Assembly (NCBI GenBank): GCA_045597925.1
Contig: JAZLLB010000200.1
Coordinates: forward strand, 13,574 to 77,573
Length of the DNA stretch: 64,000 nucleotides
Direction: 5' to 3'
From: Acutalibacteraceae bacterium
Lineage (GTDB): Bacteria; Bacillota; Clostridia; Oscillospirales; Acutalibacteraceae
In this document: positions 1-64,000 of the stretch, in pieces
Layout of the letters: every line of letters begins with the position of its first letter
How positions within the stretch are numbered: position 1 is the first letter of the stretch
Made by a program: the position numbers and the translations under genes
Notes under the pieces: generated by a model
Seen by the model: only the letters and a program-made list of their open reading frames with translations
What the model was told of the DNA's origin: nothing
The model's database searches: none

Positions 1-510
1 CTTGAGGTAACGTATCTTTACGGTGAAAAAGTAAGCATAGAGAATATGTTCATTCTCGGCTCGTTTGGGGTAAGGCTCAGCGGAAATGAAGCGACAATTA
101 CTGAAATTCCTTCAAAAATCGGCTTCGGCAACCTTGTTGAGCAGGGATTCCCGTTTTTCAGCGGAAACATTACTTATAAATTCAAAGCGGAAGCCAAAGA
201 CGGCAGATTGACGCTTCGTGCCACATGGTACAGAGGCGCGGTGATTGAAGTTAAGGTTGACGGTGAGGAAAAAGGCAATATCATTTATCCGCCTTATATG
301 CTGACGGTTGACGGACTTTCCGACGGCGAGCATGAAATTGAAATGACACTCTGTATTCACCGCTACAATTCATTCGGTCCTGTTCACCTTGTCAACGAAA
401 AAGAAAGCTGGCACGGTCCCGGAGCGTGGCGCAGCACAGGAAACTGCTGGACATACGAATATGTTTTAAGGCGCACGGGTATTCTGGGCGCACCGGCAAT
501 CACATATTAA
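1..510 (+). CDS. 3' end of a gene entering from upstream of the window; uncharacterised C-terminus (carbohydrate-active only by neighbourhood)
   Basis: Frame 1 is open from base 1 (LEVTYLYGEKVSIEN precedes the Met at 46) to TAA at 508-510. Hairpin 522-548 follows. Confidence 0.6.
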   Translation, partial: LEVTYLYGEKVSIENMFILGSFGVRLSGNEATITEIPSKIGFGNLVEQGFPFFSGNITYKFKAEAKDGRLTLRATWYRGAVIEVKVDGEEKGNIIYPPYMLTVDGLSDGEHEIEMTLCIHRYNSFGPVHLVNEKESWHGPGAWRSTGNCWTYEYVLRRTGILGAPAITY

Positions 511-521
511 AATATAGCGCG

Positions 522-557
522 ATACCGCACAGTCAGCTTGTGCGGTATTGTATTAAG
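522..557 (+). repeat. intergenic hairpin-plus-tail element, copy 1
   Basis: ATACCGCACA at 522-531, 7-nt loop, TGTGCGGTAT at 539-548, then tail TGTATTAAG. The ATG follows 11 nt later. Confidence 0.6.
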
Positions 558-567
558 AGATGATTTT

Positions 568-2589
568 ATGAACTTATGCAAATATGTTAACGTATTTCAG
601 GGCTGCGGCGAATATAATCTGCCGAAGCCCGAGGGCATTGCAGCGAAATGGTTTTTCATAAAGGCGGGCTGCGGCAACACAAGCCCTGCGGCGATGGTTC
701 CGTACGGAGCTGTGTCTGCCGCGCCGTTTTCGGGAGGATACCCGACGGGATACGGCAATCACGTTATAAATACACATTCCAAGCCCGAAAAATTCAAAGA
801 CGGAGAGAAGCTCCGCGGATTTGCCCACATTCAGCAAAGCGGAACGGGAACTATGGGGTATTATTATAATTACGCTGTTGTCACTCCGATTTATGATAAT
901 TCGGAATCTTTGAGACTTCCGCAGAATGAATTTGCCGAACCGGGATATTATACCTGCGTACTCGATGATATCAAATGTGAGCTTACGGCTTCTGACAGAG
1001 CCGCTCTTCACCGCTATACATTCGTGAAAGAGGGCGGAAAGGTTAAAATAGATTTCACCAACAACGGAATAGTAATACCGGATTACAAGCCCGCTTCTGT
1101 CGACAACTTTATATCGAAAAAATTCGATGAATATACAGTGCTGGCAAGCGCGAAAATTGAGGGAGTTGATATTTTCTTCGCCGTAAGAGGAAGCTGTGAA
1201 GTCTGTATTGACGGCGGCTGTGCCGTATATGAGCTGAAGAACAGCAGAACAGCTGAACTCACGGTAGCAATTTCTTTGAAAAGTTTCGAAAACGCATTGA
1301 AATTTATTGATTCATCTGAAACTTTCGATGAAGTAAAAGCAGATGCTTCATCAAAATGGAATGATCTGCTTTCAAAAATAGAAATTGACGCTGATGATGA
1401 AATAAAAGAAATTTTCTATTCAAATTTTTATCATTCTTTTGTTAAACCAGCGGATTGGTCAGGCGAAAGCTTTATTTATGACGGCAGCGGTCCGTTTGTC
1501 CTTGATTTCAGCACGCTGTGGGATATGTATAAAACACAGCTGCCGTTAATTTTCATGATTGACAGGGAAATGAGTGAAAAAATCGTTGAAACTCTTCTCA
1601 GAGTCGGTGAAGAGCTGGGGCAGATTCCTAATTCACTGGGAATTACCGACAAATATCTGCTTCACAGCACGCAGGCGAGAACACTCGGGATTTACGCTCT
1701 GCTGACCGCTTACCGATACGGCATTGACATTGACCCCGACAGAGTGTTAAAGGTAATTGAGGCTGATATTTTCGCCGATAACAAAACTGACTTCACTGTT
1801 GACGGTAAGTGCAAATCAAACACATGGATGCTTGATATGGCGGATTGCTGCGCTCTTTCGGCTCAGCTTGCGAAGGAAAGGGGCAACAGCGCACTTTACG
1901 AAAAGCTCGTTCCTCTTGCAGGTCAGTGGAAAAAAGTTTATGACCCCGAAACGGGACTTCTTAACGCGGATTCCTCATATTATGAGGGTACATTATATAA
2001 CTACTCTTTCCGTCAGATGGTAAATATGGAGGAAAGAATTGAGCTTGCCGGCGGCAAAGAAAATTTTGTGAAGCTGCTCGACAAATTTTTCGGATACGGT
2101 CAGCCGGATACTGTGCTTCCCACAGACCCGAATAATTATGAGCCTGTGGCTGAGGGCATGAAGCTCGGCAGATTTGAGGGCTTCAACAATGAGTCTGATA
2201 CGGAGGCTCCGTTTTCATATATTTACGCCGACCGTCATGATCGTGTGTGCGAGATTATACGCGGCGGCATGAGATATATGTTCACCACAGGCCGGGGCGG
2301 TCTGCCGGGCAATAACGATTCCGGCGCGCTTTCATCCTATTACGTGATGAACGCAATAGGACTTTTCCCTGTCGCAGGGCAGGATTTATTCCTGATTGGT
2401 TCCCCCGTTGTTGACGGGGCGGAGCTTACGCTTTCCTCAGGCAAAGCACTTTCAGTTAAGGTCAGAGGCAACTCAGATAAAAATATTTATGTTGAATCGG
2501 TAAAATTCAACGGCATGGAGCTTTCAGATTGGAAAATCAAAGCATCAGAGCTTCTTTGCGGCGGTACGCTGGAATTTAAAATGTGCTGA
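568..2589 (+). CDS. glycoside hydrolase family 92 (alpha-mannosidase-like), apparently cytoplasmic
   Basis: GH92-type motifs: VNVFQG..GNTSPAAMVPYG, GFAHIQQSGTG, AALHRYTF, FYSNFYHS, GNNDSGALSSYYVMNAIGLFPVAGQDLFLIGSP. ATG 568 is preferred over TTG 538, which lies inside the upstream hairpin. No signal peptide. Confidence 0.85.
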   Translation: MNLCKYVNVFQGCGEYNLPKPEGIAAKWFFIKAGCGNTSPAAMVPYGAVSAAPFSGGYPTGYGNHVINTHSKPEKFKDGEKLRGFAHIQQSGTGTMGYYYNYAVVTPIYDNSESLRLPQNEFAEPGYYTCVLDDIKCELTASDRAALHRYTFVKEGGKVKIDFTNNGIVIPDYKPASVDNFISKKFDEYTVLASAKIEGVDIFFAVRGSCEVCIDGGCAVYELKNSRTAELTVAISLKSFENALKFIDSSETFDEVKADASSKWNDLLSKIEIDADDEIKEIFYSNFYHSFVKPADWSGESFIYDGSGPFVLDFSTLWDMYKTQLPLIFMIDREMSEKIVETLLRVGEELGQIPNSLGITDKYLLHSTQARTLGIYALLTAYRYGIDIDPDRVLKVIEADIFADNKTDFTVDGKCKSNTWMLDMADCCALSAQLAKERGNSALYEKLVPLAGQWKKVYDPETGLLNADSSYYEGTLYNYSFRQMVNMEERIELAGGKENFVKLLDKFFGYGQPDTVLPTDPNNYEPVAEGMKLGRFEGFNNESDTEAPFSYIYADRHDRVCEIIRGGMRYMFTTGRGGLPGNNDSGALSSYYVMNAIGLFPVAGQDLFLIGSPVVDGAELTLSSGKALSVKVRGNSDKNIYVESVKFNGMELSDWKIKASELLCGGTLEFKMC

Positions 2590-2602
2590 AAAAATAAAAA
2601 TA

Positions 2603-2643
2603 AAGCGGAGCATTTGATTAAGCATCAGATGTTCCGCTTTTTA
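2603..2643. terminator. bidirectional rho-independent terminator between GH92 and the convergent secreted-protein gene
   Basis: AAGCGGAGCAT / ATGTTCCGCTT stem with one mismatch. A-run upstream and T-run downstream. Confidence 0.7.
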
Positions 2644-2657
2644 TAAGCTGTTATTAA

Positions 2658-3446
2658 TTAGCCCGGAGGAGTATCAACACTGCCGGGTTTAACGTTTTTA
2701 AGGCGCGCGCCGCTGCCGGTGCCTTTTTGTTTAAGAACCCGTTCAAGCTCCGGGAAATACATTTTCAGATCTTTTTTATACGGTCTGAATCTGATTTGAA
2801 GTCTTGCAAAAATGGGAAAAACAACAAACGGAATCATGAAACTGCCTCCGCCGATATCCCATGTGGATATGGCAAAAAAAGCGCAGTTAAAAAATATCGG
2901 GTCCCAGAAATTGCTTCTGCCGATTTTGCTGCTGACTCTGTTAAATTCTTTCTGATTCAGCTCGGTCATGAGGCACATGGATTTTTCCATTCCGAAAGCA
3001 TTGCCTGTATAACTTTCAATATTGTAATATATTCCGAATCCGTCACTTCTTGTAAGACCGAATGTTCCTATTGAAACGCCCTCATAAGCATTTAAATCAT
3101 ACGCTCCCACCTTGAGAGTATTTTCCGTAATGTTTTCAATGTAAATCCATATGTGACCGAGTGACGGAAGTCCCGAGCTGTTGCTGCACAGAAACAAAAG
3201 GGCGACTGTATCCTCCGCGATTACGCAGCTTTCGTCAGATGCCATAGGCGGCAGTCCGGGAACAGTCGGTTCCTCAGCGGGAGGTTCTTCCGCGGGCTGT
3301 TCCTCAGTGAGCGGCTCCTCAGAAGACAGTGCGCCGATAAGCAATTCACTGGTATCCGGTTCCTCAGCTGACGAGCTGAACGGAACAGAACATAATATCA
3401 ATGTAACCGCCAGAGCGACTGCGATAAATCTGATAATTTTCTTCAT
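2658..3446 (-). CDS. secreted protein with E/P-rich linker; His(98)...Cys(188) 'GHIW ... FFNCAFF' pattern reminiscent of permuted papain-fold (LRAT/NlpC-P60-like) enzymes
   Basis: Signal peptide MKKIIRFIAVALAVTLILCSVPFSSSA, and SD GGAAGTG upstream. The function call rests only on the GH-x89-NC spacing. Confidence 0.35.
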   Translation of the reverse strand: MKKIIRFIAVALAVTLILCSVPFSSSAEEPDTSELLIGALSSEEPLTEEQPAEEPPAEEPTVPGLPPMASDESCVIAEDTVALLFLCSNSSGLPSLGHIWIYIENITENTLKVGAYDLNAYEGVSIGTFGLTRSDGFGIYYNIESYTGNAFGMEKSMCLMTELNQKEFNRVSSKIGRSNFWDPIFFNCAFFAISTWDIGGGSFMIPFVVFPIFARLQIRFRPYKKDLKMYFPELERVLKQKGTGSGARLKNVKPGSVDTPPG

Positions 3447-3589
3447 TCATTCACTTCCGTATGCAATATTTTTATTATGTTAAATATATCACATGCTGAA
3501 TATTTTTGCAATATCCCATGTGCTTTTTATCTTTGCTCTTGATATAGTGACTGTGAAGTGTTATAATGCAGAAAAGAGGAGGTATTTAT

Positions 3590-3994
3590 ATGTTTTCAAA
3601 AATTTTCAGCTTTGTAATGAGCGTTTTTATGCTTTTATGTTCTCTTTTCGGAATTAAGTTTCCTGCAAAAGAAAGCAAAGATATGATTGAAATGAGTGAG
3701 CAGTCTTTCGTTGTTTCACTTGAAGAAAACGGAACAACCGGATACCTGTGGAATTATAAAATTGCCGACGAGAATATTGTTAAGTTCGAGAATGATGATT
3801 TCATTGTGCCCGCTCAGACGGGTATGACCGGCGCGCCCGGCACAAGAGTGTTTACATTCAAAGCGGCGGCACCGGGCAAAACGACGATAGAATTAAGTTA
3901 CGCGAGAAGCTGGGAAGCCTCGGCGATAAAAACAGTCACCGTTGCAGTTGAGGTCACCGGGGATATGACGGTTACGGCACAAATCGTTCAGTGA
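3590..3994 (+). CDS. chagasin-family (MEROPS I42) cysteine-protease inhibitor, signal-anchored
   Basis: The three I42 loop motifs are recognisable: NGTTGYLW, GAPGTRVFTF, YARSWE. AGGAGG lies 7 nt before ATG 3590, and an extended -10 TGTTATAAT sits at 3559-3567. Confidence 0.7.
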   Translation: MFSKIFSFVMSVFMLLCSLFGIKFPAKESKDMIEMSEQSFVVSLEENGTTGYLWNYKIADENIVKFENDDFIVPAQTGMTGAPGTRVFTFKAAAPGKTTIELSYARSWEASAIKTVTVAVEVTGDMTVTAQIVQ

Positions 3995-4025
3995 GAGCAT
4001 AAGATAAATTGACGCAGCGGAAATA

Positions 4026-4064
4026 ATACGGATTGAGGCATTGCGCTCTCAACCCGTATTTTTA
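4026..4064. terminator. terminator after the chagasin-like gene
   Basis: ATACGGATTGAG / CTCAACCCGTAT (11 of 12 bp paired), followed by TTTTT. Confidence 0.7.
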
Positions 4065-4070
4065 ATACCA

Positions 4071-4355
4071 CTAATTTCGGCTGTCAAGTTTTTTGTTTCT
4101 GTAATAAATAATTATACCCGCAAAGACCATGCAGAAATTGAGTATGTAGAAAAACCAAACATACCACGGTGTCGATATGCCTTCGCTGAGTTTAACGAAT
4201 TTCGCGGCGATTCCCACCACATAGCCTATATCTATAAGATAATAAAAAAGTATGCTAGTACCTTTCGCCGTGCGTGATTTAAGCAGTTTCGCGATGTTTA
4301 TCGGCCATGATATTCCGAAGCTGACTATCATCAGCGCTTCAAGTATGTTTGCCAT
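4071..4355 (-). CDS. small 3-TM membrane protein, SemiSWEET/PQ-loop-like (WP in place of PQ)
   Basis: 94 aa. 'ISWPINIAKLLKSRTAKGTSILFY' parallels the PQ-loop 'APQ..K..KT+SA..IS' segment. GGAGG SD; the gene sits 14 nt downstream of the methyltransferase stop. Confidence 0.5.
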   Translation of the reverse strand: MANILEALMIVSFGISWPINIAKLLKSRTAKGTSILFYYLIDIGYVVGIAAKFVKLSEGISTPWYVWFFYILNFCMVFAGIIIYYRNKKLDSRN

Positions 4356-4369
4356 TATTATTCCTCCGT

Positions 4370-5158
4370 TTATTTTAACGCAAGCTCGGCAATCGCGGCA
4401 TAATGAAGAACCGTGAATTTGTCGGGCGCGATTTTTTCGAGCAGCTTTTTATGCTCCTTGTCCCACTGAATGAGCTTTTCTTTTTCAAGTGACGCGCCGA
4501 TACCCCTGCACGCGCGCATTCTGCCGTGCCAGCTCTCTTTAGTGAACGGAACGTTTATATCATATTCCTCGTGATATGTCAATCTGAAATATTTCTTCAC
4601 CTCGTCGGGAATTTCAATCGGCTTTTTCGTTTCGCCTTTTCCTGACCATGAGGGATTGTATTTCAGCACGAGATTTTCGCTTTCTCCCGCGATTTTATCC
4701 TCAAACGGGAGCCATGCCATATACAGAATCAGAAGTCTGCCGTCTTTTTTGAGCATTTCAGCGAGCTTGGGAGCGAGCTTTTCATGGTCAAAATACCAGA
4801 AGCACTGGCAGGCGGTAATCACATCGAATGTCCTGTCGGGAAAGTCTGTTTCTTCTGCCGATGATGTAATGAAATTTATATTCATGTGCGATTCATCAGC
4901 CAGTTTTTTTGCCTGCGATATCTGATTTTCGGAAATATCCGTACCTGTCCACTCAGCGCCGTACTTATACATATTCCTCGGCAGAACGCCCGTACCTGTT
5001 CCGATATCAAGCATTTTTTGCCCTTTTACACACAAATTTCTGCTGATTATTTTATTGTAAAATTCATCGGGATAGATATCCCTGTAAGCGGCGTAATCTT
5101 CCGAGGCAAGTCCCCAGTCGAATGGTCTGCCGCCGTCAATTCTGCTGTCTGTAATCAT
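4370..5158 (-). CDS. class I SAM-dependent methyltransferase
   Basis: Motif I is LDIGTGTGVLPR, with the acidic motif II 'GTDISE'. AAGGAG SD. Confidence 0.85.
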   Translation of the reverse strand: MITDSRIDGGRPFDWGLASEDYAAYRDIYPDEFYNKIISRNLCVKGQKMLDIGTGTGVLPRNMYKYGAEWTGTDISENQISQAKKLADESHMNINFITSSAEETDFPDRTFDVITACQCFWYFDHEKLAPKLAEMLKKDGRLLILYMAWLPFEDKIAGESENLVLKYNPSWSGKGETKKPIEIPDEVKKYFRLTYHEEYDINVPFTKESWHGRMRACRGIGASLEKEKLIQWDKEHKKLLEKIAPDKFTVLHYAAIAELALK

Positions 5159-5206
5159 ATTTCTCCTTTAAATTTACGGAGCTGCCGAAAAGGCAGCCCC
5201 GTTTTT

Positions 5207-7741
5207 TCAGTTCTCAATTCTGAATGTGTATTCTGTGTCGGGATTTTCCGCTTTATAAACAAACGAAATCGAATACGTGCCGTCTTTTTTTGTGCTTATC
5301 ATATATCCGTCATATCCGCAGGAAGATGAAATATCATAATTCTGCCAGCCGCCTGCTGTCTTGATTTCAACTGTCGGCTTTTTTATTGAAGTAAAACCGT
5401 CAGCTCTTATGACGTTATTTCCTCTGCCGCCCTTAACGGTGATAACCGCCTGATTATTCTGCGCTTTCACGGTGGGAACGTATCCGTCATTTTCGCCGTC
5501 TGTTGCGATAAGGGGTTTCAGACAGCTGTCCTCACGAACCTTGAGAACATGTGAATCGTCTGACTCCGCACCGCTGCCCCACGGCAGAAGAATCATATCC
5601 AGCTTAATGCTGTCGCCTTTTTTGAATGTAATATTTTCAGTGTCAAGAGTGAGACAGCCCTCTGTTATTTTGCTGTCTCCGTGTTCTCTGAACGCGAACG
5701 GAATATTCCGCTCTTTGCCGCCGACGGTGATTTTGCTGTTTTTAATAAGCAGGGCGAAATTACAGCCGAAGTGGTCGACGGTTTTATCGTCCGTGATACC
5801 GCAGAATCCCATATATGGAGCTTCACTGCCGAGAGTATGATATGTCACGTCAGACGAAACATCTGCGGTAACAGCTTCGTTGCTTTCATTGAGGTAGTTT
5901 GCTTTGCTGAATGTTACATATCTGCCGTCAAAATAGAAAAGGTCGAAATCCTTTTTGAAATTTTCAAACGTAATATCGTTTGTGAAATTGATATCAACCG
6001 TGTAGTACGTTCTGTTTTCGTCATTCTGAGGAAATTCCGTATGAGTTACGTCATAGGTGAACGCGCCGCCGTCTGAAACGTATCTGTCTGTAACGCTTGC
6101 GTATGTCGGACCGTAGCTGTGAATTTCACTTCCAGCGAATTCCGCGACAACAGGCTGTTTCGCACCCTTGTCACGGTATGTTACGAATTTCAGTATTCCG
6201 ACTGAATTCTGCTGAGGCTGTGTTTCCCACAGAACTCCGCTGCCTGTTCTGAAATCGGGCAGTGTCCAGCCATCTCTGTCATATACAAAATAAGGAGCGA
6301 TGCAGTTGCTTTCGGTTGTTCCCGTTGAGAGATGATAATAAGAAACATGGAACTCAATTGAGGAAAGCTGCTTGAGCGGATAATTTCCCCAGTTCTGATA
6401 AAGATTCACAACGGTGAATTCTTTCCTGCTTTCGCCTTCGACCGCTATCGGGGTAAATGTGTCGCCGTAGCAGTAATCCTTATAGGAATATTTATTGTCT
6501 CCGCCGTCACCCATAAAGTTTTTGCAGACCTCTACATCAATCGGCATGAGCAGGTTGTTTTTATCAAGTATTACTGCGTTTTCAAGACAGCCCGAGTTGG
6601 GGGTTGTTGTGCGTACAATTATATTTCTGTCTTTTGAATCGCCTTCAACGGAGAGCTTTGCGTAATATCTGAAATCGGGGTGCTCGTAAGGATAATTGAA
6701 GCCGATACCGAGCATTTCAACAGTGTACGCTCCCCTGAGTGCCTCATAGCCGAGAACCTTTGCCTCGGCATTGTCGTCGGTTACCGTAACTTTAAGCGGA
6801 TTTCTTTCAATATACGCTTCATTTGCGATGCCGTCAAAGCTGTGTGCGCCGTCGGTATAAATCCGGCAGCCGAACGGGATTCTGTAATTATCATACCCGC
6901 CTGTTTCATCGTATTTGTTTATGCCGTTGTATTTACTTAAATCGGCGAAAAGAGTAACCTTGTAATTCTTTGCGCCCTTTTTAACCTCAAGTCCCGCCGC
7001 GCTTGTGTCAGAGGGAACAATAAATCCGACAATGCCTGCGCCGTCAATATCAAAAGCGGCATACTCAACGGAAGCGGTGTCGATATTTTTAACGTCATTA
7101 TGAACACCGTTCTTATCTCTGATTTCAAGAGCCTTGACTTTGTCGGCGGAAACGGAAATTTCACTGCCTAATTTTGAGGGAAGCTTCTGTGCTCTGTCGG
7201 CAAGCAGAGCGTATTCCATATAAAGCTTATCACTGTAAACATGGTATTCCTTGTCGATTTTCAATGTGCCGCGCTTCATATCTCTGACATGAACATCGTA
7301 ATAATATTCGCCGAGTCTTACGGTGTTCACTCTCGCGTTTTTATACGAGCTTTCAAAATAGTGACGTACCCCCAGCTTATCCGCGTAGAAAGATTTGAAC
7401 GTATCCTTAAGATATACATTCCCTTTCCTGTCTTTAAGTGTGGCGTTTTTTTCAACGGCGGTCAGCTTATGTGTTAACACCGTCTGCGAATTAGTCATTA
7501 TGTAGTCGTCACGTTTACTGTCTGAATACGTACACTGAACCTGATTTTTAAGCGAAGAAGCGTATTCAATGCTTTTATAAAGGTCGGTTTGCGAAGAGTC
7601 CGGAACCGTAAAATTACAGGTTTCATTTGATACGGGAAACACCTCGGCGTTTCTCATATCGGGCTTTTTTATTCCTGTGTTGATAAGAAAAGTCTGAATA
7701 ACAGCCATAAGCATTGCGAAAAATTTTCTTATAATCAGCAT
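5207..7741 (-). CDS. large signal-anchored/secreted protein, function unknown
   Basis: 844-aa intact ORF. GGAGGA SD precedes ATG 7741 (the TTG at 7759 overlaps the SD). Hydrophobic N-terminus MLIIRKFFAMLMAVIQTFLI. Confidence 0.75.
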   Translation of the reverse strand: MLIIRKFFAMLMAVIQTFLINTGIKKPDMRNAEVFPVSNETCNFTVPDSSQTDLYKSIEYASSLKNQVQCTYSDSKRDDYIMTNSQTVLTHKLTAVEKNATLKDRKGNVYLKDTFKSFYADKLGVRHYFESSYKNARVNTVRLGEYYYDVHVRDMKRGTLKIDKEYHVYSDKLYMEYALLADRAQKLPSKLGSEISVSADKVKALEIRDKNGVHNDVKNIDTASVEYAAFDIDGAGIVGFIVPSDTSAAGLEVKKGAKNYKVTLFADLSKYNGINKYDETGGYDNYRIPFGCRIYTDGAHSFDGIANEAYIERNPLKVTVTDDNAEAKVLGYEALRGAYTVEMLGIGFNYPYEHPDFRYYAKLSVEGDSKDRNIIVRTTTPNSGCLENAVILDKNNLLMPIDVEVCKNFMGDGGDNKYSYKDYCYGDTFTPIAVEGESRKEFTVVNLYQNWGNYPLKQLSSIEFHVSYYHLSTGTTESNCIAPYFVYDRDGWTLPDFRTGSGVLWETQPQQNSVGILKFVTYRDKGAKQPVVAEFAGSEIHSYGPTYASVTDRYVSDGGAFTYDVTHTEFPQNDENRTYYTVDINFTNDITFENFKKDFDLFYFDGRYVTFSKANYLNESNEAVTADVSSDVTYHTLGSEAPYMGFCGITDDKTVDHFGCNFALLIKNSKITVGGKERNIPFAFREHGDSKITEGCLTLDTENITFKKGDSIKLDMILLPWGSGAESDDSHVLKVREDSCLKPLIATDGENDGYVPTVKAQNNQAVITVKGGRGNNVIRADGFTSIKKPTVEIKTAGGWQNYDISSSCGYDGYMISTKKDGTYSISFVYKAENPDTEYTFRIEN

Positions 7742-7874
7742 AATGTTTCCTCCGTGCAAATATTATTTGTTTCACTATATCATATAATCATCAATAAATC
7801 AATTTATTTTGCTTGAAATGCAGTGTTTTTTATGGTAATATAATGTGTATTTTAAAAACATCAGGAGGAAGAAC

Positions 7875-8936
7875 ATGAAAACTTTAAAGATAGGAATTAT
7901 CGGAAACGGCGGAATATGTAAAGGCGCGCATATCCCCGCATATCTTGAAGACTCAAGAGCGGAAATTGTTGCTGTTTGCGATAAAGTTAAAGAAAAAGCG
8001 GAATTTATTAAAGAAAATTATTATCCAAACGCAAAGGTATATACGGATTATAAAGAACTTCTTAAAAATGAAGATGTTGAGTGTGTTGACATCTGCACAT
8101 CCAACTATATGCACTCAATCATAGCTGTTGACGCGTTCAGGGCGGGTAAGCATGTTTTCTGCGAAAAGCCCGACGCAATAGATGTAAGCGAAGCTCTCAA
8201 AATGAAAAAAGCCTCAGAGGAAGCCGGCAAGGTTCTTATGGTTATGAGAAACAACCGTTTTGTTGACGCTTCAAAATACGCGAAGAAATATATTGAAGAC
8301 GGCAAAATGGGCGCGATCTACGCAGGCCGCTGCGGCTGGCAGAGAAGACGCGGAATCCCCGGCAAAGGCGGCTGGTTCACAACAAAAGAAAAATCAGGCG
8401 GCGGTCCTCTTATAGACTTGGGAGTTCATATGATTGACCTTGCCATCTGGCTCATGGGCAATCCCACGCCTGTCGCCGTCAGCGGCAATACATACTGCAA
8501 ATTTGCCGACACAAACACAAGCGACTCTGTAAATTCAGATTTCGGCAGCAAGGTTGAAAACGGAACATTCGATGTTGAAGACCTCGCGATGGGACTTATC
8601 AGATTTGATAACGGCGCGGTTCTTCAGATAGAATTCAGCTGGGCTTCAAATATTAAAGAAGAAAAGCGTTTTGTTGAGCTCCGCGGTGAAAAATCAGGCC
8701 TTACATGGGAGGACAACAATGTTGAAATTTATACCGAGGTTGACGGTCAGCTTCTTGACATAAAACCCGCCGGTAAAAACGACCACAGAGGTCATAAAAA
8801 CAACTTGGTTCATTTTCTTGACGTTGTTCTTGACGGTGCGAAGCCCTGTTATGAGCCTCAGCAGGGCGTTGACATGATTAAAATTCTCTGCGCGATTTAT
8901 GAATCGGCAAAAACAGGCTTTGAGGTCAAACTTTAA
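7875..8936 (+). CDS. Gfo/Idh/MocA family NAD(P)-dependent oxidoreductase
   Basis: N-terminal Rossmann motif KIGIIGNGGICKGAHIPAY, plus EKP motif 'FCEKPDA'. AGGAGG SD before ATG 7875. Confidence 0.9.
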   Translation: MKTLKIGIIGNGGICKGAHIPAYLEDSRAEIVAVCDKVKEKAEFIKENYYPNAKVYTDYKELLKNEDVECVDICTSNYMHSIIAVDAFRAGKHVFCEKPDAIDVSEALKMKKASEEAGKVLMVMRNNRFVDASKYAKKYIEDGKMGAIYAGRCGWQRRRGIPGKGGWFTTKEKSGGGPLIDLGVHMIDLAIWLMGNPTPVAVSGNTYCKFADTNTSDSVNSDFGSKVENGTFDVEDLAMGLIRFDNGAVLQIEFSWASNIKEEKRFVELRGEKSGLTWEDNNVEIYTEVDGQLLDIKPAGKNDHRGHKNNLVHFLDVVLDGAKPCYEPQQGVDMIKILCAIYESAKTGFEVKL

Positions 8937-8947
8937 GTGATACCATT

Positions 8948-8988
8948 AATGTATGGATTTCGTGAACGGGATCCATACATTGATTTTT
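8948..8988 (+). terminator. terminator after the Gfo/Idh/MocA gene
   Basis: AATGTATGGAT / ATCCATACATT perfect 11-bp stem, then GATTTTT. Confidence 0.75.
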
Positions 8989-9020
8989 ATATTATTTGAT
9001 GTTATAATCAGCATGATAAA

Positions 9021-10418
9021 ATGAAAGGCACGGCATTTATGATAAAATCAAAATATATCGGCAGCAGAGATTTCTATAAATATACACTTAAAATAGCTCT
9101 GCCGATTATGATACAGAATTTTATAACAAATTTTGTCAGTATGCTTGATAATCTTATGGTCGGCTCAGTCGGTACAGAGCAGATGTCCGGCGTTTCAATT
9201 GACAATCAGCTGATATTTATTTATAATCTCGCGATATTCGGAATTATCAGCGGAGCGGGTATTTTTACCGCTCAGTTTCACGGGAAAGACGACATAGACG
9301 GCATACGCTCCACATTCAGATATAAAATGATTTCCGCCGTTTTAATATGTGCCGCGGCAATCTTTGTTCTGGCGGCTTTTAAGGAGCAGCTCATATCCCT
9401 TTATCTTCATGATACAGACGCACAGGGCGATACTGCCGCAACGCTCATTTACGCACAGCAGTATATAAAAATTATTCTGTGGGGATTTCTGCCGTTTGCG
9501 GTGTCTCAGGTGTTTTCGGGTACTCTGCGTGAAACTGGCGAAACGGTAGCTCCGATGACGGCGGGATTCGTCGCTGTTTTCACCAACTGTATTTTCAATT
9601 ATATTCTTATTTTCGGAAAATTCGGCGTGCCCGTTCTCGGCGTAAGAGGCGCGGCAATCGCGACGGTTATTTCACGTTATACGGAATGTATATGCATAAT
9701 GATTTATACCTTCCGTAAGAAAAAACGCTTCAGCTATATGCAGGGAGCGTTCAGAAGTCTTTACATTCCGAAAAATCTTGCGCGGCAGATTACTCTTAAA
9801 GCAACGCCGCTTATGCTCAATGAGTTTTTCTGGTCACTCGGTATGTCGCTTCTTTCAATGGGATACAGTTTGCACGGAATAAATGTTGTGGCAGGCTCCA
9901 GCATATCGTCAACAGTCATGAATCTTTTCAACATCGCGTTTCTTTCCCTCGGCTCAAGCATAGGCATTATCGTGGGCAAGCAGCTCGGCGCGGGTAAATT
10001 TGACGAGGCGGTCGACACTGTGAGAAAAATGGTCGTTTTCTGTGTTGCAGTCAGTCTTCTTGTAAGCGTCGCGGTTTTCGCGACAGGCAACTATATTCCG
10101 CTGCTATACAAAACCAATGAGGCTTCAAAAAACTACGCGGCTTATTTTATCAGGTCCTGCGGATTCTTCCTGCCGGCGATTTCAATCGCTAACGCTTCAT
10201 ATTTCACACTGCGTTCAGGCGGCAAAACATGGATAACCGTTATTTTTGACAGTGTATTTATTATGTGCGTATCGGTTCCCACCGTCTTTTTTCTTTATAA
10301 GCTGGGGCTGAGTATATGGGTAATTTTTCCGGTAATTCAGTCACTTGATATTCTTAAAGCGGTTTTCGGAATAATTCTTCTCAGAAAACGGCTGTGGGTA
10401 AATAATATTGTAGATTAA
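9021..10418 (+). CDS. MATE family efflux transporter
   Basis: About 12 TM segments. Typical MATE N-terminus 'ALPIMIQNFITNFVSMLDNLMVG' and internal duplication. Confidence 0.9.
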   Translation: MKGTAFMIKSKYIGSRDFYKYTLKIALPIMIQNFITNFVSMLDNLMVGSVGTEQMSGVSIDNQLIFIYNLAIFGIISGAGIFTAQFHGKDDIDGIRSTFRYKMISAVLICAAAIFVLAAFKEQLISLYLHDTDAQGDTAATLIYAQQYIKIILWGFLPFAVSQVFSGTLRETGETVAPMTAGFVAVFTNCIFNYILIFGKFGVPVLGVRGAAIATVISRYTECICIMIYTFRKKKRFSYMQGAFRSLYIPKNLARQITLKATPLMLNEFFWSLGMSLLSMGYSLHGINVVAGSSISSTVMNLFNIAFLSLGSSIGIIVGKQLGAGKFDEAVDTVRKMVVFCVAVSLLVSVAVFATGNYIPLLYKTNEASKNYAAYFIRSCGFFLPAISIANASYFTLRSGGKTWITVIFDSVFIMCVSVPTVFFLYKLGLSIWVIFPVIQSLDILKAVFGIILLRKRLWVNNIVD

Positions 10419-10421
10419 AAT

Positions 10422-10456
10422 AATCCGCATATCTGAATTATGCGGGATTGCCTTAA
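10422..10456 (+). repeat. intergenic hairpin-plus-tail element, copy 2
   Basis: AATCCGCATA-TCTGAAT-TATGCGGGATTGCCTTAA. Lies between the MATE and MFS genes. Confidence 0.65.
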
Positions 10457-10469
10457 ATCGGAGCGTTCT

Positions 10470-11705
10470 ATGAAAAATTATAACAGGACAAAATACACGT
10501 GCTGGTTCTCAAATATAGCGACAGCGTCGGTTTTCAGTCTGCCGTCAATGCTGTTTGTTACGTTCCATGAAATGTACGGCATTTCATATACACTGCTCGG
10601 CACGCTGCTTCTTGTGAATTTCAGCACTCAGTTGATAATAGACCTTGTTTTCACATTTTTCTCTCAAAAATTCAATCTGAAAGCAACAATCAGAATTATG
10701 CCGCTGATTACATCGCTCGGGCTGTTTACATATGCCCTTGTGCCGTATTATTTTCCGCGGTTCGCCGTTTACGGACTTTTTGCGGGAACGGTAATTTTTT
10801 CTATTTCAGCCGGACTTTGCGAGGTTCTCGTAAGCCCGCTTATTTCCGCTCTGCCGTCAGAACGTCATGATAAAGACCTGAGTATTCTTCATTCACTTTA
10901 CGGCTGGGGCGTTGTAACGGTTGTGCTTTTAAGCTCGGCTTACTTTAAGATATTCGGAACGGGAAACTGGGTTTATCTCACTCTGTTCTGGGCATCGCTT
11001 CCGTTGATTTCATCGTTCCTTTTCTTCACCTCACCCATACCCGAAATGAATCTGACGCCATCAGGTGATGAAAAAGGAAAGCTTAAATTCAGCAAAGAAA
11101 TAATAATGTGCGCCGTGTGCATTTTTCTCGGAAGTGCTTCCGAAAATATCATGACAGACTGGATTTCAAGTTTTATGGAAAAATCTCTGCTTGTTCCGAA
11201 AGCTGCGGGAGATGTCTTAGGCATGGCGGTTTTTGCTCTGCTTCTCGCCTCAACAAGATCAGTTTACGCTAAATTCGGTAAAAATATTGTGAAAACGCTT
11301 CTTCTGGGCATGACGGGCGCGGCGGTGTGCTATATTGTCGCCGGATGTTCACCGAATGTAATCGCGGCATTTATCGCAAGTATTCTCATAGGTGTATGCA
11401 CATCTATGCTGTGGCCGGGAACGCTTATTATGATGGAGGAAAAAGTCCCGTCACCCGGCGTTGCGGCATATGCTCTTATGGCGGCATGCGGTGATTTAGG
11501 CGCGTCATTCGGGCCACAGCTTACAGGAATAATTGTTGACAGGGTTTCCGTCAGCAGCTTCGCGCAAAAGCTCGGTGTTCAGTATTTTCTCTCACCCGAA
11601 CAGATTGGATTTAAGGTAGGAATGCTGTGCGCCGCGGTGTTCCCGGTACTCGGTGCCGTGTGGGTGTTTTATATTAAAAAATCAACAGCAAAATCAAACC
11701 GTTAA
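10470..11705 (+). CDS. MFS-type transporter
   Basis: About 12 TM segments with a central loop. GGAG SD before ATG 10470; the longer start at 10440 lies inside the intergenic hairpin element. Confidence 0.75.
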   Translation: MKNYNRTKYTCWFSNIATASVFSLPSMLFVTFHEMYGISYTLLGTLLLVNFSTQLIIDLVFTFFSQKFNLKATIRIMPLITSLGLFTYALVPYYFPRFAVYGLFAGTVIFSISAGLCEVLVSPLISALPSERHDKDLSILHSLYGWGVVTVVLLSSAYFKIFGTGNWVYLTLFWASLPLISSFLFFTSPIPEMNLTPSGDEKGKLKFSKEIIMCAVCIFLGSASENIMTDWISSFMEKSLLVPKAAGDVLGMAVFALLLASTRSVYAKFGKNIVKTLLLGMTGAAVCYIVAGCSPNVIAAFIASILIGVCTSMLWPGTLIMMEEKVPSPGVAAYALMAACGDLGASFGPQLTGIIVDRVSVSSFAQKLGVQYFLSPEQIGFKVGMLCAAVFPVLGAVWVFYIKKSTAKSNR

Positions 11706-11749
11706 AGAATTACTCCCTGAAAGCATAAGTTGTTTTCGGGGAGCTTTTA

Positions 11750-13465
11750 TTATGCGAAATCGCAGCCGTATTCACGCTTTGGGTATTTCACGCCCAGTGC
11801 GGTTTTAACCTCTTTATTATTCTCAAACACAGGCGCGTTTTCACCTTCAACCAGCTTCCACTTCGCAGGTGTATAGGTGTTGCCTCTTATTACCGTACCC
11901 GCCATTGACGGACCGTCCTTTTCATAAAAATATGTTGAGCAGTTGATTTCATTTTTTATCAGATAATTGTTTTCAACAAGGCAGTCATTGTTATGGCTGT
12001 TCAGCGTTATTCCTGTGCCGTTTTTCTTAAGCACGTTATCGTGGACATAGTAGTTCGAGCTGTTGTTGTCAAGGTAAATTCCGACTTCTCTGTTGTCATG
12101 AATATAATTGTAAGCAATCTCCGAGCCTTCGCCGTCAGTACCCCATTCGTAGGTTGAACCGCAGTCATAGCTCAGAAGTGCCGAATGATACATTTCACAG
12201 CCGATAATTCTTGTCTTTTTTGCGCCCCCGTGCAGAACGTGGTATCTTCCCGTATCGCCGAGAGTACAGTTTATAACAGCGTTCCCGACACCGATTTCAT
12301 TCACGCAGCCGAAGTATGTGCCCATATAACAGACATCGTGGATATAGCAGTTTTCAATCGTATTGTTCTGCCCCGAAACATAAACTCCGTCACCCCAGGT
12401 ATCCGAAATCTCACTGTTTTTCCAGACGTTTCCCGTGCCGTTAATCTTAACTTTGTAGTAATGCTCGCCCAAATCAAAATAATTTGCGTCAACAAAGAAA
12501 TCCGCGCATTTAAGATTGACATTATCAAGCACGCAGTCTGTTCCGCCGCAGCTGACGGCGCAGCCGAAAACGTCAATATTTTTAACCGTAACATTCTTTA
12601 CGTCACCTATTCTGAGTCCGTAATCACGCACCTTGACTGAAACATCGCACTTTTCGGGATTTTTGCCGCAGGGTGCGTATAAATAAAGCATGGATTCATC
12701 ACGGTCATAGTACCATTCGCCCTCAGCGTCAAGCAAATCCAACAAACCGCTGACATAGTATTCATTCTTTTTCTGCGGAACGTAGCAGTCCATTCCCTCC
12801 GGATTGTCATCGACTGCTGACCTTATCGGCTGCTCCCATGAAAGACTCTTGCCTTTTTCGCACGAAGTAATAACTCTGCTGAAAGTTACCCAGCCTGAAC
12901 CTGCCCATATGGTAAGGTTCGCACCTGTGAGGTCAGTTTTTTTCGGGAGCTTTTTATCAACAAGATGCATACTGTCTGTACCCTCGTCAGTTTCGGCACG
13001 CTTCATATAGCACAGATTCTTCCACGAGGTATTAGGCCAGCGTGCGAGGAGCATCTGCTCATTTCCGACAAATACGCTTTTTACGTCGCCTTCAATATGT
13101 TTTCTGTAAATGTGCCCTTTGTACTTTTCCCATTTGCCGCTGATTTTTTCTCCCCCTGTGATTGTGACATGAGAATTTTCGGCGGTTTCAATCGTAAGTC
13201 CGTCAATATCAACATTCACCGTTTCGTTAAATGTACCCTGAATAATATAAATTTCATTTTTGCTGTCATTGACAAGTGTCATGGCTTTTCTGATTGTTTT
13301 AACAGGCTCGTCTTTGCTTCCCGAATAACTGTCAGAGCCGTAAATTCCGTCAACGTAAACAGCGTTAGGCTTGTCCGCGATTATTACAGGCAGTTCAGCT
13401 CCGATTCCGAAAACAGCCGCTAAAACGGCGGCGAAAATTCTTTTCAAAAACATTATAAATTTCAT
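11750..13465 (-). CDS. secreted right-handed parallel beta-helix (PbH1 repeat, pectate-lyase-fold) protein
   Basis: Repeated 'N..I.NC.I.D / YNYIHDN / NYYVHDNVLKKN / CLVENNYLIKN' beta-helix rungs. Signal peptide MKFIMFLKRIFAAVLAAVFG. Confidence 0.75.
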   Translation of the reverse strand: MKFIMFLKRIFAAVLAAVFGIGAELPVIIADKPNAVYVDGIYGSDSYSGSKDEPVKTIRKAMTLVNDSKNEIYIIQGTFNETVNVDIDGLTIETAENSHVTITGGEKISGKWEKYKGHIYRKHIEGDVKSVFVGNEQMLLARWPNTSWKNLCYMKRAETDEGTDSMHLVDKKLPKKTDLTGANLTIWAGSGWVTFSRVITSCEKGKSLSWEQPIRSAVDDNPEGMDCYVPQKKNEYYVSGLLDLLDAEGEWYYDRDESMLYLYAPCGKNPEKCDVSVKVRDYGLRIGDVKNVTVKNIDVFGCAVSCGGTDCVLDNVNLKCADFFVDANYFDLGEHYYKVKINGTGNVWKNSEISDTWGDGVYVSGQNNTIENCYIHDVCYMGTYFGCVNEIGVGNAVINCTLGDTGRYHVLHGGAKKTRIIGCEMYHSALLSYDCGSTYEWGTDGEGSEIAYNYIHDNREVGIYLDNNSSNYYVHDNVLKKNGTGITLNSHNNDCLVENNYLIKNEINCSTYFYEKDGPSMAGTVIRGNTYTPAKWKLVEGENAPVFENNKEVKTALGVKYPKREYGCDFA

Positions 13466-13567
13466 ATTATCACCCGAGTTCAATATACCATAATGCACAA
13501 ATTTTTTCAACCGGAAACTTGTATAAATAACAACGATTAAGAAAATGTTAATTTTTTCACAATCCTA

Positions 13568-13596
13568 TTGACAATTCGGATTTTCCGTACTATAAT
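13568..13596 (+). promoter_or_regulatory. consensus sigmaA promoter of the ABC transporter pair
   Basis: TTGACA at 13568-13573, 17 nt, TATAAT at 13591-13596. Confidence 0.75.
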
Positions 13597-13627
13597 CGCG
13601 GCAGATAATATCCAAAGGAGGATTATT

Positions 13628-14332
13628 ATGCTTCAGATTAACAATTTAACAAAAATATACGGCGACAAAAAGGCTGTTGATAATCTTACCCTTCACATTC
13701 AGCCGGGTGAGATTTACGGCTTTATCGGTCACAACGGAGCAGGCAAAACCACAACGCTTAAATCAGTTGTCGGTATCCTTCCGTTTGATGAGGGCAAAAT
13801 TCTTGTTGACGGTGTTTCGGTTAAGGAAAATCCTCTTGCCTGTAAAAAAATAATCTCATATATTCCCGATAACCCCGATTTATATGAGTTTATGACGGGG
13901 ATAAAATATCTCAATTTTATTGCCGATATTTTCGGTGTGCCGTCTTCCGAAAGACTTGAAAAAATAGACAGATACGCGGAAATGTTTGAAATAAAAAAAG
14001 ACCTTGCCAACTCAATTTCCTCATACTCTCACGGTATGAAGCAGAAGCTGGCGGTTATTTCTGCGCTTATTCACAGCCCTAAGCTCGTTATTATGGACGA
14101 GCCGTTTGTGGGACTTGACCCGAAAGCCGCTCATTCGCTCAAAGGCATCATGCGTGAAATCTGCAATGACGGCGGAGCTATTTTCTTTTCAACACATGTT
14201 TTAGAGGTTGCCGAAAAGCTCTGCGACAAGGTTGCGATTATCAAAAACGGCAGTCTCATAAAATGCGGTACCATGGAAGAAGTCAAAGGCGACGAAAGCC
14301 TTGAGTCCGTTTTCCTTGAACTGGAGGACTGA
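13628..14332 (+). CDS. ABC transporter ATP-binding protein
   Basis: Walker A GHNGAGKTT, signature 'YSHGMKQKL', Walker B 'LVIMDEP'. AAAGGAGG SD. The TTG at 13568 is actually the -35 box. Confidence 0.9.
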   Translation: MLQINNLTKIYGDKKAVDNLTLHIQPGEIYGFIGHNGAGKTTTLKSVVGILPFDEGKILVDGVSVKENPLACKKIISYIPDNPDLYEFMTGIKYLNFIADIFGVPSSERLEKIDRYAEMFEIKKDLANSISSYSHGMKQKLAVISALIHSPKLVIMDEPFVGLDPKAAHSLKGIMREICNDGGAIFFSTHVLEVAEKLCDKVAIIKNGSLIKCGTMEEVKGDESLESVFLELED

Positions 14333-14334
14333 TT

Positions 14335-15939
14335 ATGTTAAAAGCCTTATTGAAAAAGCAGTTTCTGGAACTGAACGCGTTCTATTTTCAAAACAGAAAA
14401 ACAGGAAAAAATCGTTCAAAATCAGGCACCGCCGTAATGGTTATTTTATTTGCATTATTATTTCTGTTGCTCGGAGTTACATTTTTCGGCACAAGCAGTA
14501 TGTTGGCCGACATACTTGTTCCAGCAGGTTTCGGCTGGCTCTATTTTTGCATGATGGGCATGCTGGCAATCGCACTGGGCACCTTCGGCAGCGTATTCAA
14601 TACATACGCGGGGCTGTATCACGCCAAGGATAACGACCTGCTTCTTTCCATGCCTGTACCGCCGTCAAAAATCCTTTTTGTGAGAATGACAGGCGTATAC
14701 GCCATGAGTCTGCTTTATTCCGCCCTTATGTGGATACCCGCGGTTATAAAATATTTTATGATTGCCTCACCCTCGGTTTTATGCGTGATTTTCTGCGTAT
14801 TGCAGACGTTTATTATCACACTTTTTGTGACAGTACTCACCTGCGCTCTCGGGTGGGTGGTCGCGCTTATTTCAACAAAATTAAAGAACAAAAGCGTTGT
14901 CACTGTTTTCACGTCGCTTCTGTTCCTTGGGCTTTATTACTTTGTTTATTTCAGAATCAATACATTTCTTCAGTCACTTGCTTCAAATGCTGAAGTTATC
15001 GGCTCAAAAATCAGAAGCGGATTTTATCCGTTCTATCTCATGGGGCTTGCCTCAACGGGCAAAGCTCTGCCCATGCTGGCGGTAACGGCAATTACAATCG
15101 CGCTTTTCGCTCTGACATATTTTATTCTTTCACGCACGTTTATTAAAATTTCAACAACAAAAACTGCCGAAAAGAAAACGGAATACAAAAGCGAACAGGT
15201 TAAAACAAACAGTGTTAAATCCGCACTTCTGCGTAAGGAGTTCAAACGCCTCACCTCAAGCTCAACTTATATGCTCAACTGCGGACTGGGCGCAATATTC
15301 GCGCTGGCTCTGCCAGTCGCTGCAATAATAAAAGCTGACAGTATCAGAGATATGCTTTATGCTTTTTCCGTGATGATGCCCGATATTGAAAAACTTTTCC
15401 CCGTTATTGCGGTAAGCGCGGTCTGCCTGCTGCTTTCAATGAATCAGTTTACCGCACCGTCAATCTCTCTCGAAGGCAAAAACATATGGGTGCTCCAGTC
15501 GCTTCCTGTTGACCCGTGTGATGTTTTCACAGCGAAAAAGAATATGCATATTATCATCAACGCTCCGTGTGCCGCGTTCGCGTCAGCCGTGCTCGGATAT
15601 ATCATCAAAGCGGATTTCACCGGTATTGTTTACATGGTGCTTCTCTCAGTTTCGTATGTTATGTTTTCCGCTTCGTTCGGACTTTTCCTCAATCTCAAGA
15701 ATCCGAATCTTACATGGACAAACGAAACGGTTCCCGTCAAGCAGAGCGCAGCGGTGGGCATCAGCCTTTTCGGCGGCTGGGCGATTTCGCTGATAATCGG
15801 CGGCGGCGGTTATCTTCTTCACGATAAAATCGACCTGACAAATTATAATTTAATCTGCGCGATTGTCTTGATTTTCGCCGCAAGGTTTATAAATAAATGG
15901 GCAGACACAAAGGGCGCGGAAATATTTAAATCATTATAA
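14335..15939 (+). CDS. multi-pass membrane protein, putative permease partner of the ABC ATPase
   Basis: Starts 2 nt after the ATPase stop. 534 aa with at least 10 hydrophobic segments. Confidence 0.7.
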   Translation: MLKALLKKQFLELNAFYFQNRKTGKNRSKSGTAVMVILFALLFLLLGVTFFGTSSMLADILVPAGFGWLYFCMMGMLAIALGTFGSVFNTYAGLYHAKDNDLLLSMPVPPSKILFVRMTGVYAMSLLYSALMWIPAVIKYFMIASPSVLCVIFCVLQTFIITLFVTVLTCALGWVVALISTKLKNKSVVTVFTSLLFLGLYYFVYFRINTFLQSLASNAEVIGSKIRSGFYPFYLMGLASTGKALPMLAVTAITIALFALTYFILSRTFIKISTTKTAEKKTEYKSEQVKTNSVKSALLRKEFKRLTSSSTYMLNCGLGAIFALALPVAAIIKADSIRDMLYAFSVMMPDIEKLFPVIAVSAVCLLLSMNQFTAPSISLEGKNIWVLQSLPVDPCDVFTAKKNMHIIINAPCAAFASAVLGYIIKADFTGIVYMVLLSVSYVMFSASFGLFLNLKNPNLTWTNETVPVKQSAAVGISLFGGWAISLIIGGGGYLLHDKIDLTNYNLICAIVLIFAARFINKWADTKGAEIFKSL

Positions 15940-15949
15940 AAAACACGAA

Positions 15950-15982
15950 CCCCGCAGGAATGAAAAACCTGCGGGGAATTTT
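15950..15982 (+). terminator. terminator after the ABC permease gene
   Basis: CCCCGCAGG / CCTGCGGGG perfect 9-bp stem, then AATTTT. Confidence 0.75.
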
Positions 15983-16054
15983 GATCCATTATGGAATTAC
16001 GCGGCATTAAGGTATGAAATATATGTAGGGGCGACCGTCCCTGCGATGTAAATA

Positions 16055-17683
16055 TTATTCTTCCGTTTCTTCCATATCCTCTTCGAAATATCCTTTATGC
16101 ACAGCATCGATTATCCACGGAAGCTGGTCAAAGGCGACAACGCCCACAGGTTCAAGCAGACCGGGGAAGAACACATCGACATCGGCGGCAAGATTATCCG
16201 CCATTGAAGACATCGGCAGCTGACTGCTCGGTTTGAAAATCACGTCTTTTCCGTTTTTATCAAATACAAATTCAATCGTTCTGCGTGCTACGGATTCAAC
16301 AGGACGCATATTTATCTGAAGTGTGTCTTCACTTGTCCACGCCGCGGTGCTGTACGCGGTGAAATTCATATTCGCAAGGCGAATCGGAGATGTTCTGTAT
16401 TTGCCGTCCATACCGCATGTGATGATATTATGCTCAAAACCCTCGTCCCATTCCATTGTACATTCATTTTCGCTGAAACGGAGCTGAACATTGTTTATGT
16501 TGCCCGCCTTATGAGCCGACATATAAACAGTCGGCAGCGGAAGCATGCTCACAGGGAAGCCTGCCGCCGAAAGAATAAGATTCTTTCTGAATTTTATATT
16601 TCTGCCTTCGATTTTTTCTTCAAGAGGACTGCGTTCTGATGTATAAACAATATCCGCAGGCGGAGCAAGACCGATTTTGTGGTCAGCTTTCGGCTCACTG
16701 TCAGGCTCAATAAACAAATCCTTTACATGACGCCACAGACAGTCGCGTGTCTTCTGCTCATCAATTTCGCCGCCGGTAAAAATAATCGAAGCGTCTCTGT
16801 CTTTAAACATGAATCCGAACTGCGAGAACATTCCGTCCATTCTCCATGCGGGTGCGCCGGCGCAGTGCCATACACAGTAGCCGTAGCCGCTCTGGCTATC
16901 GGGGAGCTTATTTGCTCTTGAATTATCGGCATGACGGCGAAGCGTCTGACATACCCATTCAGCGGGGATAACCTGTTTTCCTCTGAATTTTCCGCCGTGC
17001 TGATAGCAGTTAACGAATTTCGCGAGGTCTTCTGTTTTAATAAACAGGCCCCAGCCGCCGGCTTCAACGCCGGAGGGGGAAAGCTCCCAGTCGGGAACGT
17101 CAATTCCGAGAGGCTCAAAAAGTCTCGGTGTCAGATAAGAAACAACGCACTCACCTGTTACACGGTGAATTGCGGAGCAGAGCATATACTGGTTTTCACT
17201 GATATACTGCCAGCTGCCGTCGCAGGGAGTAAATCCCCAAGGTGATTCAAAAAACTGCTTTTCCCAGTTCGGGTCGGTTTTATCGGCATAAACGCTGATA
17301 TTTTTGCCTGCCTGCATTGAAAGCAGAGAATGAATCGTCAGCTTGTCAAGGTTCGGGTCAGGCTTTTTCGGTTTGAACTCAGGGAAAATGTCAATCAGCT
17401 TTGTGTCAACGGTAATAAGACCCTCGCTGACAGCAAAGCCTATTGCCGCAGAGGTGAATGTTTTGCTGACAGAATACATTGCGTGAGGCAATTCAGGCGA
17501 ATACGGCTCTGCCCATGACTCAAACGCAACTTTTCCTCCGCTCAAAATCATCATACTGTGAATCTCGACATTGTTTTCTTTAAAGTCATTGATAAGAGCT
17601 TCAACAGCTTTAGAAGAAACCCCGGCCTTTTCAGGGTAAGATGCTCTTCTAAGTGAAACCTTTTTCTTAACTTCGGTTGCCAT
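16055..17683 (-). CDS. beta-lactamase-fold serine hydrolase (class C/PBP4*-like) with ~190-aa C-terminal extension
   Basis: SxxK motif 'YSVSKTFTSAAIG'. No signal peptide. Confidence 0.8.
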   Translation of the reverse strand: MATEVKKKVSLRRASYPEKAGVSSKAVEALINDFKENNVEIHSMMILSGGKVAFESWAEPYSPELPHAMYSVSKTFTSAAIGFAVSEGLITVDTKLIDIFPEFKPKKPDPNLDKLTIHSLLSMQAGKNISVYADKTDPNWEKQFFESPWGFTPCDGSWQYISENQYMLCSAIHRVTGECVVSYLTPRLFEPLGIDVPDWELSPSGVEAGGWGLFIKTEDLAKFVNCYQHGGKFRGKQVIPAEWVCQTLRRHADNSRANKLPDSQSGYGYCVWHCAGAPAWRMDGMFSQFGFMFKDRDASIIFTGGEIDEQKTRDCLWRHVKDLFIEPDSEPKADHKIGLAPPADIVYTSERSPLEEKIEGRNIKFRKNLILSAAGFPVSMLPLPTVYMSAHKAGNINNVQLRFSENECTMEWDEGFEHNIITCGMDGKYRTSPIRLANMNFTAYSTAAWTSEDTLQINMRPVESVARRTIEFVFDKNGKDVIFKPSSQLPMSSMADNLAADVDVFFPGLLEPVGVVAFDQLPWIIDAVHKGYFEEDMEETEE

Positions 17684-17710
17684 TCAGATCACTCCTGTAT
17701 GTAATTTTAT

Positions 17711-17750
17711 TTGAGGCGATACCGCATAATTCAAGCGGCGCGCCTTAACT
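17711..17750. repeat. intergenic element, two half-copies in inverted orientation
   Basis: TTGAGGCGATACCGC ... GCGGCGCGCCTTAAC. Lies between the GDPD-like and beta-lactamase-fold genes. Confidence 0.5.
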
Positions 17751-18986
17751 TTTTCTGCGTTTATAAAAAAATACCTGCGCCGCAGCAACAGCGGCAAAGC
17801 AAAGTGACACCGTTATAATTCTGTCTGCAGAGAAATTCAGAACAGACTGACTTGTACTTGTTCCCTCAGAAATATTGAGCGCGCTGCGGGCGTTGACAAG
17901 TCTGGTATACGCCTGCGCCAGCTGACTTTGAGACGATACGCTTTTAATAACATTCTCTGCCTCACTGCATGCTTTGTTATATTCGTCAATAAGATTTTCG
18001 GGATACGTTCCGTTCCGGTATTCGTCGTTGTGAGCGGTCATATCCTTAAGTCTCTGCCTCAGCTTTTCCGATTCCGCAACATATTCGCTGAGAAGGTCGG
18101 GGTAATCCGTTTCGATAAAGGAATACCCGTGAGAAATCACATCGTCCCATCCGCTGACACTGTCATCACGCTTCGCACTGTATCCGTCCGTCATGGAAAA
18201 AGCCGCTGTCATCTTATTCTTTTTGATTTTATTTTCAACACTGCTGTAAAAAATAACGCCGTACTGATTTTTGCTGCCAAGCTGAACCGTGTTAATTCCT
18301 GATTCGGTGGCCTTTTTTATGATTTTATTGACGCTGAAAATAATGTTTCCGTCATATTTCAGAATGGTTTCGGGGATTTTTTCTTTTGCGCTTAACGCTG
18401 ATATCACTTCATCGGTTTTGCCGTCAATTCGGAAAATAACTCTTGTCTGAAGCGATGATGAATATACCGTGTCATATACCGCGTCAAGGTCGGAGAGGTT
18501 AAAATCAAGCACAAAAATTTTATCTTCCGCGGATATTGCAGCTTCATTCAGCGAAGGTACTTTATTATCTGTTTTTTCATTATGAGACCCTCCGTTTCTG
18601 TTGCGGAGATAAAACTTTTGAATTCCTTCAAAAGTATAGTCACTGACCTTACCGTTTACGCTCTTTCCGTTTTCGTCAACGCAGGTTCGCTCAACTGTTT
18701 CATCTTCCATAAGAACAGGTATTCCGTCTCTTGTTACTTTAATATCAATTGAAATATATTCGCTCGGGCAATTAAGAATTGCGGGCAATGAGTTTTCGGG
18801 CTGATTCTGCCAGCTGCCTTTGTCGGCGCAAATCTTTACTTCAACACCGGATTTATTTTTTGTTTCGGCATTCGAAGACAAAGCAGGCTCACCCAATGAT
18901 AATTCCGCAAAAGCAGGAACAGCGCAAAAAGACAGCAGCAGAACTGAAGATATAATAAATGAAAGAATTTTTTCTGCTTTTTTCAT
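17745..18986 (-). CDS. secreted GDPD-fold (glycerophosphodiester phosphodiesterase-like) protein with substituted catalytic histidines and a C-terminal hydrophobic/KRRKS anchor
   Basis: 'ICADKGSWQNQPENSLPAI...IDIKVTRDGIPVLMEDETVERT' aligns to the canonical 'IAHRG-x5-PENTL...DV..T.DG..V..HDETL.RT'. Signal peptide at the N-terminus. Confidence 0.65.
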   Translation of the reverse strand: MKKAEKILSFIISSVLLLSFCAVPAFAELSLGEPALSSNAETKNKSGVEVKICADKGSWQNQPENSLPAILNCPSEYISIDIKVTRDGIPVLMEDETVERTCVDENGKSVNGKVSDYTFEGIQKFYLRNRNGGSHNEKTDNKVPSLNEAAISAEDKIFVLDFNLSDLDAVYDTVYSSSLQTRVIFRIDGKTDEVISALSAKEKIPETILKYDGNIIFSVNKIIKKATESGINTVQLGSKNQYGVIFYSSVENKIKKNKMTAAFSMTDGYSAKRDDSVSGWDDVISHGYSFIETDYPDLLSEYVAESEKLRQRLKDMTAHNDEYRNGTYPENLIDEYNKACSEAENVIKSVSSQSQLAQAYTRLVNARSALNISEGTSTSQSVLNFSADRIITVSLCFAAVAAAQVFFYKRRKS

Positions 18987-19012
18987 ACAAAAAATACCTC
19001 ACAAAAAATAAA

Positions 19013-19052
19013 CAAACAAATGTTTGCATTTTTCGAACATTTGTGCTATAAT
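19013..19052 (+). promoter_or_regulatory. lexA promoter (-35 TTGCAT 19024-19029, 17-nt spacer, -10 TATAAT 19047-19052) with two SOS-box-like sites
   Basis: CAAAC-AAAT-GTTTG at 19013-19026 has perfect palindromic arms. CGAAC-ATTT-GTGC at 19034-19046 resembles the Firmicutes CGAAC-N4-GTTCG box. Confidence 0.6.
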
Positions 19053-19073
19053 GATTAAAATCCATTTGAAAGG

Positions 19074-19670
19074 ATGAGTCAAGTGTCTATAAACGAAATG
19101 CAGCGCAGAATTTATGATTTTCTTGTTGAGCGGAGCAGTGACGGCGTTCCTCCTTCTGTAAGAGAAATATGTTCCGCCGTGGGGCTTAAGTCCACCTCAT
19201 CGGTTCAGGCGCATCTTGACGCGCTGGAGCGTGATGGATATATTTCGCGTGACCCGCTTCTGAAGCGTTCAATAAGAATAGTCGGTCAGGCAGACAATAT
19301 TGTTCAGGTTCCCATAGTCGGCACTGTTACCGCAGGTATGCCGATTCTCGCTGTTGAATCAATTGAGGGCTATTTCCCTTACACAGGGCGTGTATCAAGC
19401 GACAAACAGCTTTTTGCGCTTCATGTCAGAGGTGAAAGCATGATTAACGCCGGTATTCTTGACGGCGACCTTATTATCGCAGAAAAAACGCCTTTTGCGC
19501 GAAACGGTGAAATGGTTGTTGCCCTTATTGAAGACAGCGCTACAGTTAAAACATTTTATAAAGAAAACGGGCATTTCAGACTTCAGCCTGAAAACGATGA
19601 TTATGAGCCGATAATTGTTGACGAGGTTGCCATTCTGGGCAAGGTAGTCGCAAGTATGAGATACTATTGA
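19074..19670 (+). CDS. lexA: LexA SOS repressor
   Basis: Winged-HTH N-terminus 'VREICSAVGLKSTSSVQAHLDALERDGYI', cleavage region 'VGTVTAGMPI', S24 peptidase 'GESMINAGI...GD'. A GTG at 19083 is an alternative start. Confidence 0.95.
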   Translation: MSQVSINEMQRRIYDFLVERSSDGVPPSVREICSAVGLKSTSSVQAHLDALERDGYISRDPLLKRSIRIVGQADNIVQVPIVGTVTAGMPILAVESIEGYFPYTGRVSSDKQLFALHVRGESMINAGILDGDLIIAEKTPFARNGEMVVALIEDSATVKTFYKENGHFRLQPENDDYEPIIVDEVAILGKVVASMRYY

Positions 19671-19700
19671 TTAAAAATTTATAAATCGGGCGGTGATGCC

Positions 19701-20786
19701 TCAGCTTAAAATCAGTGCCAGAATTGCGCTTATTCCCGCCGCTCCGGTAACCGCTCCCGCCGCGATTAAAGCGATTTTCTGCCTGAACAGCTTGTCGGAT
19801 TTACGGGTTTTGTCTTTTTTCGCGGTCAGGCTCTCGTTTACTCTGTTTACGCAGGCAAGCAGTGCGTTCTCCACCGCCGCACGGTAAAGCTGCCTTGAGG
19901 ATTCCCATTCGTTGGCATAGAGCTTTGAAACAAAAGTTTCTTCCTTATCGGCAACGGCATAATATATAAACGTTGAGTCGTCTGTATTGCTCGCGAAGGC
20001 ACTTGACACCGCGCAGGCGTAATCTGCTTTAGATGATACGCGAGTTTTCTGAGCCGCGGAAGCTATGTAGTCTTCAACAGACTGCGAATTTTGGCGGGAC
20101 TCCGGCTTGGCGGCAACAAAAATACTGCCGCGGTTTTCGTCAACTGTGTTAATGCATTCTTCGATAAGCTGTGTGCCTGCAAGCTTTGTGAAAGCAAGGC
20201 GCATCTGATTTTTCTTAAGCAGCGATACAAGCCTTTGGCTCAGACGTATACGCTTGAGACTCGCGATTTCATCTTCACTTTCGGTTCCGGAAATTTCAGA
20301 AAAGAAATCATAAAGCGAACCGAAAACCACTTCGCCTGTTTTAATATTATCAAGCGGAAGCACTATTATACTCTGCGCGCCCGCTGTAACCGAAAATCCG
20401 CAGCATCTGAAATCCGAAACGGCAAATATATCTGACTTTTTCGGAAAGACAGAGTTGTTTTCAAGCGCGGATTTCGTAATTTTATTTTTTTCATAAAGCG
20501 GAAGCAGAGCAGCGTATATATCCTCATTGCGTGAACATTCTATCTTAAACGCTGCGCAAATCATTTTTTTCGCTGAATTATATGCGGAACCCTGAACCGC
20601 AATCACTACGGCGTCTGCGCTTCTGAGCGACTGCGACACTGACAGCATCATTCTTTTGGCGGAAGTAAAACTTTTAAACTTTTCTTCTTCCTGTGAAAAT
20701 GAGTTTGCACAATCGGAAATAATTTTTTTGCTGCCGGAATAAGAGCCGGATTCCTCTTTCGTTAAAGAAAACAGTTTAATATTCAT
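19701..20786 (-). CDS. tail-anchored protein of unknown function
   Basis: 361 aa with no N-terminal signal and a single C-terminal TM 'IALIAAGAVTGAAGISAILALILS'. Last gene of the sortase array. Confidence 0.7.
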   Translation of the reverse strand: MNIKLFSLTKEESGSYSGSKKIISDCANSFSQEEEKFKSFTSAKRMMLSVSQSLRSADAVVIAVQGSAYNSAKKMICAAFKIECSRNEDIYAALLPLYEKNKITKSALENNSVFPKKSDIFAVSDFRCCGFSVTAGAQSIIVLPLDNIKTGEVVFGSLYDFFSEISGTESEDEIASLKRIRLSQRLVSLLKKNQMRLAFTKLAGTQLIEECINTVDENRGSIFVAAKPESRQNSQSVEDYIASAAQKTRVSSKADYACAVSSAFASNTDDSTFIYYAVADKEETFVSKLYANEWESSRQLYRAAVENALLACVNRVNESLTAKKDKTRKSDKLFRQKIALIAAGAVTGAAGISAILALILS

Positions 20787-20815
20787 AATAAAAATCCCTT
20801 GCTGATTAAATATCT

Positions 20816-21643
20816 TTATTGAAACGCTGACGGAAACCTCTGACCGGGATTCGCGCGGGCTGATGATGTATCGGCTTTTCCGCTCTCTCCGTCTCTCAAA
20901 AGGCGCGCCATAACAACGAGCCTTGAATTATCAAAAAGAGTGCTGCACGTCGACATCGTAAGTATCTTATCATTGTAAGAAACATCGGTATCTGTTATAA
21001 AATATGAGCGTTCCATTACTTCGTTGTAAAAATCAGAAAATTCCGCTTCAGAAGAAAAATTCGTTTTCATATAGTCGAATACATATCCGTCATCGTCTTC
21101 AGCTTTTGTGTTTATAAGAAATGCCGCAAAAATCTTCCATTGATAATCTTTATAAACTGTACTGAATGTCACAACCGGCCACCTTTTATATCCGCTGACT
21201 TTTTTATACACATTAAGCAGACCGAACTGGGTGCCGTCTTTCATATTATGACCGTAAATAATTGTGTTCATATCAAGCTCTTCAAGATTATTCCTGAAAT
21301 CGGCAAAGAGCGTGCCGTGCTTATCTTTTTCACCGTCAAGGGTGCGGCGCAGATAGTAATTGTTGTTTTCACACTGAGCCACCGGAAAATCAACACCGAG
21401 ACCGTCAATAACAAGCCGCCCCGAGTAATCGGGGTATTTATTTTTTATAAAGCGGTATTTCCGCTGAATCTTCAAATCGCCCTGAGGAGTCGAAACCGCG
21501 GCGTTTTCGCTGACGTTTAATTCATCTGTCAGACTCTTGAAGTGGAATGGAACCCACACTGAATCATACAGAAGATACACCGAGCTGCATATAATTGCGG
21601 CTGAAGCGAGCGTTATGATGATTCTCTTAGTTTTACTTTTCAT
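20816..21643 (-). CDS. srtB: class B sortase
   Basis: N-terminal TM, and the His/Cys/Arg triad in 'IIYGHNMKDGTQFG', 'LTMSTCS', 'SRLVVMARLL'. ATGA overlap with the upstream gene. Confidence 0.85.
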   Translation of the reverse strand: MKSKTKRIIITLASAAIICSSVYLLYDSVWVPFHFKSLTDELNVSENAAVSTPQGDLKIQRKYRFIKNKYPDYSGRLVIDGLGVDFPVAQCENNNYYLRRTLDGEKDKHGTLFADFRNNLEELDMNTIIYGHNMKDGTQFGLLNVYKKVSGYKRWPVVTFSTVYKDYQWKIFAAFLINTKAEDDDGYVFDYMKTNFSSEAEFSDFYNEVMERSYFITDTDVSYNDKILTMSTCSTLFDNSRLVVMARLLRDGESGKADTSSARANPGQRFPSAFQ

Positions 21644-23310
21644 TTGGAACTTTTGGGCGAAGAACCTGATTCGATTTCCTCGATTCTGCGCTGAATTACT
21701 TCATTTGACTGTGAACCGATGTAGATATCGCCGTTATCATTATTTTTATGTTTCCTATCGTTTTCTTCATCGGTTTTTTGCTCAGAAGATTTATTTTCGC
21801 TCATATATTTTTCCATAACAGCTTTTATTATGGGCTTTTCCTCTGATTCATAATCCGGAGCTTTCTCAGATTCTTCATTTTTTTGTTCTGCCGGTGCGTA
21901 CGTTCCTTTTTCTGAGCTGATTTCCCCGTTGAACTGCGCTTTTCCTTCGCGGGCAATTCTCGCGGCTTCCTCAGCTTCATTCTTCTGTGCGATAGCCCGT
22001 GCCGCTGCTGCTCTCATTTCTTCAAGCTCGGATTTAAGCTTCTCAACTTCACGGCGGGCGGATTCGGCTTCTTTTTCAGCCTTTTTCGCGGCCGCTTTTT
22101 CTTCACCAAGCTTAAGAATTGCCTCTTCTTTTTCTTTCTGAGCCGCTTTTGTTTCTTTTTTCTGCTTCCGCAGAGCCTCTTTTTCTTTTTTTATTCGCTT
22201 TTCCGCTTCCTGTGCCGCGTGCTGTGCTTCAAGCTCAGCCTCTTCTTTCTGGCGGTTCAGAATTTCAAGCTGCTTTTCCGCTTCCTCTTTTTCGGCGGCA
22301 AGTCGTTCACCCTCAGCTTTTGCCGCTTCGACCGCTTCCTCTGCCTTTTTACTGATTTCCTCTTTAACAGTCTCTGCAATTGCATTGCGGATTCTTTCTT
22401 CTTCCGCTTTTGCCGCGTTTTCATCTTCGTTAACAGTTATATCGTCAGGTGCTGTAATCGCCGGAGCTTCTTCGGAAACTTTACCGTCGCGCGCAGCTTT
22501 TTTTGCCGCCTTGCGTGCAGCTTTTTCTGCCTTTCTGCGCTCTTTCGCAGCCTTCTTTTCAGCTTTAATCGCGGCTTTCAGGGCTTTCTTTTCTTCTCTT
22601 CTGCTTATACGTTTTTTTGCTTTTGTAACCTGAGAATGCTCCGCGAAAAGCTGCTGCGTTTCCTCAACCGTTCTTAACGGTTTAACGCTTTCATTCTCCT
22701 GTTCATCAGACTGATACACAACTTTCGTATTAGTACTTTCTTTGTACATATCAAGAAATTTGGGTGCGTTCGGGTCTTTGACAACCTCCGGTTTTTTGAG
22801 AAGCTCGTCATCGGATTTTTTATCGGCTTTGTCTGCATTTTTTATTGCGGAAATATCCAGCTTCGGAGTTTCAACAACCTTAACCTCGCCGTTTTCTTTA
22901 TGCTCATGCTGCAAAACGTGATTTCTGATTTCATCAAGATCGAAGTCGGTTTCGAGTGCCTCCGCTTCTGAAAACAGTTTGCTGAGCGGTGACGGTTTAA
23001 GTCCGTTGCTGTCATTCGGAACGCTTCCCGCGGGGGTGCCGTAATAGTCGTATCCTCTTTTCCCGGGTCTGTGCTTGCGGATAATGCCCGTTTTCTGAGG
23101 AGGTTCCATTGTTTTTCTTACGTCTTCGTCGACCTCAACCTCAGCATAGGTTTTTTTGAGTTCTTCCACGCCTTTTGGTGCGATGTAGCTGCTGAGACTT
23201 TCTGTAGGGTCGGGCAGCGGCTGCCCTTTATCATCAACCGGAATGGCGTCGGGCTTTATCTGTCCAACCGGATTTTCCGGCAATATGGTGTTTTCATAGC
23301 TGTTTGCCAT
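21640..23310 (-). CDS. K/E/A-rich predicted coiled-coil protein, no signal peptide or TM
   Basis: 556 aa. Residues ~230-457 are almost only K/E/A/R. AAAGGAGG SD before ATG 23310. Confidence 0.75.
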   Translation of the reverse strand: MANSYENTILPENPVGQIKPDAIPVDDKGQPLPDPTESLSSYIAPKGVEELKKTYAEVEVDEDVRKTMEPPQKTGIIRKHRPGKRGYDYYGTPAGSVPNDSNGLKPSPLSKLFSEAEALETDFDLDEIRNHVLQHEHKENGEVKVVETPKLDISAIKNADKADKKSDDELLKKPEVVKDPNAPKFLDMYKESTNTKVVYQSDEQENESVKPLRTVEETQQLFAEHSQVTKAKKRISRREEKKALKAAIKAEKKAAKERRKAEKAARKAAKKAARDGKVSEEAPAITAPDDITVNEDENAAKAEEERIRNAIAETVKEEISKKAEEAVEAAKAEGERLAAEKEEAEKQLEILNRQKEEAELEAQHAAQEAEKRIKKEKEALRKQKKETKAAQKEKEEAILKLGEEKAAAKKAEKEAESARREVEKLKSELEEMRAAAARAIAQKNEAEEAARIAREGKAQFNGEISSEKGTYAPAEQKNEESEKAPDYESEEKPIIKAVMEKYMSENKSSEQKTDEENDRKHKNNDNGDIYIGSQSNEVIQRRIEEIESGSSPKSSK

Positions 23311-23364
23311 TCACAATTCCTCCTTTTAAAACCAAGATTCGGGTAAGGTATGTGCCTTTGACTG

Positions 23365-23380
23365 TGCGGTATTGCCTTAA
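23365..23380 (+). repeat. intergenic element tail copy (antisense to local transcription)
   Basis: TGCGGTATTGCCTTAA, in the 77-nt gap between the long sortase gene and the K/E/A-rich gene. Confidence 0.5.
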
Positions 23381-23387
23381 TTTTATA

Positions 23388-24893
23388 TTAGAGTGAAGCT
23401 CTCCACGTACGGTAGGCGGCGTAGGGATTTTCTTTCTGGTTCGCATCATACCACAGCTGGGGTCTGCGGTAATCGCTGTTTTCGTTTACGGTTTTACCGT
23501 CAGTTTTTTCATCTTCTCCTTCGCGCAGAAGTCTGCCCACAACAACAAGTCTTGTGTCAACTCCGCCCTTTTTCAGGTCGTCATACACGTGTGTGCAGGT
23601 TGAAAGAGTGATGATTTTATCTGTTGCCTCAAGACCGGTGTCAGTTGTGTATATCGCGTACTGGTTGAGAAGCTCAATATACCCCTTGAAATTTTCATCG
23701 CTCATATTCGGGTTATAATAATCAAATACAAACCCGCCGTCACAGTCCGCCTGGGTTGTAGCGTAAAATACGGCGTAAATTTTATATTTCAATGCTCCGT
23801 TAAGAGTCTGATACTCAATGACGGGATGCTCTTTATAATAATTTGAGTTTTCATACTTATCAAGCGAACCGAAAAAGAGATTGTTATTCATGTGGTGCGC
23901 ATAAATTACAGTATTTTTGCTCATTGCTTCGGCATTGCATCTGAAATCCATAAAAGGTGTTCCGTAGCGTGCGCCCTTGCCGTAGAAATTTGTATAGCTG
24001 AGGTATTTCATATTGTCAGATGCCTTAACTATCGGATAATCAACAGGTGTTCCCTTGATTGAAATCCAGCCGACCGTTTCGCTGTTCTGCGCATACGCGG
24101 CTCTGAGCTGAGTATTGGCGGGACCGCTCTCGAGATTAATGTATTTTGCCTGAAGGTCGCCGAAAGGCGCGTACTCGGGTGATTTGCCGATGTATTCCAG
24201 ATTAGACGGTTCAGCTTTAGCTTTTCCCGAGAAGAAATATGTATACCCGGCGAATCCGGCACAGCCTAAAAAAGCAATAACGAGAATAGCACATACGGCG
24301 GTATATATTTTGCTCTTTAACGACGGCACATCGGAAACATAGTTAAAATATTCATCGGCAAGCTCAGTCGAATCTTCTGCCGGATTTTCGTCTTCATTTT
24401 CATTGTTTTCAATTGAAAGAATTGAAGAGATGCTGTCAATTTTCTCATCTTCGCTTTCTTCGACCTTAACGGATTGCGGTATTACCACATCATCCTCCGG
24501 AACGCATTCAAGGAGCTTCGCGGATTTTTCCATATTGGCTTTCTGCTTTGCCTCCTCAGCACGTTTCGCGGCAAGAGCTGCTTCGGCGGCCTTTTCCGCG
24601 GCACGGCGTGCCTCTTCTCTTTCACGAGCCGCCTCTTTCTCTGCCTTTAGTCTTGCAGCAGCCTGAGCCTCGGCAAGTTCTTTCTTCCGCTTTTCTTCGA
24701 GAATCAATTCCTTTTCCGCTTTTGCCGCAGCCGCTTTTTCGGTCTCTTCTTTTATTATCTGCTCTTCACGGGCTTTTTTTTCAGCCGCTTTCTGAGCATC
24801 TTCTTCTTCAAAATACTCTTTGAACGGAGTAAGGTCAAAGCTGGTAAGGTCTATTTCGCTTCTTTTCTTTTCAAAATTCTCATCCATAATCAA
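23388..24893 (-). CDS. class B sortase paralog with ~195-aa K/E/A-rich cytoplasmic N-terminal extension
   Basis: TM 'IYTAVCAILVIAFLGCAGFAGYTYFF', then 'VIYAHHMNNNLFFG', 'ITLSTCTH', 'TRLVVVGRLL'. Confidence 0.8.
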   Translation of the reverse strand: MIMDENFEKKRSEIDLTSFDLTPFKEYFEEEDAQKAAEKKAREEQIIKEETEKAAAAKAEKELILEEKRKKELAEAQAAARLKAEKEAAREREEARRAAEKAAEAALAAKRAEEAKQKANMEKSAKLLECVPEDDVVIPQSVKVEESEDEKIDSISSILSIENNENEDENPAEDSTELADEYFNYVSDVPSLKSKIYTAVCAILVIAFLGCAGFAGYTYFFSGKAKAEPSNLEYIGKSPEYAPFGDLQAKYINLESGPANTQLRAAYAQNSETVGWISIKGTPVDYPIVKASDNMKYLSYTNFYGKGARYGTPFMDFRCNAEAMSKNTVIYAHHMNNNLFFGSLDKYENSNYYKEHPVIEYQTLNGALKYKIYAVFYATTQADCDGGFVFDYYNPNMSDENFKGYIELLNQYAIYTTDTGLEATDKIITLSTCTHVYDDLKKGGVDTRLVVVGRLLREGEDEKTDGKTVNENSDYRRPQLWYDANQKENPYAAYRTWRASL

Positions 24894-24913
24894 TTCTCCT
24901 GAAAAATAATATT

Positions 24914-26185
24914 TTAATTTTTACTTGTTTTTCTGTTAATCCAGAGTCTGACCATATTCAACGCGTTTGACGCGTTGACGTATCTGTTGTATTCTCTGCA
25001 GTTTGCGCCGCTGTGACCTGTAAGCAGCTTTTTCACTTCAATGGTACCGTCTTTGGCGGCAAAGCCTATATAGCTTAAACCCACAGGCTTATCAGTTCCG
25101 TCACTGCCGGGACCCGCTATGCCTGTAGCGCTTACCGCCGCGTCTGCTCCGCTTAGCTTCAGAACCCCCAGTGCCATCTGACGTGCCACCTGCTCGCTGA
25201 CCGCGCCGTACAATTCAAGGTCTTTTTCGCTGACATCTAAAATTTTGTGCTTGATTTCATTCGCGTACGAAACAACCCCGCATTCAAAAACCTCTGACGA
25301 ACCGGCGATGGAAGTTATCCTCTGTGAAATAAGGCCGCCGGTACACGATTCCGCTGTGGCAAGCACAAGTCCGTTTTCCTTAAGCATTTCAACAACAGCG
25401 GTTTCGATATTCGGCTTGTCCAAGCCGTAAAATTTGTCTCCCAGCTCCGAAACAATCTTCTCAATAACAGGCCGCATGAGCTCTTCCGCGCTTTCCTCAT
25501 CGTCTGCCATAGCGGTAACTCTTAAAAGAGCCTCACCGTCTTTGGCGTAAGGCGCAACCGTGGGATTTTCACCGTCAAGAAAGCTCTTTACTTTTTCCGC
25601 GAGCGCGCTTTCACCTATGCCGAATGTGCGTATCTCATGTGAAATTATTGTTTTATCCGAAAACCGCGCAAGATACGGTATTGCGCTTTCTTTAAACATA
25701 GCCGTAAGCTCACGTGGAGGACCGGGCAGTATGATAATATGCTTACCGTCTTTTTCCATGGCACAGCCGGGAGCCGTCCCGTTATAATTCACAAAAACAG
25801 TGCAGCCTTCTGGGAGCATAGCTTGCTTAATATTACTTTCGGGCATTTTTATTCTTTTATCGGCAAAATAACGTCTCATCCTCTCAAGACTTTCCTCGTG
25901 AAGGAAGCATTTTCTGCCGAAAAATTCACAGCATATTTCTTTTGTCAAATCATCGGGAGTAGGACCCAGACCGCCGGAGGCGATAATGATGTCGCTTCTT
26001 TCAGCGGCGATTTCAAGAGCCTTCTTCAGTCTTTCGGGGTTATCGCCCACAGTTGTCTGATACAAAACGGCGATGCCCATTTTCGCAAGCTCCAGAGATA
26101 AAAAACGCGCGTCTGTATTCAGAATATCTCCTAAAAGAAGCTCCGTGCCTACACTGATGATTTCACAAGTTGCCAAATTTCTCAC
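24914..26185 (-). CDS. cinA: CinA (competence/damage-inducible protein A; MoCF-type N-domain + PncC-type NMN amidohydrolase C-domain)
   Basis: 'EIISVGTELLLGDILNTDARFLS', 'SGGLGPTPDDLT', C-domain 'LATAESCTGGLIS'. Confidence 0.9.
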   Translation of the reverse strand: MRNLATCEIISVGTELLLGDILNTDARFLSLELAKMGIAVLYQTTVGDNPERLKKALEIAAERSDIIIASGGLGPTPDDLTKEICCEFFGRKCFLHEESLERMRRYFADKRIKMPESNIKQAMLPEGCTVFVNYNGTAPGCAMEKDGKHIIILPGPPRELTAMFKESAIPYLARFSDKTIISHEIRTFGIGESALAEKVKSFLDGENPTVAPYAKDGEALLRVTAMADDEESAEELMRPVIEKIVSELGDKFYGLDKPNIETAVVEMLKENGLVLATAESCTGGLISQRITSIAGSSEVFECGVVSYANEIKHKILDVSEKDLELYGAVSEQVARQMALGVLKLSGADAAVSATGIAGPGSDGTDKPVGLSYIGFAAKDGTIEVKKLLTGHSGANCREYNRYVNASNALNMVRLWINRKTSKN

Positions 26186-27358
26186 CTATTTGTCTATCAT
26201 AATAAATTTCATGTTATCTGTGGCGTCTTTTACAAGAGCGTCAATATCAAGAGCCTTTTCGGCTTCTTCAAGCATATAAAGCTTCGGTCTGGTTCTCGGA
26301 TGCTTCGGTGTGAATACCGTACAGCAGTCCTCAAAGGGAAGAATTGACGTTTCAAACGTGTCAATCTTTCTCGATATCGCGATTACCTCGTCTTTATCCA
26401 TACCGATGAGCGGCCTGAAAACGGGCAGATTCGGAACAGCGTCCGTACAGGCGATTGCCTGCATTGTCTGGCTGGCGACCTGCCCTACGCTCTCACCTGT
26501 GATAAGTGCTCCGCAGTCCTCTTTCAGAGCTATGATTTCAGCGCAGCGCATCATAAATCTTCTCATAACAAGAGTGAACAGGTCTTCGGGACATTTTTCT
26601 TTGATTTCTTCCTGTATCCTCGTGAACGGCACAACATAAAGCGGAATGTGACCGCAGTACTGCGCCACTTTTCTGCACAGTGTGTGAACCTTCATTTCAG
26701 CTCTCGGACTGGTATAAGGCGGTGAGGCAAAATGGATTCCGACAATGTTGAGCCCTCTTTTAGCCATCATCCAGCCTGCGACGGGGCTGTCAATTCCACC
26801 GGAAACAAGCAGAGCCGCTCTGCCCGCCGAACCTACGGGCATTCCGCCCGCTCCTTTTTTCTGATTACCGTGAATATATGCGTATTGGTCACGGATTTCG
26901 ACCATAACAACAAGGTCTGGATTGTGAACGTCAACTCTTATGTGCGGAAACTGTTCAAGAATTTTTCCGCCGACTTCAGCGCATATTTCGGGTGATTTGA
27001 ACGGAAAATGCTTGTCTGACCTCTTTGCCTCAACCTTAAAGGTTTTTGCTTCTTCAAGCTGACCGCGGAGATAATCCCCCGCGCAGCCGAGGATAACATC
27101 CATATCCTTCGGGACCGCCGCGGCTCTTGATAGCGCCGCTATGCCGAATACCTTAAGCAGAATCTTCTCTGCTTCGTCAAGATCCGCGTTTTCATCTTCC
27201 GGCTCAACCATAATAGTTGATTGAGCCGGGGTGAACTTAACTTTTCCGAGTTCTCTGAGGCGGTGGCGCATATTCTTGATTAGAATGTCCTCAAAAGTGC
27301 GCCGGTTAAGCCCCTTGAGTGCCAGCTCGCCGTTTTTAATAAGAATTATTTCCTTCAT
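26186..27358 (-). CDS. thiI: tRNA 4-thiouridine synthase ThiI
   Basis: THUMP-type N-terminus and PP-loop 'LLVSGGIDSPVA'. Directly abuts cinA. Confidence 0.9.
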   Translation of the reverse strand: MKEIILIKNGELALKGLNRRTFEDILIKNMRHRLRELGKVKFTPAQSTIMVEPEDENADLDEAEKILLKVFGIAALSRAAAVPKDMDVILGCAGDYLRGQLEEAKTFKVEAKRSDKHFPFKSPEICAEVGGKILEQFPHIRVDVHNPDLVVMVEIRDQYAYIHGNQKKGAGGMPVGSAGRAALLVSGGIDSPVAGWMMAKRGLNIVGIHFASPPYTSPRAEMKVHTLCRKVAQYCGHIPLYVVPFTRIQEEIKEKCPEDLFTLVMRRFMMRCAEIIALKEDCGALITGESVGQVASQTMQAIACTDAVPNLPVFRPLIGMDKDEVIAISRKIDTFETSILPFEDCCTVFTPKHPRTRPKLYMLEEAEKALDIDALVKDATDNMKFIMIDK

Positions 27359-27376
27359 TTTTAACTCCGTTCGGGA

Positions 27377-28516
27377 TTATTTGATTTTGCGCATTAATGA
27401 TTTCTGCGCCGATTCTATTCCTTCAATAAGATAATCTATTTCTTTCTTCGTTGTGTATCGTGAAATGCTGATTCTGATTGCGCTGTTTATTCTTGCCGTG
27501 TCAAGATTCATAGCGGTAAGCACTTTGCTCTTGTGACCCTTTGAGCAGGCTGAGCCGCCTGAAACGTAAATGTTCATCTCTGAAAGATAATTGAGCATAA
27601 CTTCTGACGGGAAACCGAGAACCGAGACATTTGTGACATACGGTAAAGCGTCGGCGGGTGAGTTTACGATTACTCCGTCAAGCCCGTTAAGACGAAACAG
27701 AAGATAGTCGCGCAGCTCAGTCGTTTTTTCGAGCTGCATATTTATATCCGGCAAAGCGTCAACCGCAGCCCCGAAGCCCGCAATCGCCGGGACAGGCTCT
27801 GTACCGGGACGTATTCCGTGTTCCTGACCTCCGCCGAAAATGTGCGGTGCTATTCTCGCGCCTTTTCGCAGAAAGAGTGCGCCCGCGCCTTTCGGCCCGT
27901 GAATTTTGTGTGAGCTGATTGTCATAAGGTCAACGCCCATTGAATACGGTTTAAGCGGAATTTTGCCAAATGCCTGAACTGCGTCGCAGTGAATAAGCGC
28001 GGGCGCGTTATATTTTCTCGCTGCCGCTTTTGCCTTTTCAACTGCCTGAATTGTTCCGACCTCGTTATTGACAGCCATAATGCTTATAAGCGAGGTTGAC
28101 GTGTTTACCGCCGCCATGAGCTGGCGTTCGTCAAATCTGCCCTTACTGTCGCAGCGCAGAGTTACAACATCATATCCCTGTGCCTCAAGCTGTCTTGCCG
28201 GTTCGCTGACGCTCGGATGCTCAACAGCGGTGAGAACCACTCGCATTCCCCTTGAACGGTATGCGTGCGCCGCACCGAAAACCGCTATATTGTTCGCCTC
28301 CGTTCCGCCTGACGTGAAGTATATTTCATCATCGGAGCATGAGAGCTTTTTGGCTATGCTGTGACGTGCCGCGGCAATCACTTCAGCCGCTTCTATTCCG
28401 CCGTAGTGCAGAGAAGACGGGTTGCCCCAGCAGTTCGTAAGAGTATTGTTTATCGCTTTTATTGATTCAGGGCAAACCGGTGTGGTCGCGCTGTTATCAA
28501 GATAGGCTTCCATCAT
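27377..28516 (-). CDS. cysteine desulfurase (NifS/IscS/NifZ class), likely sulfur donor for ThiI
   Basis: PLP-lysine context 'ISSHKIHGPKG', active-site 'GGSACSKG'. Lies 18 nt upstream of thiI. Confidence 0.9.
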   Translation of the reverse strand: MMEAYLDNSATTPVCPESIKAINNTLTNCWGNPSSLHYGGIEAAEVIAAARHSIAKKLSCSDDEIYFTSGGTEANNIAVFGAAHAYRSRGMRVVLTAVEHPSVSEPARQLEAQGYDVVTLRCDSKGRFDERQLMAAVNTSTSLISIMAVNNEVGTIQAVEKAKAAARKYNAPALIHCDAVQAFGKIPLKPYSMGVDLMTISSHKIHGPKGAGALFLRKGARIAPHIFGGGQEHGIRPGTEPVPAIAGFGAAVDALPDINMQLEKTTELRDYLLFRLNGLDGVIVNSPADALPYVTNVSVLGFPSEVMLNYLSEMNIYVSGGSACSKGHKSKVLTAMNLDTARINSAIRISISRYTTKKEIDYLIEGIESAQKSLMRKIK

Positions 28517-28829
28517 TTAACTTCCCTTCAACGGCAGAACTGACGCCATCATAAAATACATAATGTTATTATACATCATAATTACCTCTCTTGCAATATT
28601 TTTTTGCATATTATTTATATATGAAAGTGAATTTTTTTGCAATATGAAAACATACCGCAAAATCAGAAAAAGTTTCTCTGACTTTGACCTTTGTTTCATA
28701 ATTCATTATATGAAGGTTAAAAATATAGCGTTAAAAACAGAAATTTAAAAAACTGAGAAAATCGGTGAAAAAATAAGAAAATCAGAGCATTGGCGATGTA
28801 ATTTAATATTTGCCGGAAGAAATAATTGT

Positions 28830-28854
28830 TTTGACCTTATTTGACCTTTTGACT
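28830..28854 (-). promoter_or_regulatory. CtsR operator 1, overlapping the -35 of the ctsR operon promoter
   Basis: The reverse complement reads AGTCAAAA-GGTCAAA-TAA-GGTCAAA, a perfect (A/G)GTCAAA-NAN-(A/G)GTCAAA plus a third heptad. Confidence 0.85.
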
Positions 28855-28877
28855 TTCAAAAGGAAAACTCATATAAT
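28849..28877 (+). promoter_or_regulatory. sigmaA-type promoter of ctsR-mcsA-mcsB-clpC
   Basis: -35 TTGACT at 28849-28854, 17-nt spacer, -10 TATAAT at 28872-28877. Confidence 0.7.
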
Positions 28878-28879
28878 AA

Positions 28880-28902
28880 AGTCAAAGTCAAACAAAGTCA
28901 AA
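28880..28902 (+). promoter_or_regulatory. CtsR operator 2, just downstream of the -10
   Basis: AGTCAA-AGTCAAA-CAA-AGTCAAA; the core consensus is at 28886-28902. Confidence 0.85.
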
Positions 28903-28918
28903 AAGTGAGTTGATAATA

Positions 28919-29368
28919 ATGAATATGAGTAATGAAATAGCTCAGATGATTTTAAGTATGCTTGAGCAGGACGGATTCACGGAAATTCAGAGAAATGAGT
29001 TCGCGCAGTCAATCGGCTGCGTACCCAGTCAGATTAACTACGTTATTTCGTCAAGATTCACGCCCGAACACGGTTATATTGTAGAGAGCAGGCGTGGCGG
29101 CGGCGGATACATCAGAATTTCACGGGTAAGCTACGATAAAGGCGCGGCGCTGATGCACGTTATCAACAGCATTGGTGCCGATGCAGATGAAGCCACCTGC
29201 CGTGCTCACATCAAAAATCTGAATTACAGAAATCTTCTGGGTGATGAAATTGCAAGAATAGCTCTTGCGGTAACAAGCGACAGCGCACTGAGATCGGTCG
29301 AGCCGCCGATCAGAGATGAGGTAAGAGCGTCAATATTCAAGCACCTGCTGCTCAATTGTCAAAAATAA
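28919..29368 (+). CDS. ctsR: CtsR, repressor of class III stress genes
   Basis: 'QRNEFAQSIGCVPSQINYVISSRFTPEHGYIVESRRGGGGYIRI' is the CtsR HTH/Gly-rich loop. First gene of the ctsR-mcsA-mcsB-clpC operon. Confidence 0.9.
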   Translation: MNMSNEIAQMILSMLEQDGFTEIQRNEFAQSIGCVPSQINYVISSRFTPEHGYIVESRRGGGGYIRISRVSYDKGAALMHVINSIGADADEATCRAHIKNLNYRNLLGDEIARIALAVTSDSALRSVEPPIRDEVRASIFKHLLLNCQK

Positions 29369-29390
29369 TTTATGAAAGGATTGACGATAT

Positions 29391-29906
29391 ATGCTTTGTC
29401 AGAATTGCGGAAAAAATGAGGCAACAACACACGTTAAAAGAATAGTAAACGGCGATACAACAGAAACACATCTTTGCTCGGAATGTGCGCAGCATCTCGG
29501 ATACGGGGATATTTTCTCCGGTTTCGGGCTTAATCTTGATGACTTCTTCGGGGGATTTTTAGGCGACACAGTGCAGAAGACAGCTTTGCCCGCTGAACAG
29601 AAATGCCCTGAATGCGGAAGCTCCTTCAATGATATTGTAAGCAGCGGCAGACTCGGCTGCGGCGAATGTTACAGAACGTTTTATGATAAACTTCTTCCGT
29701 CTATACAGCGTATTCACGGAAGAATACAGCACAGCGGCAAACGGATTCCCACTGCTGAAGAAACGTCGAAAAAAGTCGATGAATATACGCTCGAAAATAG
29801 AATTGAAGACCTTAAATCACAGCTTTCAAGGGCTGTTGAGAATCAGGAATTTGAGCGTGCGGCTGTACTAAGAGACGAGATAAAGAAGCTCAGCGAAAGC
29901 AACTAA
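29391..29906 (+). CDS. mcsA: McsA (zinc-finger / UVR-domain activator of McsB)
   Basis: CxxC pairs 'CQNCG...CSEC', 'CPECG...CGEC', and a C-terminal UVR motif 'ENQEFERAAVLRDEIKKL'. Confidence 0.85.
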   Translation: MLCQNCGKNEATTHVKRIVNGDTTETHLCSECAQHLGYGDIFSGFGLNLDDFFGGFLGDTVQKTALPAEQKCPECGSSFNDIVSSGRLGCGECYRTFYDKLLPSIQRIHGRIQHSGKRIPTAEETSKKVDEYTLENRIEDLKSQLSRAVENQEFERAAVLRDEIKKLSESN

Positions 29907-29952
29907 AAAAATCGATTAATATAGCAATATCAACGAAAGGCTGGAATTTTAT

Positions 29953-30954
29953 ATGAACAAATGGTATATAGAAAGCGGGGAGCAGGGCGACATTATTCTC
30001 AGCACGAGAATACGTTTAGCCAGAAACATCGATAAATATCCGTTCCCGGCAAAGCTCAGCACTCAGACAAAAACAGAAGTGAGCGAAAAGGTCAGAGATA
30101 TTCTTCTGGCGCAGAAAGGCTGGAATTTCGGATACACACAGATGAGTGACTTTTCAAAGGCGCAGATTGTGTCGCTTGCCGAAAGACATCTCATAAGTCC
30201 GGACTTCGCTATGCAGGGTGACGGCGCGCTTATTCTGACTGACGATGAAGCGGTAAGCATCATGCTTTGTGAGGAAGACCATATAAGGCTTCAGGTTATG
30301 ATGTCCGGTCTTGCGCTTAAAGAGGCTTACAGAGTTGCCGACACTATTGACAACATTCTTTCCTCAGAGCTTGATTACGCGTTTGATGAAAGAATCGGTT
30401 ATCTCACACGCTGCCCCACAAATCTCGGAACGGCAATGAGAGCTTCCGTTATGCTTCACCTGCCTGCGCTTACACGGTGCGGGCAGATAGGGAAGCTCGC
30501 CTCAACCGTTTCAAAGCTGGGGCTTGTTATCAGGGGCGCTCACGGTGAAGGCTCCGCGCCCAAGGGTGATATTTATCAGTTAAGCAATCAGATAACTCTC
30601 GGCATATCCGAACAGGAAGCTCTTGATAATCTTCAGTCCATAACAATGCAGCTTGCGGCTCAGGAGCGAACCGCGGCAAAAGCTCTTATGGAAAATGCGG
30701 CGGAGGTTGATAAAATCTGGCGTTCCATGGGTATACTTAAAAGTGCAAGGCTTTTAAGCTGTGATGAGTTTATGGAACTTGCTTCCCTTGTAAGGCTGGG
30801 CGCGAGAGAGGGCATTCTTGAAATCGACCTGAAGGCTCTTAATGAGCTGTCATACAGTGTTCAGCCCGCGACCATAAACGCAGTGGAAGGCAAAAATCTT
30901 ACACCCGCGCAGCGTGACGCGCTCCGTGCGGAAATGGTAAGAAATTTGTTATAA
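29953..30954 (+). CDS. mcsB: McsB protein arginine kinase
   Basis: ATP:guanido phosphotransferase motifs 'TRIRLARN', 'CPTNLGTAMRASVMLHLP'. Confidence 0.9.
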   Translation: MNKWYIESGEQGDIILSTRIRLARNIDKYPFPAKLSTQTKTEVSEKVRDILLAQKGWNFGYTQMSDFSKAQIVSLAERHLISPDFAMQGDGALILTDDEAVSIMLCEEDHIRLQVMMSGLALKEAYRVADTIDNILSSELDYAFDERIGYLTRCPTNLGTAMRASVMLHLPALTRCGQIGKLASTVSKLGLVIRGAHGEGSAPKGDIYQLSNQITLGISEQEALDNLQSITMQLAAQERTAAKALMENAAEVDKIWRSMGILKSARLLSCDEFMELASLVRLGAREGILEIDLKALNELSYSVQPATINAVEGKNLTPAQRDALRAEMVRNLL

Positions 30955-31039
30955 ATATCTAAATTTTTCGATATAATCAAGCAAGGCGCGCATCTCTGCT
31001 GCACGGTGCCGCCTTAAGCACATAAAGGAGTGGTGCTGT

Positions 31040-33481
31040 ATGTATAAATTCACAGGCTTCACACAAAAAGCAAACGCGGCTCTTAACGATGCCGTTGAAA
31101 CAGCGGAAAATCTCGGGCATACCTATATCGGAAGTGAGCATCTGCTCATCGGGCTTCTTCACAGTGACGGAGGGGCGGCGTTTACCTCGCTGACGTCAAG
31201 GGGCGTCACAGCCGATGAAGTGGAAAACATTCTGAAATCAACCGTTGGTATCGGTACGCCTACTGTTCTTTCCCCAAACGAATTCACCCCGAGAAGCAAA
31301 CGCATAATCGAAAGCGCCATAGCTTTTGCGCGTTCCGTGGGTCATTCATATGTGGGAACAGAGCATATTCTGATTGCCATTGCCAAAGATTCAAGCTGTT
31401 TCGCCATGAATATTCTCAACCAGCTGAATGTTTCATCAAACGACATTGTTAACGAAATCACCAAAAATCTATCTGCTTCGGCAAACGAAAAATCAGATGC
31501 CGCAAAACAGAATAAAAAATCCAATACACCGACAGTTGAACAGTTCGGCAGAGACCTGACCGAAATGGCTCGAAACGGTAAAATCGACCCTGTAATCGGC
31601 AGACAGACCGAAATCAACCGTGTTATTCAGATTCTCAGCCGCCGTACAAAAAACAACCCCTGCCTCATCGGCGAACCCGGCGTGGGCAAAACGGCAATTG
31701 CCGAGGGACTTGCGCTGAAAATTTCACAGGGTGAGGTTCCCGAGCTTCTGAAAGACAAGCGGATTATTTCCCTTGATCTGACAAGTATGGTTGCCGGTAC
31801 AAAATACAGAGGCGACTTTGAGGAAAGAATAAAATCCGCCGTTGATGAAGTTATCAAAGCGGGCGATGTGATTCTTTTCATTGATGAGGTTCATACTCTC
31901 ATGGGCGCGGGTTCGGCGGAAGGTGCCGTTGACGCGGCGAACATTCTTAAGCCCTCGCTGGCAAGAGGTGAAATGCAGGTTATCGGCGCGACTACTCTTG
32001 AGGAATACAGAAAGAACATTGAAAAAGATTCCGCGCTTGAAAGACGTTTTCAGCCCATTGTTGTGGGTGAGCCGTCTCAGGATGAAGCGATTGAAATTCT
32101 CAAAGGACTTCATGACAAATACGAAGCACATCACAACGTAAAGATTCCCGATGATGCCATTGAAGCCGCTGTTCACCTTTCCTCGAGATATATTACTGAC
32201 AGATACCTGCCCGATAAGGCAATCGACCTCATTGACGAAGCTGCTTCAAAAATCAGGCTTCGCGCGTTTACCCCGCCTGAGAGCATTAAAAAGCTGGAGG
32301 ACGAAATAAAAACAATCCGTGACGAAAAATCCTCGGCGGTCAATTCACAGAATTATGAGCTTGCGGCAAAGCTGCGTGACCGTGAAAAGGAAACACAGAA
32401 AAAGCTCGACGAGGCCAAAGCGGAATGGAGCCGCAAAAATTGCGAAATGCGTGGAGAAGTTACACCCGAAGACATTGCCGCTGTTGTTTCAGAATGGACG
32501 CATATTCCGATTGTTCAGCTTACACAGGCTGAAAGCGAGCGTCTTCTTCATATGGAAGATGAGCTTCACCGCAGACTTGTGGGTCAGGATAAAGCGGTTT
32601 CAGCCGTGTCAAAGGCAATCCGCCGCGGCAGAGTGGGTCTTAAAGACCCCAACCGCCCGACAGGTTCGTTTATATTCCTCGGACCCACAGGTGTAGGCAA
32701 AACAGAGCTTTGCAAAACTCTTGCCGCTACAATGTTCGGCGATGAAAACGCGCTTATCCGTCTTGACATGAGCGAATATATGGAAAAGCATACCGTATCA
32801 CGCATGGTAGGTTCGCCTCCGGGTTATGTGGGTTATGACGAGGGCGGTCAGCTCACCGAAAAAGTACGCCGTAAACCTTACAGTGTGATTCTTTTTGACG
32901 AAATCGAAAAGGCTCATCCCGATGTTTTCAATATGCTGCTTCAGATTCTTGACGACGGCATTCTCACCGATTCTCAGGGCAGAAAGGTGGATTTCAGAAA
33001 CACGGTTGTCATCATGACGTCTAACGTGGGCGCGAAGCTCATAAGCGGAGGGAGTGCCAATGCTCTGGGCTTCAATTCAGAAGGTAACGGCGGAACGCTC
33101 AGTGACACAAAAATTCATGACGCCGTTATGGGCGAGCTTAAAAAGATGTTCCGTCCCGAGTTCCTCAACCGTGTTGATGATATCATAGTATTTGAACAGC
33201 TTAAAAAGAACGATATAAAAGAAATCGCCGTGCGGCTTCTCGACAACCTCAAAAAACGCACAGCGGGTCTGGGTATTGAAATCAGCTTTGATGAAAGCGC
33301 AATAGAAAAAATCGCAGATGTGGGCTTTGACCCCGTTTACGGCGCGCGTCCGCTGCGCAGAGCCATACAGTCGCAGATTGAAGACCTCTTAAGCGAAAAA
33401 ATGCTTGAAGGTACAATCACCGCGAGTAAAGAATATATCTGTAAGTATGAAAACGAAAAATTTGAATTTTCCGAAAGCTAA
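31040..33481 (+). CDS. clpC: ClpC AAA+ ATPase
   Basis: Two Clp_N repeats, two Walker A sites ([16 protein letters not shown]) and a UVR linker '[11 protein letters not shown]'. Confidence 0.95.
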
Positions 33482-33507
33482 ATATTTATCATTATAAATA
33501 AACAATC

Positions 33508-33545
33508 CCGGGATTTCTGAAATTACGAAATCCCGGTACTATTAT
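33508..33545 (+). terminator. terminator after clpC
   Basis: CCGGGATTTC / GAAATCCCGG perfect 10-bp stem with a 9-nt loop. Confidence 0.7.
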
Positions 33546-33571
33546 TTCTTACTGAATTATTTATTGTTTTA

Positions 33572-34531
33572 TTAATACCACAGGAATCCCAAAAGGAAAA
33601 TCCAGATAAGCCACTGGCCGAATGAAAAATCAACCGTAACGTGATGAACATCTTTTTGAACAACTCTACTGCCGTTTTTTACAGTGCATGTGATTGTTGT
33701 CTCACCTCTGCCCGTTGCATAAATGCTTCCGCTGCCATCAACAGTAACAACAGATGGATTTGAAGACGTGTACTCAAAAGTGAGTTCGGGCTTTTCATCA
33801 TTACCAATAACAAATGCAGGAATAATGCGTGCTTTTTTCTTGTAATTCAGTGTAAAATCTCCTATCTTAAGCACTGATTTCTGTGAAGTGGGAAGTGGCA
33901 TCGGGTTCGCAATTTTTGTGAATCCGAAATTGCCGATACTGATACCCATTATGCTTTCGAGCCACATATCGGAAATCTTAATTATCGCAGAGACAGTCTC
34001 GTCAACTCCCGTAGGAGTTAAACCTTCTTCAAGTAATTCTTCAACAACTTCCCCCGCATAACCATCTGAATATGATTTATATTTAAGTGGCATATCATAA
34101 TAGTATTTTGCAGGATTGAACGAAGCTTTAAACATCACATTTCCTAAAAAATAAAAACACGAATAGGAAATTGCATCGACATCGGATTTTCGGCTGACAG
34201 CAACATAAGTTTCTTCATCTCCGTCTGAAGATAAATATTCAAAACGTATTTCATCCGATTTTCTGTTATATATAATCAAAAACGACTCATAGCTTCTAAA
34301 ATATAAAGTGTATTTATATATATTGTTTTTTATGTTAACCTTAATGTTTTCACCTGAACTGTCAGTCGTTCCGTGTTTGCAGATGTAATCCTTGAGATAG
34401 CGAAAACTGCCATTGACTGTTTCCTTTGCACTTGCTTCGGTTGCGCCGAGTGTGTTTTTTGCCGCATTGCTGAACGGAACAATTCCGAAAAGCATAACGA
34501 TAATGAGTAATGCCGAAATTAGTTTTTTCAT
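33572..34531 (-). CDS. secreted protein with C-terminal Big_2 (bacterial Ig-like) domain and C-terminal TM
   Basis: Signal peptide. Big_2 signature 'YTSSNPSVVTVDGSGSIYATGRGETTITCTV'. Terminal 'WLIWIFLLGFLWY'. Confidence 0.7.
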   Translation of the reverse strand: MKKLISALLIIVMLFGIVPFSNAAKNTLGATEASAKETVNGSFRYLKDYICKHGTTDSSGENIKVNIKNNIYKYTLYFRSYESFLIIYNRKSDEIRFEYLSSDGDEETYVAVSRKSDVDAISYSCFYFLGNVMFKASFNPAKYYYDMPLKYKSYSDGYAGEVVEELLEEGLTPTGVDETVSAIIKISDMWLESIMGISIGNFGFTKIANPMPLPTSQKSVLKIGDFTLNYKKKARIIPAFVIGNDEKPELTFEYTSSNPSVVTVDGSGSIYATGRGETTITCTVKNGSRVVQKDVHHVTVDFSFGQWLIWIFLLGFLWY

Positions 34532-34595
34532 TGTAACGTCTCCTTTAAAATATAGTAATAAGATACAATTTATACTTGCACCTTTAACTACATTT

Positions 34596-34651
34596 TAACC
34601 TATTTCAGGTTAAAAGTCAATACCCTGTTTCAGGTTAAATATAATTTAACC
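34596..34651 (+). promoter_or_regulatory. operator-like repeats in the XRE / Big_2 divergent control region
   Basis: TAACCT-N5-AGGTTA at 34596-34612. Direct repeat TTTCAGGTTAAA at 34603-34614 and 34628-34639. 19-nt palindrome GGTTAAAT-ATA-ATTTAACC at 34633-34651 covers a TATAAT at 34640-34645. Confidence 0.6.
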
Positions 34652-34675
34652 GTAAATAATAAGGGTGGTGATACA

Positions 34676-34888
34676 ATGTATAAAAGGATTCGTGATTTGA
34701 GAGAAGACCACGATTTAAATCAGACACAGGTTGCAGGAATGCTCGGAATGTCACAGACAGGATATTCCAAATACGAAACAGGTGAAAATGATATTCCTAC
34801 AGCCATCCTTATAAAGCTTGCAGAATTTTATAATACAAGCATTGATTATATTCTCGGTCAGACGGATAATCCCAAAAGATACAAATAA
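34676..34888 (+). CDS. XRE-family (HTH_3) transcriptional regulator, 70 aa
   Basis: 'RIRDLREDHDLNQTQVAGMLGMSQTGYSKYETGENDIP'. GGTGGTG SD. Confidence 0.9.
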   Translation: MYKRIRDLREDHDLNQTQVAGMLGMSQTGYSKYETGENDIPTAILIKLAEFYNTSIDYILGQTDNPKRYK

Positions 34889-34890
34889 TG

Positions 34891-34922
34891 CCCCATTACG
34901 CTTTGTAATGAGGGGGATTTTT
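34891..34922 (+). terminator. terminator after the XRE gene
   Basis: CCCCATTAC / GTAATGAGGGG stem, then GATTTTT. Confidence 0.6.
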
Positions 34923-35619
34923 AATTATCAACTTCTATTTTGCCGCCCTTTTTAAACTGCTGCGTTTCGGAATTATAAATCAGCTCAACGCTGTTATAAA
35001 TATGTCCTCTGTCGCTGAACTCATCCTCGGTGGTGTATATTCTGTCTTTATCCTCATAAAAGCCCTGCAGTTTATCTGAAATGTCGAGCTTATACGGTTT
35101 GCCGTCTTTTACCGAATACACTGCCGTTTTCCAGCCTGAACCGCCCGCGCCCATATCGAACCAGAAAAAGCCTTTGCTTTCATGTATTCTCAGATTGCCT
35201 TCCTCACTTGTGTAAAGCGTCAGGCCGAATTTGTCTTCCACCGTAACGGACTTTCCCGAGCTGTCAATAAATATTACACACCTGACCGTTTCGTCTGCGT
35301 TTGTAATTACAGCAAAAGCCTCTTTTTTACCATTGCCGTCAAAATCGGCGAACTCATATGCCGAAACGGTTCCGTATTTTGCCGCGATTGCTTTACAGTC
35401 AACTGCATCGGTCTTTTTTTCGTCAGCGTTTTCTTTGCCGGTCTGAGATTTCGCTTCGGTTTTTTCAACGGATTTATCGGTTCCTTCTTTTTCATAAACC
35501 GTCTCCGCCTCAGTTTCCACTGCCGGTACTGTGTCTTTTTTTAATCCGCATGACGGCAAAAACACAAGCACTGAAATCATCATCAAAACTGATAATACGA
35601 CCGAAGGAATTTTTTTCAT
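34921..35619 (-). CDS. lipoprotein, function unknown
   Basis: Lipobox 'VFLPSCG' after a hydrophobic signal. Confidence 0.75.
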   Translation of the reverse strand: MKKIPSVVLSVLMMISVLVFLPSCGLKKDTVPAVETEAETVYEKEGTDKSVEKTEAKSQTGKENADEKKTDAVDCKAIAAKYGTVSAYEFADFDGNGKKEAFAVITNADETVRCVIFIDSSGKSVTVEDKFGLTLYTSEEGNLRIHESKGFFWFDMGAGGSGWKTAVYSVKDGKPYKLDISDKLQGFYEDKDRIYTTEDEFSDRGHIYNSVELIYNSETQQFKKGGKIEVDN

Positions 35620-35637
35620 ATGAACTCTCCTTTTGAT

Positions 35638-35675
35638 TATAAAAACCGCATCAGGCTGAGCGCAGGATGCGGTTT
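35638..35675 (-). terminator. terminator after the TPR/membrane-protein pair
   Basis: AAACCGCATC / GATGCGGTTT 10-bp stem, with a T-run on the minus strand. Confidence 0.7.
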
Positions 35676-35683
35676 AATGTTTA

Positions 35684-36286
35684 TTAAAGAACTATCGCAA
35701 GAACCGTTACGGCAATGCTTACGATGAATGTAACGCAGTATTTTTCAAGATACGCGCCGGCGTAAAGAATCGCTGACGGAATGAAAAGAAGAATTTTCGC
35801 AAAAATATTCGCGTCTGTTTTAATCTGACCGTTATCGTCTGAAGATTTTTTAATCTCCTCATTTCTCGCCTTGTCTTCCGGCGAAAGTCTTGAATGATAA
35901 AGCCTGCTCCAGTTATTCATAGCGTCTTCAACCGAAGGAAACATATTGCAGAAGAAAGATATTCCTAGATAATAAAGCACAAGATAAATCCAGAAAACAA
36001 CTGTATTTTTCTGAACTCCGAGAACAAACAGTCCCATAAAGCCCGCCCCGCCTAGGAAAAACGCGAGTGCAGCGTTTAAAATACTTGGTAAGAAGCATAT
36101 AAGAAACGATTTTGTTCTGCTTTTCGGAAGCTCATGCTCAACATGACCGCAGATTTCAGTGGGTTCAAGATATCTGGCGTCTTCAACAAAAATTTTAAGT
36201 ACGGAACAGGCTATATGTTCCCATAAGCCCTTTATAAGCGTGCCGAAAACGGTAACGTATTTTGAAATCAAATAAACAATCGTCAT
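35684..36286 (-). CDS. integral membrane protein, function unknown
   Basis: 200 aa with about 4 TM segments. Its start lies 1 nt after the stop of the upstream TPR gene (TGAtATG). Confidence 0.65.
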   Translation of the reverse strand: MTIVYLISKYVTVFGTLIKGLWEHIACSVLKIFVEDARYLEPTEICGHVEHELPKSRTKSFLICFLPSILNAALAFFLGGAGFMGLFVLGVQKNTVVFWIYLVLYYLGISFFCNMFPSVEDAMNNWSRLYHSRLSPEDKARNEEIKKSSDDNGQIKTDANIFAKILLFIPSAILYAGAYLEKYCVTFIVSIAVTVLAIVL

Positions 36287-36287
36287 A

Positions 36288-37940
36288 TCAGATATCCCCC
36301 TTTCCTGTCATGAATAAATCTTCAAATGTTTTGTCGCCCTTTATAACGTCTTTAACGGATTCTTCAAGTTCGGCGTTTGACTGCTCAAGAGTTTCGATTA
36401 CGGAGTCATAGTCCTCGTCCGCGCCGCAGAGCTTATAAATAAGGGCGCTGGTGTTTACAACCTCAAGGGAGAATGAACCTCCGTTATATGAAGCCGCGTA
36501 TGCCGCGTCATAGGATTCTTTTGCATATTTAAGAGCGTTTTCCTCATCTCCGGCAAGATAGTATGCGATTGCCTCCTGCCTTAAAATTTCGGCATCCTTG
36601 CTGTCTTTCGGAACCGATTCACAAATATCAACCGCGGCGGAGAATTCCTTCTGACGGCGGAGAATCGTAGCCTTTACCGAGCAGTAATCATATTCGCCGG
36701 GGCTTAATTCGGCAATTTTGTCGCACGCTTTTATCGCTTTGTCAAACTTTTCGAGTCTGAGATACGCGACCGATTTGTAATAATACGCGTCAACACTGGT
36801 CGGATTCTTTTTAAGCAGTTTGTCCGATGCGGAAATAACATCTTTGTATTTTTCTATACTGAGCGCGAATGAAGCAACATCCTGGAAAAGGAGATAATCA
36901 TAATAACCCGCATCGGTATATGCCGCTGAAATAAGGTTATAGAGCTCCTCGTCAGATGATTCAACTCCGTAATACTGCGATGAATAATAACGCAGTGTGT
37001 ATTTGAAATACGCCATTGTTCCTTTTGCGATATCGCTGTTTTTTTCGGCGTATTCATCAACCGATTTCATAACATCTTCAAGCTGCTTTTTCAGTTCTTT
37101 CTCGTCCGTTTCGCCTGAGTACGCGGTTTCAAAGAAAGGATTATAAACATTCTGCAGATCCTCGTTAATCTTCTGATAATCAGTCATAAATTTCTTCAGA
37201 TAATCATAGCAGCCATTTACCTGAGCGTATTTTTCACTTTTCAGTTCTTTTTCGCTGAATGAATTTTCAACAAGTGAAAAGAACTGCTCGGAATCGTCAT
37301 ATGAAAGCGAAAACGTCTTGGCAAGAAGAACGGCTTCTTTTTTATCAACATTGCTGCCTTTTTTAAAAAAGGCAACGTCCTCAGCGGTACTGCTTATTCC
37401 CTGAACAAACGCGTTGAAGCGTTCATTGAGAGTGCTTACAGTATCGTCAATTTCATAATAAGCATCTGACGCGGCGGAAATATTGCCGTTTTCGGCGAGC
37501 TTGTCCGCTTTTTTTACTGAGTCTGTAATTTTTGCGGTCGCGCTGAACATTACAATACCGATAACCGCGATAATCACCATAAGAACGGAAAGAATGATGT
37601 GCGTTGCGCCGAAATCAACTCTCATGTATTTTGAACGGCATTCGTTGCAGTAAAGCTCGCTTTTGCTGTTTCGTATTTTTTCACCGCAGATAATGCAGCA
37701 GCCTGCCGGAGCCTCAGATTTTTTCGCGTTTTCGTCATTCTCCGTCCCGGCAGTCTCAACAGGTTCACTGTCTGCGTTTTCCGCTTCATTTTTTTCAATA
37801 TCCTGCTCTTTTTTTTCGGGAATCGCCATTTCAAGAAAATTCTCTTTTGTCATAGGCGCTGAAGCGTCCCACTGCCAGTTTTTGTTTTCGGCAGTTTTTT
37901 CTGGTTCTTCATTTGCCAATTTTTTTTCATCGTCTGCCAA
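36288..37940 (-). CDS. zinc-ribbon / single-TM / TPR-repeat protein
   Basis: 'CCIICGEKIRNSKSELYCNEC', TM 'ILSVLMVIIAVIGIVMF', and C-terminal TPR-like 'AYYYKSVAYLRLEKFDKAIKACDKIAELSP'. Confidence 0.7.
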   Translation of the reverse strand: MADDEKKLANEEPEKTAENKNWQWDASAPMTKENFLEMAIPEKKEQDIEKNEAENADSEPVETAGTENDENAKKSEAPAGCCIICGEKIRNSKSELYCNECRSKYMRVDFGATHIILSVLMVIIAVIGIVMFSATAKITDSVKKADKLAENGNISAASDAYYEIDDTVSTLNERFNAFVQGISSTAEDVAFFKKGSNVDKKEAVLLAKTFSLSYDDSEQFFSLVENSFSEKELKSEKYAQVNGCYDYLKKFMTDYQKINEDLQNVYNPFFETAYSGETDEKELKKQLEDVMKSVDEYAEKNSDIAKGTMAYFKYTLRYYSSQYYGVESSDEELYNLISAAYTDAGYYDYLLFQDVASFALSIEKYKDVISASDKLLKKNPTSVDAYYYKSVAYLRLEKFDKAIKACDKIAELSPGEYDYCSVKATILRRQKEFSAAVDICESVPKDSKDAEILRQEAIAYYLAGDEENALKYAKESYDAAYAASYNGGSFSLEVVNTSALIYKLCGADEDYDSVIETLEQSNAELEESVKDVIKGDKTFEDLFMTGKGDI

Positions 37941-38013
37941 AAGAATACCTCCTTATATAAATTCATTTTATTGTAGCACAAAAAATTTTTTTACGCAAAT
38001 AAAATTTGAAAAT

Positions 38014-39069
38014 TTAACATATTATTAAATTTTTTTCGGTACCCGTCAGATTCAAACAGCCGTTTTCGGTCACATAAACCATATCCTCGATTCTTACACC
38101 GAATTCACCTGGCAGATATATTCCCGGCTCTACCGTTACAACATTGCCTTTTTTCAGTCTTCCTTCCGCTTTCGGCGACAGATTCGGCTGTTCATGAATT
38201 TCAACGCCCACGCCGTGACCTGTTGAATGGCGGAAAAATTCGCCGTATCCACCGCTTTCAATCACGCTTCGAGCCGCCGCGTCCGTGTCTTTAAGGGGTA
38301 TCCCTTCTCTGATTATTTCAAGAGCCGCTTTCTGCGCATTAAGGACAGTATCGTAAACCCGCTTCTGCTTTTCGGATACTCTGCCCACGGCAACGGTTCT
38401 TGTCATATCGCTGTGATACCCGTTGACAACCGCGCCGTAATCCATTGTGATAAAATCCCCGATTTCGATTTTATTGTTTCCGGGAACCCCGTGCGGCATG
38501 GATGACTTTCTGCCGCTGACAGCTATCGTTTCAAAAGAGAGAGCCTCCGCACCGTTTCTGAGCATAAAATAATCAAGCTCCAGTGAAATATCGCGCTCGG
38601 CAATTCCGGGCTTTATCATCGGCAGAATATGCTCGAACGCAAGCTCCGCAATACGCTGCGCCGCTTTAATCTGCTCAAGTTCATAATCAGTTTTTGTTTC
38701 ACGGCATGAGCTGATAATTTTCTCTGTCCGCGCGGTTGAAATCCTCACGGGCTTAAAGAGCTTTCTCATACTGTTAAGCTCGTCAACGGTTATACAGCTT
38801 TCGGCAAGGAGTGAAGAAATTTCCATTTCGGCGCAGAGCTGCGGAAGCTGCTCTTTAAGATTTTTCAATTCAGTCACACGGCAGAACTTTATTTTATTCC
38901 GCGCCGCTTCAATGTACCTGCTGTCGGTAAGAAAGACAGCGTCGTTTTTTGTCACAATAAGTATACCGAACGATGACGGGAACGAAGTGAAATATCTTCT
39001 GTTCTGCTCCGATAAAATCAGAACTCCTTTTCCGTCATCTTTAAGTTTGCGCTGAAGATTTTTTATCAT
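38014..39069 (-). CDS. M24 family Xaa-Pro aminopeptidase
   Basis: 'DYGAVVNGYHSDMTRT', 'HSTGHGVGVEIHEQP', 'VTVEPGIY'. Confidence 0.9.
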   Translation of the reverse strand: MIKNLQRKLKDDGKGVLILSEQNRRYFTSFPSSFGILIVTKNDAVFLTDSRYIEAARNKIKFCRVTELKNLKEQLPQLCAEMEISSLLAESCITVDELNSMRKLFKPVRISTARTEKIISSCRETKTDYELEQIKAAQRIAELAFEHILPMIKPGIAERDISLELDYFMLRNGAEALSFETIAVSGRKSSMPHGVPGNNKIEIGDFITMDYGAVVNGYHSDMTRTVAVGRVSEKQKRVYDTVLNAQKAALEIIREGIPLKDTDAAARSVIESGGYGEFFRHSTGHGVGVEIHEQPNLSPKAEGRLKKGNVVTVEPGIYLPGEFGVRIEDMVYVTENGCLNLTGTEKNLIIC

Positions 39070-41099
39070 TACTCTACACCTCTGTAAAGAAGTCCTCTTG
39101 TGAATTTGCCTTTTGGTTTTCTTCCGCTTTTATATGCTTCAATTATCTCAGCCGCTTTTTCTTTTGTTTCTGTTGTGAAGTAGAGAAGAATGAAATCGAC
39201 GTTTTTTATCTCATCAAGTCTGTCCGCCATATAAACAGGCTGTGAATTAAGAAGCTCACTGCACCCCGAGGAGCAGTCAACGGGAAAGCTGATGCTTTTT
39301 CTGTCGGTAAGAGATGATTTTCCCCCGCATTCGACACAGGTTTTTTTATTTTTAACAGGGCAGTTCCTTGTGAGCATAAGCGGTACTCTGCCGTACGCGA
39401 AAATTCCACGATGAATATTCCCACCGAGATTTTTTGCCTGATTAAGCGTCATTTCAGCCGAAAGCAAAGCCTTGATTATTCCGAATTTTTCATAATGCGA
39501 AAGCGAAACGGAATTGAAAATATTAGAGCCGAAGCCGGCTGTTACATTCATGCCTGATTTCTTGCCGATTGTCATGCCGTCAAGTGTACCCGCCCACACA
39601 TTTTTTACGCCTTTTTCTTTAAGCACCGTGAGCTTTTCAAAAATTTTCTTGTCACTGCCGAAAATCCCCCTGGGCAGCTCCGCCGAAACGTCATACCTTG
39701 TTTTCACAGCGTTCATCGGAAGAACAATTTCACTTACGCCGTCAGTATTTTCGGGTATCTGTTCTTCATTTTTAAATCTGCAGATTATTTTTGTGTTTTC
39801 CGATTTATGGGGAATTTTTTTAAATTCAAATCCGCAGATATTTTTCTGAGACTGCGCTGTCATTTTTTCTGCTATTTTTTCAAGCGCTTCTCTGCGGATT
39901 TTATTAAGAACGGAAACAGGCACATTCACGCCGCTGTCAATTTCGCAGAAAATATTATTTGCGTAAAACTGCGTACCGCCGGTTTTTGAAAGCTGCTCCT
40001 TTACGCCCGCTTCATCAAGCGGTTTGTTAAGAGCGGAACGGGTAATGAAATCACTTTCGATTTCAACAATAAATCCGTTTGCTTCGGCTTTGAGTGTTAC
40101 AGGTTTATCAAGTAAGGCGCTAAATTCAAAATTCACATAAAATCTCGGTTCTTCTTTTTCATAAAGCCGTGAAAGTTCCGTCAGAATCGGCGCGGCGGAA
40201 ACCACGTCTTCTTTTCTTCTTGTGCCGAACATTTCTCTGCCGAGAGAATCTTTGTAATATCCGTCTGTAAAACCGGTGCGTGAAAAAACGCTTCTGAGAT
40301 TTTCTTTAAGCTTTGCGTCAATACTGCCGCTCACAGCCTGCCTGCAGGCGGTAACCGCCGCCGCGACGTATTCGGGCCGTTTCATTCTGCCCTCAATTTT
40401 AAAAGAAGCTATTCCAGCCTGCGAAAGCTCCTTCAGCTCATCGGTCAGAGATAAATCTTTCAAGCTCAGGTCATAGCTTCCGCTGCCGTCGGCACTGAAC
40501 GGAAGTCTGCACGGCTGAGCGCAGGCACCCCTGTTGCCGCTTCTGGAACCGAGCATGGCGCTCAGACAGCACTGCCCCGAAACGCACATACACAACGCGC
40601 CGTGAACAAACAGCTCAAGCTCTATGGGCGAATTTCTGCACAGATACTCAATTTCGTTTCTGTTCAGCTCTCTTGGCAGAACAGCACGGCAGAAGCCCGC
40701 CTCTTTAAGAGTCTCAATTCCCGAAAGCGACTGAACCGACATCTGCGTTGAAGCGTGAAGAGGCATGAGCGGAACTGTGCTTTTCGCGATTTCGACAGCC
40801 GCAAAATCCTGCAAAATAAGTGCATCTACGCCGCAGGCATAGCTGCACTCAATAATCCTCTGAGCCGTTTTGATTTCATCATCACTTATTATCGTGTTGA
40901 GCGTAAGATAGACCTTAACTCCTCTTGAATGACAGAAATCCACCGTTTCTTTTAAATTTTCAAGCCTGAAATTCTCAGCTGAACGGCGTGCGTTAAGCTC
41001 ACGCGTGCCGAGATACACCGCGTCGGCACCGCACAGAACCGCCGCCTGCAAAGCCTCGTGAGAACCCGCCGGAGCAAGAATCTCAACTCTGTTATTCAT
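39069..41099 (-). CDS. U32 family peptidase-like protein (long form)
   Basis: 'EILAPAGS...GADAVYLG', 'FVHGALCMCVSGQCCLS', 'SGNRGACAQPCRLPF'. Confidence 0.9.
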   Translation of the reverse strand: MNNRVEILAPAGSHEALQAAVLCGADAVYLGTRELNARRSAENFRLENLKETVDFCHSRGVKVYLTLNTIISDDEIKTAQRIIECSYACGVDALILQDFAAVEIAKSTVPLMPLHASTQMSVQSLSGIETLKEAGFCRAVLPRELNRNEIEYLCRNSPIELELFVHGALCMCVSGQCCLSAMLGSRSGNRGACAQPCRLPFSADGSGSYDLSLKDLSLTDELKELSQAGIASFKIEGRMKRPEYVAAAVTACRQAVSGSIDAKLKENLRSVFSRTGFTDGYYKDSLGREMFGTRRKEDVVSAAPILTELSRLYEKEEPRFYVNFEFSALLDKPVTLKAEANGFIVEIESDFITRSALNKPLDEAGVKEQLSKTGGTQFYANNIFCEIDSGVNVPVSVLNKIRREALEKIAEKMTAQSQKNICGFEFKKIPHKSENTKIICRFKNEEQIPENTDGVSEIVLPMNAVKTRYDVSAELPRGIFGSDKKIFEKLTVLKEKGVKNVWAGTLDGMTIGKKSGMNVTAGFGSNIFNSVSLSHYEKFGIIKALLSAEMTLNQAKNLGGNIHRGIFAYGRVPLMLTRNCPVKNKKTCVECGGKSSLTDRKSISFPVDCSSGCSELLNSQPVYMADRLDEIKNVDFILLYFTTETKEKAAEIIEAYKSGRKPKGKFTRGLLYRGVE

Positions 41100-41451
41100 G
41101 CTTATACCTTGTAAGCTCCGTTTTAAGACTGCGGATTTCCTTATTGAGCCTGTCTACCTCACGCCTTGAAACCTCGGCATCGGTTTTTGCCTTTGAGGCA
41201 TCTTCCATATAAGCCTGAATTTCTTTGCGTATGGTCAGGGACTTTTCCTCTTCCTTATGCTTGTCATCAGCGAACTGAAGCGCGCACAGAACAGCAGCCT
41301 GAGTCATTGAAAGCCTGCGGTTCTCTTTCATAAGCGTTGACATGGCGATATCCACTTCCTCCGCTACGTAGCGAAGATAATTCACATCTCCGTCTGTGGT
41401 GAGCATATAATCTGCTCCGCCGATACGGATACGGGCTTTGGTTATTTCCAT
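41092..41451 (-). CDS. zapA: cell division protein ZapA
   Basis: 'IRIGGADYMLTTDGDVNYLRYVAEEVD' and 'AAVLCALQFADD', with a coiled-coil tail. Confidence 0.85.
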   Translation of the reverse strand: MEITKARIRIGGADYMLTTDGDVNYLRYVAEEVDIAMSTLMKENRRLSMTQAAVLCALQFADDKHKEEEKSLTIRKEIQAYMEDASKAKTDAEVSRREVDRLNKEIRSLKTELTRYKHE

Positions 41452-41638
41452 CCGAAATCTTCCTTTCGTTTCCGATGTAAAAAATATTCGCCTTATTATA
41501 CAATACTTTTAAACATTTTAAAAGAGATTTTCGACAAATTTTTTAAATTGCCGGAAAATATGTGAATAATGTGGATTTTGCACAAATAAACGCTCTAAAA
41601 AATATTAAATATTTAAGGCGATTATTAGTGTGAAATGG

Positions 41639-41666
41639 TGACTTTTTGTGCAAAATATGATATAAT
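41639..41666 (+). promoter_or_regulatory. candidate phoH operon promoter with extended -10
   Basis: TGACTT at 41639-41644, 16 nt, TGaTATAAT at 41658-41666. Confidence 0.45.
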
Positions 41667-41727
41667 CTGTTTAATAATAGAGTAATTATATATTTTTTTA
41701 CAGTTTTTTATTTTAACGGAGGTCTCA

Positions 41728-42693
41728 ATGTTTGAGCAGATAATAAATTTTGACCGAATGGAGCAGGCTGTATCTCTTTTCGGAAGCTTTGATGAAAATA
41801 TCAGGCTCATCGAAAACAAGTATTCTGTAAACGTTATCAGCCGCGGTTCGGATTTAAAGGTGGCAGGCGAGGCGGAGAATGTCGCGAAGGCAGTCAGAGC
41901 GATAAACGGTCTCATGGTACTTATCAACAAAGGCGAGCCGCTCAATGAGCAAAATGTAAGGTACGTTCTCAGCCTTGTTGAAGACGGCAGTGAGGACAAG
42001 CTCGGCGCAATGATGAACAGCTGCATATGCATAACCTCAAAGGGCAGACCCGTCAAGCCGAAAACGCTCGGTCAGGAAAAGTATGTTGAAGCAATCAGAA
42101 ACGAAACTGTTGTTTTCGGCATCGGTCCCGCGGGTACAGGCAAAACGTATCTTGCAGTTGCCATGGCGGTCAACGCGTCCAGAGCCAAAGAGGTCAACAG
42201 GATAATTCTCACACGTCCAGCAGTTGAGGCGGGGGAAAAGCTGGGCTTTTTGCCGGGTGACCTACAGCAGAAGGTTGACCCTTACCTCAGACCGCTTTAC
42301 GATGCGCTTTTCGATATGCTGGGAGCGGAAAACTTTCAGCGTTATCAGGAAAGGGGAAACATAGAAGTCGCTCCTCTTGCGTATATGCGCGGAAGAACGC
42401 TTGACGACAGCTTCATCATTCTTGACGAAGCGCAGAACACTACGCCGGAGCAGATGAAAATGTTTCTGACACGACTGGGTTTCAACTCAAAAATGGTTGT
42501 AACAGGCGACGTTACACAGATAGATTTGCCTGACGGTAAGCGTTCGGGACTTGTCGAGGCATCAAAAATTCTTAAAGATGTTGATGATATTAAAACTATC
42601 AGATTCAGCGAAAAAGATGTAGTAAGACATAAACTTGTACAGGATATTATAAAAGCATATGAAAAGTTCGAGGAGGTTAAACGTAAAAAATGA
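41728..42693 (+). CDS. phoH: PhoH-like ATPase
   Basis: Walker A 'GPAGTGKTYLA', 'ILDEAQNTT', 'VVTGDVTQIDLP'. Confidence 0.95.
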   Translation: MFEQIINFDRMEQAVSLFGSFDENIRLIENKYSVNVISRGSDLKVAGEAENVAKAVRAINGLMVLINKGEPLNEQNVRYVLSLVEDGSEDKLGAMMNSCICITSKGRPVKPKTLGQEKYVEAIRNETVVFGIGPAGTGKTYLAVAMAVNASRAKEVNRIILTRPAVEAGEKLGFLPGDLQQKVDPYLRPLYDALFDMLGAENFQRYQERGNIEVAPLAYMRGRTLDDSFIILDEAQNTTPEQMKMFLTRLGFNSKMVVTGDVTQIDLPDGKRSGLVEASKILKDVDDIKTIRFSEKDVVRHKLVQDIIKAYEKFEEVKRKK

Positions 42694-43193
42694 GCAATAA
42701 GGTCAAGGTAATCATTTCAGACGACCAGAAAGTAATAAAAATCCCCACCGGCATAAGACTTTTTATACGCCGCTGCTGCAATGCGGTTCTTGCAAATGAG
42801 GAGTTTGACGGTTCAGCTGAAATCAGCGTGCGTTTTGTTGACGACGAGCTGATACACCAGCTTAATCTTGAATACAGAAATATGGACAAAAGCACAGACG
42901 TGCTTTCTTTCCCTCTCGGTGAAAACGGGGAGTACGATATAAATTATGACACAGGAGCAAAAATGCTCGGCGATATTGTTATCTCAATGGAACACGCTGT
43001 AGCTCAGGCGGAGCAGTACGGACATTCACTTCAGCGTGAAATAGGATTTCTCACTGTTCATTCAATGCTTCATCTTTTAGGCTATGACCATGAGGCCGGC
43101 GGCATTGAGCAGGTACGAATGAGAGAAAAAGAAGAACATATTCTCACTCAGCTGGGCGTTAAACGCAACAGCAGCTACTATCTCGGTGAATAA
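42690..43193 (+). CDS. ybeY: rRNA maturation endoribonuclease YbeY
   Basis: 'HSMLHLLGYDH' zinc motif. ATGA overlap with phoH. Confidence 0.95.
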   Translation: MSNKVKVIISDDQKVIKIPTGIRLFIRRCCNAVLANEEFDGSAEISVRFVDDELIHQLNLEYRNMDKSTDVLSFPLGENGEYDINYDTGAKMLGDIVISMEHAVAQAEQYGHSLQREIGFLTVHSMLHLLGYDHEAGGIEQVRMREKEEHILTQLGVKRNSSYYLGE

Positions 43194-43689
43194 TATGAAA
43201 GCGTTCATAAAGGGCTTCGGCTACGCGTTTCAGGGAATACGTTACGCGATTATCCATGAGAGAAACATGCGCTTTCACATAAGCCTTTTCGGCTATATGA
43301 TGTTCTTTCTGCTGCGGTATGATTTTTTCACAATCAGCAAAACTGAATTCGCGGTGCTTCTGATGATGTCTGCTCTCGTCATGGCAGGCGAGCTTATAAA
43401 CACAGGCATCGAAAAAGCCGCGGATGCTGCGACGCTTGAAAAAAATCCTTTTGTGAAAATTTCAAAGGACACGGCGGCAGGAGGAGTTTTAATTTCCGCT
43501 ATTTTCTCGATTGCCGTGGGCATAATCATTATGTTCCAGCCCGAGGCATTCAGAAAGCTTTTCGCGTATTACACGGCGAATCCGCTTTATATAATAATAT
43601 TGATTATAACTCTGGTTCTTGACGGAATTTTTATTTTCGCGGGACCGCAAAAAGTATTTGATTTTTTCAGAGGTAAAAAGAATGACTAA
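43186..43689 (+). CDS. dgkA: diacylglycerol/undecaprenol kinase family membrane protein
   Basis: 3-TM DgkA pattern 'GFGYAFQGIRYAI..ERNMRFH', 'ELINTGIE'. Conserved position between ybeY and era. Confidence 0.85.
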   Translation: MNNMKAFIKGFGYAFQGIRYAIIHERNMRFHISLFGYMMFFLLRYDFFTISKTEFAVLLMMSALVMAGELINTGIEKAADAATLEKNPFVKISKDTAAGGVLISAIFSIAVGIIIMFQPEAFRKLFAYYTANPLYIIILIITLVLDGIFIFAGPQKVFDFFRGKKND

Positions 43690-44581
43690 AACCGCGTTTA
43701 TTGCAATAGTAGGCTGTCCCAATGTTGGCAAATCATCAATACTCAACAGACTTTTAGGGCAGAAAATCGCCATAGTTTCAGATAAGCCGCAGACCACCCG
43801 CACAAGAATCATGGGCGTTCTCACAAAAGACGAAACACAGCTTGTATTCACCGATACTCCCGGTTTCCACAAACCGAAAACAAAGCTGGGCGAAAAAATG
43901 ATGGAAGCCGTTGACGAAAGCATTTCAGGCGTTGACGCCGTGCTTTTCGTCACAGAGCCAATGGGCGAGCTTCGTCCCGCGGAAAAAGAGCTCATTGAGC
44001 GCTTCAAAAAAGAAAAGCTGCCCGTTATTCTTGCCATAAATAAGGTTGACACCATACCCGAAAAAGAGCAGATGATGGCGAGAATACTTGAATTCTCACA
44101 GCTTTATCCCTTTGAGGCAATTGTTCCCGTTTCGGCACTTCGCGGAATCAACATGAACGACCTTGAGGACGAGCTGATGAAGCTGGCATTTGAGTCCGTT
44201 TTCTTCTTCCCCGAGGATACTCTTACAGACCAGCCCGAAAGAGTTATCGCCGCTGAAATAATCAGAGAAAAAATTCTCCGCAATCTCGATAAGGAAATTC
44301 CACACGGCACGGCGGTCAGCATTGAAAAAATGCGTGAAAGAGAAGACAGCGACATTCTTGACATAGACGCGGTTATTTACTGCGAAAAAGAAAGCCATAA
44401 GGGCATAATTATCGGCAAACAGGGCGCAACGCTCAAAAAGATTTCCACAAGAGCGCGCGAGGACATGGAAAAATTCTTCCAGTGCAGAATCAATCTTCAC
44501 ACATGGGTAAAGGTCAAGGAAGGCTGGCGCAACAGAGAAGGTCTTATCCACAACTTCGGCCTCGACGGTCAGAATTTATAG
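43682..44581 (+). CDS. era: GTPase Era
   Basis: G1 'GCPNVGKSS', G3 'DTPG', G4 'NKVD', C-terminal KH domain. ATG 43682 overlaps the dgkA stop. Confidence 0.95.
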   Translation: MTKTAFIAIVGCPNVGKSSILNRLLGQKIAIVSDKPQTTRTRIMGVLTKDETQLVFTDTPGFHKPKTKLGEKMMEAVDESISGVDAVLFVTEPMGELRPAEKELIERFKKEKLPVILAINKVDTIPEKEQMMARILEFSQLYPFEAIVPVSALRGINMNDLEDELMKLAFESVFFFPEDTLTDQPERVIAAEIIREKILRNLDKEIPHGTAVSIEKMREREDSDILDIDAVIYCEKESHKGIIIGKQGATLKKISTRAREDMEKFFQCRINLHTWVKVKEGWRNREGLIHNFGLDGQNL

Positions 44582-44870
44582 TCGGGGTAACTGTTATCTG
44601 ATTTTATATCTCGGTGTTCGAGCTGGAAATGTTATCTGAATTTTTCTCTCGGTATGTACAATTTAATATTTCTGTTGTTTTGCCTCCCTTGGGGGAGGTG
44701 GCAAAATCTCAGATTTTGGCGGTGGGGGTTCAGAAGTCGGGATAACTGCTATCTTATTCCACACTCGGTGCATGAACTGAATATGTTATCTGAATTTTTC
44801 TCTCGGCAGGCGAAAAAGGTTTCCCTTGGGTGAGCTGTCACGGAGTGACTGAGGGGATAGTGAACGATAA
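44580..44870 (+). repeat. tandem ~154-bp composite repeat (2 units) downstream of era
   Basis: Units start at 44580 and 44735 (AGTCGGGgTAACTGtTATC / AGTCGGGaTAACTGcTATC). An identical 24-mer ATGTTATCTGAATTTTTCTCTCGG occurs at 44629-44652 and 44783-44806. Each unit ends in a CCCTTGGG-type G/C hairpin. Confidence 0.8.
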
Positions 44871-44963
44871 ATCAGAATTTGCAGAGAACACGTTAAGATA
44901 AAAAATTTCTTTTTCACAACAAATTTCATCGTATCTTAATGACATACTGTGGAGGCCAAAATA

Positions 44964-45443
44964 ATGAAAAAGATATTCAAAGTTTTAATCCCAGTCATTC
45001 TTACTTTGGTACTCCTATTTGCCGTAATAATAATCAGAGCACTTAATAGCGCACCGCCTCTGGCAGAGGAAGATGAAATAAAGGTAAACATTAAATTTGA
45101 TTTGGATGAAGATATTGGCTTGCTTCTCATAGATTACGATGTTAACGGCTCTGACGGTACTGGAGGACTATCCAACGCAGATAAATCTATGATAAAAAAA
45201 GACAGTCAAGATTTGTATTGGTCATTCTATAAGAGACAACTTAATACCCCTGCCGATACCGTTAACGCTGCATTAAATTTTACAGCGGTAACACAGTATT
45301 GTGATCCCAACTATGATAATATTTATCCGCAAGAATATATGGTCCCGATGGGTGATATAACATTTTCAGCAAATTTCGGAGAAACATACTGCATTACGAT
45401 CACCGGAAGTAAACTCACCGGATATAACGTGTTCATAGAATAA
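44964..45443 (+). CDS. signal-anchored small protein, function unknown
   Basis: GGAGG lies 8 nt before ATG 44964. N-terminal TM 'VLIPVILTLVLLFAVIII'. AT-rich relative to its neighbours. Confidence 0.6.
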   Translation: MKKIFKVLIPVILTLVLLFAVIIIRALNSAPPLAEEDEIKVNIKFDLDEDIGLLLIDYDVNGSDGTGGLSNADKSMIKKDSQDLYWSFYKRQLNTPADTVNAALNFTAVTQYCDPNYDNIYPQEYMVPMGDITFSANFGETYCITITGSKLTGYNVFIE

Positions 45444-45468
45444 TCAGAATGTATCAGGAAAGATCAGA

Positions 45469-46062
45469 ATGATGAAAAAGATTTGTTTCTTTAATAATGC
45501 TAAATCATATATGATTGTTGCCGTACTTGGCATTCTGGCAGGTCTGGCGGTTGCGTTCTTCAGTCAGTTTTCCGCAGATGATCTGTGGAGCTTTGCTCTT
45601 TTCAGTTGCGGTTCGCTTGGATTCTGGATGTTCACCTGCTCACTGATTGCATTATTCAGTGAAAAGAACTATGTTGCCGGAATAAATGTCGGACTTTATG
45701 TGTATCTGATGTTTTATATTACGGGCATTTTTAAGAGACTGACCGTTGTCCAAAAAGGATACAACGATGTGTCTTACTTTTATCACGGACTCTGGCAGGA
45801 ACTTACATACGGGTTAATACCGGCAGTAGTCTGCTTTATTCTCGCTTTTGTCCTTTGGTACGGAAGGAAAGACAAAACCGTTTTTGTGATACTTCGGTTT
45901 GCTCCGGCATTGTGTATTTTTGCAGAAGCAGTTTTAGATTGGGTGGTTGTAGCAACCGGAGACCAAAACTTGTTTATGGCATTGGCTGAGACGGTATGCA
46001 CCATTGTATATTTGCTGATTATCCTGAAAATGTCTGATTTTAAGAAGCAAAAAATTCAATGA
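45469..46062 (+). CDS. multi-pass membrane protein, function unknown
   Basis: 197 aa with about 5-6 TM segments. Starts 25 nt after the preceding gene. Confidence 0.6.
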   Translation: MMKKICFFNNAKSYMIVAVLGILAGLAVAFFSQFSADDLWSFALFSCGSLGFWMFTCSLIALFSEKNYVAGINVGLYVYLMFYITGIFKRLTVVQKGYNDVSYFYHGLWQELTYGLIPAVVCFILAFVLWYGRKDKTVFVILRFAPALCIFAEAVLDWVVVATGDQNLFMALAETVCTIVYLLIILKMSDFKKQKIQ

Positions 46063-46218
46063 CAAATCCCGGTTTATGGGACGGATTTTCAAACAGTGCC
46101 ATTGCAATCAAAGCATGGTAATCAATAATTAAAAATATTATATTTTCGCCATATTTTTATGAAATAAAAACACAAAAACGCAGATAATATAATCACAAAA
46201 TCTGCAAAGGGTGTTTTT

Positions 46219-46371
46219 ATGGATATAAACAATCTCGCCGCGTGGGATAAATTCGCAAAAAGCGGCAAAATCAACGACTATTTACAGTATAAGCATATAA
46301 CGCAGGAGAACAGAAAAAATGCGGATGAACACGGACGGACTGATAATAAAGGAGCACAAAACAAACGGTGA
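46219..46371 (+). CDS. yqzL: YqzL-like small protein (50 aa), missing from the ORF track because it is shorter than 60 aa
   Basis: Manual translation: MDINNLAAWDKFAKSGKINDYLQYKHITQENRKNADEHGRTDNKGAQNKR. The W..F..(S/T)G.I..YL.YK pattern and the position just upstream of recO match the Bacillus era-yqzL-recO arrangement. Confidence 0.55.
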   Translation: MDINNLAAWDKFAKSGKINDYLQYKHITQENRKNADEHGRTDNKGAQNKR

Positions 46372-47056
46372 CGACAGGCTTGTCACCGTTCTTACAAGAG
46401 ATTACGGCGTGCTCCGTGCTTTTGTCAGAGGAGCGCAGAGAATAAAAAGCCGCTCCCAGTGCGGAAGCCAGCTTTTTTCTTATTCCGACCTTTCAATCTA
46501 CCGCGGAAAAGACGCTTATGTCATAGATGAAATTCAGCCCAAAGAGATTTTCTTTGATTTGAGAAATGATATCGGCAAGCTGGCTCTGGCGCAGTATTTC
46601 TGTGAGCTTCAGTATGAGCTTGCTCCGCAGGAGCAGGATGCCGCCGATTTTTTAAGGCTTACGCTCAACTGTCTGCATTTTTTGTCAAAGGACAAGCGTT
46701 CACAGCTTCAGCTCAAGGCGATTGCCGAATTGCGTACGCTGTGCCTCGCCGGCTATATGCCCGACCTTGTGGCGTGTGCCGAATGCGGAAAATTTGAGGA
46801 CGATATCATGTATTTCTGCGTTTATGACGGGCATCTTTACTGCGCCGACTGTGTGGGCGACATTCCCTGTGAGGAAATTCCGCTTGGTGTTGCTTCAGCC
46901 ATGAGATATATATGCTATTGCGAAAACGAAAAACTTTTTTCTTTTAGTTTAAGCGAGGAAAATTTTAAAATTCTCGCTGACGTAAGCGAAAAATATCTGC
47001 TTGCGCAGACAGACAGAAAATACAAAACTCTTGATTTTTACAAGAGCATTACATAG
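46319..47056 (+). CDS. recO: DNA repair protein RecO
   Basis: OB-fold N-terminus 'GLIIKEHKTNGDDRLVTVLTRDYGVLRAFVRGA', and a zinc motif 'CAECG...CADC'. Confidence 0.9.
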   Translation: MRMNTDGLIIKEHKTNGDDRLVTVLTRDYGVLRAFVRGAQRIKSRSQCGSQLFSYSDLSIYRGKDAYVIDEIQPKEIFFDLRNDIGKLALAQYFCELQYELAPQEQDAADFLRLTLNCLHFLSKDKRSQLQLKAIAELRTLCLAGYMPDLVACAECGKFEDDIMYFCVYDGHLYCADCVGDIPCEEIPLGVASAMRYICYCENEKLFSFSLSEENFKILADVSEKYLLAQTDRKYKTLDFYKSIT

Positions 47057-47066
47057 AGGTACGGTT

Positions 47067-49454
47067 ATGACTGAAAACAGACATTATCTATCATTGGAGC
47101 TTGACAAGGTGCTTGAAAAGCTGGCGGCTCATGTTTCGTGCGAGGACGCGAAAATCATGGCACGGGAACTGCGCCCTGAAAGCTCACTGCCTTTGGCGAA
47201 GGCGCTTCTTAATCAGACGCAGGATGCTCATATGCTTCTCGCGCGCTTCGGCGGTCCCGCGTTTGGCGGACTTGTAAACGTAAACAACGCCCTTTTCAGA
47301 GCGGACGCAGGCAGTCTTCTCACGTTCAGAGAACTGCTTGATATTGCCGGCGTGCTTCATGTTATCAGAACAATCGTTCAGTGGCGCGGCACCTGCTCCG
47401 GCGTTGAAACCTGCCTTGATTCGCTTTTCAATGCTTTACAGCCGAACAAATTTCTTGAGGATTCCATAAAAAACGCTATTCTTTCTGAGGAGGAAATTTC
47501 CGATACAGCATCCCCGGCTCTTGCGGATATCAGAAGAAAAATCCGCATGCAGGAATCACACGTCAGAGAACAGCTGAGCAAAATCACAAGGAATCAGAAT
47601 ATTTCAAAATATTTGCAGGACAACATTATCACCATGCGAAACGGCAGGTTTGTTGTGCCTGTCAAGGCTGAGCACAGAGGTGAGATTCCGGGTCTTGTTC
47701 ACGATACCTCATCGAGCGGTGCCACCGTTTTCATCGAACCCATGGGCGTTGTTGAATCAAACAACAAAATCAAGCTCCTGAAAAATCAGGAGGCTGATGA
47801 AATAGAGCGCATTATCGCGGAGCTTTCCGCTTCGGCAGGTTCATTTGCGAAAAGTATTAAAGACAGCTACGAATGTGCCGTTGAGCTGAATCTGATTTTC
47901 GGTAAGGCACAGCTTGCGTACGCCATGAGAGCCAGTGCGCCAATACTCAACAATGAGGGTGTAATTGAGCTTAAAAGGGCAAGACATCCGCTAATTGATT
48001 CGAAAAAAGTTGTCGCGGTTGACATAAAGCTGGGCGGTGAATTTGACACGCTCGTTATCACCGGTCCCAACACAGGCGGTAAAACCGTATCTATCAAAAC
48101 AATCGGTCTGCTTTCACTCATGGCGATGTGCGGACTTATGCTTCCTGTTGATGACCGGAGTAAAATTTCCGTTTTTGACAATGTACTTGCCGATATCGGC
48201 GACGAACAGAGCATTGAGCAGTCACTTTCGACATTCTCATCTCACATAAAAAATATTATCGACATTCTGAATACAGCTGACGATAAAAGTCTTGTTCTCA
48301 TTGACGAACTCGGAGCGGGTACTGACCCGATAGAGGGCGCGGCACTGGCGATTTCAATTCTTGAGCAGCTTAGAAAGCAGGGAGCGAAAATCGCGGCGAC
48401 AACTCACTACGCGGAGCTTAAAGCGTACGCTTTGCAGACTGACGGTGTAATCAACGGCAGCTGCGAATTTGACGTTGCTACGCTCAAGCCTACGTACAGG
48501 CTTCTCATAGGTGTTCCCGGCAGGTCAAATGCGTTCGCTATTTCACAGCGGCTCGGACTTTCAGCCGAAATAGTCGAGCACGCGGGCAGACTTGTTTCAA
48601 ACGACAGCAATATGTTTGAAGATGTTGTTGAACGCCTTGAGGAAAGCCGCAAGGGTATGGAAAATGAGCGTCAGGAGGCTGAACGCCTTAAGCGTGAGGC
48701 TCAGGCTGAAATCGAAAAAGCAAAAGCCATGAAAGCGGAAATTCAGACCTTGCGTGAAAAAGAAATGGAAAAGGCGAAATCCAACGCCTTGAAGATAACG
48801 GAGCAGGCGAAGCGTGAGGCATACGCTATGCTTGACGAACTTGAAAGACTCAAAAAAGAGCAGGCAAAAGAAAAAGATGCCGCGGAAATGGCAAGACGCG
48901 CCAGAGCGGCAATCAAGCGCGGCGTTTCCGCAATTGACGCGGCGGCTGACCCCGTAGCGGAATACGGCAATGACGAGGATTACGTTCTGCCCAGACCGCT
49001 TGAAATCGGAGACAGCGTTGTGCTTGCGGATATCGGCGGTGAAGCGAGAGTAACCGCCCTTCCCAACAGCAAGGGGCTTGTTGAGGTGCAGATGGGTTCA
49101 ATTAAAACAAGAGTAAGGCTCGAAAATCTGCGCCTTGTTGAAAAGCAGAAAAAGCAGGACGTTCCGAAATACAGAAACGGCAGCAAAATGGATTCACGGG
49201 CAAATATGTCAGCTGAGACGCGACTTGATTTAAGAGGAATGACCGTTGACGAGTGTCTTATGACACTTGACCGCTTCATGGATTCGGCACTGCGTTCGGG
49301 GCTGAATGAATTTACGATAATTCACGGCAAGGGTACGGGAAAACTTCGGGCCGCCGTTAAGGATTACCTTAAAAAGAGCCCGTATGTAAAATCACATAGG
49401 CTCGGCACTTTTGGCGAAGGTGAAGACGGCGTGAGCATAGTAACACTAAGGTAA
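47067..49454 (+). CDS. mutS2: endonuclease MutS2 (MutS domain + C-terminal Smr)
   Basis: Walker A 'GPNTGGKT', 'DELGAGTDP', Smr 'LDLRGMTVDE...IIHGKGTGKLR'. ATG 47067 follows the recO stop. Confidence 0.95.
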   Translation: MTENRHYLSLELDKVLEKLAAHVSCEDAKIMARELRPESSLPLAKALLNQTQDAHMLLARFGGPAFGGLVNVNNALFRADAGSLLTFRELLDIAGVLHVIRTIVQWRGTCSGVETCLDSLFNALQPNKFLEDSIKNAILSEEEISDTASPALADIRRKIRMQESHVREQLSKITRNQNISKYLQDNIITMRNGRFVVPVKAEHRGEIPGLVHDTSSSGATVFIEPMGVVESNNKIKLLKNQEADEIERIIAELSASAGSFAKSIKDSYECAVELNLIFGKAQLAYAMRASAPILNNEGVIELKRARHPLIDSKKVVAVDIKLGGEFDTLVITGPNTGGKTVSIKTIGLLSLMAMCGLMLPVDDRSKISVFDNVLADIGDEQSIEQSLSTFSSHIKNIIDILNTADDKSLVLIDELGAGTDPIEGAALAISILEQLRKQGAKIAATTHYAELKAYALQTDGVINGSCEFDVATLKPTYRLLIGVPGRSNAFAISQRLGLSAEIVEHAGRLVSNDSNMFEDVVERLEESRKGMENERQEAERLKREAQAEIEKAKAMKAEIQTLREKEMEKAKSNALKITEQAKREAYAMLDELERLKKEQAKEKDAAEMARRARAAIKRGVSAIDAAADPVAEYGNDEDYVLPRPLEIGDSVVLADIGGEARVTALPNSKGLVEVQMGSIKTRVRLENLRLVEKQKKQDVPKYRNGSKMDSRANMSAETRLDLRGMTVDECLMTLDRFMDSALRSGLNEFTIIHGKGTGKLRAAVKDYLKKSPYVKSHRLGTFGEGEDGVSIVTLR

Positions 49455-49579
49455 TGCTAAGCAATTCGCGGCGCATGCCTTGCTTGAATATTATTCTGTC
49501 ATATCGCTCCAAAATCTCTTGAAATACGGAAGTATTTCTTCAAAATTTTGAAACAATCTGACGAAAAATCTTACTTCGC

Positions 49580-49614
49580 AATCCGCACACCTGAATTGCG
49601 CGGCATTGCCTTAA
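49580..49614 (+). repeat. intergenic hairpin-plus-tail element, copy closest to copy 2
   Basis: AATCCGCACA-CCTGAAT-TGCGCGGCATTGCCTTAA. The radical SAM ATG follows 17 nt later. Confidence 0.65.
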
Positions 49615-49631
49615 AATATGGAGATATACAA

Positions 49632-51476
49632 ATGATACCAACAGAAGCAGAAAAGGTTTTGCTGAAAGTTCAGAAGCCCGGAAGATATGTGGGCGGCGAG
49701 CTTAACAGCGTTATGAAAGATAAAAGCAAAATTGATTTGAGATACGCGTTTTGCTTTCCCGATACATATGAAATAGGAATGTCGCATCTGGGTATGAAAA
49801 TTCTTTATTCTGTCGTCAACAAACGTGACGACGCGTGGTGCGAAAGAGTTTTCGCGCCGTGGGTTGATATGGAGCAGCAGATGCGTGAAAACAACATACC
49901 TCTTTACGCTCTTGAAAGCGGAGACCCGGTTAAGGATTTTGATATGGTCGGCTTTACGCTTCAGTACGAATTGAGTTATTCCAATGTGCTGAATATGCTT
50001 GATTTAGCAGGTATTCCGCTTTATTCAAAAGAAAGGGAAAGCCTCACACCTCTTGTTGTTGCGGGCGGACCGTGTGTATGCAACGCAGAACCGATTGCGG
50101 ATTTTATTGACGTCATCATGCTCGGTGAAGGTGAGGATACCACAAACGAGCTGCTTGATTTACTGAAATATCACAAACAGAAAGGCTCGTCAAAGCATGA
50201 GTTCCTTTGTGATATTGCTAAGCTTGACGGCTTTTATGTTCCGTCGTTTTATGACGTTGAATACAATGAAGACTGCACGGTAAAAAGCGTAACTCCCAAA
50301 TATACCGCACCGAAAAAAGCGGTCAAAAGAGTTGTCAGCGACCTTGATGCCGCTCACTATCCGGAAAGCTTTATTGTTCCGTCAATTGAAATTGTTCATG
50401 ACAGAGTAACTGCTGAAATTTTCCGCGGGTGCATCCGCGGCTGCCGTTTCTGCCAGGCGGGATTCATATACAGACCCATAAGAGAAAAAAGCGCGGATGT
50501 TGTGAACGAGCAGAGCAAAAGTCTGTGCAGAACAACAGGATATGACGAAATTTCTCTCTGCTCTCTGAGTACAAGCGACTACACCGAAATCGAACCGCTG
50601 CTTGATAAAATGCTCAGCTGGACGGTCGATAAAAAAATAAACGTGGCTTTGCCGTCTTTGAGAGTTGATAACTTTTCGGAGGAGCTTATGCAGAAGCTGA
50701 CGGCTGTGCGCAGGAGCGGTCTTACATTCGCCCCCGAAGCGGGAACACAGCGGCTGCGTGACGCCATAAACAAAAATGTAACAGAGGAAGAAGTTATGGA
50801 AACCGCAAGAAAGGCGTTTTCCGGCGGCTGGACAGGAGTTAAACTCTATTTCATGATAGGTCTTCCCACAGAAACTTTTGACGATGTGGCGGGTATAGCG
50901 GAGCTTGGTCAGAAAGTCGTAAATGAATTTTACAACAACCCCGACAAGCCTAAGGGAAAGGGCGTTACGGTAAATATCAGTGCGTCTTCTTTTGTACCCA
51001 AGCCGTTCACACCTTTCCAGTGGGAGGCGCAGGATACCATGGAGCAGCTTGAGGAAAAACAGCAGCATCTTATGGCGAGTGTCAGGACAAAAAAAATAAA
51101 CATCAGCACTCATTTTACCCTCACCAGCTTCCTTGAGGGAGTGTTCGCGCGGGGTGACAGACGTCTTTCAAAGGTTATGGAATGTGCGTGGAAAAAAGGC
51201 TGCCGTTTTGACGGCTGGGACGATCAGTTCCGCTTTGATTTGTGGACTGAAGCCTTTGAGGAGTGTGGAATAGACCCGAAATTCTACGCCAACAGAAAGC
51301 GTGAATTCACTGAAATTCTGCCGTGGGATCACCTTGACTATGGTGTGAGTAAGAAATTTCTTATAAAAGAAAACGAAAAAGCTCACAGAAGCGAAACAAC
51401 GCAGAACTGCCGTCAGAAATGCGCAGGCTGCGGAGCGAATAAGCTCAACGGAGGTAAATGTCATGCGATGTGTTAG
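49632..51476 (+). CDS. B12-binding-domain radical SAM protein (TIGR03960-like)
   Basis: Cluster motif 'CIRGCRFCQAG' and N-terminal 'KPGRYVGGELN'. GGAG SD before ATG 49632. Confidence 0.85.
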   Translation: MIPTEAEKVLLKVQKPGRYVGGELNSVMKDKSKIDLRYAFCFPDTYEIGMSHLGMKILYSVVNKRDDAWCERVFAPWVDMEQQMRENNIPLYALESGDPVKDFDMVGFTLQYELSYSNVLNMLDLAGIPLYSKERESLTPLVVAGGPCVCNAEPIADFIDVIMLGEGEDTTNELLDLLKYHKQKGSSKHEFLCDIAKLDGFYVPSFYDVEYNEDCTVKSVTPKYTAPKKAVKRVVSDLDAAHYPESFIVPSIEIVHDRVTAEIFRGCIRGCRFCQAGFIYRPIREKSADVVNEQSKSLCRTTGYDEISLCSLSTSDYTEIEPLLDKMLSWTVDKKINVALPSLRVDNFSEELMQKLTAVRRSGLTFAPEAGTQRLRDAINKNVTEEEVMETARKAFSGGWTGVKLYFMIGLPTETFDDVAGIAELGQKVVNEFYNNPDKPKGKGVTVNISASSFVPKPFTPFQWEAQDTMEQLEEKQQHLMASVRTKKINISTHFTLTSFLEGVFARGDRRLSKVMECAWKKGCRFDGWDDQFRFDLWTEAFEECGIDPKFYANRKREFTEILPWDHLDYGVSKKFLIKENEKAHRSETTQNCRQKCAGCGANKLNGGKCHAMC

Positions 51477-52137
51477 AATCCGTTTCAGTAAAGCAGGCAG
51501 AATGATATATGTTTCGCATCTTGACGTTAACCGTATGATGACAAGAGCCGTGCGCCGTGCCGAGCTGCCGATGTGGTATACCGAGGGATTCAATCCGCAT
51601 CCGTATATTGCGTTCGCGCTGCCGCTGTCTCTGGGTCAGAGCAGCAGCTGTGAATATATGGATATAAGAATTGAATCCGACATGACAAATGACGAGGTTA
51701 ACAAAAGGCTTTCCTCTGCTATGCCGGAGGGTGTTGAAATAGTATCCGTTACAGACCCTGTATATAATATAAATGAAATTTCCGCCGCGGAATATCAGGT
51801 AAAACTGATTTTTAATTCAGAAGATGAAGCAGATGCTTTCGGCAAAAAAGCCGAAGAGCTTATGAACTCAGAAGAACTCACGGCGGAAAAGATGGGTAAA
51901 AAAGGTCACAGAAAGGTTCTTAAGCAGGTTAACCTTATTGAACAGATTTTTGAAAAGAATGTTGAAATTCAGAATAGTGCGGTTGTTATGAATCTTACGG
52001 TTGCGGCAGGAAGCTCCGTGAATCTCAATCCGTCTCTTCTGATTGAAACGCTTGAAAAGCAAACGGGAAATTTCTCTGATTTGCAATATATTGAAAGAAA
52101 AAAACTGATTACCGGCAGCGGCGTGAGCTTTTGCTGA
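51463..52137 (+). CDS. radical SAM-associated DUF2344 (TIGR03936-like) protein
   Basis: 'RIRFSKAGRMIYVSHLDVNRMMTRAVRRAELPMWYTEGFNPHP'. 14-nt overlap with the radical SAM gene. Confidence 0.8.
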   Translation: MRCVRIRFSKAGRMIYVSHLDVNRMMTRAVRRAELPMWYTEGFNPHPYIAFALPLSLGQSSSCEYMDIRIESDMTNDEVNKRLSSAMPEGVEIVSVTDPVYNINEISAAEYQVKLIFNSEDEADAFGKKAEELMNSEELTAEKMGKKGHRKVLKQVNLIEQIFEKNVEIQNSAVVMNLTVAAGSSVNLNPSLLIETLEKQTGNFSDLQYIERKKLITGSGVSFC

Positions 52138-52187
52138 ACCGCAAATTCCGGCATATAAAAATTGTTCCGTAAATTGAGGTGTTATAA

Positions 52188-53417
52188 ATGGCAAATCCAA
52201 AAAGCAAGGTTCTTCCGGGAATTATCGAAGTATATCTTTTTGTCCTTGTAGCTTTCTGTTTTGATGCATTTTACAGGAACTTTATGGGTGATGCGTCAAT
52301 TCTCGGAAACAATCTATACGGTTATGTTCTGGGCCTTGTGTCTGTCGGCGTTGCCTGCGTTGCCAAGAAAAAAAACGTAAAGTCATACGGTGTTATTCTT
52401 AATCCTAAAGCTATTTTTAAAGGAGTGTACAGGGGCGCGCTTTTTTCGCTGATTCCCACGGCGGTTGTTGCGGGATTTTCCGCTTTAATATATGCGGCTT
52501 TTGATTTTGAGTGGGCGAAGGTGCAGTTTGTTACGCCCAATCATAACTATGCAGGTGATGTCAGTACACCTATCACCATAGCTGCTTATTTAATCTCAAC
52601 GATTATATGTGTTTTCGCAAAAGAATTTTTCTTCAGAGGCTATGTTATTAAAACAGCCCGCTCGGTTTATATGTTCTTTGATGCGAATGCTATTCAGATT
52701 GCTCTTTACGTTCCGATGATGCTTATACTTCACGCGAAAAATATAGCTATGCACCAATATTCGGGAGATATGATGAATCCCGCACTGATGATATCAATAG
52801 GCGTATTCTGGTTTGTTCATGAATTTATAACCGCGCTTAAGTGGGGACTTTTGGCAAGAGTAACAAGAAATATATGGGCTTCATATTTTGACCATTTTTT
52901 CTATAATTTCATTACCTACTCTCTGCTTTTCAGCCAATCGAAAATAACAAATTATCCAACAATGGTGAAACTTCTGATTGTCCAGATTATTTCACTGATA
53001 ATGGTATGGTATTTTTATAAAAAGAAGCGTATCGAAAGAAAGCAGAAAAAACTTCAGCACGAATATGAAAAAATCGAAAAAAGACACGAAAACAGTGAAA
53101 AACACGCATTGAAATCAGAAGAAATTAATGAAAGGCATGCGAAAAAAAATCAGGAAATTCTTGAGGATTACAATGAAGGCGGTGTTCAGAAAAGAATTGA
53201 TGATTTCTCGAACTCGAACCTGCTTCGGCACAGACATATATCATCTAAATCCCATGATTATAAAGACGAAAAGCTTATGGATTTAAAGGATATAGAAGTT
53301 GATAAATTTTACTATGAATACGCAAAAGAGATTGAGCGTAATCATCAGAATAAAAAAGAGACTGCCGCTGAAAAACTTCAGCAAAGTATATCTAAAGACA
53401 AAAAGCATAATAAATAA
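52188..53417 (+). CDS. CPBP (CAAX/Abi) family intramembrane protease with ~130-aa K/E/H-rich C-terminal tail
   Basis: Motifs 'KEFFFRGY' (E-x3-R), 'FWFVHE' (F-x3-H) and 'DHFFYN' (H-x3-N). Confidence 0.7.
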   Translation: MANPKSKVLPGIIEVYLFVLVAFCFDAFYRNFMGDASILGNNLYGYVLGLVSVGVACVAKKKNVKSYGVILNPKAIFKGVYRGALFSLIPTAVVAGFSALIYAAFDFEWAKVQFVTPNHNYAGDVSTPITIAAYLISTIICVFAKEFFFRGYVIKTARSVYMFFDANAIQIALYVPMMLILHAKNIAMHQYSGDMMNPALMISIGVFWFVHEFITALKWGLLARVTRNIWASYFDHFFYNFITYSLLFSQSKITNYPTMVKLLIVQIISLIMVWYFYKKKRIERKQKKLQHEYEKIEKRHENSEKHALKSEEINERHAKKNQEILEDYNEGGVQKRIDDFSNSNLLRHRHISSKSHDYKDEKLMDLKDIEVDKFYYEYAKEIERNHQNKKETAAEKLQQSISKDKKHNK

Positions 53418-53422
53418 ACAAA

Positions 53423-53468
53423 AGCAATCTTAAGGCAACAAAAACGTTTCCTCAAGATTGCTTTTTTT
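53423..53468. terminator. bidirectional terminator between the CPBP gene and the phage-like operon
   Basis: AGCAATCTTAAGG / CCTCAAGATTGCT (one mismatch), flanked by A/T runs on both sides. Confidence 0.75.
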
Positions 53469-53479
53469 AAACTGATTAT

Positions 53480-54313
53480 TTATTTAATCGCGATATAGCA
53501 ATAAATTCTGCCTGCTTCATTGAGCATGGTTCTCGTGTTTCCCTCAACATCTGTATGAATCGTGAAGCCTGATGACAGTATTGAAATCCCCTGTGTGCTG
53601 TAGCTGTCTGAGCCGAATCCGAACTGCGGACTTACAGTCTGAGTTTCAAAATCCATTTCAAAAGGAGTACTGTCATAGCAGAAAAGCATCATAAATTTCG
53701 GTTTGAATCCGATATTTATTACTCTGCTTGCTGTTCCGGTTCCGAAATAATAACCAACAAGCACCGGTGAATTCCATTTTTCCTTATCTTCCGCTGTAAC
53801 ATGAATGGCTGCATCATTAAGATGAGAGCCGCAAAGGAAATTCTTATCCATAAATGAGAAGAAATTCTCGTCGGCTACCTCAGCGGGGCAGAAATCAGCG
53901 CTTATTCTGAAGCTGGCTGTTAAAACCAGCGCACTGGTATCTCTGTCTGACTGAATTTCATCGCACACCGACTCGGTTATATTAAGGTCGGTGTTAAATG
54001 TCAGCTCATTAATGATTTTGGTGAAAATCTCATGACACGCAGAACCGCCGTAGGAATACGGAACGCAGATGCTGAGTCTTGCATTGATATCTGCCGAACG
54101 GCAGTATTCCTGACGTTCAAGTACGCCGTCATCGTTTTCAATAAACTTATCGATGATTTTCATATCTCTGATGCCGACGGCAACAATAGCTTTTTTTAAA
54201 GGAACAGCCTTGTTTATGGGCGGAAACTCCGTGAAAAAATTAATATCTTCAAGCTGCTCTCTTTCTGAAAGCCATTCTACTATTCTTGACGGTAAAGCAA
54301 TAATTGAATCCAT
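53480..54313 (-). CDS. phage neck/tail-completion-like N-domain fused to an unknown C-domain (277 aa)
   Basis: Last gene of the head operon (TGATG overlap, GGAGGTGG SD). The position corresponds to the gp17/gp10-type slot after the stopper. Assigned by position only. Confidence 0.4.
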   Translation of the reverse strand: MDSIIALPSRIVEWLSEREQLEDINFFTEFPPINKAVPLKKAIVAVGIRDMKIIDKFIENDDGVLERQEYCRSADINARLSICVPYSYGGSACHEIFTKIINELTFNTDLNITESVCDEIQSDRDTSALVLTASFRISADFCPAEVADENFFSFMDKNFLCGSHLNDAAIHVTAEDKEKWNSPVLVGYYFGTGTASRVINIGFKPKFMMLFCYDSTPFEMDFETQTVSPQFGFGSDSYSTQGISILSSGFTIHTDVEGNTRTMLNEAGRIYCYIAIK

Positions 54314-54660
54314 CAGTCCACCTCCACAACTTCTCTGATAATTGCCCAGATATACACCGGGTTTTCCGAATAATAAACCTTTTCGGCTCGGTCGATTGTG
54401 TATTTCACGCCGTCACATTCGACAAGACCCGTAAGAGTGTCAAGCTCGGTCAGGTCATGCTCAGGAGGACCTATATAAAGATATTTTCCCTGATTATCAA
54501 AACCAATAACCGTATATACGCCGTCAAGATACATCTTGTTTTTATATCTCAGCGGCTGAATAAAACCGTGAAACACAGGTGAACGCCAGCCGTCTTCTGT
54601 ACTGAGAGTTATTTCTCTGCCGAATTTATCAAACATCTTTTTAAAGCTCGGCGTTCTCAT
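54313..54660 (-). CDS. phage head-closure / head-tail joining protein-like (115 aa)
   Basis: Size, position and the pattern 'F.GFIQPL..........G.....Y.......D......V..DGVKY.I' are typical of head-tail adaptor (stopper) proteins. ATGA overlap. Confidence 0.5.
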   Translation of the reverse strand: MRTPSFKKMFDKFGREITLSTEDGWRSPVFHGFIQPLRYKNKMYLDGVYTVIGFDNQGKYLYIGPPEHDLTELDTLTGLVECDGVKYTIDRAEKVYYSENPVYIWAIIREVVEVD

Positions 54661-55037
54661 ATGTCAACCTTTCCGACAAAGAAGCCGTTGTCGTCCATAA
54701 GCGGAATCAGTTTTACGGCGGCTTCTTCACACAGCACCTTTGCGGATTTTATTTTTTCATCAGACGCTCCTATATCATGTGAAACACTCACATCTCCCGC
54801 TTTGAATGACGTAATACTGTCATAATCGGCGGATTTTTCTTTTATGCAGAGCATATAAAACGCTCTTGCCGCCGCTGCCGAAATCACTCTCGGGTCGGCA
54901 AAATCAGCACCTCTTTTAAGCTCTTTTTTCAGTGAATCAAAGCACTGCCTGCACAAATCAACTGTCTGCTGATAATCGTCATTACTCACATCAGTGAGGT
55001 GCTTCAATGCGTCAAAAACGTCAAGCTCGTTTACCAT
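54657..55037 (-). CDS. phage gp6-like head-tail connector/adaptor-like (126 aa)
   Basis: Immediately downstream of the capsid gene. N-terminal 'ALKHLTDVSNDDYQQTVDL' resembles the connector 'LK.HLRVD..DD' start. Confidence 0.5.
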   Translation of the reverse strand: MVNELDVFDALKHLTDVSNDDYQQTVDLCRQCFDSLKKELKRGADFADPRVISAAAARAFYMLCIKEKSADYDSITSFKAGDVSVSHDIGASDEKIKSAKVLCEEAAVKLIPLMDDNGFFVGKVDI

Positions 55038-56074
55038 TCCGCGCCTGCTTCCAACGCCATTACACCGCTTGCGCCTTCAAAGATTTTAGCGAAGCCGTCG
55101 ATTGATGTTATAACAACCTGCTCAAGCTGATGGTCGATAACTTTTCCGTATTCAACCTCGATATCGCCGACCTTGAGATGCTCGAGAGCACAGCTTCTGT
55201 CCAGACCCACAATTGCGGAAGCGGGAACAAGTCCCTTTGCCGAAATAAGGTCAGCACCGAACGGGGAGATAAGTTTGCCTGTTCCGTGGCAGTTGAGACC
55301 TGCGGTTGAATCTCTGAATTCATCCATCTTGATAAGTGTTGCCGCAACAGCGGGAGTGGTAACAAGAGTTGTGAGTTTATACGGTGAGAAACCTGCCCAG
55401 AAATCAACAAGATTGTTGAATGTAAATGAGCTGACCTCATCAACGGTAACGGCGTTTGTTCCTTCCTCGTCATCACCGTCATAGATTGTTTTCATAGCGT
55501 CAACTGTGATGTTGTGAGCCATTGCGGCGCCGATTTTCTTAAGAGCAACAGCGACAACGTCAAGATGCTGAAAACGGATTGCGTCATATGAAGCGGAGAA
55601 CATCTTGCCTCTTTTACGAAGGCTTACAAGACGGTCGCCGATGGTGTACTGTGCTTCAGGTACCTGTCCGCCTTCCGCGAGACCTGTCCAGAGTGCTCTT
55701 TTCTGAGCGTCAGTAGCTGTGTCAAAATCGAGCTTGAAATCAACAGCTCTGTAGTCCATAGAATCAACATTTGTTGTGCATGCGACAATGCTTGAAAGGT
55801 AGTTTGCCTCCTCAATTCCGCAGCGGATAACTCTTGTGAGATATGCGGGGAAAAGCACCGCGGCACCAGATGTCTGGAAGAACTTTCCTACAACACTGCT
55901 GTCGGGTCCTGCGACTTTGATATCGAATCTTTTAAGCTGACGCTGAAACGCGTCAAGACCTTCAAGAGAAGTTCCCTTATAGTTTTCGGAAGGGTCAACC
56001 TCTTCAAGCATCTGTGTAAAAGTGCGGCCGTTGCCGTACATCCCTTTTTCGAGTCTTATATTATCAAATGACAT
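55031..56074 (-). CDS. phage major capsid protein (HK97-fold type)
   Basis: 347 aa in the slot after the protease/scaffold. AGGAGG SD. Composition and length are typical of small HK97-like capsid proteins. Confidence 0.75.
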   Translation of the reverse strand: MSFDNIRLEKGMYGNGRTFTQMLEEVDPSENYKGTSLEGLDAFQRQLKRFDIKVAGPDSSVVGKFFQTSGAAVLFPAYLTRVIRCGIEEANYLSSIVACTTNVDSMDYRAVDFKLDFDTATDAQKRALWTGLAEGGQVPEAQYTIGDRLVSLRKRGKMFSASYDAIRFQHLDVVAVALKKIGAAMAHNITVDAMKTIYDGDDEEGTNAVTVDEVSSFTFNNLVDFWAGFSPYKLTTLVTTPAVAATLIKMDEFRDSTAGLNCHGTGKLISPFGADLISAKGLVPASAIVGLDRSCALEHLKVGDIEVEYGKVIDHQLEQVVITSIDGFAKIFEGASGVMALEAGAEW

Positions 56075-56089
56075 TAAAAAACCTCCTGA

Positions 56090-57061
56090 TTAAAAAATAA
56101 AATCGTTATTGTCTTTTGTTCCTTTTTTTATTGTGCAGGTAAGCTGTGGTTCAAGGGGAATAAGTCTTGCCGCTTTCTGCGACAGAGATTCCCTTAAAGC
56201 CTTCAGCTCATCTATTTCAAGCGTCAAGCACATTTTTTCCAGTGCGGAAGCATCAAAATCGTCAAGAATAATTGATGAGTATCTGATAATCTCGGCAGTG
56301 ATATCTTTTCGGTATTCTCTGCCGAGTGATGCCTCTTTTTTCAGTTTTGTGAGCTTTTCGCCCATCTTTTTTGAAAGAACGCTGTCTATCAGGATTTCCC
56401 CTCCTGACTTCATGGATTTTTCGCATTCAAAAAAAGTTTTGGCAACCTTTCTTTTCTCAAAACTCTTTGTTACGCCCGCGCCCGGCTGTGCGGGAACGGC
56501 GACGAAAGACCATTCGTACGCATCCTTCGGGTCACTGAGTATACTGTAGCAAAGCTTGCCGCCGTATTCAGCACCTTTCACGTGAGAGCATTTTTCGCCT
56601 CTTAAATCATTGCCGCAGATTGAGCAGATATGATTTTCAATTCCGCAGCAGACACTGACTTCTTTTAAAATTCCCGCATTGATTTTTTCCATAAGCTCGG
56701 CGTTTTCTTCTGTTTTCGGCATATAGGCTTTTGCTCTGAGAGCCTTGTAAGGCTTACCGTAGGATGTCAGCTTATCCCCTGCCGAAACTACCTGAGCGGA
56801 ATAAATTCTTGCGGTCTGATTTCTGCTTGAATGAACGTGGTCAAAAATTCCCGTAACGCCGATAAAAAGCTCTTTCAGCTTTTCAAGAGCGGCATCGTCA
56901 AAGCAGTCGCCGTCTCGGTCGATTTCATTGTCGCAAAGATTAACGCTGAACGTAAAAACCTCGTCGGCGGAAAGCTCTTTATATGTGAATCTGTTTATCT
57001 GCGCCAGTTCCTCAACAGGAATGTACCCGCCGCTTTTCTGTGAATTAAAGTTTTCAGCCAT
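56090..57061 (-). CDS. prohead serine protease (S78/XkdF-like) fused to a C-terminal coiled-coil scaffold-like region
   Basis: 'DRDGDCFD', 'GIFDHVHS', 'KEVSVCCG', 'YEWSFVAVPAQPGA'. Helical, charged C-terminus (aa ~200-300). AAAGGAG SD. Confidence 0.65.
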   Translation of the reverse strand: MAENFNSQKSGGYIPVEELAQINRFTYKELSADEVFTFSVNLCDNEIDRDGDCFDDAALEKLKELFIGVTGIFDHVHSSRNQTARIYSAQVVSAGDKLTSYGKPYKALRAKAYMPKTEENAELMEKINAGILKEVSVCCGIENHICSICGNDLRGEKCSHVKGAEYGGKLCYSILSDPKDAYEWSFVAVPAQPGAGVTKSFEKRKVAKTFFECEKSMKSGGEILIDSVLSKKMGEKLTKLKKEASLGREYRKDITAEIIRYSSIILDDFDASALEKMCLTLEIDELKALRESLSQKAARLIPLEPQLTCTIKKGTKDNNDFIF

Positions 57062-58226
57062 TGCTTTCTCCTTTCAGTTCGTTTTCAATCTTTTTTCTCT
57101 GCGCGTCATAAAGTTTTGCTTTGCTCAGCTCAACCTCGTCCTGAAGCGTAATATCGTCCCAGATGATTTTCGGCTTGTCGGCAATTCCGCGGAGCCTTAA
57201 AAATGTATTGCATATTCTTAAAATAACGGGCGAAAGAATCCGCCTGTACGCTTCAAGCTCGCTTGTGAGAATATCCGCCTGCTGGCTTGACATTCTTTCC
57301 GTTGATGACCAGGAGAGCCCCAGCAGAAACGGAGGAAGACCTGTTTTCGCGACAATCTGCTCAAGCATAAGCCTTGCGGGTACTTCGCAGTCAAGTATCT
57401 GACTGTCTGCGCCGATAGCCTTGATGTTAACATCACCCACGGCGATAAAGTCCCTTACAGGACCGCCTGATTTCATGGTTTCGCCCCATTCTTTAGCAAT
57501 CTGCTGAGCGCGGTCTTTCGCGTAGGCTCTGTCCATCGCATCATTCTGGGGCTTGTATGTTACTGCGTAACGTACATTTCCCGCACGCTCCCAGTTTTCA
57601 CCGATTGTGGTGAATATTTTAGTGATAATTCCGCTTACAAAAGGCAGACCTTTTAAAAGTGAAACACCGCACACACTGTCACCTTCGGGATTCAGCACGG
57701 ATAAAAGCACAAGATTCTGATACTTAACCGGAGTTACCATTCCGGGAAAGCCTGTGCATACAAGTGTTCTCATACCGTCATCGCTTTTTTTCAGCTCAAT
57801 ATTTTTTAAATCCGCGTTAAAAAGAGCCGCGAGATTTCCTTTTTTGTCAGTCACCATTTCGCCAACAGCGGTGCCGTAGGTCAGAAGCTGCTCAAAATAA
57901 GATGATATGAATTCATAAATTCCGTATCTGTTTGAGCCGACCGGAACGGATTCAAGAAAATCATTTATTATTTCGGTGTTTCTTTCATTGAAGCATTCAA
58001 TTTTGAAGCCGACCGTCAGGCGCACCAGCTTGTATATAGCCGCATCAATAACGGGAACGGCTTCACGAAGCTCACGGTAAAGATTTGTCTGTCCGTTCGC
58101 AAGGGGAACGTAACCGTTTAAAAAGTTGAACGGATTGGGCTTGTATGTCTGCGGCACCGAAACCGCAGTTTTTGAGTCTGTTATTCTTTTTAAAAGTCCC
58201 AAACTGTTACTCCTCTCTGTCAACAC
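57054..58226 (-). CDS. phage portal protein
   Basis: About 390 aa between TerL and the protease. The track start is GTG 58226. TTG 58202, with AGGAG 7 nt upstream and 4 nt after the TerL stop, is a plausible alternative. Confidence 0.75.
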   Translation of the reverse strand: MLTERSNSLGLLKRITDSKTAVSVPQTYKPNPFNFLNGYVPLANGQTNLYRELREAVPVIDAAIYKLVRLTVGFKIECFNERNTEIINDFLESVPVGSNRYGIYEFISSYFEQLLTYGTAVGEMVTDKKGNLAALFNADLKNIELKKSDDGMRTLVCTGFPGMVTPVKYQNLVLLSVLNPEGDSVCGVSLLKGLPFVSGIITKIFTTIGENWERAGNVRYAVTYKPQNDAMDRAYAKDRAQQIAKEWGETMKSGGPVRDFIAVGDVNIKAIGADSQILDCEVPARLMLEQIVAKTGLPPFLLGLSWSSTERMSSQQADILTSELEAYRRILSPVILRICNTFLRLRGIADKPKIIWDDITLQDEVELSKAKLYDAQRKKIENELKGESNG

Positions 58227-59481
58227 TCAGGGCGATAAAATCGTTTTCCTCTCTGCGCATCGCCGTTGTGACGAAATAACGCAAATCGTCCATAGCGTGG
58301 TCGTTCTCTTTAATCGGAGCGTCACGCAGCGATTTTTCGTCCCATCTGTAAAGTGAAAATTCTCTTAATGTGTCTTTGCATTCGGGGGAAATAAAAAGCT
58401 CTTTTTTCTTAAGCGCATCGGATACCTGCCGTATTCCGTCAATAACATCATTTTTAGCGGGGATAACCTTATATTTTTCCTCGCGGCGTATACATTGAAT
58501 GAAGCTCGCTGCGGAGGGATCGATTATAATTGCTTCGATTTTTCGCTCACCTATTAAATCCGCGATAGCGCGGCAGTGTTCATAATCCGTTCTCTGCTCT
58601 CCCTCTTTGCGCGAATCATAATAATATTCCTTTATTCTGTACCATTTGCCGCTGAAAAGTCCCCACAGTCCGGCGGAGCAGGGGTTCACCGTTCCGTAGT
58701 CGCAGGAAACATAATATTCATCTGCTTCACTGTCGGGCACAGGCTTCACATGAATATCGTAACTGAACATCGGGTAAACGGTACCGTATGCAGCGACCCA
58801 TTTGCCTTCTACAAAACGCTGATAAAACGCTCCGGAATAAAGAGCTTCGTAACGCTTCCTTATACCCGGCGAAAGTCCCGGATTGTCCCTCATTGTGAAA
58901 TGAAGATAAAGGCAGTTCTTTTCATCGTGCTTTTTAATCCACTCTTTATAGAACCAGTGCATCGGATGCTCTGGGTTGCAGTTAAACCACAGCCTTGAAT
59001 TTTCAAGTGAGCATCTGGCGATTGCCTGTTCCACAAATGAGCGGGGCATAAGAGCCACCTCGTCAAGAAGAACACCGCCGAGTGTCATTCCCTGTATAAG
59101 TGAAGCCGAGCCTTCATCTTTTCCCCCGAAAAGATAAAAGCGGTTCATTCTGTTCCCGTATGAAATTTCAATAACATTCTTTGAAAGCTGTTCTCTGCAT
59201 TCAAAACCCAAGGAGGTAAGTAAAGGCTTCATCGGCACAATCAGATTTCTTTTAAGTGATGCTATTGTTTTTCCGCAAAGGGCAAATGAAGTGTTATTAA
59301 AATCATAAAAGGACCAGAAAATAAACGAAAGTGAAGTGCAGACGGTTTTGCCTGAGCGCACCGCGCCGTCGCAGATAATCGCGTCTTTGCTTCTGTAGGG
59401 CGAATTTCTGCTCCACCAGCTTAAAACGGTGAGCTGCTTTTTTGAGAATTTCTCAAAGCCTGCCGCTGTGCTATTGAGCAT
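58207..59481 (-). CDS. phage terminase large subunit (PBSX/TIGR01547-like)
   Basis: Walker A 'DGAVRSGKT', Walker B-like 'GGVLLDE', nuclease-half 'IIDPSAASF' and 'NDHAMDDLRY'. GAAGGAGG SD. Confidence 0.9.
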   Translation of the reverse strand: MLNSTAAGFEKFSKKQLTVLSWWSRNSPYRSKDAIICDGAVRSGKTVCTSLSFIFWSFYDFNNTSFALCGKTIASLKRNLIVPMKPLLTSLGFECREQLSKNVIEISYGNRMNRFYLFGGKDEGSASLIQGMTLGGVLLDEVALMPRSFVEQAIARCSLENSRLWFNCNPEHPMHWFYKEWIKKHDEKNCLYLHFTMRDNPGLSPGIRKRYEALYSGAFYQRFVEGKWVAAYGTVYPMFSYDIHVKPVPDSEADEYYVSCDYGTVNPCSAGLWGLFSGKWYRIKEYYYDSRKEGEQRTDYEHCRAIADLIGERKIEAIIIDPSAASFIQCIRREEKYKVIPAKNDVIDGIRQVSDALKKKELFISPECKDTLREFSLYRWDEKSLRDAPIKENDHAMDDLRYFVTTAMRREENDFIALSVDREE

Positions 59482-59962
59482 CGAAGTCCTCCTTCAATGC
59501 AGCGGCGCTTTTCTCAATGGCATCATAAAAGAACGGCGCGTTGCCGCTACTCTGAGAGGAAGAAAGCTCATAAAGTTTTTCAAGCGCTTTAAGACGGTCA
59601 AAGAATTTTATTTCAATTCCTCCGCCTTTCGGCCGTTTGATTTCACTGACATTCATCAGATTAAGTGCTTCGATTTTTTCGGCTGTCAGTTCCTCGTCAC
59701 CGCTGAGAATCAGCGAAAACGCGTCAGCGGCCGAACCGAAAGCAAGTGTGCGGCATCCGCTGACAATCTCGCTTTGTGTGACAGGCATTACGGAATCAAT
59801 TCTTTCAATTTCAGCCTGAATATCGGCTCTGCATATAAGCTTTGCGGCAGCTTTCGCCGTGAATATTCCGTAGCCTGCGTTTGCCGCCGCCATACGCGGA
59901 CTTCTGCACTGACAGTAGAAAAGACAGAACAGTTTTTCTCTCGATTTTAGTTTGTTTCCCAT
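59471..59962 (-). CDS. phage terminase small subunit (Terminase_4-like)
   Basis: 'REKLFCLFYCQCRSPRMAAANAGY...AAKLICRADIQAEIERI' and 'IKFFDRLKALEKLYEL'. AAAGGAG lies 6 nt before ATG 59962. Confidence 0.8.
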   Translation of the reverse strand: MGNKLKSREKLFCLFYCQCRSPRMAAANAGYGIFTAKAAAKLICRADIQAEIERIDSVMPVTQSEIVSGCRTLAFGSAADAFSLILSGDEELTAEKIEALNLMNVSEIKRPKGGGIEIKFFDRLKALEKLYELSSSQSSGNAPFFYDAIEKSAAALKEDFDAQ

Positions 59963-59977
59963 CTGTACTCCTTTCAC

Positions 59978-60006
59978 GAAAGGCACATATTTTGAAAATG
60001 CCTTTC
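59978..60006 (-). promoter_or_regulatory. inverted repeat abutting the terS ribosome-binding site
   Basis: GAAAGGCA at 59978-59985 and TGCCTTTC at 59999-60006 (8-bp arms, 13-nt loop). On the coding strand, GTGAAAGG occurs twice and the second copy is the SD. Confidence 0.45.
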
Positions 60007-60065
60007 ACCTATAGTTTAAAATCGGGGTTTTGTGAAGCAAAATATTGCAAAATCGGCGTTTTTTG

Positions 60066-60100
60066 CAAAAAAAAATTTCAGAGAACCGAAAATTCTCTGA
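60066..60100 (-). terminator. terminator of the cobW-cobW2-rluA transcription unit, just upstream of the phage-like operon
   Basis: TCAGAGAA / TTCTCTGA stem at 60078-60100, with a 9-nt T-run on the minus strand. Confidence 0.7.
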
Positions 60101-60223
60101 AAAATGTATTTTTTATATTTATTTTTCAACTGTAACTGCGGTGGCAAAGCAACACTGAAAATCAGCCGTCTTTGTATAAATAAGATGCACTCGCAAAGTG
60201 TAGCGGGAGGATTGTGAAGCCTC

Positions 60224-60862
60224 TTAAACAAATAATTTCCATGGATATTCTGCGGAAGGTGCCGCCTCAAAATGAAGTGTTTCACCTGTGAACGGATGTG
60301 CAAGAGTCAACGAATGTGACCACAGCGCAACATCACACAGCGGGCTTTTTCCTCCGTATCTTCCGTCGCCCAGAAGCGGCAGGCCGCGGGAAGAAAACTG
60401 CACTCTTATCTGATGGGTTCTGCCTGTGTGAAGCAGAATTTCCAGAAGCGACAGGGGAGATTCGCCGTCAGTAACCGAGCCGAGAGTTTCATAATCGAGG
60501 CTTGCTTTTTTTACGCCTTTTCTCATTCTTTTTACAACGAATGATTTGTTCTTCGATGAATCTTTAAAGATTAAATCCTCGAGCACTGCGCTTTTCTGCT
60601 CAGGTACACCGCGCACAACCGCGAGGTACTCTTTTTTTATTTCGTTATTCTGTACCATAGCAGAAAGCTTTGCGGCAGCTGATTTTGTTTTTGCGAAAAC
60701 CATAATGCCGCCCACATTTTTATCCAGCCGGTGAACAGGAAAAACTTCTCCTCTTTCTTCACTTAAAATATCAATCATATTCGCGCCGTTACCCTGCTGA
60801 GAAAGAACTCCGACGGGCTTGACGGCAAAAACCAGAAATTTATCCTCAAAAATAATATTCAT
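60224..60862 (-). CDS. RluA-family pseudouridine synthase
   Basis: 'PVHRLDKNVGGIMVFAKT' and 'HTGRTHQIRVQ'. Confidence 0.9.
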   Translation of the reverse strand: MNIIFEDKFLVFAVKPVGVLSQQGNGANMIDILSEERGEVFPVHRLDKNVGGIMVFAKTKSAAAKLSAMVQNNEIKKEYLAVVRGVPEQKSAVLEDLIFKDSSKNKSFVVKRMRKGVKKASLDYETLGSVTDGESPLSLLEILLHTGRTHQIRVQFSSRGLPLLGDGRYGGKSPLCDVALWSHSLTLAHPFTGETLHFEAAPSAEYPWKLFV

Positions 60863-60865
60863 AAA

Positions 60866-61807
60866 TTAAAAGAATGTCGCAACCTTTTTCTCAGGCTCAT
60901 CACATTTTCTGAGATTTGTTACGTTGAGAACGGGACCTTTCCCCGAATAAAGACGGTTGAATTTATAGGCAACATCTGCCGTGATAATTACCCAGTCACC
61001 GTTCTGAAGCGTTTCGGAGAGAGGATACGTGCAGACAAAGCCGTAATAGCTGATATCCGCCTCACAGCACATCATAATATGCCTGCCGCCTACAAATGTA
61101 CCTTTGGGAATTTTGGGACCCTTTGAAATAATCGCCTTGAACTGAACGGTTTTGCCAACATATGACTTCACTTTTTCCGTAAGGTCACGGTAGAACCACG
61201 CGAAATCATTGTCTTCAATCGTAACTACCGGAGCATCAACATCAAACGGCATCGGGTCTTCGATGTCGTCATAGTCAGCGTGACCGTCTTTGTATTCATA
61301 AACAATGTCACAGCGTCTTGTGACACTTCTGACCGCTTTGTGAAACTCCGCTTTGTCCATACCGTCATCAAATCTGTTGAACGCGACAAGCTCACTGAGA
61401 AGAATTTTGTCAACCACAAGATTTCTCATATTCGAGTTATATGCCATGAATGTTGACGCGTCAAAAAACAGCATGCACTGGTAAAGAGTCCATTCATCGG
61501 GAGCCGCCTGAACAAAAGTGTCAACAGGCCACATCCCGTTGTATTCGACAACCACACGTTCCGCATTCGCTTTTTTGCACAGAGCCGTAAGATTTTCTCT
61601 TGTCAGGTCTTCGATATTATCTATAACCTCAATTTTAACATTTTTGCCGTAAAATTTTGAAGGGTCATACTCCTCTTCACCCTCTTCGCAGAGAAGCAGA
61701 AGCGTTTTTTCACCGGAATTAAACCTTTTGTCGGCTAAAGTATCCTGAATGAAAGTAGTTTTACCGCTGTCCAGAAAGCCGAGAAACATATATACAGGTA
61801 TTTCCAT
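60866..61807 (-). CDS. COG0523-like P-loop GTPase lacking the CxCC motif, fused to a DUF1980/TIGR03943-C-terminal-like 'CCxxD' domain
   Basis: P-loop 'GFLDSGKTT'. 'LLCEEGEEE' sits where CobW proteins carry GCICC. C-terminal 'GGRHIMMCCEADISYYGF'. GAGGTGA SD. Confidence 0.6.
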   Translation of the reverse strand: MEIPVYMFLGFLDSGKTTFIQDTLADKRFNSGEKTLLLLCEEGEEEYDPSKFYGKNVKIEVIDNIEDLTRENLTALCKKANAERVVVEYNGMWPVDTFVQAAPDEWTLYQCMLFFDASTFMAYNSNMRNLVVDKILLSELVAFNRFDDGMDKAEFHKAVRSVTRRCDIVYEYKDGHADYDDIEDPMPFDVDAPVVTIEDNDFAWFYRDLTEKVKSYVGKTVQFKAIISKGPKIPKGTFVGGRHIMMCCEADISYYGFVCTYPLSETLQNGDWVIITADVAYKFNRLYSGKGPVLNVTNLRKCDEPEKKVATFF

Positions 61808-61812
61808 TTATA

Positions 61813-62961
61813 TCACCTCAGACGGAACAGCTCGGCGAGAGCTTCCTCGTTGATTTTTGAGCCGATAACGCAGATTCTGCCGATAATATCAGCTGAGCCG
61901 GTGCGTACGTCAGGCTCACCCGGAACATAGTCAAAATGAATCCATTCACCGTTTTCACTGCTGACAATTCCTTTTGAGCGGAGAATTGTTCCGTATTTTT
62001 CCTCATCCTCAAGAGTCTTGAGAATTGCTTCCATTTCTTCTGCTGTATATTTAACCGGAGTTTCCCTGCCCCAGCTGGTGAATACATCGTCAGCGTGATG
62101 ATGGTGATGCCAGTGGTGTTCATGGTCGTGACAGCCGCAGTGTTCATCATGATGATGGTGCTCATGCTCGTCTTCATCATCGTCGTCGTGGTCATGGTGA
62201 TGATGGTGGTGGCAATGCTCATGTTCGTCTTCATCATCGTCATCATCGTGGTGGTGATGGCAGCAGCATTCTTCATCGTCATCATGGTCATGGTGGTGAT
62301 GATGTCCGCCGCATACAGGGCACTCGTCCTCTTCACTGAGCTTTTTAAGTTCATCTTCAAGCGATACGTTTTTCTTTTCCATAGCTTCAAGAATCTGCGC
62401 GCCTGTGAGCTGTGCCCAGTCGGTTGTAACGATAACCGCGTCTTTATTATGCTCACGCAGAAGCTCAACCGCCTTTGCGGTTTTCTCTTCGCTTACAAGT
62501 CCTGTATGCGAAAGAATGATTGTCTGCGCGTACTCAACCTGGTCATTGAAAAATTCGCCGAAGTTTTTCATGTATACCCTGCATTTGCCCGCGTCAACAA
62601 CCGTTGTGAAGCTGTTGAGCTGCAAAGCGTCTGAGCCGACATCTCTTACGGCGCGGATGACGTCGCTCAGTTTGCCGACACCCGAAGGCTCAATAAGGAT
62701 TCTGTCCGGATTGTACTGCTCAACAACCTTTTTGAGAGCTTCACCGAAATCACCCACAAGACTGCAGCATATGCAGCCGGAATTCATTTCCGTAATTTCA
62801 ACACCGGCATCTTCAAGAAATTTACCGTCGACGCCGATTTCGCCGAATTCGTTTTCAATAAGAACTGTTTTTTCACCTGAGTAAGCCTCGGCAATCAGTT
62901 TTTTGATGAGTGTGGTTTTGCCCGCACCTAAAAATCCCGAAAAAATATCAACCTTTGCCAT
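61813..62961 (-). CDS. COG0523/CobW-family metallochaperone GTPase with an ~80-aa His/Asp/Cys-rich insert
   Basis: 'GFLGAGKTT', 'GCICCS', 'EPSGV'. Insert at aa 214-292 (62086-62322). CobW_C-like end 'LRSKGIV...WIHFDYV'. Confidence 0.9.
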   Translation of the reverse strand: MAKVDIFSGFLGAGKTTLIKKLIAEAYSGEKTVLIENEFGEIGVDGKFLEDAGVEITEMNSGCICCSLVGDFGEALKKVVEQYNPDRILIEPSGVGKLSDVIRAVRDVGSDALQLNSFTTVVDAGKCRVYMKNFGEFFNDQVEYAQTIILSHTGLVSEEKTAKAVELLREHNKDAVIVTTDWAQLTGAQILEAMEKKNVSLEDELKKLSEEDECPVCGGHHHHHDHDDDEECCCHHHHDDDDDEDEHEHCHHHHHHDHDDDDEDEHEHHHHDEHCGCHDHEHHWHHHHHADDVFTSWGRETPVKYTAEEMEAILKTLEDEEKYGTILRSKGIVSSENGEWIHFDYVPGEPDVRTGSADIIGRICVIGSKINEEALAELFRLR

Positions 62962-63146
62962 AATTTCTACCTTCTTCTGAGACCGTTTTACCGGTCACAT
63001 ATTTTTACCAATATATTATAACACATAAGTCAAGAAAATACATCAGATATTTCAAAACTATTATGATTATTTTGTATAAAAATTTCTTGATTCAAAGCGT
63101 TTAATGATATATAATATAACCAATCTTATTTTGGAGGAACGATAAA

Positions 63147-64000
63147 ATGAAACGTACTGTTACAAAAATCGTTTCCGTCATTCTCTGTCTTGTTATGGTG
63201 TTCTCAATTGCGGGAACCGGCGCATCGGCAAGAAAAGACGAAAACGGTACGACTGTTTACAGAGACCTTCTTCTCGGTATTGACAAGGTAGCTGTTACCA
63301 AAGACATTTTTAACGGCATGGAAGATATGTCTCAGCCGGGTGCTTTCGGCAACAACGTTATGAAGGTTCTTTATAATCTTCTTAACATACTTGTAGAAAA
63401 TGTTCTCAGAGGCATCGTACGTCTTACTCCCAATCCGAAGGACTGGCAGAAGATTAAGGATTACAGTGCTAAAGACGCCGCTTTCCTTGCCGGCAGAGAT
63501 ACATATCAGACAACAGCGAAAGAAGGCAGTCACTGGTCACTCGGATATTCAAGCCGCAGCTTTGTTCCCGAGGATATAGGCGAAGGCAGATATTATATCG
63601 GCCGTGACGTTAAACCCAGAGTCGCGAAAGATGTTTATGATGACAACAGAGTCCGTGTATGCGTTATTGACGACAACAGCGGCGAAGGCGTTGAGGTATT
63701 CGGCGCGATTGACTCTCTCGGCGTAACATCAACTGATGTCCGTTCAATAAGAAAGGGCGTTCTTGAATACTGTGAATCAAAGGGCATCAAGGTCGCGAGT
63801 ATTGATATCGCCTCAACACACGCGCATACCGCTCTTGATACTCAGGGCGTAGGCACAGCTTTCTTCTATAAACTTTTCTTAGGCGGTCTCGCGAATATTT
63901 TCCCGGGTATTTACAAGGCTTCTTTCCTTAAAGATTCAGACAGCTTCAAAGAGTATTTCATTGAGCAGTCAATCATCGCCTGCGAAGAGGCTTTTGAAGA
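63147..64000 (+). CDS. 5' part of a secreted hydrolase, neutral-ceramidase-N-terminal-like; runs off the window
   Basis: GGAGG SD at 63133-63137, signal peptide 'VSVILCLVMVFSIAGTGASA', 'RVRVCVIDD...VFGAIDSLGV...IASTHAHTALDTQG'. Not in the ORF track because no stop lies inside the window. Confidence 0.5.
   Translation, partial: MKRTVTKIVSVILCLVMVFSIAGTGASARKDENGTTVYRDLLLGIDKVAVTKDIFNGMEDMSQPGAFGNNVMKVLYNLLNILVENVLRGIVRLTPNPKDWQKIKDYSAKDAAFLAGRDTYQTTAKEGSHWSLGYSSRSFVPEDIGEGRYYIGRDVKPRVAKDVYDDNRVRVCVIDDNSGEGVEVFGAIDSLGVTSTDVRSIRKGVLEYCESKGIKVASIDIASTHAHTALDTQGVGTAFFYKLFLGGLANIFPGIYKASFLKDSDSFKEYFIEQSIIACEEAFE

Follow-up and report, generated by a model that had tools for sequence, protein, structure and literature searches.

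RcGTA, found in Alphaproteobacteria, is siphovirus-derived and carries a full tail, and both its packaging and its transfer of DNA have been demonstrated. The cf-PICIs, mobile satellites equipped with int, alpA, rep and att, depend on the tails of helper phages. To our knowledge, Faecalibacterium is so far the only case in which a gut GTA gene cluster has been named (FpGTA). Long-read viromics has found GTA-type packaging of bacterial DNA to be common in gut Oscillospirales, where such packaging, of fragments of 4-10 kb, is widespread and most of the responsible gene clusters have yet to be identified (PMC12946183). FpGTA itself is a tailless-looking gut GTA (Borodovich et al., Nat Commun 2026; PMC12946183). 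Its operon I spans 10.5 kb with ten ORFs and its second operon encodes baseplate and lysis functions; according to the supplement, the capsid protein carries the annotation N4-gp56 family and occurs together with a Prp-type protease, and the candidate TerS is reported to have lost its DNA-binding domain (PMC12946183).

Here we describe a head and packaging cassette from an Acutalibacteraceae bacterium, located at 53480-59962 of the 64-kb stretch of DNA that was analysed (hereafter the window). It comprises eight intact, translationally coupled genes, co-directional as originally predicted and all on the minus strand, with a terminator at each end; the rest of the window (~57 kb) is housekeeping. 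The cassette is probably a PBSX-type myovirus remnant, fixed in the chromosome and vertically inherited, that has been kept as a head-only packaging module, that is, a tailless GTA-like/PBSX-like element. Its features are, in the direction of transcription:

60076-60102, both strands: intrinsic terminator, bidirectional; 12-pair stem followed by a T-run, detected on both strands in the terminator scan
59979-60052, minus: putative promoter and leader, with conserved motif, -10-like box and 5' hairpin
59471-59962, minus: TerS, 163 aa; PF03592, E 1e-8; phrog_2606/51
58207-59481, minus: TerL of the PBSX family, 424 aa; TIGR01547, E 1e-60; phrog_2, E 9e-52; PF03237/PF04466
57054-58202, minus: portal, 382 aa, TTG start at 58202; phrog_30703, E 6e-132
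56090-57061, minus: probable prohead protease-scaffold fusion, XkdF-like, 323 aa; phrog_16951, E 9e-100
55031-56074, minus: capsid protein (MCP), 347 aa; PF25209, E 5e-9; phrog_3922, E 2e-69
54657-55037, minus: g6, probable head-tail adaptor, 126 aa; weak phrog_541 match, E 0.009
54313-54660, minus: g7, probable head-closure/stopper protein, 115 aa; weak PF10665 (Minor_capsid_1) match, E 0.045
53480-54313, minus: g8, 277 aa; no family match
53891-54313, minus: g8 N-terminal domain (residues 1-141), predicted tail-terminator fold from AlphaFold2 and Foldseek
53483-53794, minus: g8 C-terminal domain (residues 174-277), predicted fibre-tip-like beta-sandwich of DUF7483 type, from the model and BFVD matches
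53423-53468, both strands: terminator hairpin, bidirectional; -24.7 kcal/mol, z = -5.6, with 0 of 200 shuffles as stable

The compact layout that had been read from the letters was recovered from the coordinates, with overlaps of 11, 8, 7, 4 and 1 nt and one 15-nt gap. Of the two portal junctions offered, the 4-nt gap is the correct one, because an SD site is present only at TTG 58202 and homologous portals are about 382 aa long (379-385 aa). Seven of the eight genes start behind an SD site (AAAGGAG for the TerS ATG at 59962), the one at g6 being weak, and the GC content of the cassette is 44.9%, close to the 43.9% of the remaining window. The two terminators predicted to bound the block were confirmed. 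That at 60076-60102 insulates it from the rluA/COG0523 operon lying upstream, and that at 53423-53468 sits between g8 and a convergent 409-aa gene. Upstream of TerS, the clade-conserved motif TTTTGCAnnnTTTTnnTTCA (60033-60052) occurs once in the window, against 0.08 occurrences expected by chance, and six close relatives each have one copy ahead of TerS. A related box, CTWWRGKTGARAGG, lies ahead of TerS in other clades. In the window the motif is followed by a -10-like box, CTATAGGTGAAAGG (60001-60014), and by a 5' hairpin, GAAAGGCA/TGCCTTTC (59979-60006), immediately before the TerS SD site. The hairpin shows a compensatory change in relative L007 and is not statistically unusual when taken alone (fold z-score -1.8). 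From these elements we infer a putative promoter and leader at 59979-60052.

The packaging genes resemble those of PBSX from Bacillus (xtmA-xtmB-xkdE-xkdF-xkdG-xkdH-I-J), with which the cassette shares a PBSX-family TerL and an identical order of genes between TerS and the neck. TerL scores 205.9 bits against TIGR01547 (curated cut-off 105) and contains the Walker A motif GAVRSGKT. The protease match is likewise XkdF-like, though weak: residues 31-137 of the 323-aa protein match Peptidase_S78_2 (XkdF) with an E value of 0.026, and its C-terminal half is a coiled-coil that matches coiled-coil proteins only. These matches, together with gene position, suggest that it is probably a prohead protease-scaffold fusion. 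Sequence searches of the PDB with this protein and the capsid protein returned nothing significant. PBSX and the cassette are both chromosomal and non-replicative. By contrast with PBSX, genes for sheath, tube, tape measure, baseplate, fibre and lysis are absent from the window, no Xre/Xpf-type regulator is adjacent to the cassette, the terminator forms a fusion with a fibre-tip-like domain, and the host belongs to a clostridial gut family and not to Bacillus. The terminase/head module of a PBSX-like element is present, whereas the contractile tail and linked lysis genes are missing from the window and partly present in relatives.

Like FpGTA, the cassette is a chromosomal head/packaging operon of a gut Oscillospirales host without replication or integration genes. 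Near-ubiquity in the host group is a further likeness, and the particles of FpGTA look tailless, as those of the cassette are predicted to be. The MCP belongs to PF25209/phrog_3922 and has no N4-gp56 family match in NCBIfam, and the protease is XkdF-like. Homology to FpGTA was rejected on these grounds, the two lineages being set apart by their annotations. FpGTA has nonetheless overtaken the premise of the original prediction that GTAs carry tails, even if it is a different lineage (PMC12946183). Its candidate TerS also differs from that of the cassette, which shows no loss of the DNA-binding domain and still matches Terminase_2 in full, N-terminal region included (homologs, 160-162 aa); we counted this difference against a GTA-like reading. 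The full match is likewise a point of difference from RcGTA, as is the full tail of RcGTA, of which the cassette has none. Otherwise both are vertically inherited and under purifying selection, lack self-replication and have lysis/accessory functions unlinked to the head genes; RcGTA has been described as domesticated, as we read the cassette to be.

The three genes that follow the capsid gene appear to encode the neck. Neither g6 nor g7 has a relative in the PDB by sequence. The placement of g6 after the capsid gene is kept in 55 loci and g7 has the conserved motif PLRYKNKxY; gene position and the weak family matches indicate that g6 is probably a head-tail adaptor and g7 probably a head-closure or stopper protein. 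According to the structural models, g8 is a tail-terminator domain fused to a fibre-tip-like domain. For residues 1-141 (mean pLDDT 77), Foldseek against the PDB retrieved lambda gpU, the pyocin R2 and diffocin collars, T5 p142 and the SaPI1 neck with a probability of 1.0 and E values from 3e-5 (entries 3fz2, 6u5f, 8v3t, 9mu3 and 8bcu). Both this predicted alpha/beta fold of gpU type and the gene position, right behind the probable head-closure gene, are those of tail terminators. A linker modelled with low confidence (residues 145-173) joins this domain to the C-terminal one (pLDDT about 95), for which the viral structure library alone was informative: BFVD yielded DUF7483 and the C-termini of 'tail fiber' proteins (E 1e-4 to 1e-2), whereas PDB folds gave nothing significant, the match to ToxT being weak and cupin-like. 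PF24299 matches two g8 homologs at 25.6-25.7 bits (E 8e-6), slightly under its curated cut-off of 27 bits.

A Pfam scan of all other window ORFs of at least 80 aa returned housekeeping families only; integrases, repressors and families for tail, lysis or replication were all absent, and about a dozen of these ORFs had no Pfam match. The original prediction that such genes are missing therefore holds with one amendment, in that the 277-aa g8, with its modelled terminator and fibre-tip-like domains, appears to be tail-derived itself. We detected no tRNA genes and no Rfam families in the window and, as predicted, no att-like repeats flanking the cassette.

These absences bear on the proposal that the capsids attach, in the manner of cf-PICIs, to the tails of co-resident prophages, the element itself being non-mobile. 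The gene set would fit: cf-PICIs likewise combine a small head/packaging set and connectors while lacking tail genes, and their packaging module is reportedly (Alqurainy et al. 2023) made up of TerS, TerL, portal, protease, capsid protein and connectors, as here. However, int, alpA, rep and att are all missing at the cassette, which holds a fixed position and co-diverges with the chromosome, and its own terminator-like cap, normally a tail-side component, might be expected to occupy the surface at which a tail would dock. We therefore consider such tail piracy highly improbable. The related suggestion of a satellite-type module is unsupported, there being no integrase, replication module, att site or helper-responsive regulation, and the positions in the chromosome being fixed within clades and co-diverging with the flanks.

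Relatives of the cassette form a reduction series, from loci with sheath, tube and baseplate genes through loci with baseplate genes only to loci with none, as in the window. The less reduced relatives encode a sheath (phrog_279, E 1e-32) and identifiable LysM, hub, Baseplate_J and sheath-initiator genes, in what we take to be the same order as in PBSX. In a tree of TerL and portal, the baseplate-bearing forms are basal. The two parts of g8 are separate genes in the long relatives, on either side of the baseplate genes: a gene of 141-195 aa after g7 aligns with the N-terminal domain, and the last gene (150-164 aa) aligns with the C-terminal domain. In g8 the terminator domain is joined in frame to a domain whose gene, in the long forms, lies beyond the baseplate genes, so the short form looks like the product of a deletion of the intervening genes and not of their relocation.

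This bears on a different arrangement, in which the cassette would be the head half of a split locus and an operon for baseplate, fibre and lysis elsewhere in the genome would complete a short-tailed particle. Operon II of FpGTA provides exactly such an arrangement and the dispersed RcGTA loci another, some related cassettes use XkdP-U-type baseplate genes, the cassette has no lysis genes alongside it in the window, and our search of this genome covered one 64-kb contig. Against it stand the g8 fusion and the finding that homologs of the relatives' baseplate genes are absent from the window and from within 10 kb of any short-type locus. A split locus thus seems unlikely, if a serious contender. 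The lack of linked lysis genes was also counted against our preferred reading of a head-only packaging module.

A relative of the portal is present in at least 586 species-representative genomes, the best 80 of which were surveyed for gene order; nearly all 80 are Acutalibacteraceae or related Clostridia MAGs. Cassette order and gene lengths are conserved in at least 60 of these 80 species-level genomes, with lengths constant to a few residues over dozens of species at 50-90% identity. Among the best 80, the full-length g8 fusion is present in 43, baseplate genes in 10, and the terminator domain by itself in 6. The same cassette occurs in differing housekeeping contexts, and synteny and chromosomal position are stable within clades. 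The proposed conservation between CPBP and rluA genes fails in detail: the closest relatives share only the 409-aa neighbour, and an upstream GH95-HAD replaces rluA. Within a syntenic clade of 15 species, protein identities of cassette and flanks co-vary (Pearson 0.92).

All eight genes have dN/dS values of 0.05-0.27, taken at dS values near 0.9-1.4; for g8, dS is greater or saturated. The individual ranges are 0.11-0.13 for TerS, 0.07-0.09 for TerL, 0.05-0.06 for the portal, 0.09-0.13 for the protease-scaffold, 0.07-0.08 for the MCP, 0.20-0.27 for g6 and 0.10-0.15 for g7. The original prediction had asked for this measurement and had offered a prophage stump as one outcome, and a set of head genes with no adjacent regulator or lysis genes could in principle be an inert remnant, intact by chance. 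Strong purifying selection, together with the conservation of order and length in at least 60 of 80 genomes, refutes a reading as decay; pseudogenes, strain-specific presence and relaxed selection were all absent in our tests. With synteny stable within clades as well, we give chance survival almost no credence. The other branch offered, a domesticated capsid/packaging module, is supported: the structural cluster is fixed in the chromosome, has no genes for replication, integration or excision, and is vertically inherited under purifying selection across the host clade, as would be expected of a GTA.

Selection on the cassette is silent about delivery to a recipient, and the capsid could have been kept for protected release of extracellular DNA, disposal of DNA under stress, or PBSX-like killing and competition; PBSX packages host DNA, reportedly does not inject it, and acts as a tailocin. 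Killing of this kind, however, depends on a contractile tail, which the cassette is missing, and conservation of the fibre-tip-like domain of g8 suggests that particles still bind something. A purpose other than transfer appears improbable on this evidence. Encapsulin-type and other non-packaging uses of the capsid were rejected, since the constraint on TerS, TerL and portal ranks among the tightest.

For a head-only packaging module, the following sequence of events can be proposed. A host signal would lead to transcription of the operon from the conserved promoter-like region ahead of TerS. Portal, protease-scaffold and capsid protein would form a small procapsid, into which TerS and TerL would load DNA, probably of the host and by a headful mechanism as in PBSX. 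The portal would then be closed by g6 as adaptor and g7 as stopper, and a ring of g8, expected to be a hexamer by analogy with tail terminators, would cap the neck and display several fibre-tip-like domains that could bind cell surfaces. Release would require lysis functions from elsewhere, or cell death. In a stronger version, which we put forward tentatively and consider less likely than not, the eight genes would constitute a complete, minimal, tailless GTA that the Acutalibacteraceae retained through their radiation, with the terminator ring and fibre-tip adhesin domains as its only 'tail', and the family would be one source of the 4-10 kb fragments of bacterial DNA in gut VLPs.

The cassette is a second and much more reduced gut candidate, unrelated to FpGTA by comparison of annotations. 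Because it should build a tailless DNA-filled capsid, it is a candidate source of unexplained bacterial DNA in gut VLPs, and the family that carries it includes abundant gut and rumen organisms. If active, it would be the smallest known gene set for a DNA-packaging particle and would show stepwise tail loss during domestication; its portal, capsid protein and g8 would serve as markers tying virome 'contamination' to a mechanism. A portal search of a phage collection found no bona fide complete phage with the head module of the cassette; the matches were limited to five virome scaffolds, all unverified, and one distantly related phage, of Microcystis. One VLP-derived faecal virome scaffold in GenBank harbours the cassette and is plainly bacterial chromosome, an indirect hint of packaged host DNA that could be contamination. 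Several 'phage' records in GenBank and IMG/VR are chromosomal loci of this kind of cassette.

The cassette consists of eight ORFs, all on the minus strand, that fill positions 53480–59962 of the window. Matches to Pfam, PHROG and NCBIfam families bear out the eight-gene block of the original prediction and identify its members as follows:

59471–59962 (−), TerS, the small terminase (PF03592, phrog_2606/51)
58207–59481 (−), TerL, the large terminase (PF03237/PF04466; phrog_2, E 9e-52; NCBIfam TIGR01547 'PBSX family', 206 bits with a cut-off of 105)
57054–58202 (−), portal (phrog_30703, E 6e-132)
56090–57061 (−), 323-aa protein (phrog_16951, E 9e-100); the N-terminus weakly matches an XkdF-type protease and the C-terminus is coiled-coil
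55031–56074 (−), capsid protein, hereafter MCP (PF25209; phrog_3922, E 2e-69)
54657–55037 (−), g6, weak adaptor match (phrog_541)
54313–54660 (−), g7, weak PF10665 match
53480–54313 (−), g8, 277 aa, without a family match

The coordinates reproduce the gene overlaps and the single 15-nt gap described previously. Shine–Dalgarno sequences precede the cassette starts (weakly at g6); for the portal, only TTG 58202, earlier given as an optional start, has one, and the portals of homologs are 382 aa long. Strong bidirectional terminators are present on both sides (n = 2), and the GC content is about the same as that of the flanks, both as predicted. Pfam matches of the remaining ORFs of the window were confined to housekeeping functions, including GH92, transporters, LexA, sortases, cinA, thiI, iscS, ctsR–mcsAB–clpC, phoH–ybeY–era–recO, mutS2, radical SAM enzymes, rluA and two COG0523 genes. 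The claimed lack of linked mobility, tail or lysis genes holds, and the original observation is confirmed. A repeat search found no att-like repeats around the cassette, in agreement with the earlier reading of its borders; no tRNA genes were found in the 64-kb window, and no Rfam family matched anywhere in it.

By sequence search, the portal has thousands of close homologs in Clostridia metagenome-assembled genomes. Loci around individual homologs carry the same eight genes at nearly equal lengths, in housekeeping contexts that vary (rplM–rpsI and EF-G; GH95–HAD and Methyltransf_21; ECF transporter and ClpB). With each species represented by one genome, a scan identified a relative in at least 586 genomes. 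Throughout the best 80 of these, almost all labelled Acutalibacteraceae, Candidatus Fimenecus, Ruminococcus sp. or Clostridia bacterium, the order TerS–TerL–portal–protease–MCP–g6–g7–g8 is maintained. Comparison with the closest relatives (portal 87–92% identical) gave dN/dS values of 0.05–0.27 for all eight genes, at a dS of approximately 0.9–1.4 (higher or saturated for g8). The g8 protein is 275–278 aa long in more than 100 clusters at 52–79% identity, with many invariant residues. Such selection, with order and lengths kept, speaks against the stump of a deleted prophage, one of the alternatives initially offered. In a 15-species clade with common flanking genes, cassette and flanking protein identities co-vary (Pearson r = 0.92), which points to vertical inheritance. 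A satellite-type element is disfavoured because the cassette tracks its flanks in this clade and has no linked mobility genes. Conservation, selection and apparent vertical inheritance, without linked mobility, tail or lysis genes, favour the remaining alternative, a domesticated module.

Relatives fall into several architectures, with frequencies referring to the best 80 of the at least 586 genomes:

Extended form: g7 is followed by a terminator-like gene, tail sheath (phrog_279, E 1e-32), tube-like gene, two small genes, LysM protein, hub, 122-aa gene, sheath-initiator-like gene, Baseplate_J, 182-aa gene and a final gene of about 155 aa
Long form: the sheath is missing (10 of 80)
Short form with fused g8: all genes between g7 and the end are missing, with g8 at full length (43 of 80, the window among them)
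Short form with the terminator domain only (6 of 80)

A neighbour-joining tree of TerL plus portal, built without support values, places the baseplate-bearing forms at its base as a paraphyletic group and gathers most fused forms, the window among them, in one large clade. A gene for a virion structural protein of about 113 aa (phrog_4588) lies between the protease(-scaffold) and capsid genes in most relatives (for example, at 12022–12357 in locus L014, and in about 50 other loci) and is absent from the window's clade. In the extended relatives (L135 10753–17880, L118, L119, L152, L163 and L168), the sheath is small (about 348 aa), and two ORFs (about 130 and 98 aa) are all that separates the tube-like gene from the LysM gene. 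From this spacing, and because extended-form cassettes contain no gene of tape-measure size, we suggest that their contractile tail may be very short or unusual. In one short-type clade, a 750–815-aa protein is encoded after g8 on the same strand (L004 14848–17277, L169 14931–17204, L005, L009, L010 and L044). The L169 copy has LRR_5 repeats and a dockerin domain, and the L004 copy matches two PHROG families without an assigned function (E 1e-41 to 1e-49); the protein may be an accessory one (surface or binding) or no more than a neighbour.

In an AlphaFold2 model, a disordered linker connects the two domains of g8. Residues 1–141 match tail terminators and collars with a probability of 1.0 (lambda gpU, pyocin R2, diffocin, T5 p142 and SaPI1 neck). 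Residues 174–277 form a confidently modelled beta-sandwich that has no significant match in the PDB and resembles the C-termini of viral proteins annotated DUF7483 or tail fibre; two g8 homologs match PF24299 (DUF7483) at E 8e-6, just under the curated cut-off. In long relatives, residues 1–140 align with the gene after g7 and residues 160–277 with the last cassette gene. When 1.84 billion representative proteins were searched with a profile, four kinds of match emerged: fused proteins of about 270–282 aa, lone N-terminal domains, lone C-terminal domains, and giant proteins of 750–4000 aa (P0254, P0256, P0265, P0276, P0370 and others) with 5–31 tandem g8 C-terminal domains, presumably surface or fibre proteins. 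On the basis of the fold matches, the alignment to two separate genes and the profile matches, g8 is a fusion of a terminator with a domain of the fibre-tip or adhesin type. The fusion is most simply explained by a deletion that removed the baseplate genes in frame. Between residues 71 and 171 (about 53801–54103), C71, C83, C93, H94, C117, C142, C161, H164 and H171 are invariant in 45 homologs, suggesting a metal-binding or disulfide-stabilized site in the terminator domain and linker.

The best-supported reading, which we consider somewhat probable, is that the cassette encodes a tailless particle for DNA packaging, domesticated and of PBSX ancestry. Its proteins would assemble into a particle that packages host DNA, a ring of g8 would present the binding domains, and particle release, and any transfer, would follow. 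The main rival, a split locus whose baseplate and lysis genes lie at another site in the genome, appears unlikely.

The cassette is also present in five GenBank records titled 'Bacteriophage sp.' that derive from human faecal viromes (MT835508.1, MT835769.1, MT835952.1, MT836604.1 and MT838993.1). In the longest, MT835508.1 (locus L001), it is flanked by NrdD, aldolase, Rnf complex, RpoA and SecY genes, which shows that this record is bacterial chromosome from a virus-like-particle preparation, not a phage genome; the other four scaffolds are probably chromosomal fragments too. The presence of chromosome in such a preparation fits GTA-type packaging but could also reflect contamination. IMG/VR holds 445 relatives, many trimmed to about cassette size, and many of these entries are likewise the cassette alone.

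Borodovich et al. (2026, PMC12946183) found that GTA-type packaging, of fragments of 4–10 kb, is common in Ruminococcaceae, Oscillospiraceae and Christensenellaceae. The one element characterized, FpGTA of Faecalibacterium, has its genes in two operons, tailless-looking capsids of about 40 nm containing about 9 kb of DNA, and a capsid protein annotated as N4-gp56 family with a Prp protease beside it (PMC12946183). By contrast, the window MCP has no N4-gp56 match and the cassette terminase is PBSX-type; on these annotations we treat the two as putatively independent domestications. That report was the only related one found in a literature search, which returned no description of the present cassette family.

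A leader upstream of TerS (59979–60052, −) is conserved in the window, L003, L006–L008, L086, L088 and other clades. After the upstream terminator it contains a clade-specific motif, TTTTGCAnnnTTTTnnTTCA, a box near CTWWRGKTGARAGG and a short hairpin directly before the ribosome-binding site, with a compensatory change in L007 (GAAGAG/CTCTTC). Because the conserved leader has no canonical −35 element, an alternative sigma factor or activator may be involved. At the other end, a convergent gene (52188–53417, +) encodes a 409-aa membrane protein whose only match, a CPBP-like one, is weak and whose C-terminal half is very charged. It adjoins the cassette in the window, L003, L006–L008, L087 and L088, where genes further out vary, and evolves faster than the cassette (51–59% identity). 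Elsewhere in the window, a COG0523/CobW-type GTPase (61813–62961, −) has a stretch of about 80 residues that are almost all His, Asp, Glu or Cys; its gene is followed by a second CobW-like gene with a C-terminal DUF1980 domain, and the two look like a metal-chaperone pair.
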